Virus record (IMG/VR): IMGVR_UViG_3300037762_000578
Location: 1-24,009 of that record
From: a virus
Taxonomy: Duplodnaviria; Caudoviricetes
Direction: 5' to 3' (one strand)
Length of the DNA: 24,009 bases
Shown: one piece after another, positions 1 to 24,009 of the stretch
Numbering within the stretch: the stretch's first letter is position 1
Layout of the letters: each line of letters opens with the position of its first letter
Notes under the pieces: generated by a model
Seen by the model: the letters and a program-made list of their open reading frames with translations, nothing else
Told to the model about the DNA's origin: nothing
The model's database searches: none
Made by a program: the position numbers and the translations under genes

Positions 1-564
1 ATGTCGGCGGCCACGCAACCGATCGCGGTGATCGCGAAGCTGCTCGATCTCTCGGAGCGCCGGGTGCAGCAGCTGAGCCGCGAGGGCGTGATCCCGAAGG
101 CGACGCGCGGCCAGTATGACCTGATCGGATCGGTGCGCGGCTATGTCCGCTATCTCCGCGACCAGGCGGCGCGGGCGCAGGCGGGCGCGCCGGACTACGC
201 CTCCGAGCGGGCCCGCTTCATCCGGGCGCGGGCCGATCTCGCCGAGATGGAGGCGGAACAGCGGCGTGGCGCGCTGATCGCCGCCGAGGATGTGGAGGCG
301 GCGTGGATCGCGGTCCTGGCGCTTCTGCGCACCCGGCTGCTGGCGCTGCCGGACCGGCTCGCGCCGCTCGCCTTTGAACAGTCAACCGTCGGAGACACCC
401 GGAACCTAATCCGCGCCGTCCTTCGCGAGGTGCTCGATGATCTCGCGGAGACCGATGTCCGATCCGAACCCGACACTGACCCTGACGGGATCGGCGATCC
501 TGCGGCGGACGGTGAGCCGGGCGCTGGCGGTGCTGCGGCCGCCGCCGGAGCTGACGATCAGTGA
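1..564 (+). CDS. Terminase small subunit (lambda Nu1-like)
   Basis: N-terminal HTH (IAKLLDLSERRVQQLSREGVIP), a coiled segment (ERARFIRARADLAEME), and overlap with the TerL start. Confidence 0.88.
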   Translation: MSAATQPIAVIAKLLDLSERRVQQLSREGVIPKATRGQYDLIGSVRGYVRYLRDQAARAQAGAPDYASERARFIRARADLAEMEAEQRRGALIAAEDVEAAWIAVLALLRTRLLALPDRLAPLAFEQSTVGDTRNLIRAVLREVLDDLAETDVRSEPDTDPDGIGDPAADGEPGAGGAAAAAGADDQ

Positions 565-1021
565 CTGGGCGGATGCCAACCGGCGGCTGAGCTCGGAGGC
601 CAGCGCCGAGCCCGGCCAGTGGCGCACTGCCCGCGCCGAATACCAGCGCGGGATCATGCAGGCGATCTCGGACGCCGGCACCGAGAGCGTGGTGATCATG
701 TCCTCGGCCCAGGTCGGCAAGGCGCTGGCGATCGATACACCGATCCCGACGCCGGAGGGCTGGACGACGATGGGCGCGCTGCAGCCCGGCGACGTCATCT
801 TCGACGAGACCGGCGCGCCGTGCCGGGTCACCGCCACCACCGGCGTGATGCTGGACCGTGCATGCTACCGGGTCCGGTTCTCGGACGGCAGCTCGATCGT
901 CGCCGATGCCGATCACCTTTGGTCGGTGCAGTCCGATACCGTGGTGCCCGGACACCGCCTGATGGGGGACCGCCTTGATGAAGACCCATCGGGCGGTTCT
1001 GACAACGAGGGAGATAGCTGA
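455..1021 (+). CDS. Terminase large subunit (gpA family), N-terminal part, plus N-terminal intein fragment
   Basis: gpA motifs PPPELTISDWADANRRL and PGQWRTARAEYQRGIM, then Walker A SSAQVGK followed by the intein start ALAIDTPIPTPEGW. GGAG at 447-450 favours ATG 455 over 437. Confidence 0.88.
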   Translation: MSDPNPTLTLTGSAILRRTVSRALAVLRPPPELTISDWADANRRLSSEASAEPGQWRTARAEYQRGIMQAISDAGTESVVIMSSAQVGKALAIDTPIPTPEGWTTMGALQPGDVIFDETGAPCRVTATTGVMLDRACYRVRFSDGSSIVADADHLWSVQSDTVVPGHRLMGDRLDEDPSGGSDNEGDS

Positions 1022-1955
1022 AACAGCGCATTGCCGTGGCACGAAACCGAGAAACCGGTACGCGATCCCGGTGGCCGGGTCGCTCGATCTTCCCGAGGCG
1101 GACCTGCCGATCCCGCCATACATGCTTGGCGTCTGGCTCGGCGATGGGCACAGCTACGGAACCCAGATCACCGCGCATCGCAGCGATCTGGAGATCGCGG
1201 ATCATCTGCGCGCTTGCGGTGTCGAGATCGCGGTCGAGCAGAAGGACAGAAGGTTCGCGGACGTTCTGTGCCTGACGCCGTCGTTGCCCTGGCCGGCCCA
1301 TGTTTGCCGCCGTGGTCACGACATGAATGTTCCGGGTCGCTATACGAAAGGCCAGTGCGCCGAATGCGCACGACAGGCGGCGATGAAGTGGAAGCACGAT
1401 CGTCCGCGCGATGCGGTCCGTCCCGGCGCGGTCTCGTTCTTTCGACGTCTCACCGCGATGGGACTGATCAAGTCGCGCAAGACCCCGGAGACCGGCAAGC
1501 ACATCCCGGCGATCTACCTGCGGGCGTCGAGGGACCAGCGCCTCGCCCTCCTGCAGGGGCTGATGGACACCGACGGGCATGTCGGCCGCAATGGCCGGTG
1601 CGAGTTCGTGACGATCTATCCGCGGCTGGCGGACGGGTTCGGCGAGCTGCTGGCGACGCTCGGCATCAAGTTCACCTCCGCCGAGCGACAGCCGATGGCG
1701 GTGATCGACGGCGAACGCCGCCCGGGCAAACCGGCGCGCCGGTTCTCGTTCATGATCTACGACGACACCCCGGTGTTCCGGCTGTCGCGCAAACGCGCGC
1801 GACAGGTGTCGCGAGACGGGCGGCGTACGACCGAGACGGAACGCCGCCGGATCGTCGCGGTAGAGTCAGTGCCGAGCGTGCCGGTGAAGTGCATCCAGGT
1901 CGACAGTCCGAACCGGCTCTACCTCGCCGGCCGGGCGATGATCCCGACCCACAAC
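722..1955 (+). mobile_element. Class 3 intein with LAGLIDADG homing endonuclease, interrupted by a frame break between 963 and 1021
   Basis: Block A starts with Ala (722). Block B DADHLW (Trp 920-922), block C PYMLGVWLGDG, block E LLQGLMDTDG, block F VKCIQV (Cys 1890-1892), block G IPTHN then +1 Thr (1956). Removing it restores AQVGK-TEMLNN. Confidence 0.92.
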
Positions 1956-3668
1956 ACCGAGATGCTCAACAATGCGGTCGGCTACCACATCGACCAGGAT
2001 CCGGCGCCGATCATGGTGGTGATGCCGACCGAGCGCGACGCCGAGACCTGGTCGAAGGACCGGTTCTCGCCGATGGCGCGCGACACACCGTGCCTGACCG
2101 GCAAGATCGCTGACCCCAGGTCGCGCGACGGCAACAACAAGATCCTGCACAAGCGGTTTCCGGGCGGACATCTGACGATTGTCGGCGCCAACGCACCCTC
2201 GGGGCTGGCGAGCCGGCCGATCCGGCTCCTGCTCTGCGACGAGGTCGACCGCTACCCGTTCAGCGCCGGCGCCGAGGGCGACCCGGTGAACCTGGCGAGG
2301 AAGCGGACGGTCACCTTCTGGAACCGCAAGATCGTGCTGGTCTCGACGCCGACCAACCGGGGCGCGAGCCGGATCGAGGCGGCCTGGGAGGAGAGCGACC
2401 AGCGCCAATTCCATGTGCCGTGCCCGGTGTGCGGCACCGAACAGGTGCTGACCTGGCCGCAGGTGCGCTGGGACAAGGACACCGACGGCACGCACCGGCC
2501 GGAGACCGCGCGCTACCACTGCGTGGACTGCGATGCGGGATGGCGTGACGAGACCCGCTGGGCGGCGGTCGGCCGGGGCCGCTGGATCGCCAACCGGCCC
2601 TTCGCCGGGATCGCGGGGTTCCACCTGAACGAGATCTACTCGCCCTGGGTGCGGCTCGAGGCGATGGTGCGGGCGTTCCTCTCGGCGCGCGCCGGCGGGG
2701 ACCAGGCGATGAAGACCTTCGTCAATACCTCGCTCGGCGAGAGCTGGGTCGAGACCGGCGACGCGCCGGACTGGCAGCGGCTGGCGGACCGGCGCGAGGA
2801 CTGGCCGGCGGGCACGGTCCCCGCGGGCGGTCTCTTCCTGACCGCCGGCGCCGACGTGCAGAAGGATCGCATCGAGGTCGACGTCTGGGCCTGGGGCCGC
2901 GGATTGGAAAGCTGGCTGATCGATCATCTGGTCCTTGAGGGCGGGCCCGGTGATCCGGCCTGCTGGCAGGCCCTGACGGACCTGCTCGGCCGGACATGGG
3001 CGCATGCCTGCGGCCAGCACATGACGCTGGCGCGGCTCGCGATCGACACCGGTTTCGAGACCAGCGCCGTCTATGCCTGGTCGCGGCAGGTCGGCTTCGC
3101 GCAGGTGGCGCCCGTCAAGGGTGTCGAGGGCTTCAACCGGGCGAGCCCGGTGACGGGGCCGACCTATGTCGATGCCACCATCGCCGGCAAGCGGCTCAGG
3201 CGTGGCGCGCGGCTCTGGACGGTGGCGACCTCGACCTTCAAGGCCGAGACCTACCGGTTCCTGCGGCAGGGTGAGGCGGAACCGTCGCCCCGGTGGGGCG
3301 GCGAAAGTCCGCCGAACGCCGACGCCGCCGTGTGCCCGCCCGGCACGATCCATCTGCCGGACTGGGCCGATGGCGAATGGCTGAAGCAGCTGACCGCCGA
3401 GCAGCTGGTGACGGTGCGCACGAAGCGCGGCTTCGCCCGGCTCGAATGGCAGAAGCTGCGCGAGCGCAACGAGGCGCTGGACTGCCGGGTCTACGCCCGC
3501 GCCGCCGCCTGGATCGCGGGCGCGGATCGCTGGCCGGAGGCGCGATGGCAGGAGTTGGAGCGGCAAATGGTTGTCGAGACGGAACCGCCGAAGAATGCCC
3601 TGCAGCCGGCATCCCGCAGGGCTGCGCCGGCGCGGCGGCGGTCGGTGCGATCGAGCTACATGGGGTGA
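975..3668 (+). CDS. C-terminal intein part (endonuclease and splicing blocks) plus terminase large subunit ATPase/nuclease
   Basis: After THN: TEMLNNAVGYHIDQDPAP, Walker B LLLCDEVDRY, VSTPT, CPVC/CVDC, nuclease LTAGADVQKDR and RNEALDCRVYA. Start is TTG 975 or ATG 978, preceded by GGGGGA. Confidence 0.9.
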   Translation: MMKTHRAVLTTREIAETAHCRGTKPRNRYAIPVAGSLDLPEADLPIPPYMLGVWLGDGHSYGTQITAHRSDLEIADHLRACGVEIAVEQKDRRFADVLCLTPSLPWPAHVCRRGHDMNVPGRYTKGQCAECARQAAMKWKHDRPRDAVRPGAVSFFRRLTAMGLIKSRKTPETGKHIPAIYLRASRDQRLALLQGLMDTDGHVGRNGRCEFVTIYPRLADGFGELLATLGIKFTSAERQPMAVIDGERRPGKPARRFSFMIYDDTPVFRLSRKRARQVSRDGRRTTETERRRIVAVESVPSVPVKCIQVDSPNRLYLAGRAMIPTHNTEMLNNAVGYHIDQDPAPIMVVMPTERDAETWSKDRFSPMARDTPCLTGKIADPRSRDGNNKILHKRFPGGHLTIVGANAPSGLASRPIRLLLCDEVDRYPFSAGAEGDPVNLARKRTVTFWNRKIVLVSTPTNRGASRIEAAWEESDQRQFHVPCPVCGTEQVLTWPQVRWDKDTDGTHRPETARYHCVDCDAGWRDETRWAAVGRGRWIANRPFAGIAGFHLNEIYSPWVRLEAMVRAFLSARAGGDQAMKTFVNTSLGESWVETGDAPDWQRLADRREDWPAGTVPAGGLFLTAGADVQKDRIEVDVWAWGRGLESWLIDHLVLEGGPGDPACWQALTDLLGRTWAHACGQHMTLARLAIDTGFETSAVYAWSRQVGFAQVAPVKGVEGFNRASPVTGPTYVDATIAGKRLRRGARLWTVATSTFKAETYRFLRQGEAEPSPRWGGESPPNADAAVCPPGTIHLPDWADGEWLKQLTAEQLVTVRTKRGFARLEWQKLRERNEALDCRVYARAAAWIAGADRWPEARWQELERQMVVETEPPKNALQPASRRAAPARRRSVRSSYMG
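3275..3319. repeat. Imperfect palindromic element within the TerL coding sequence
   Basis: Stem CGTCGCCCC-GGT-GGGGCGGCG (3283-3303) with outer GGCGGA...TCCGCC, followed by GAACGC. Confidence 0.55.
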
Positions 3669-3675
3669 GGGATGT

Positions 3676-4287
3676 TCAGTGCCACGGCCTCTTGCCGGTC
3701 CTGTGGCTCTTGAGCGGGCCGCGGCGCCGCGCCGCGAAATCCTCGAGGATCATGCGCACATGCCGCTCGTCGATGTCGACGGGATCGAAGGATCCGCCGC
3801 ACCATTCGAGCATGCGGTCGTGCTCCTCGTGGTGCGGATCGCCGATCGCTTCGAGGAATTCCTCGAACCCGGTCGTTCCGCCCACGTCCTCGGGCGGCGC
3901 GCGCCGGGCGCCGCCGACGAAGGCCGGGTATTCGATCTCGGCCTCGCCCTCGCGCATGTCCTCGATGGTGATGCGGTGCCGCCAGTTGTCGCCGAAGTCA
4001 TAGACGTAGAGGAACTGCCGGACCCCGCGATCGATCAGGGTCGCAAGCCGGATGCCCTTCGCCTTGAAGACCTTGCGCTCGTACATGACGTCATCGGGAT
4101 GTGGTTCGCCATAGACCCGCTCGCCGATCACGAATTCGAACAGGTGATAGTCCTGCCAACGCATCGCGACCTGAATGATGTCGTGCAGAGCGAACAAGGT
4201 CGCGGACAGCGGCACGTCGACGGCCCGCCAGACCGGAGGCTCGGTGCCGTCCAGCTCGATGCGGATGCGGGCGACGGGCTCGATCAT
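3676..4287 (-). CDS. Plasmid pRiA4b ORF-3 family protein (moron)
   Basis: Motifs PPVWRAVDVP, LHDIIQVAMRWQDYHLFEF, YVYDFGDNWRHRI and RRAPPEDVGG. Antisense to the late operon. Confidence 0.9.
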   Translation of the reverse strand: MIEPVARIRIELDGTEPPVWRAVDVPLSATLFALHDIIQVAMRWQDYHLFEFVIGERVYGEPHPDDVMYERKVFKAKGIRLATLIDRGVRQFLYVYDFGDNWRHRITIEDMREGEAEIEYPAFVGGARRAPPEDVGGTTGFEEFLEAIGDPHHEEHDRMLEWCGGSFDPVDIDERHVRMILEDFAARRRGPLKSHRTGKRPWH

Positions 4288-4340
4288 CGGCAGTCACATT
4301 CCTTCCGCGGCATGGCCGCCAACCTATCGGACAGACCGCC

Positions 4341-4556
4341 ATGGCGACAATCACCGAACTTCGCGCGCGTCGCGAGGCGCTGGCCGCGCAGCGGTCCTCG
4401 GGTGTCGCCCGGGTCAGCTACGACGGCAAGACGGTGGATTACCGCAGCGTCGCCGAGATCGACCGGGCCATCGAGGTGCTGGACCGCGAGATCGCGGCGG
4501 CCGAGGGGCGGCGGATCGTGCGCCAGGTCCGGGTGACGGCGGCGAAGGGGCTCTGA
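4341..4556 (+). CDS. Head-tail joining protein (gpW-like)
   Basis: 71 aa with VSYDGKTVDYRSVAEIDRAI, immediately before the portal. Confidence 0.85.
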   Translation: MATITELRARREALAAQRSSGVARVSYDGKTVDYRSVAEIDRAIEVLDREIAAAEGRRIVRQVRVTAAKGL

Positions 4557-4560
4557 CGCG

Positions 4561-6057
4561 ATGGGCCTTCTGGATCTGTTTCGCCGCCGGAACACGGGCG
4601 GTCCTGCCGCCATGCGCGCCCGGCTCGAGGGCGCGATGGCCAGGCGTCGGCTGCGGGGCTGGAACCCGCCGCTCGAGAACATCAACGCGCTGGTCGCCTC
4701 GGGTGGACCGCGGCTCCTGGCGCGGTCGCGGGAACTGGTGGTCACCAACGGCTACGCGGCCAATGCCTGCGAGGCCTTCGCCGCCAATCTCGTCGGCGAC
4801 GGCATCAAGCCCTCGTCGCTGATCGAGGATGGGCCGATCCGCGACCGGGTGCAGCGGCTCTGGCTCGCCTGGACCGACGAGGCGGACGCGGACGGGTTGA
4901 CCGACTTCTACGGCCTGCAGGCCATGGTGGCGCGGGAGATGTTCGTCGCCGGCGAATGCTTCGTGCGGCTGCGCCCGCGCCGGGCTGAGGATGGGCTCGC
5001 GGTCCCGCTACAGCTGCAGCTCCTGCAGTCGGAAATGCTGCCGTTCGAGAAGACGGAGGCGGCGGCGAACGGCAACCGCATCCGCTGCGGCATCGAGTTC
5101 GATGGCATCGGGCGGCGCGTGGCCTATCACTTCCGCCGGCGCCATCCGGGCGACAGCACCGACCGGGGCACGGTCATCCCGGAGACGGTGCGCGTTCCGG
5201 CCGCGGATGTGCTGCACGTCTATCGCCCCATCGACGCGGGCCAGATCCGGGGGCTGCCGCATATCGCGCCGGCGATGGTGCGGCTCTTTCTGCTCGACCA
5301 GTACGACGACGCCGAACTCGACCGGAAGAAGACCGCGGCGATGTTCGCGGGCTTCATCACCAAGACCGCGCCGGAAGAGCCGCTGCTGGGGGAGGCAGAA
5401 GCCGATCCCGACGGCGCGGCCATCGCCAGCCTCGAGCCGGGCACCATGCAGGTGCTGCTGCCCGGCGAGGACGTGAAGTTCTCGGCTCCGGCCGATGTCG
5501 GCGGCGGCTACGAGGCGTTCCAGTACCGCACGCTCTTGTCGATCGCGGCCTCGGTCGGGCTGCCCTATCACCTGGTGACCGGCGATGTGCGGCAGGCGAA
5601 CTATTCGAGCCTGCGCGCCGAGCTGGTCGAGTTCCGCCGCCGGATCGAACAGCTCCAGCACGGGGTCGTCGCGCATCAGCTCTGCCGCCCGGTCTGGGCG
5701 CGGTGGCTGGAGACGGCGGTGCTCGCGGGCGCGCTGGACCTGCCGGGCTATTCGTCAGCCCCGGGCCGCTACCGCGCGGTGCAGTGGATCCCGCCCCGAT
5801 GGGAGTGGGTCGATCCCTTGAAGGATATCCAGGCGCAGGTGCTGGCGATGGAGGCCGGCATCACCTCGCGTCGCAAGGTCGTCGAGGCCACCGGCTACGA
5901 CGTCGAGGAAGTCGACCGCGAGAACGCGGCCGACGCCGCGCGGGTGGCGGCCCTTGGCCTGCGCTACCGCACCAGCCCGGGCGAGACACACGGCGCGCGC
6001 GCGACCCCTTCAAGGCGGCCGGAGCCCGGCAGCGACGAGACATCTGAACAGGAGTGA
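4561..6057 (+). CDS. Phage portal protein, lambda family
   Basis: Motifs RSRELVVTNGYA, GQIRGLP, NYSSLRAELVEF and WVDPLKD; 498 aa; synteny. Confidence 0.95.
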   Translation: MGLLDLFRRRNTGGPAAMRARLEGAMARRRLRGWNPPLENINALVASGGPRLLARSRELVVTNGYAANACEAFAANLVGDGIKPSSLIEDGPIRDRVQRLWLAWTDEADADGLTDFYGLQAMVAREMFVAGECFVRLRPRRAEDGLAVPLQLQLLQSEMLPFEKTEAAANGNRIRCGIEFDGIGRRVAYHFRRRHPGDSTDRGTVIPETVRVPAADVLHVYRPIDAGQIRGLPHIAPAMVRLFLLDQYDDAELDRKKTAAMFAGFITKTAPEEPLLGEAEADPDGAAIASLEPGTMQVLLPGEDVKFSAPADVGGGYEAFQYRTLLSIAASVGLPYHLVTGDVRQANYSSLRAELVEFRRRIEQLQHGVVAHQLCRPVWARWLETAVLAGALDLPGYSSAPGRYRAVQWIPPRWEWVDPLKDIQAQVLAMEAGITSRRKVVEATGYDVEEVDRENAADAARVAALGLRYRTSPGETHGARATPSRRPEPGSDETSEQE

Positions 6058-6061
6058 CAGC

Positions 6062-7084
6062 ATGGCCAGCTGGTATGCAATCCGCGCCCGGGGGACCGGC
6101 GCGGAAGTGGTGATCTATGACGAGATCGGCGCCCATGGCGTCTCGGCCAAGGGGTTCCTGGCCGAGCTCGGCGCCCTGCCCGAAGGGACGCCCATCGACC
6201 TGCGGCTCAACAGCCCGGGCGGGTCGGTCTTCGACGCGGTCGCGATCCACAACGCGATCAGGCGCCACGAGGGCACCGTCACGGTCTGGATCGACGGCAT
6301 CGCCGCCTCGGCCGCATCCTACGTCGCCATGGCGGGCGACGAGATCGTCATGCCGGAGAACGCCTTCCTGATGATCCACGACCCCGCCGGGCTGGTGATG
6401 GGCACGGCCGCCGACATGCGCGCCATGGCCGAGGCGCTGGACAAGGTGGGTGACAGCCTCGCTGCCGGCTACGCCGCGAAATCCGGCCGTCCGGGCGACG
6501 AAATCGCCGCCCTGATGGCCGCCGAGACCTGGCTCGACGCGACCGAGGCGCTGGCCCTCGGCTTCGCCGACCGGCTGGCGGAGCCGGTGCGGATCGCGGC
6601 CAGCTTCGACATCGGGCGGTTCCGCAATGCGCCGCCTGCTCTGGCAGCGATCGTCGCGGCGGAGGCGGGCGATGATGGCGCTGACGAGCCGGATCAGGAA
6701 GCCGAGACCGGTGCCGCCGCCGAAGGCGACGCGGACACGGAAGGCAGTGCCGACGCGCCAGATGCGGACGGTGATGCCGACCTTGCCCTCTCCGAAGCCA
6801 GTCTTCCGCCCGCCGATCCACCACCCGATCCCGTCGCGATCCGCGCGTCCGCCATCGCCCATGCCCGCGCCGTCGTCGATCTCTGCCGCCTCGCGGGCCA
6901 GCCGCGGATGGCGGGCCGGTTCCTCGAGGAGGACACCAGCCTCGACGCGGTGCGCGCGGCACTCCTCGCCGCCAGGGCCGAGGCCGAGCCCGAGATCGCC
7001 GCACATCACCCGCAACCGGGCCGACCCTCGGCTGCCCGTCCCTGGGGCGAGATCGTCGCCCGCACCTTCCGCCCGAAAGGATGA
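6062..7084 (+). CDS. ClpP-like head maturation protease with C-terminal scaffold region
   Basis: Motifs IYDEIG, LNSPGGSV, GIAASAAS, MIHDP and ETWLDA, then an acidic linker. GGAG precedes ATG 6062. Confidence 0.9.
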   Translation: MASWYAIRARGTGAEVVIYDEIGAHGVSAKGFLAELGALPEGTPIDLRLNSPGGSVFDAVAIHNAIRRHEGTVTVWIDGIAASAASYVAMAGDEIVMPENAFLMIHDPAGLVMGTAADMRAMAEALDKVGDSLAAGYAAKSGRPGDEIAALMAAETWLDATEALALGFADRLAEPVRIAASFDIGRFRNAPPALAAIVAAEAGDDGADEPDQEAETGAAAEGDADTEGSADAPDADGDADLALSEASLPPADPPPDPVAIRASAIAHARAVVDLCRLAGQPRMAGRFLEEDTSLDAVRAALLAARAEAEPEIAAHHPQPGRPSAARPWGEIVARTFRPKG

Positions 7085-7090
7085 TCTCCA

Positions 7091-7456
7091 ATGACCACGC
7101 TCACCGAATCCACCCATCCCGGCGGCTTCCTCGTCTGGGAGGCCTTCCGCGATTACACCCGCGAGACCATCACTGTCGCATCTGGCGCGCTGGATCCCGG
7201 CACGGTGCTGGGCAAGATCACCGCCTCGGGCAAGTACGCCGCCCACGATCCCGCCGCCATCGATGGCACCGAGACCGCCGTCGCCTTGCTCTGGGGCAAG
7301 GCCGACGCATCGGGCGGCGACGCGCCCGCCGTCGCGCTCATCCGTGGCCCCGCCATCGTCAACCGTCACGATCTCGTTTTTGCGGGAACCCCCAGCGAAG
7401 GCGAAATCGCCGCGGCGCATGCCGCACTGCTCGCCGCCGGCATCCTCGTCCGCTGA
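7091..7456 (+). CDS. Head decoration protein (gpD-like)
   Basis: 121 aa with GTVLGKITASGKY...DGTETAVALL, between protease and capsid. Confidence 0.85.
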   Translation: MTTLTESTHPGGFLVWEAFRDYTRETITVASGALDPGTVLGKITASGKYAAHDPAAIDGTETAVALLWGKADASGGDAPAVALIRGPAIVNRHDLVFAGTPSEGEIAAAHAALLAAGILVR

Positions 7457-7480
7457 CCCAACCCTGAAGGAGGCACGCAC

Positions 7481-8494
7481 ATGGCCACCATGGACATCTT
7501 CGAAGGCGATGCCTTCACCATCATCGAGCTGACCCGGGCGCTGGAGAACATCCCGTTCAAGCCCGCGATCCTGTCGGGCGCGGGTCTGTTCTCGCCGCGC
7601 GGCGTGCGCGCGCGCACCGTGGTGATCGAGAGCCGCGATGGCACCCTGTCGCTGATCCCGTTCTCGGAGCGCGGCTCTCCTCACGAGAGCCAGGTGCCCG
7701 AACGGCGCGAGATGCGCGCCTTCGTCTGCCGCCAGTTCAAGAAGCAGGACGTGCTCTGGGCCTCCGAGATTCAGGGCATCCGCGATTTCGGGTCGGAAAG
7801 TGCCACGAGCCAGATCCAGAGCGAGGTCGCGCGCAAGCTCGGCCGTCTGCGCCAGGACGCCGAGGCCACCTTCGAGTACCACCTCCTGAACGGCATCCAG
7901 GGCCGCGTGCTCGATCCGAAGGACGGCGCGACGGTCGTGAACTACTTCACCGAGTTCGGCATCGCGCCCAGCCCCGAGATCGATTTCGACCTCGACAATG
8001 CGACCCCGGCCTCGGGTGCGCTCCGCAAGCGCTGCCAGGCGCTGATCGAGGACGTCGAGGCCTCGATGGGCGGGCTCGCGGCCGGTGCGATCCAGGTCCG
8101 CGCCGAATGCGGCTCGGCCTTCTTCGCCGATCTGGTCGCCCACAAGGAGGTGCGGGAGACCTTTCTCAACACCGCCGCCGCCGCCGATCTGCGCGGGCGC
8201 GTGGCCGACGAGGTCAGCTTCGGCGGCATCACCTTCCGCCGCTACCGGGGCGGCGCGGGCTTCGGCGTGCCGACCGACAAGGCCTTCTTCTACCCCGAGG
8301 GCATCGAGGGGCTCTTCGAGATCTACCACGCCCCGGCCGATACCTTCGAGACGGTGAACACGCTGGGCTTGGCCCTCTACGCCCGCACCATCCCGGATCG
8401 GGATCGCGACGAATGGGTGCGGCTCGAGATCGAGTCGAACCCGCTGCCGATCTGCACCCGCCCGCAGGTGCTGCGCTCGGCGCGGCGGACGTGA
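7481..8494 (+). CDS. Major capsid protein (lambda gpE-like)
   Basis: 337 aa with APADTFETVNTLG and ESNPLPICTRP; strong AAGGAGG RBS. Confidence 0.93.
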   Translation: MATMDIFEGDAFTIIELTRALENIPFKPAILSGAGLFSPRGVRARTVVIESRDGTLSLIPFSERGSPHESQVPERREMRAFVCRQFKKQDVLWASEIQGIRDFGSESATSQIQSEVARKLGRLRQDAEATFEYHLLNGIQGRVLDPKDGATVVNYFTEFGIAPSPEIDFDLDNATPASGALRKRCQALIEDVEASMGGLAAGAIQVRAECGSAFFADLVAHKEVRETFLNTAAAADLRGRVADEVSFGGITFRRYRGGAGFGVPTDKAFFYPEGIEGLFEIYHAPADTFETVNTLGLALYARTIPDRDRDEWVRLEIESNPLPICTRPQVLRSARRT

Positions 8495-8805
8495 TGAGCG
8501 CCTTCGCCAGCGCGATCGACGCGCTCTTCGCCGATCCGAACATCGCCCGCGACGCGATCTACACGCCCGCGGCCGGGATCCCGTTCCCGGTCCGGGTGAT
8601 CGCGCGGCGGGGCGATCTGGTCTCGGAGTTCGCCGAGCGCCGCGTCGCCGCGGCCACGGTGGTGCTGGATCTGCGCCTGAGCGAGGTGCCGGACCCGCGG
8701 GCGGGCGACCGGATCGAGCTTGGGGGCGAGGTGCTCGCCGTCCAGGGCGCGCCGATCCGCGACAGCGAACGGCTGATCTGGACCCTCGACACCCGGCCGG
8801 CATGA
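8494..8805 (+). CDS. Head-tail joining/head closure protein
   Basis: TGATG coupling to the capsid gene; MSAFASAIDALFADPN...PRAGDRIELGGE...WTLD. Confidence 0.8.
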   Translation: MSAFASAIDALFADPNIARDAIYTPAAGIPFPVRVIARRGDLVSEFAERRVAAATVVLDLRLSEVPDPRAGDRIELGGEVLAVQGAPIRDSERLIWTLDTRPA

Positions 8806-8815
8806 GGAGGCCGAT

Positions 8816-9487
8816 ATGCACCTGCGAGCCGCCATCCGCGGCGATCTGGAGCGGATCATGGCCGAGGAGCTGGCGATCACGGAGCGCGGGGTCACCGCCG
8901 GAATCACACAAGCCGCGGGCGGGCTGAAGGCCGAGCTTCGGCGCCAGATCACCGCGTCGGGGCTCGGCGCGCGGCTGGCGAAGAGCTGGCGCAGCAGCGT
9001 CTATCCCGCGCGGGGCACCAGTCTCGGGGCGGCCGGGGTGGTCTGGTCGAAGGCGCCGCATATCGTGCGGGCCTTCGACGAGGGGGCGCTGATCCGGAGC
9101 CGCTCCGGGCTCTGGCTGGCGATCCCGACCGAGGCGGCGCCGAAGAAGGGTCTGGGCGGCAAGCGGATCAGCCCCGCCAGTTTCCCCGAGCACCGCTATG
9201 GGCGGCTGCGCTTCGTCTGGCGCAGGGGCGGGCCGTCGCTGCTCGTCGTCGACGACGTGCGCGTCGGCGCCTCGGGCCGGGTCGGCGCCCGGGCGAAGAC
9301 CGCGCGGCGCGCCTCCGGGGACTACCGGCGCGGCATCGCCACGGTAGTGATGTTCCTGCTGGTGCCCCAGGTGCGGTTGCGCAAGCGCCTCGACATCGCA
9401 GGCGCGGCGGCGCACTGGGAGCGCCGCCTGGCCGCCCTGATCACCGGCGAGATGGTCCGGCTCGAGAGGGCCGGAGAGCGGCAATGA
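8816..9487 (+). CDS. Neck/tail completion-type protein (DUF6441-like)
   Basis: Basic protein with FDEGALIRSRSGLWLAIPT and MFLLVPQVRLRKRLD; GAGGAGG RBS; synteny. Confidence 0.7.
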   Translation: MHLRAAIRGDLERIMAEELAITERGVTAGITQAAGGLKAELRRQITASGLGARLAKSWRSSVYPARGTSLGAAGVVWSKAPHIVRAFDEGALIRSRSGLWLAIPTEAAPKKGLGGKRISPASFPEHRYGRLRFVWRRGGPSLLVVDDVRVGASGRVGARAKTARRASGDYRRGIATVVMFLLVPQVRLRKRLDIAGAAAHWERRLAALITGEMVRLERAGERQ

Positions 9488-9945
9488 CCACAAGGCGGGA
9501 GACCGCGATCGCGGCGGTGTTCGCGCGGGCGACGACCCTGGCAGGTCCGAGCGTCACCCGAAGCGAGGTGCTGCCCGAGCACTGCCCGGCGGGCGGGCTG
9601 GTGAACCTGCGCGAGGGCGAGCCCGAGCTCATCGACGAGACGCTCGGCGTGGTGACGCTGCATTTCTCGGAGGAGCTGCAGTTCGAGCTGATCGTCGCGG
9701 GCGCGGATGGCCCGGCGCGGGCGGCGGCGCTCGATGCGCTGGCCACGGCGCTGGCGGCGGCGCTCGACCTCGACCCGGACGCGGGCGGCGATCCGACGAT
9801 GGGTGGCGCCCTCGACCATGTCCGGCTCAAGCCGCTGCGCTCGGTCGACGATCTGCCGGTCGCCGGCGCCGAGGCCCTGAAGGCGGCGATCCTGCCGCTC
9901 GAGATCGATTACGTGACCGGAGCGAACCCGATGGAGGATATCTGA
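9484..9945 (+). CDS. Putative tail terminator protein
   Basis: ATGA overlap; 153 aa immediately upstream of the tail tube gene. Confidence 0.65.
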   Translation: MTTRRETAIAAVFARATTLAGPSVTRSEVLPEHCPAGGLVNLREGEPELIDETLGVVTLHFSEELQFELIVAGADGPARAAALDALATALAAALDLDPDAGGDPTMGGALDHVRLKPLRSVDDLPVAGAEALKAAILPLEIDYVTGANPMEDI

Positions 9946-9946
9946 C

Positions 9947-10918
9947 ATGGCAACTGCCTATGGCCGCGACGCCGTCCTGATGATGCGGCGCCAGGCGGAT
10001 TTCGACACGCCCGAGGGCGCGGCGCCGCCGGGATACGTCAGGCTGCCCTACTACGAATCGACCCTCGGCGCCCGGCGCGAGCAGGGGACCGATCCCGCAC
10101 TGCCGGACGGAAGGCTGCCCTCGGTGATCGACCGCGGCCTGCGCACGGCGGATGGCAACCTCGTGGTGCCGCTGCACCTCGCCTCGATCGGCTGGCATCT
10201 CCATGGCCTCCTCGGTGCGCCGGTCACTACCGGCACCGACCCCTACACCCATACCTTCGACGCCGAGGACGCGGACGCGCCGCTGTTCCACAGCTTCGGC
10301 ATCAGTCACGCCAGGATCGGGGTGCATTTCGGCTATTATGGCTTCGCCTACAACACGCTGCAGGTTTCGGCCGCGAAGCAAAGCCCGCGCCAGCGCATGA
10401 CCTTCGGCCTCTTGGGGAAGGCGGAGGTGAAGCTCGGGGCGACGCTGGATGCGGCGCCGGTCGTGGAAAGCTCCGACCCGGTGGCGCAGAGCTGGGTCGG
10501 CGAGGTCCTGAAGGACGGCGCGCCCATCGGGGCGGTGACGAGCATGGAGTTCAGCTACGCAAACGGTCACGAGCCCGACCAGGAGACAATTACCGGCGAC
10601 GCGAACCCCGCCGGCATCGACGAGGGACGGATCGCGCTCTCGGGGTCGCTGACCACCCGCTTCGTCGATGCGACCTGGTACGACCTGGCCAAGGCCGGCA
10701 CCCTCTTCGATCTCGCCATGCGCTGGACGGTCGGCGCGGACTCCCTGGTCCTGACCGCCCACAACGTCCAGCTTGCCGAGGACCGGGTGCCGGTGCAGGG
10801 CGGCGGCGGGCCGATCACCACCTCCTGGTCGTTCCAGGCCGACAGGCCCGACCCGGGCACGCCCCCCTTCCGGGTAGTGCTGGTGAACGGGCGCGCCGAC
10901 TACGCGATGCCGGTCTGA
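9947..10918 (+). CDS. Phage tail tube (major tail) protein
   Basis: 323 aa beta-rich protein (YTHTF, SGSLTTRF); GGAGG RBS; precedes chaperone and tape measure genes. Confidence 0.82.
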   Translation: MATAYGRDAVLMMRRQADFDTPEGAAPPGYVRLPYYESTLGARREQGTDPALPDGRLPSVIDRGLRTADGNLVVPLHLASIGWHLHGLLGAPVTTGTDPYTHTFDAEDADAPLFHSFGISHARIGVHFGYYGFAYNTLQVSAAKQSPRQRMTFGLLGKAEVKLGATLDAAPVVESSDPVAQSWVGEVLKDGAPIGAVTSMEFSYANGHEPDQETITGDANPAGIDEGRIALSGSLTTRFVDATWYDLAKAGTLFDLAMRWTVGADSLVLTAHNVQLAEDRVPVQGGGGPITTSWSFQADRPDPGTPPFRVVLVNGRADYAMPV

Positions 10919-10920
10919 TC

Positions 10921-11484
10921 ATGGTCGTCTCGCTGAAGAAGGCGCTGACCGAGGAGCGCGCGCTCGACCTCGGCCGCGGTGTCACGGTGCGCATCAAACC
11001 GGTCGGCTTCGCCCGGTTCGCGCGGCTCAATGCCGAGGCGCTCCTGCGCGCCCAGGCCGAGCTGGCGGCGGCGGGCGAGGCCGAGCCCGCCTCCGGGGCG
11101 GTTGCCGTCCTGAGCCAGAAGCACCTGGATGCGGCGCTGATCGTCGAGTCGATCACCGGCTGGGACGGCATCATAGGCGAGGATGGCCTGCCGGCCCCGG
11201 TCACCACCGAGGCCTGGGCGCTGTTCGCGGATCTCTGCCCCGATCTCGCCTCGATCGTGGTCGCCGAGATCCGCCACCCCGGGATCCTGGCGGCCTATGA
11301 GGGAAACGCCTGCGCGCCCTCGCCGAATGGCGCGCCGGCGGGGGCGCGGAACATTGCCGCGGCTGCGCCGAGTTTGCCGGCGACGCCCGCTTCACCTGCG
11401 CCCGCTACGGCGGCGACGGCATCTGCCCCGAGGACGCGCACCGCCCGGTCACCGGGGAAGGGCGCGACTTCGCCGAAGCCGTGA
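10921..11484 (+). CDS. Tail assembly chaperone (gpG-like)
   Basis: Lies between tube and tape measure genes. ITGWDGI motif; slippery heptamer at codons E-G-N followed by a low-complexity tail. Confidence 0.75.
   Translation: MVVSLKKALTEERALDLGRGVTVRIKPVGFARFARLNAEALLRAQAELAAAGEAEPASGAVAVLSQKHLDAALIVESITGWDGIIGEDGLPAPVTTEAWALFADLCPDLASIVVAEIRHPGILAAYEGNACAPSPNGAPAGARNIAAAAPSLPATPASPAPATAATASAPRTRTARSPGKGATSPKP
11301..11307 (+). promoter_or_regulatory. -1 programmed ribosomal frameshift site G GGA AAC
   Basis: X XXY YYZ heptamer in the correct phase (GAG GGA AAC); the -1 frame stays open to 11669. Confidence 0.8.
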
Positions 11485-11669
11485 GGCTGGCAGAGGGCCA
11501 GCTGCGCTTCGCCGGCATGGGCGGTGTCGCGGGCATGGACCTGCCGGCGGTGATCGAGGTGGTCGCCGCCGCCGGGGTCGACCGGGCCTGCGCCTGGGTG
11601 CTGGCGCCCTGGTACGAGCAGGGCATGGTCACCGGGTTCAACACCCGGTCCAGCCAGGGAGGGCGATGA
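11301..11669 (+). CDS. gpT-like extension of the tail chaperone (-1 frame; gpGT = 10921-11669)
   Basis: The -1 frame reads KRLRALAEWRAGGGAEHCRGC...CPEDAHRPVT...GQLRFAGMGGVAGMDL and stops 1 nt before the tape measure ATG. Confidence 0.75.
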   Translation, partial: GKRLRALAEWRAGGGAEHCRGCAEFAGDARFTCARYGGDGICPEDAHRPVTGEGRDFAEAVRLAEGQLRFAGMGGVAGMDLPAVIEVVAAAGVDRACAWVLAPWYEQGMVTGFNTRSSQGGR

Positions 11670-11670
11670 C

Positions 11671-13815
11671 ATGGCCACGAGACCCGTCGTCATCCGACTG
11701 TCGACCGAGAACGCGGAGAAGGTCAAGGCCGCGCTCGCGGGCCTCGGCGCGGACGGCCAGCGCGCTCTCGCCCGGATCGAGACCGCCGGCAAGCCCGCCA
11801 GCCGCGGCCTGCAGGCGGTCAACGCGGCGGCGCTCGAGGCCGACAAGGGACTGGGGCGGGTCGCGTCGCGGGCCGGTGCGCTGGCGAACATCAGCCGCGC
11901 CATCGGGCCGCTGGGCGTGGCGTTCGGCGTCGCCGCCGGGGCCGCGACGGCGCTGGCGTTTGCCGCGCGCCGGGCGACGGGCGAGATCGCGGCGATCGGG
12001 GATGCCGCCGACCGCGCCGGGGTGAGCGCCGAGACTTTCGACCAGTTGCGCGCGGCCCTCTTCCAGGTCGGCCAGGGCGACAAGGCCGAGAGCCTGGAGA
12101 CCGCGATCGCCGCCCTGAACAAGCGCATCGGCGAGGCGAGGAGCGGCGTCGGCGAGGCGGTGCGGCTGTTCGGGGCGCTGAACATCCAGCTGGAGGATGC
12201 CGAAGGAGCCCGCAGCTTCGAGGATGTTCTGGGCGACATCGCCGACCGGTTCCAGGACATGGACGCGGCGCAGCGCCTGGCGCTGGGCCAGAAGCTGGGC
12301 GAGGAGGCGTTCCGCAGCCTGGTTCCGGTCCTGGAGCAGGGATCCGAGGGTCTGCGCGAGATGGCCGAGGCGGCCCGCGCGCTGGGCCTCGTGTACGATG
12401 ACGGGCTGATCCGGAAGACCCAGGATCTGAACAGGGAATTCGAGCTGCAGTCCGAGGTCATCCGGGTGCAGCTGACGAGCGCCCTGGTGGAGCTGTCGCC
12501 GGTCCTGGTGGATATCGCAACCGGATTGGCGTTCATCGCGACCGAGGCGGCGAACGGCTATGAAGGCCTGCGCCTGCTGCTGGGCCTTGCCTCGCGCAAC
12601 CCGGTGATCCGGATCGGCCAGATCGGCGACGAGCTGACCGAGGCCCGCGCCAGGCTGGCGGAGCTGGACCGGGATTTCGTGGCCTTCGCCGAGAAGGGCC
12701 TCACGCCGGCGGCGAGCCGGCTCGGCTTCGACAGCCCGGACGCGCCGATCAACGCCGGCACCGAGGGTGGCGGCACCTCCGCCGGCCCGGATCCGGATGC
12801 CTTCAACGCCAGGCTGGCGGAGACCGCCGCCCAGCGCGAGCAGCTGGTGCTGCGCATCGAGCAGTTGAACGAGGAACTGGTCGCGCTGCAGGGCGACGAC
12901 GTGATTCTCCCACCGGGGCGCACGGCGCCGAGCATCGAACTCGGGACCGGCACCGGCGGCGGCGCGCAGGCGAGCGCGTTCCAGAAAGCGATTGAGCAGG
13001 TCAAGGCGCAGATCGAGCAGCAGCGCCTGGCGCGCGCGGCGATCGGGCTGACCGCCGGCGAGACGGCGCGGCTCAGGGCCGAGACCGCGCTGATGGCCGC
13101 GGCACAGGCGCAGTTCGGAATGGTCACCGAGCAGACCCGGATCGACATCCACGTGCTGGCCGAGCAGCTGGCGCACCAGACCCAGACCACCCATGACGCG
13201 GCCGAGGCGGAGAAGCGCTGGGAGGAGGCGACCAAGGCCCGCGCCGAAGCCCAGGCCGAGGCGGCGCGCGTCACCACCCAGGCGATCGAGAGCATCGGCG
13301 AGGTGATGGCGCAGGTCCTGACCGGGACCACCGACGCCTGGCGCCAGCTGCTGGCGGTGGCCCTGCAGGCGGTGGCCGGGTCCGGCCCTCTCGGCGGGCT
13401 CGTCAACCAGCTCCTGAATGTGACCGGCGGTGGCCTGATCGCGGCGATCGGCGGGATCAACTCGGTATTCGCGCCCACGACCAGCCCGATCCCGGTGCCG
13501 CGCCCGGGCGGGGCCTTCGGCGCCGATTTCCGCATCGGCGGCGCCGGCGGGGTCGATTCGCGCCTCCTGATGATGCCGGTCTCGCCCGGCGAGCGGGTGC
13601 GGGTCGATTCGCAGCCCTCGCGCCGGGAGGCGGGCTCAGCGACTTCGGTGGTGATCCACCAGAGCTGGGAGATCAGCGGCTCCGACGAGGCGGCGGTCGA
13701 GGCCGCGCTGGCGCGCCACCGCGGCACCTTCGCGCGCGACGCCGAGGCCGCCGCGATCCGGGCGATCCTGCGCGCCAAGCAGGGCGCGAAGGGCACGCTC
13801 GGGCGCATGCTCTGA
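11671..13815 (+). CDS. Tail tape measure protein
   Basis: 714 aa, Ala-rich and helical; N-terminal VVIRLSTEN; C-terminal GAGGVDS...SPGERVRV; synteny. Confidence 0.88.
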   Translation: MATRPVVIRLSTENAEKVKAALAGLGADGQRALARIETAGKPASRGLQAVNAAALEADKGLGRVASRAGALANISRAIGPLGVAFGVAAGAATALAFAARRATGEIAAIGDAADRAGVSAETFDQLRAALFQVGQGDKAESLETAIAALNKRIGEARSGVGEAVRLFGALNIQLEDAEGARSFEDVLGDIADRFQDMDAAQRLALGQKLGEEAFRSLVPVLEQGSEGLREMAEAARALGLVYDDGLIRKTQDLNREFELQSEVIRVQLTSALVELSPVLVDIATGLAFIATEAANGYEGLRLLLGLASRNPVIRIGQIGDELTEARARLAELDRDFVAFAEKGLTPAASRLGFDSPDAPINAGTEGGGTSAGPDPDAFNARLAETAAQREQLVLRIEQLNEELVALQGDDVILPPGRTAPSIELGTGTGGGAQASAFQKAIEQVKAQIEQQRLARAAIGLTAGETARLRAETALMAAAQAQFGMVTEQTRIDIHVLAEQLAHQTQTTHDAAEAEKRWEEATKARAEAQAEAARVTTQAIESIGEVMAQVLTGTTDAWRQLLAVALQAVAGSGPLGGLVNQLLNVTGGGLIAAIGGINSVFAPTTSPIPVPRPGGAFGADFRIGGAGGVDSRLLMMPVSPGERVRVDSQPSRREAGSATSVVIHQSWEISGSDEAAVEAALARHRGTFARDAEAAAIRAILRAKQGAKGTLGRML

Positions 13816-13831
13816 GAGGAGACAAGAGACC

Positions 13832-14422
13832 ATGCCGCTGGAGCCTCCGGCCGCGCTGGCCGCGGCGCAGATCACGTTTCGCCTCTCGGACACCCAGTCC
13901 GAGAGCCGGAGCCCGTTCACCCGCACCAGCGAGCGCTTCGACTGGGGCCGCCAGATCTGGCTGGCCGAGGTGCGTTTTTCGCGCCGCCAGGCCGCCGCGG
14001 CGGCGGCGCTGCGCGGCTTCCTCGCGCGGCTCGGCGGCACCCGCGAGACCTTCTGGCTCGGCGATCCGGCGGCCGCCGCGCCGCAGGGGACGCAAGCCGC
14101 GGATTTCATGCTGGCGAGCGGGGCGGCGCCGGGCGATGTCACGCTCGCCGTCACCATGGGCGCGGGCGCGACGCTCAAGGCCGGCGACTATCTGCAACTC
14201 GGCGAGCGGCTGCACCTGATGACCGGGGACGCCACCGCCGACGGCTCCGGCGCGGCGACGCTCCCGATCTGGCCGGCGGTGCGCGACACGCAATCGCCGG
14301 GCGCCATCGTCAGGTCGACGAACGCGCGCGGCGCCTGGCGGTTGGCCGATCCCGACCGGTCCTACGCCGTCGCCCCCGCCGGCTTCTACACCGTCGCGCT
14401 CAATCTGGTGGAGGCGATATGA
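13832..14422 (+). CDS. Putative distal tail protein
   Basis: First gene after the tape measure; SRSPFT, LKAGDYLQLG and LPIWPAVR motifs. Confidence 0.65.
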   Translation: MPLEPPAALAAAQITFRLSDTQSESRSPFTRTSERFDWGRQIWLAEVRFSRRQAAAAAALRGFLARLGGTRETFWLGDPAAAAPQGTQAADFMLASGAAPGDVTLAVTMGAGATLKAGDYLQLGERLHLMTGDATADGSGAATLPIWPAVRDTQSPGAIVRSTNARGAWRLADPDRSYAVAPAGFYTVALNLVEAI

Positions 14423-14973
14423 CCCGGGCGCTGACGGCCGCCGTCGAGGCCGAGATCGCACTCGGCTATCACAAGCCGTTCCGGCTGTTCTTCGGCGACT
14501 TCCCGACGCCGTGGCGGACCTGGACCGGCTACGGGACGCTCGACTGGGGCGGCCACGAGTGGGTGGGGATCGGCGACGCGCTGAAGATGAGCGCCAGCGA
14601 GGAGACCGTCGATACCGGCGGCGAGGGGCTGGAGCTGGTCCTCTCGGGGGTCGATCCGGCCAAATTGTCGCTGGTGCTGTCCCAGGACATCTCGGGGCGC
14701 GACGTGGAGATCTGGTTCGGCTTCCTGGACGCCTCCAACGCCATCATCCCCGACCCCTGGCTGGAATATGCCGGCCTCGCGGATCTGCTGTCGCATACCG
14801 AGGACGGGCGCGAGGCGGTCCTCAGCCTGAAGCTGGAGACCCCCTGGTCCGACACCGACGCGACGAACTTCCGCTACACCGACGCGAGCCAGAAGGGCCT
14901 CTTTCCCGGCGACGAGTTCTTCGGCTTCGCCGCCCGGCACTCGATCCAGCCCTCGACCTGGATCGTCAAGTGA
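14419..14973 (+). CDS. Minor tail / tail tip hub protein
   Basis: WTGYGTLDWGGHEWVGIG and YTDASQKGLFPGDEFF; ATGA overlap. Confidence 0.65.
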   Translation: MTRALTAAVEAEIALGYHKPFRLFFGDFPTPWRTWTGYGTLDWGGHEWVGIGDALKMSASEETVDTGGEGLELVLSGVDPAKLSLVLSQDISGRDVEIWFGFLDASNAIIPDPWLEYAGLADLLSHTEDGREAVLSLKLETPWSDTDATNFRYTDASQKGLFPGDEFFGFAARHSIQPSTWIVK

Positions 14974-15443
14974 GCGCCCGGCGCGCGCCGCTGGCGCGAC
15001 GCGAGGACTGGCCGCGGCGCCTCGATGCCGCGATCCGGGCCGCCCGGCTCAGGGCGTTCCGCTGGGGCGAGCACGATTGCTGCCTGTTCGCCGCCGACGT
15101 GGTGGACGCGATCTGCGGCGCCGATCCCACGGACGCGATCGCGGCGCGGTTCCGCGGGCGCTACAAGACCGCGCGCGGCGCGCGGGGGCTGCTCGCGCGC
15201 CTCGGCGGCATCGACGGCCTGATGACGAAGGTGGCCCTCGGCCCCGAGGTCGCGCCCCTGATGGCGCGGCGCGGCGACGTGGTGGCGCTTGCCCCTTCGG
15301 ACGGGGACGACAGCGCCGGGGTGATGCTGGGCATCTGCATCGGCGAACACGTCGCCGGCGCCGCGCCCGCGGGGTTCTGCCTGGTGCCGCTAAGGGCAGG
15401 CCTGCGCGCCTGGCGGGTGGGCGGTGCGGAGGTCCGGCCATGA
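14970..15443 (+). CDS. NlpC/P60-like tail assembly protein (gpK-like, DUF6950-like)
   Basis: GTGA overlap; DWPRRL, FRWGEHDCCLFAAD and ARRGDVV motifs. Confidence 0.78.
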   Translation: MSARRAPLARREDWPRRLDAAIRAARLRAFRWGEHDCCLFAADVVDAICGADPTDAIAARFRGRYKTARGARGLLARLGGIDGLMTKVALGPEVAPLMARRGDVVALAPSDGDDSAGVMLGICIGEHVAGAAPAGFCLVPLRAGLRAWRVGGAEVRP

Positions 15444-18379
15444 GATATCGCCGCTTCGCGCTGATGGCCGGCACCGCGCTGGCGGGCGTCCTGGCCAGCG
15501 TTCCGGCGCTCGCCGACCCGGTCACCATCGGGATCGCCGCCTTCGGCGCCTATGCGGCGGCGGCGGGCACCGCGGTCGCCACCGGGGTCGCCATCAGCGC
15601 CGCGCTCATCTCCACCTCGGCGATCGTCGCCGGCGTCATCGGCGGCGTGATGGCGGCGGCGAGCCAGCTGCTGGTCCCGCAGCCCTCGCTGGGCGGCTCG
15701 GCGCTGAACCAGCAGGTCTCGAGCCAGCAGGCGGGCGAGCCGCGCCGGATCATCTACGGGCGCACCCGGGTCGGGCCCTGGCTGCCCTATCACGCGGTCA
15801 CCGACGAGAACGGCAAGGACCGCAACCTGCACCTGGTGCACGTGCTGGCCGCACACGAATGCGACGGCCTCGAGGAGATCTGGTTCGACGACGAGCAGGT
15901 CTGGAACCCGGTCGAGGGCTGGGGCAGCTTCAACGACGAGGCCTTCAACGGGCGCGCGGATTTCACCTTCCATCCCGGCACCGAGGATCAGGAAGCGGAT
16001 GCGGACCTGGTGGCGAAGACCGAGGACTGGACCGCGGCGCATCGCGGCCGCGGCATCGCCTGGGTGTACCTGCACCTGGTCGGTGCGTCGGATCTGTTCC
16101 CGCGCGGCGTGCCATCGGTCACCTATGTGGTGCGGGGCGCCAGGGTCTTCGACCCGAGGACCGGCCTGACCGCCTGGTCCGACAACCCGGCGCTGGTGAT
16201 CAACGACTGGGTGCTGAGCTCGCGTTACGGCTATCGCGAGAGGGCGAAGTTCTGGGACGAGGCCTCGGTGATCGCGGCCGCCAACATCTGCGACGAGCCG
16301 GTGGCGCTGGCCGAGGGCGGCACCGAGAAGCGCTACACCTTCGGGGGCGCGTTCACCGCCGACGTCGACAAGGAGGACGCACTCCGCGGCATGCTGACGA
16401 CCTGCGCCGGCATGGTGCCGCGCGAGGGGCCGCGCCGCCGCCTTCTGGCCGGCGCCTACCGCACGCCAGTGGTGGAGCTGACGGACGAGGACCTGGCGGG
16501 CAAGGTCGACATCACCGCCGGCAAGCCGCGCCGGCAGACCTTCACCGCGGTGCGCGGCCGGTTCCAGAGCCCGCAAGCCAACTACATCCTCGACGACTAT
16601 CCGGAGGTGGTCTCGGAGGCGCACGACCCGGCCACCGGCGACCCGAAATACCACTCGCTCGATCTGCCGTTCACGCCCTCGCCGGCGACCGCGCAGCGGC
16701 TCGCCAAGCTGACGCTGCTCGCCCAGGCGGAGCGGATCACCGCCTCGGCGTCCTGGAAGCTGAAGGCGCTGCGGCTCCGGGCCGGGGACACCTTCCTGTG
16801 GACCTCGGAGCGCTACGGCTGGGTGCAGAAGGTGTTCGAGGTCACCGACCGGGCGCTGGTGGTCGAGGGCGATCCGCCGCGGATGTCGGTCTCGCTCACC
16901 TGCCGCGAGACCGGGCCGCAGGTCCACGACTGGACGATCAGCGACCAGACGCCCTATCTCGCCGGAACCCCGACCCAGCTGGGGAACCCGTTCACCGCAG
17001 ATCCGCCGGGCCTCGCCATCGCCGACGCGCTGCGGGTGATCGCCCAGCAGGTCGTCACGGTTCTGCTGGTGACGCCGGCCACATCGTCGAACAACGCATC
17101 CGGCTTCGAGGTGCAGGCCCGCAGGCAGGGCGACACGACGCCGATCAACATGGGACGGGGGCAGTCCGGGGTGTTCGAGCTGCCCTTCGTGGGCGACGGC
17201 GAGGCCTACGAGGTGCGCGCGAGGGTGATCACCATCGCCGGCGGGGCTTCGCCCTGGACGGCGTGGACCCCCTACACGGTGATCGGCAAGGCGGCGCCGC
17301 CCAGCGACGTCACCGGGTTCCGGATGGAGGCGATTGGCGCCGTCGCGCATCTGAGCTGGGACCCGGTGCCGGATCCCGATCTCTCGCATTACCGGGTCCG
17401 GCATTCCACCCTGACCGCCGGGGCGGGCTTCGAGGCGGCGCTGGATGTGGCCGCCAGGGTCGCGCGCCCGGCGACGTCCGTGTCGGTGCCGCTCCAGCCC
17501 GGCACCTATCTGATCGTCGCCTACGACAAGAGCGGCAACCGGTCCGCCAGTGCGAATGCGATCGTGACCACGGTTTCGGCGGTCGCGGGGCTGAACGCGG
17601 TCGAGACCGTCAGCGAGGCGGCGCCCTTCCCGGGCACCCATGACCGGACCATCGAGCTCGGCGGCGCGCTCCTCCTCGACCGGATGCCCCAGGCCCCGTT
17701 CATGGACGGGATCGCTGACATCGGCGCGGTGACGGACTGGAGCGCGATCGGCGCGGGCGACACCTGGCCGGACGGGCGCTACCGGCTTGCCGGCACCGTC
17801 GATCTCGGCGCCGTCTACACCAGCCGGCTGAGCGCCGCGGTGACGATGGCGCGCTTCGAGAAGGGGGTCGGGGTCGACGGCGTCCGGGACGTCTCGGCGC
17901 TCGAGGACTGGAGCCAGGTCGGCGCCAGCCTGACCCGGCGCGACGACGTCAACGCCTGGCTCGAGCTGCGCTCGACCCCGGACGATCCGGGCGGGGCCCC
18001 GGCCTGGTCCGCCTGGATGGCGCTGCGCGCCGGGGACTACCGGGCGCGGGCCTACCAGTTCCGCCTGGTGCTGACCACCGACAATCCGGAGGCGAGCCCC
18101 AGCGTGACCGGGGTGACGATCCATGTCGACATGCCGGACCGGATCGCCGCCGGGCAGGACATCTCGTCGGGCGCGGGCCCGAAGGCGATCGGGTTCATCC
18201 CGGCCTTCCGGGCGCTGACCTCGGTCGGCGTGACCGCCCAGGACATGGGCTCCGGCGACTACTGGGAGATCACGGGGAAGTCGGCCTCGGGCTTCACCAT
18301 CACGTTCCGGAATGCCGCCGGCACACCGGTCGACCGGATCTTCGACTACCAGGCCCTCGGATATGGAGAGGCGGCATGA
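15440..18379 (+). CDS. Tail tip / host-specificity protein (gpJ-like) with FN3-like domains
   Basis: ATGA overlap with GGAGG RBS. PRRIIYGRTRVG, WSDNPALVINDW, FN3-like PPSDVTGF...LSWDPV...YLIVAYDKSGNRS; about 979 aa. Confidence 0.88.
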   Translation: MRYRRFALMAGTALAGVLASVPALADPVTIGIAAFGAYAAAAGTAVATGVAISAALISTSAIVAGVIGGVMAAASQLLVPQPSLGGSALNQQVSSQQAGEPRRIIYGRTRVGPWLPYHAVTDENGKDRNLHLVHVLAAHECDGLEEIWFDDEQVWNPVEGWGSFNDEAFNGRADFTFHPGTEDQEADADLVAKTEDWTAAHRGRGIAWVYLHLVGASDLFPRGVPSVTYVVRGARVFDPRTGLTAWSDNPALVINDWVLSSRYGYRERAKFWDEASVIAAANICDEPVALAEGGTEKRYTFGGAFTADVDKEDALRGMLTTCAGMVPREGPRRRLLAGAYRTPVVELTDEDLAGKVDITAGKPRRQTFTAVRGRFQSPQANYILDDYPEVVSEAHDPATGDPKYHSLDLPFTPSPATAQRLAKLTLLAQAERITASASWKLKALRLRAGDTFLWTSERYGWVQKVFEVTDRALVVEGDPPRMSVSLTCRETGPQVHDWTISDQTPYLAGTPTQLGNPFTADPPGLAIADALRVIAQQVVTVLLVTPATSSNNASGFEVQARRQGDTTPINMGRGQSGVFELPFVGDGEAYEVRARVITIAGGASPWTAWTPYTVIGKAAPPSDVTGFRMEAIGAVAHLSWDPVPDPDLSHYRVRHSTLTAGAGFEAALDVAARVARPATSVSVPLQPGTYLIVAYDKSGNRSASANAIVTTVSAVAGLNAVETVSEAAPFPGTHDRTIELGGALLLDRMPQAPFMDGIADIGAVTDWSAIGAGDTWPDGRYRLAGTVDLGAVYTSRLSAAVTMARFEKGVGVDGVRDVSALEDWSQVGASLTRRDDVNAWLELRSTPDDPGGAPAWSAWMALRAGDYRARAYQFRLVLTTDNPEASPSVTGVTIHVDMPDRIAAGQDISSGAGPKAIGFIPAFRALTSVGVTAQDMGSGDYWEITGKSASGFTITFRNAAGTPVDRIFDYQALGYGEAA

Positions 18380-19122
18380 GCCAGAGCGACTTCGTGATCG
18401 AGACCATCTCGGTCAACGGCAACAGCTTCGCAGCCGATGTGCAGGCGGGCCTGCGCGCGGCCGCGACGCTGAGCGCCGGTCCCGCCGAGCCCGCCGCCAT
18501 CTATGCGCACCAGTGGAAGCTCGACACCAGCGGCGTGCCCTGGGTGCTGAATGTCCGCAACGCCGCCAACGACGCCTGGATCCCGGTCATAGAGATCGAC
18601 GATGCCGACGACAAGGTGCGCCTCGCGGCCAAGCTCCTGACGATGAGCGGGCAGATCCTCGCCGCCGGCGGCACGGTCGGCGCACCTGGGCTCGCCTTCG
18701 GGGCCGACCCGGACACCGGGCTCTACCGGATCGGCGCCAACAATCTCGGTCTCGTCGCCGCCGGCGCCCCGGTCCTCGAGATCGCCGACCGGATCGCGCT
18801 CTTCCGCAAGCAGGTCCGCAGCTCCGTGCTGACGCTGACGAGCGCGACCGCGATCGCGGTCGATCTCGCGGCCGAGAACGTGCAACTGGTGACCCTCGAC
18901 CACAATGCCACCTTCACCCTCTCCGGCGCCGCGCCGGGACACTGGGCGACGCTGGTGATCGAGCAGGGCAGCATGGGGGGCGCCGGCGCCTGGTCCGGGG
19001 TGACGAAGTGGCTGGGCGGCGGCAGCGCGCCCGCGCTCTCGACCACCGCCGGCGATTACGACATCGTCAACCTGCACGTGCCGAAGCCGGGCGTCGTGCT
19101 GGCGAGCCATGTGGGGCCCTGA
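18376..19122 (+). CDS. Tail fibre-like protein
   Basis: Overlaps the J stop; APGLAFGADPDTGLYR fibre-type motif. Confidence 0.7.
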   Translation: MSQSDFVIETISVNGNSFAADVQAGLRAAATLSAGPAEPAAIYAHQWKLDTSGVPWVLNVRNAANDAWIPVIEIDDADDKVRLAAKLLTMSGQILAAGGTVGAPGLAFGADPDTGLYRIGANNLGLVAAGAPVLEIADRIALFRKQVRSSVLTLTSATAIAVDLAAENVQLVTLDHNATFTLSGAAPGHWATLVIEQGSMGGAGAWSGVTKWLGGGSAPALSTTAGDYDIVNLHVPKPGVVLASHVGP

Positions 19123-19838
19123 TGCATCCCCTCGCCCGCCTGTGGGGCGGCGGCGCGCCGCCGATCGCGATCCTCGCGACCGACGCCGGCAATGTCATCA
19201 ACAACCAGACCACGCCGACCGACCTCGCCGTCACCATCGGCGCCGCAGCGGCCGGCCGGCACCTGATCGCGCTGGTGACCAACGCCACCAACGACGGCAC
19301 ATCGGGCAGCGGCATCGTCACCGCGATCACCGTCGATCCGGCCGGCGCCGCCATCGCCATGCAGAAGGCGATCGCCCGCGACCAGAACCCCGGCGGCGAG
19401 ACCAACGAGGCCGGGATCTGGATCGCCGACATCTCCGCCATCGCCGGGACCAGCGTGACGGTCCGGATCGCCTATGCGGCGGCCGAGACCCACAGCCTCG
19501 GCCTCTCGACGATCGCCATCACCCGGCCGAGATCGGCAGCACCGACCTCGAGCGGCAGCGGCGGCATCGATTCCGGCACCACCACCCCGACCGGGACGGC
19601 CGTCGCCGGCGCGCCCGGCGGCCTCGTCGTCGCCGCCGCGCTGTCGGACGACCGGCTGAGCGCAAGCTGGTCCGGCCTGACCGAGCGGGCGGATCTCCAG
19701 ACCGGCGGCGGGTCGCACGACAACCAGCATGTCGCCGCCTGGGACCTGCTGCCGGACGGCCGCGCGGCCGCGGTCGAGACCGTCACCTGGGCCGGGACCG
19801 GCGGGGCCAAGGCCCTGGCGGTCGCGGCCTTCCGCTGA
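19122..19838 (+). CDS. Putative virion/receptor-binding beta-rich protein
   Basis: TGATG coupling; Thr/Gly/Ala-rich, beta-strand-like sequence in the fibre region. Confidence 0.6.
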   Translation: MHPLARLWGGGAPPIAILATDAGNVINNQTTPTDLAVTIGAAAAGRHLIALVTNATNDGTSGSGIVTAITVDPAGAAIAMQKAIARDQNPGGETNEAGIWIADISAIAGTSVTVRIAYAAAETHSLGLSTIAITRPRSAAPTSSGSGGIDSGTTTPTGTAVAGAPGGLVVAAALSDDRLSASWSGLTERADLQTGGGSHDNQHVAAWDLLPDGRAAAVETVTWAGTGGAKALAVAAFR

Positions 19839-19855
19839 CAGAGACGAGGCAGAGC

Positions 19856-20227
19856 ATGCGCTACAGGATCAGACGCGACACGGTGCAGATCGCCGATCTG
19901 GCGCCGGGCGAGCCCTTCCGCATCGACCGGACCGACTACCCCGGCGACTGGCTGGCGCGCGGCGGCGCCGTGCCCGGCCATGACGTCCTCGCCTACGACC
20001 CGCCGCCCCCGCCGCCCGCGCCGCCGGCGCGCTGGACGGTCGGCTGGCTGACGCTCCTCGAGCGGCTCGGCGATGGCGAGGCCGCGGCGCTCGCGGCCTT
20101 CGTCGACGCCCTGCCCGTCAAGGCGCGCGAGGCGATCCGGGCCCGCGGCGCCCGGTCCGACGACCCCGCCCTGCGCGCCGAGATCAGCCGCCTCGGCGCC
20201 GACCCCGACCAGGCGCTGGCGCCCTAG
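19856..20227 (+). CDS. Hypothetical protein, possible fibre assembly factor
   Basis: GAGG RBS; RIDRTDYPGDWL followed by a poly-Pro linker; lies after the fibre genes. Confidence 0.55.
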   Translation: MRYRIRRDTVQIADLAPGEPFRIDRTDYPGDWLARGGAVPGHDVLAYDPPPPPPAPPARWTVGWLTLLERLGDGEAAALAAFVDALPVKAREAIRARGARSDDPALRAEISRLGADPDQALAP

Positions 20228-20282
20228 CGCGCCGCATCCCCCAATCGGCGGCGCCAGGTCAAGCCATAGGCGGAGTGAGATC

Positions 20283-20597
20283 ATGACCCTATCCCGAACC
20301 GAAGGCGGCCACGTCCGCCTGCCCGAGGCAGATCCCGGATCGTGGTCCGGGCCGGGCTTCGAGGCGATGCTGGCGCGCGCCGCCGAGCAGGGCGCCCGGC
20401 GGGCGCTGGCCGATGTCGGGCTCGAGGGGCCCGAGGCCGCCCTCGACATCCGCGACCTGCGCGCACTGCTCGATTCCTTGCGCTTCGTCCGCCGCACCGC
20501 CGTGCAGACCGCTGTGCGGCTCGTCACCACCGGCATCATCCTCGCGCTCCTCACCGGCATCGCCGTGAAGCTGAGGGTTTTCGGGCCCGGCCCGTGA
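20283..20597 (+). CDS. Small membrane protein (DUF6127-like; holin/antiholin candidate)
   Basis: FEAMLARAAEQGARRALADVGL...DIRDLRALL with a C-terminal hydrophobic helix; GGAG RBS. Confidence 0.72.
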   Translation: MTLSRTEGGHVRLPEADPGSWSGPGFEAMLARAAEQGARRALADVGLEGPEAALDIRDLRALLDSLRFVRRTAVQTAVRLVTTGIILALLTGIAVKLRVFGPGP

Positions 20598-20720
20598 ACG
20601 CGGCACGCCGATCCCGATCGATCCATTGAACTCTGCCAACCCGCCAACCGGCGGGGTGAGCCGCGGTTGATCCGCTGGTTCAACGGAAAGGTCCGGCGGA
20701 CTTGTCCGAGCGGAGAACGC

Positions 20721-20754
20721 GCCCCGAGCCCCCGCGAGGGGCCGGGGCATTTTT
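20721..20754 (+). terminator. Intrinsic terminator-like hairpin directly before the endolysin RBS
   Basis: GCCCCG-A-GCCCC-cgcga-GGGGC-CGGGGC followed by ATTTTT, then GGAGG. Confidence 0.6.
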
Positions 20755-20764
20755 GGAGGATCCC

Positions 20765-21442
20765 ATGACGACAAGCTTCTACCGCCACTGGCGCGATGTC
20801 CCCGAGGGGGTCTGGCGCTGGCCGAATTTCGCGCCCGCTGAGATCGCCTGCCGGGGCACGGGCAAGCTGCTGATCAACGCTCCCGCGCTCGACAAGTTGC
20901 AGGCGCTGCGCGATCGGCTGGGCAAGCCGCTGATCGTGCGCTCCGCCTATCGCAGCCCCGAGCACAACCTCGCCGTCGGCGGCGCAACCCGCTCGAAGCA
21001 CCTCGACGGCGCCGCCTTCGACATCGCGATGAGCAACCACGACCCGCATGAATTCGAGGCGGTGGCGCGGGAGGTCGGGTTCCTCGGCTTCGGATTCTAT
21101 CCCGATCGGCGGCACGACTTCATGCATGTCGACCTCGGGCCGGCACGCGAATGGGGCACGCGCTGGCCGGTCACGGCGCCGACCTTCACGCCCGAGCCCG
21201 AAGCGCCGAAGCCGCTCGCCCGGAGCCGCACCATGAAGGGCGGCGGCGCGGCCGGGCTCGCCACCGTCGGCGCCGCCGGGGTCGAGGTGGCGCAGGACGT
21301 GCTGGCGGAGACGCAGGCCGCGGTGGAGCCGCTGCTGCCTTACCTCGATACCCTTCGCTGGGTGTTCATCGGCGTGGCGCTCATCGGCATCGGCGTCGCC
21401 GTCTACGCCCGCTGGGACGACTGGAGGAGGGGGCGGCGATGA
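20765..21442 (+). CDS. Endolysin, peptidase M15 family, with C-terminal hydrophobic helix
   Basis: RSAYRSPEHN, SKHLDGAAFDI and HVD Zn-binding motifs; GGAGG RBS; C-terminal WVFIGVALIGIGVAVYA. Confidence 0.87.
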   Translation: MTTSFYRHWRDVPEGVWRWPNFAPAEIACRGTGKLLINAPALDKLQALRDRLGKPLIVRSAYRSPEHNLAVGGATRSKHLDGAAFDIAMSNHDPHEFEAVAREVGFLGFGFYPDRRHDFMHVDLGPAREWGTRWPVTAPTFTPEPEAPKPLARSRTMKGGGAAGLATVGAAGVEVAQDVLAETQAAVEPLLPYLDTLRWVFIGVALIGIGVAVYARWDDWRRGRR

Positions 21443-21696
21443 TCACGGGTCTTCTCGCCTGGCTCGCTGGCAACCGGTGGGCCCTGACAGCTTTGAGGTG
21501 GGGCGCCATCGCGCTCACCGTGCTGTTGTTCCTGCTCTCGATCCGCCGCGCCGGTGAACGCGCCGGGCGGCTCGCCGAGCGCCTCGACAATCTGGAGAAC
21601 GCCGATGAGGTCCAACGCCGCATGCTGGAGGCGGCGGCTCGCCGTCCTCGCAATCTCGACGAGCTTGCTGACCGCCTGCGCGACGGCCGGTTCTGA
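21439..21696 (+). CDS. Putative inner-membrane spanin (Rz-like)
   Basis: ATGA overlap with the endolysin; N-terminal TM helix followed by a charged helix. Confidence 0.7.
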   Translation: MITGLLAWLAGNRWALTALRWGAIALTVLLFLLSIRRAGERAGRLAERLDNLENADEVQRRMLEAAARRPRNLDELADRLRDGRF

Positions 21697-21862
21697 ACAG
21701 AGAGTCGTCACCGTCTGTCCGCCTGTCGTCGAGTACAGCCGCGAGTTCCAGGCGCGGGCGGCCGAGCAGCTCGAGCTGCTGCCCAAAGGGTCGGCAATCG
21801 TCGATATGCTGGGCGACTACGCGGTGATGCGGGAGCAGGCGCGGGCGTGTCGGAGCAACTGA
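21605..21862 (+). CDS. Putative outer-membrane lipoprotein spanin (Rz1-like)
   Basis: +1 frame overlap with the upstream gene; signal RRRLAVLAISTSLLTAC with lipobox LTAC; mature region contains CPP. Confidence 0.72.
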   Translation: MRSNAACWRRRLAVLAISTSLLTACATAGSEQRVVTVCPPVVEYSREFQARAAEQLELLPKGSAIVDMLGDYAVMREQARACRSN

Positions 21863-21917
21863 TCAACTCGAGCGCTGCAGAAGGGCATGCGCCTGACAGT
21901 GCAGGCTCCGGGGGCGC

Positions 21918-23135
21918 TCAGGATCCGCGCTTTCGAACGAAACCAGCAATCTCGTCCGCGATTTCTTCATTGTGGCCAAGCCAGATGTGACCGCCTGATG
22001 GATACATTACCAGCTGCCCCGACGGCGCACGTTCAGCGATCGTGCGCGCCGTCTCCGCGGTCCCGAACCGATCGTCCTCGGCCGAGACGACCAGCATTGG
22101 CGTGGCGATGGCGGGTAGGTCAATATCTGCGGGCCGACCAGAATAGCGCCCGTCGTTCAACATGCCGCGACTGCGTTGGTTGATCGGCATCAGCTCCGCG
22201 AGGATGAGAAATGCGCGCTCCCGCTCGTCTGCCGACACCGTCTCCAACAGCGACGGGTCGGTGGCCAGAAGCGTGCCGATCAGCTGCCTCGGCGCGAGCT
22301 TGAGCATTGTCCAGAACCAGGCATCCGAGGAGAGCAGCCTGTCGACGAAGAAGCGTTGCAGAGCAGTGAACTGGACGGGATCCTCACCCGTGAGGTTCAT
22401 CGCCGGGACGAGGAGAACCAGTTCCGAGCATCGGTCTGGATGCCGCAGCGCGAACTGCGCCGCCGGGAGCGCCCCGGCCGATCCACCGGCAACTGGCAGC
22501 CGATCGATCTTCAGGTGATCGAGAAGCTCTGCGAACGCGTCTGCCTGGTTCGCGGGTGAAGCATCCGCTGGAAAATCGCTGCGAAGGTATCCGAACCTTG
22601 ACGGCGCGATGACCTCGAAGTCCCGCGCAATCAGCCCCCGCCCGAACCGCAGGCCCTGGTCGAAGCCGCCGCCCGTGCTGGTTGATCCCGTGGTCGTCGC
22701 CGTGCCCGCCTCCTTGACGGTCACGGACTGCGCCGCGAAGGCGAGCGAGACGGGCTCCACCAGCCAGGTGGTGATGCCGTTGTCACCGTCATAGGCGACC
22801 GAACGGACGGTGACCGTGCGGGTGCTGCCATCGGCCAGGGCGAGGGCGTAGCTCTGGCCGAGGCGGATCCCGGCAAGGCTGCCGGGGAAGCTGGCACGGG
22901 CGAGGTCGCCTTCCGAGCCCGTGGCCGCGGACATGCCCGCCACCGTGCCGAGGAGGGTCTCGGCGCCGGCGCCGGTGCCCTTGCCCGACCGCGCCGCGCC
23001 GGTGGCGATCGACCAAGCGGTGCGGTCGTCGACCCGGATCTCGCGGATGGCGTCGACCGGACCGTGGCAGAGCGCGAGATGGGCGCCGAGCGAATAGCGG
23101 TAGCCGACGGTCTGCTTCTTCGAGCTACCGCCCAT
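21918..23135 (-). CDS. Chimeric ORF: phage tail protein N-terminus fused to an alpha/beta hydrolase
   Basis: N-part MGGSSKKQTVGYRYSLGAHLALCHGPVDAIREI. C-part TGGGFDQG, APSRFGYLRS, nucleophile elbow GGSAG, SAEDD and GGH. Junction near 22680. Confidence 0.75.
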   Translation of the reverse strand: MGGSSKKQTVGYRYSLGAHLALCHGPVDAIREIRVDDRTAWSIATGAARSGKGTGAGAETLLGTVAGMSAATGSEGDLARASFPGSLAGIRLGQSYALALADGSTRTVTVRSVAYDGDNGITTWLVEPVSLAFAAQSVTVKEAGTATTTGSTSTGGGFDQGLRFGRGLIARDFEVIAPSRFGYLRSDFPADASPANQADAFAELLDHLKIDRLPVAGGSAGALPAAQFALRHPDRCSELVLLVPAMNLTGEDPVQFTALQRFFVDRLLSSDAWFWTMLKLAPRQLIGTLLATDPSLLETVSADERERAFLILAELMPINQRSRGMLNDGRYSGRPADIDLPAIATPMLVVSAEDDRFGTAETARTIAERAPSGQLVMYPSGGHIWLGHNEEIADEIAGFVRKRGS

Positions 23136-23358
23136 CGCTCGCCTCGCTCTCCTCGTGCTCGCCCGCCTTCGCCTCCCGCATCCGGGCCTCCGCCGTCACC
23201 CGGAAGGCGAGCGCGTCGCCGGTGGCCTCGAGCCGCTCGGCCTCGATGCCGTTCGCGACGAAGGTCTGCCAGTCGAGCCCGTGGCGGCGGAACCAGGGCC
23301 GCGCGCCGCCAAAGCAGATCCTGGCGGCGCGGAGGTCGCGAGGGTAGACACGCGTCAC
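23125..23358 (-). CDS. Small phage tail-tip module protein
   Basis: CFGGARPWFRRHGLDWQTFVANGI motif; overlaps both neighbours. Confidence 0.75.
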   Translation of the reverse strand: MTRVYPRDLRAARICFGGARPWFRRHGLDWQTFVANGIEAERLEATGDALAFRVTAEARMREAKAGEHEESEASDGR

Positions 23359-23603
23359 TTCTTGCCGCCCTTCTTGCGGATCGGCTCGACCTTGAGGTCG
23401 CCGGCCCAGACAACGTTCGGCCCGCGCAGGAGCACGGTGCCGAAGACCACGGGGATGGGACTGCCCTCCTCGGCGGTCGGCAGGTCGAAGTCGTCGAGCC
23501 CGGCGGCCTTCGGCGGCTCGAGCTTCGGCTTCGGACTCAGCGCATAGGAGATCGCCATCAGCGCCAGGCTGACGACGATCTGGATCACGAAGTTCCAGAC
23601 CAT
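23355..23603 (-). CDS. Small phage tail assembly protein
   Basis: Hydrophobic N-terminus, then PTAEEGSPIPVVFGT...PNVVWAGD...IRKKGGKK. Confidence 0.78.
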   Translation of the reverse strand: MVWNFVIQIVVSLALMAISYALSPKPKLEPPKAAGLDDFDLPTAEEGSPIPVVFGTVLLRGPNVVWAGDLKVEPIRKKGGKK

Positions 23604-23856
23604 GGCGGCTGTCTCGGGATGTGTGGAGGTCTTCGGTAGCGGCAGGCCAGCGAGGGCTGCCGTTGGCCGGCAGAAGACGTTGAACGGGCGCCGCGGGCTA
23701 CGACCCCCAGGGACTCAGGTGACGGGTGTTTCGGTTCGGAATGCGGACACGGGCCGGATCAAGGGCAAGGTTGGGAGTTCCGGCGAAGCAGGCATCGCAC
23801 CGATCCCCGGTCGCGCCGGCTTACGACCCATTGGCGACCTGGGATCAGGACCTGCG

Positions 23857-23931
23857 ATGTGGGATCAATTCTGGTATAGCCAAGCGCAGTTCGAACGCAT
23901 CAAATCCTATTTTCCGTTGTTGCACGGCGTC
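23857..23931 (+). pseudogene. Possible IS5-family transposase N-terminal remnant
   Basis: MWDQFWYSQAQFERIKSYFPLLHGV resembles recalled IS5-type N-termini (MSDLFWL..AQM.RI.P.FP.SHG). Similarity is lost afterwards; locally lower GC. Confidence 0.5.
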
Positions 23932-24009
23932 AAAGCCAGCCGGAAGGGTCGCTGGCCGTCGCTGGAATTGAGCTTGCGCGACCGGCACACCCGAACTCTC
24001 ACGAGCTGA

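Follow-up and report, generated by a model that had tools for sequence, protein, structure and literature searches.

A phage terminase gene broken within a class 3 intein: a probable natural split that keeps its LAGLIDADG nuclease

Is a terminase gene that is interrupted inside its own intein a damaged gene, or does it encode two halves that are joined as proteins? The question is raised by a 24,009-nt stretch of viral DNA (Caudoviricetes; IMG/VR record IMGVR_UViG_3300037762_000578; hereafter the window), in which the gene for the terminase large subunit, terL, consists of two overlapping ORFs with the break inside a class 3 intein, just 3′ of block B (Table 1). The N-ORF runs from 437 or 455 to 1021 and ends in ...DRLDEDPSGGSDNEGDS-TGA, and the C-ORF, in the +1 frame relative to it, runs from TTG 975 or ATG 978 to 3668, giving an overlap of 47 nt counted from the TTG and 44 nt from the ATG. 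The C frame has TGA at 960–962 and GGGGGA at 964–969. The intein starts with Ala1 at 722, after AQVGK, with H65/W67 at 914–922, C305 at 1890, THN at 1947–1955, and Thr+1 at 1956; the whole element, overlap included, measures 1,234 nt. Its insertion parts the Walker A Lys from Thr. The Pfam gpA ATPase profile is matched at positions 1–44 by the N-piece and 40–247 by the C-piece, which also holds both the gpA nuclease and LAGLIDADG_3 matches. The two-ORF layout, the 47-nt overlap, the break after block B, the TGA, and the purine run had all been described in the original prediction, and their coordinates hold on re-check. To it the splicing residues and TerL motifs also appeared intact; the catalytic residues are invariant in 31/31 inteins, and the gpA ATPase and nuclease profiles match.

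Table 1. Features of the terL region, in coordinates of the window
Feature	Position	Strand	Evidence
Terminase small subunit, overlaps the start of terL-N	1..564	+	phrog_57, E 1e-28
TerL N-extein, closing with Walker A ...SSAQVGK; further in-frame ATG at 437	455..721	+	PF05876 positions 1–44; dN/dS 0.087
IntN core: Ala1, block A, block B with D62, H65, W67	722..922	+	aligns to class 3 inteins 6BS8/6RIX, E 1e-22/6e-21
Remainder of N-ORF: 18-codon loop, then an acidic tail of 14 residues in the overlap, and TGA 1019–1021	923..1021	+	stop in 26/29 junctions
Shine–Dalgarno-like purine run, 8 nt 5′ of ATG	964..969	+	N-frame codon there only AGG/GGG/AAG/GGA
Candidate mRNA hairpin over SD and start codon	966..1000	+	−22.3 kcal/mol, z −3.5 in the window
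Conserved C-ORF start codon	978..980	+	ATG 27, TTG 2 of 29 junctions; selected frame switches here
IntC, 326 aa: last N-terminal Hint elements (strand, TTxEI helix, YAIP strand), LAGLIDADG, blocks F/G	978..1955	+	dN/dS 0.04–0.12
Two LAGLIDADG motifs (LGVWLGDG, D56; LQGLMDTDG, D199) flanking a Cys/His insert	1125..1577	+	PF14528
Class 3 catalytic end: C305 (F4), T324, H325, N326, then Thr+1	1890..1958	+	aligns to 6RIX/6BS8; invariant 31/31
TerL C-extein: remaining gpA ATPase and nuclease domain	1956..3668	+	PF05876, PF20454; dN/dS 0.082 over first 430 codons

The same +1 offset after block B was found in 46 of 170 loci, with 119 contiguous and 5 without the N part; some DNA is present in two collections, and the number of distinct junctions is 29. 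Identity to the C-piece is 66% or more in all 46 split loci, cultured Rhodobacteraceae isolates among them, and does not exceed 49% in the 119 contiguous loci. The close homologues are not contiguous: the break is present in 46/46 evaluable loci at or above 66% identity, and the SD-like site recurs with it. An unbiased search for the block B pattern gave 29 matches, 25 split and 4 contiguous. Across 47 loci the C-ORF is full length in 32, open to the contig end in 12, and damaged or chimeric in 3. Furthermore, contigs from 8/8 runs bridge the junction with no indel listed, a contig-level result in which one run is possibly the source of the window and the runs may stem from few campaigns. A sequencing error or recent inactivating one-base insertion in the G5 run at 964–968, which the original prediction had held equally compatible, is refuted by the same offset in 29 distinct junctions (most of them lacking the G run), in isolate genomes, and in the contigs of eight runs, and by selection on both halves, and keeps a negligible probability. 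Found at the same position in dozens of related prophages, the break is genuine and old.

Taken together, the two pieces carry the features of a class 3 intein. Position 1 is Ala rather than Cys, Ser, or Thr in 31/31; the WCT triplet (Trp B12, Cys F4, Thr G5) is present as the invariant W67, C305, and T324; and the terminal H325 and N326 are invariant, followed by the nucleophilic Thr+1 in 31/31 split rows. IntN, in which there is no nuclease motif, retains A1, D62, H65, and W67 in 31/31 inteins. The structure model of IntC (pLDDT 89) has PI-SceI as its best fold match (E 5e-10), and the four residues of its Cys/His insert (C110, H114, C127, and C130, at 1305–1367) are, with D56 and D199, invariant in 31/31; the insert alone gave no Pfam match. 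A Hint domain in two ORFs with one extein each, conserved in independent genomes, corresponds to a natural split intein. It differs from the canonical DnaE or gp41-1 type in its break after block B and its 326-aa IntC with LAGLIDADG. The two halves could instead associate without splicing as a two-chain terminase, as phage genes split by nucleases without inteins exist (Aeh1 nrdA and T4 gene 39/60 are reported in PMC2988022). However, the insertion between Walker A Lys and Thr and the invariance of the nucleophiles C305, Thr+1, and N326 make this extremely unlikely.

Purifying selection was found in every core segment of both halves (dN/dS 0.04–0.12; 27 distinct loci), including IntN (0.108) and the nuclease domain (0.043 and 0.109), whose two motifs are intact with acidic catalytic residues. 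These values bear on the possibility that a selfish nuclease kills each terminase it enters, leaving prophages that are dead or helper-dependent, with extein conservation inherited from the intact alleles invaded. Seven of 10 host genomes do carry another gpA-type match, 3 of 47 loci are damaged, and no cultured phage or plasmid record exceeds 60% identity, the 496 phage records matched all lying below that value and none carrying the split. However, IntN and the invariant splicing residues are as conserved as the nuclease, and in the window the genes for head, tail, and lysis functions have open frames that match phage families. We therefore consider this explanation very unlikely. In 3 of the 10 host genomes searched, of which Marivivens geojensis and Thalassovita genomes are examples, no gpA-type terL besides the split gene was found.

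The intein keeps its LAGLIDADG nuclease and, judging from its distribution, likely still homes between phages. The split element is scattered among intein-less terminases: to place 31 split and 109 empty alleles, the extein tree requires 23 changes, and strong branches force 11 or more of them. Empty targets include the QVGK-TEM type and the common QIGK-SES and QTGK-TET types. Two homing-like pairs were chosen from the extremes of 351. L016 and L018 have 9 differences over the 1,234 nt of the intein and match fully for 129 nt upstream and 62 nt downstream before they diverge; L005 and L013 have 20 differences over the same 1,234 nt, with a similar flank pattern. Split alleles differ from their nearest empty alleles by 45% at residues +1 to +10 and by 4% beyond. 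The two selected motifs, patchy spread, and co-conversion of flanks are those of a mobile LAGLIDADG intein, with plain recombination a less probable alternative: the tract shared by L005 and L006 is one-sided and explicable in that way, and intein distance tracks extein distance over the whole set (Spearman 0.66). One genome, G001, carries an empty allele with a similar target next to the split allele, which counts against homing. The apparent mobility of the element was not a point of the original prediction.

For translation of the C-piece, a start at TTG 975 or ATG 978 behind an SD had been proposed. The TTG is missing from most relatives, and it is ATG 978 and the SD-like site that are conserved. 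The anti-SD energy averages −6.0 at the junctions versus −1.8 at 694 internal ATGs. The frame under selection passes from N to C at the start codon: just before the ATG, residue-changing substitutions make up 10/21 codon changes in the N frame and 16/19 in the C frame, and in two stretches after it 28/34 and 20/22 (the latter being the tail stretch, +21 to +41) in the N frame and 15/36 and 5/20 in the C frame. The conserved start codon, SD, and frame switch are consistent with separate translation of the C-piece, which we regard as likely. The candidate hairpin over these signals showed non-significant folding in 11 of 12 junctions folded; 95.6% of cells in its alignment are paired, and its covariation is not above shuffles, 85 and 61 of 500 of which reach it.

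A programmed +1 ribosomal frameshift, or bypass, would instead yield one contiguous precursor that splices in cis. The N-frame codon at −13 re-pairs in +1 strictly in 7/30 junctions and with first-position wobble in 18/30, matched ATG codons stand at −16 and 0 in 22/30, and the possible hairpin begins at −13. However, 5/30 junctions have no −13 site and 8/30 no matched codon; no run exceeds 6 nt; a strict re-pairing site anywhere is present in 11/30, compared with 25/30 for the weak −13 site; and between −13 and the ATG the N frame is conserved and the C frame is not. Moreover, no start codon other than ATG or TTG occurs, and a shift at the N-stop would be unnecessary because that stop is lost in 3/29 junctions. 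For slippage, a −2 shift, or bypass, no site was common to all 30 junctions. We judge recoding unlikely, although it fares better than the explanations above.

The three junctions without the N-stop (L083, L084, and L093) have tails that continue for 41–53 codons. The T that creates the stop changed once on the tree, versus a mean of 5.6 at 68 four-fold sites, a comparison for a single site picked after being seen, with 2 of the 68 equally low. The acidic tail itself is near-neutral in its own frame (dN/dS 0.67) and for the most part represents the conserved TTxEI codons read in −1, and in 62 contiguous relatives the N-part is already acidic (mean −6.5) and the C-parts basic. Thus, the complementary charges of the acidic N-tail and basic C-start, which had been invoked in favour of a split, are weak evidence for one.

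These data point with good probability to a natural split class 3 intein whose separately made halves rejoin by trans-splicing and whose C-half nuclease keeps the element homing. Ribosomes would make TerL-N with IntN (about 189 aa) and restart at ATG 978, perhaps coupled via the hairpin over the SD. IntN and IntC would pair through the two strands of the β-hairpin after block B, with the break in a variable loop (residues 72–86, pLDDT 77–79, between strands 66–71 and 87–92 in the model of a contiguous relative; 10–40 aa across 62 contiguous loci), so that H65 and W67 of IntN would meet C305, T324, and N326 of IntC. C305 would then attack the Lys/Ala bond, Thr+1 would take the N-extein, and Asn would cyclise, rebuilding the Walker A GK-T. 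Trans-splicing that rebuilds Walker A, as originally proposed, remains the best-supported reading given the conserved break, starts, and selection; splicing competence is inferred from conservation, because the literature searched yielded no naturally split intein with its break in this loop. IntC with its LAGLIDADG would cut intein-less terL, and repair would copy the whole 1,234-nt element, overlap included.

The statement in the original prediction that no natural split class 3 intein had been described is wrong: AceL NrdHF, of likely phage origin, is one (Hoffmann et al., PMC7891396), although that report states that none of 1,701 class 3 inteins in nr was found to be split. It resembles the terL intein in Ala1 and the internal Cys nucleophile on IntC. 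As described there, AceL NrdHF breaks at the customary nuclease position into parts of 98 and 48 aa, these are separated by a distinct GIY-YIG gene, and the triplet is MCT, whereas the terL intein is split after block B (67-aa core plus loop/326 aa) and has canonical WCT, overlapping genes, and LAGLIDADG in IntC. A canonical nuclease kept on the C-piece was not found elsewhere in the literature searched. Dassa et al. 2009 (PMC2677866) describe phage genes for enzymes, one of them a terminase, that are broken in two and whose products are joined by split inteins, with similar overlapping frames and hairpins before nuclease-coding regions. In the cases set out there, a free-standing GIY-YIG or Vsr-like nuclease makes the break, which lies at the nuclease site except in the terminase (after motif N1); in the terL intein, no inserted gene is seen, the halves overlap by 44 nt, and the nuclease is in frame inside IntC. 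The atypical AceL-TerL, GOS-TerL, and Cat inteins share a natural non-standard split in the terminase large subunit, but are described (PMC11766414) with an IntN of 25–30 aa, an IntC of ~104 aa without nuclease, and an N-terminal nucleophile, unlike this class 3 element with another split site and a full nuclease. The closest solved structures, Msm DnaBi1 (6BS8) and Mch DnaB1 (6RIX), have H65 and W67 at the same positions and a reported Cys-His65-Thr triad (PMC7664689). They are contiguous mini-inteins, and DnaBi1, which trans-splices when cut at 94/95 according to PMC10559147, was engineered at the nuclease loop, not after block B. Within the searched literature, three features are new: the place of the split, the retention of the canonical nuclease by the C-piece, and the apparent mobility.

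The literature consulted places the origin of split inteins at the nuclease site, through decay of the nuclease or entry of a free-standing one, and late in the intein cycle. If our reading is correct, the terL family would represent a third route, in which a Hint loop tolerates a frameshift and the element stays mobile. It would also demonstrate that a natural intein can be split after block B, would be the second class 3 family with a natural split in the searched literature, AceL NrdHF being the first, and would offer trans-splicing a new geometry in which one chain carries both nucleophiles. The intein is present in cultured hosts and hence open to experiment. Such cases are easily missed because annotation pipelines label the pieces as unrelated or partial terminases.

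The split is likely to stem from a loop frameshift that an internal start rescued; entry of a free-standing nuclease is the less likely origin. We lean slightly towards a wider scenario, in which a mobile class 3 intein was cut by a frameshift at a position where natural split inteins are not known to break, the LAGLIDADG half came to be translated separately, perhaps coupled, and homing through Rhodobacteraceae prophages continued, breaking each terminase entered into two chains; the halves of P0012/P0013 may have been re-fused. Such an intein would be full-length and yet split, a fourth kind of configuration. For the deeper lineages P0007, P0009, and P0010, three viral scans, one over 33 of 64 parts, found no DNA, so these lineages rest on protein-level frame tests. 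At that level, the tail of P0184 fits 39 residues of the P0007 start in +1 and that of P0163 fits 28 of P0010, and the deeper-lineage loop lengths (58, 61, 64, 70, and 76 nt) are all 3n+1. The tails of P0193, P0189, P0232, P0235, P0229, and P0162 failed the +1 motif test and were left out of the split count. One origin for all split forms is neither shown nor rejected by the trees. With IntN added, in a tree that took in P0052/P0068 and omitted eight contiguous proteins and two loci, split P0010 joins contiguous P0012/P0013 (99/97; AU p 0.085). Another analysis of this question covered matches aligning over at least 250 residues, a set to which contiguous P0052/P0068 do not belong. The IntC-only tree places P0010 on the split side with support 68. 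P0052/P0068 are 68–69% identical over 47% of IntC.

The break in terL is real, conserved and under selection, and we consider it quite probable that the class 3 intein it interrupts is naturally split, at a new site, and is still homing. At contig level, the junction is bridged without an indel by contigs from 8/8 runs (one of them, X1, possibly the window's own source). Viral, genome and metagenome collections were scanned, giving 169 loci, or 170 with the window, of which 46 carry the identical +1 break, 119 are contiguous and five miss the N part; some DNA is counted twice across the collections, distinct junctions numbering 29 plus four from further scans. IntC, the C-terminal intein part, is at least 66% identical to the window's in all 46 split loci and at most 49% in all 119 contiguous ones. 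Two contiguous relatives known as proteins, P0052 and P0068, reach 68-69% over the final 47% of IntC and are placed by the tree outside the split core clade. A block-B pattern blind to the break recovered 29 loci, 25 split and four contiguous. Split terL also occurs in isolates (among them Thalassobius vesicularis, Seohaeicola saemankumensis, Thalassovita autumnalis, Marivivens geojensis and Defluviimonas sp.), confirming the recurrence in independent genomes to which the original prediction had looked. Its alternative, a sequencing error or single-G change, is rejected, as the junction is spanned by contigs of all eight runs, the offset recurs and the G5 run is not conserved across junctions. 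Two prophage terL genes in one T. autumnalis genome (L086, L091) both contain the split intein, the DNA of which differs by 11.7% between them.

The window covers a lambda-like region of head, tail and lysis genes, with PHROG matches for terS, portal, protease, capsid, tail and peptidase. The two terL frames share the gpA ATPase profile between them, and the LAGLIDADG domain lies on the C-piece. Among solved structures, the intein is closest to 6BS8 and 6RIX, both of class 3.

Coordinates of terL, its intein and other elements in the window
Feature	Position	Strand	Remark
terL N-ORF	437/455-1021	+	
terL C-ORF	978-3668	+	+1 frame relative to N-ORF
Intein	Ala at 722 to Asn at 1955		inserted between Walker A Lys and Thr
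C-x3-H...C-x2-C insert	1305-1367		invariant; between the two LAGLIDADG motifs
Palindromic insert	3269-3335		in frame within the C-extein; forms a stem-loop
pRiA4b ORF-3-like gene	3676-4287	-	PF07929, E 2e-62; between terL and head-tail adaptor
Leftover second tail cassette	21918-23603	-	after lysis genes; phrog_1180, 1196, 1101; final ORF fused to alpha/beta hydrolase

Of 47 loci, 32 have a full-length C-ORF, 12 have one that stays open until the contig stops, and in three it is damaged or chimeric. Pairwise dN/dS, pooled across 27 distinct loci, was 0.087 for the N-extein, 0.108 for the IntN core, 0.124 for the post-break Hint part, 0.109 for the nuclease, 0.043 for the intein end and 0.082 for the C-extein. 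Ten residues (A1, D62, H65, W67, D56, D199, C305, T324, H325 and N326) are invariant among 31 distinct inteins, in agreement with the earlier claim of intact splicing residues. The exteins could owe their conservation to the alleles that were invaded; IntN, which has no nuclease motif, could not. With a mostly open C-ORF, low dN/dS and invariant residues, a dead gene is rejected as a reading of the split terL. Two loci (L169, L315) carry an internal deletion that leaves a 154-aa C-ORF, in which the beginning of the intein part runs directly into the end of terL; this dead allele still holds the split junction.

At the C-ORF start, ATG is found in 27/29 junctions and TTG in 2/29, and the codon 13 nt upstream is purine-only in 31/31 (AGG 18, GGG 6, AAG 6, GGA 1); elsewhere AGG makes up 6% of Arg codons. 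Upstream pairing with the anti-SD motif averages -6.0 kcal/mol, its median being matched by 3% of 694 internal ATGs. Selection acts on the N frame before the ATG and on the C frame after it. The T creating the stop of the N-ORF shows a single change on the tree, whereas four-fold sites changed 5.6 times on average; the stop is missing in 3/29 junctions, where N tails are simply longer. A minor rival to a separate C-ORF start is +1 frameshifting, for which a weak site at -13 is present in 25/30 junctions, but no frameshift, slippage or bypass site is common to all 30. A hairpin of 12 pairs that would cover both the SD and the start codon fits 95.6% of cells, well over the 28-58% of slid controls but no more than column shuffles, and it is unusually stable in the window only (1/12 junctions folded). 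Because RBS-covering hairpins and coupling regulate phage nucleases (accessible text of PMC2988022), we hypothesize that C-ORF translation may be coupled to the upstream ORF.

A contiguous relative was modelled (pLDDT 93), and in it strands 66-71 and 87-92 surround a lower-confidence loop. The loop measures 10-40 residues across 62 contiguous loci; in 6BS8 it has about 7. It holds the break; therefore IntN ends at block B, and IntC supplies the strand that partners it, together with the TTxEI helix, the nuclease and blocks F and G. When IntC was modelled alone, residues 1-9 formed no strand. The Mch DnaB1-type triad (Cys, His65 and Thr in the accessible text of PMC7664689) is divided over IntN and IntC, and activity would therefore, by analogy, require assembly of the chains. 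The proposed charge complementarity is weak as evidence, since the acidic N-tail is mostly TTxEI codons read in the other frame and contiguous relatives are already charge-asymmetric. The cysteine-histidine insert between the LAGLIDADG motifs, possibly metal-binding, had no match in Pfam, and the shorter P0052 and P0068 do not have it.

The tails of N-pieces predicted from other samples are, at protein level, -1 readings of C-piece starts: that of P0184 fits P0007 over 39 residues and that of P0163 fits P0010 over 28, compared with at most three in unrelated pairs. Each loop length inferred from these proteins (58, 61, 64, 70 and 76 nt) preserves the +1 offset. A strong clade (98/96) unites the window with P0007 and the Rhodobacteraceae loci, split P0010 clusters with contiguous P0012/P0013 (99/97; AU p 0.085), and an IntC-only tree puts 11/11 split rows on one side (support 68). 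The history may have been either a single origin with a re-fusion of halves or repeated splitting. P0162, a 154-aa N-piece with six members whose tail beyond block B is shorter and of another sequence, may be a further split lineage.

The original prediction knew of no natural split class 3 intein; AceL NrdHF is one, so the kind is known, but it has the usual split site and a separate GIY-YIG gene (PMC7891396), whereas the window's is split after block B with LAGLIDADG on IntC. In the text available to us, natural splits all lie at the nuclease site except one terminase (Dassa 2009, PMC2677866), intein configurations number three, namely full-length, mini and split (PMC7765530), a split intein is mentioned for phage Zeenon in a preprint about the inteins of actinophages (10.1101/2025.01.02.630785), and gp41-1 IntN tolerates seven engineered cuts (10.1101/2023.01.30.526203). 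Across this partly accessible literature, including PMC10559147, PMC11766414, PMC3834826 and PMC5009743, neither a natural split after block B nor a canonical LAGLIDADG kept on IntC is described, although subscription papers and supplementary lists (such as those of PMC7891396 and 10.1101/2025.01.02.630785) may hold one. Relative to it the split site is new, and so is the endonuclease kept on the C-fragment, of which the original prediction knew no case.

Terminases that lack the intein but are 72-88% identical to the C-extein are common, and in a tree built from 31 split and 109 empty (intein-less) alleles the label changes 23 times versus a shuffled mean of 28.4, at least 11 changes being forced. 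Flanks of the QVGK/TEMxNN type are common to the split alleles. Compared with the empty allele nearest to each, they show 45% difference at +1..+10 and 4% at +31..+200, the values for empty-empty pairs being 21% and 6%. Among ten pairs profiled, drawn from the extremes of the distance comparison, L016/L018 and L005/L013 combine a near-identical intein and short flanking tracts with divergence on both sides; L006/L013 shows the L005/L013 pattern and is not independent of it, and the L005/L006 tract is one-sided. The host genome G001 holds a similar but uninvaded target. Overall, the split intein likely homes. Empty alleles (P0257-P0370, L226-L288) differ pairwise by 42% at +1..+10 versus 19% further on, with Walker A variants QIGK-SESIL, QTGK-TETQL and QCGK-SEVQL at the insertion site, an unusual diversity that could reflect escape from the nuclease.

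The palindromic insert in the C-extein extends a TerL loop from about 16 to 24 residues, and its stem-loop is no more stable than shuffles. It is also present in intein-less P0257, and 46-48-nt copies, 85-92% similar, occur in L012, L167, L230, L251, L263 and L275; it may be a REP-like repeat.
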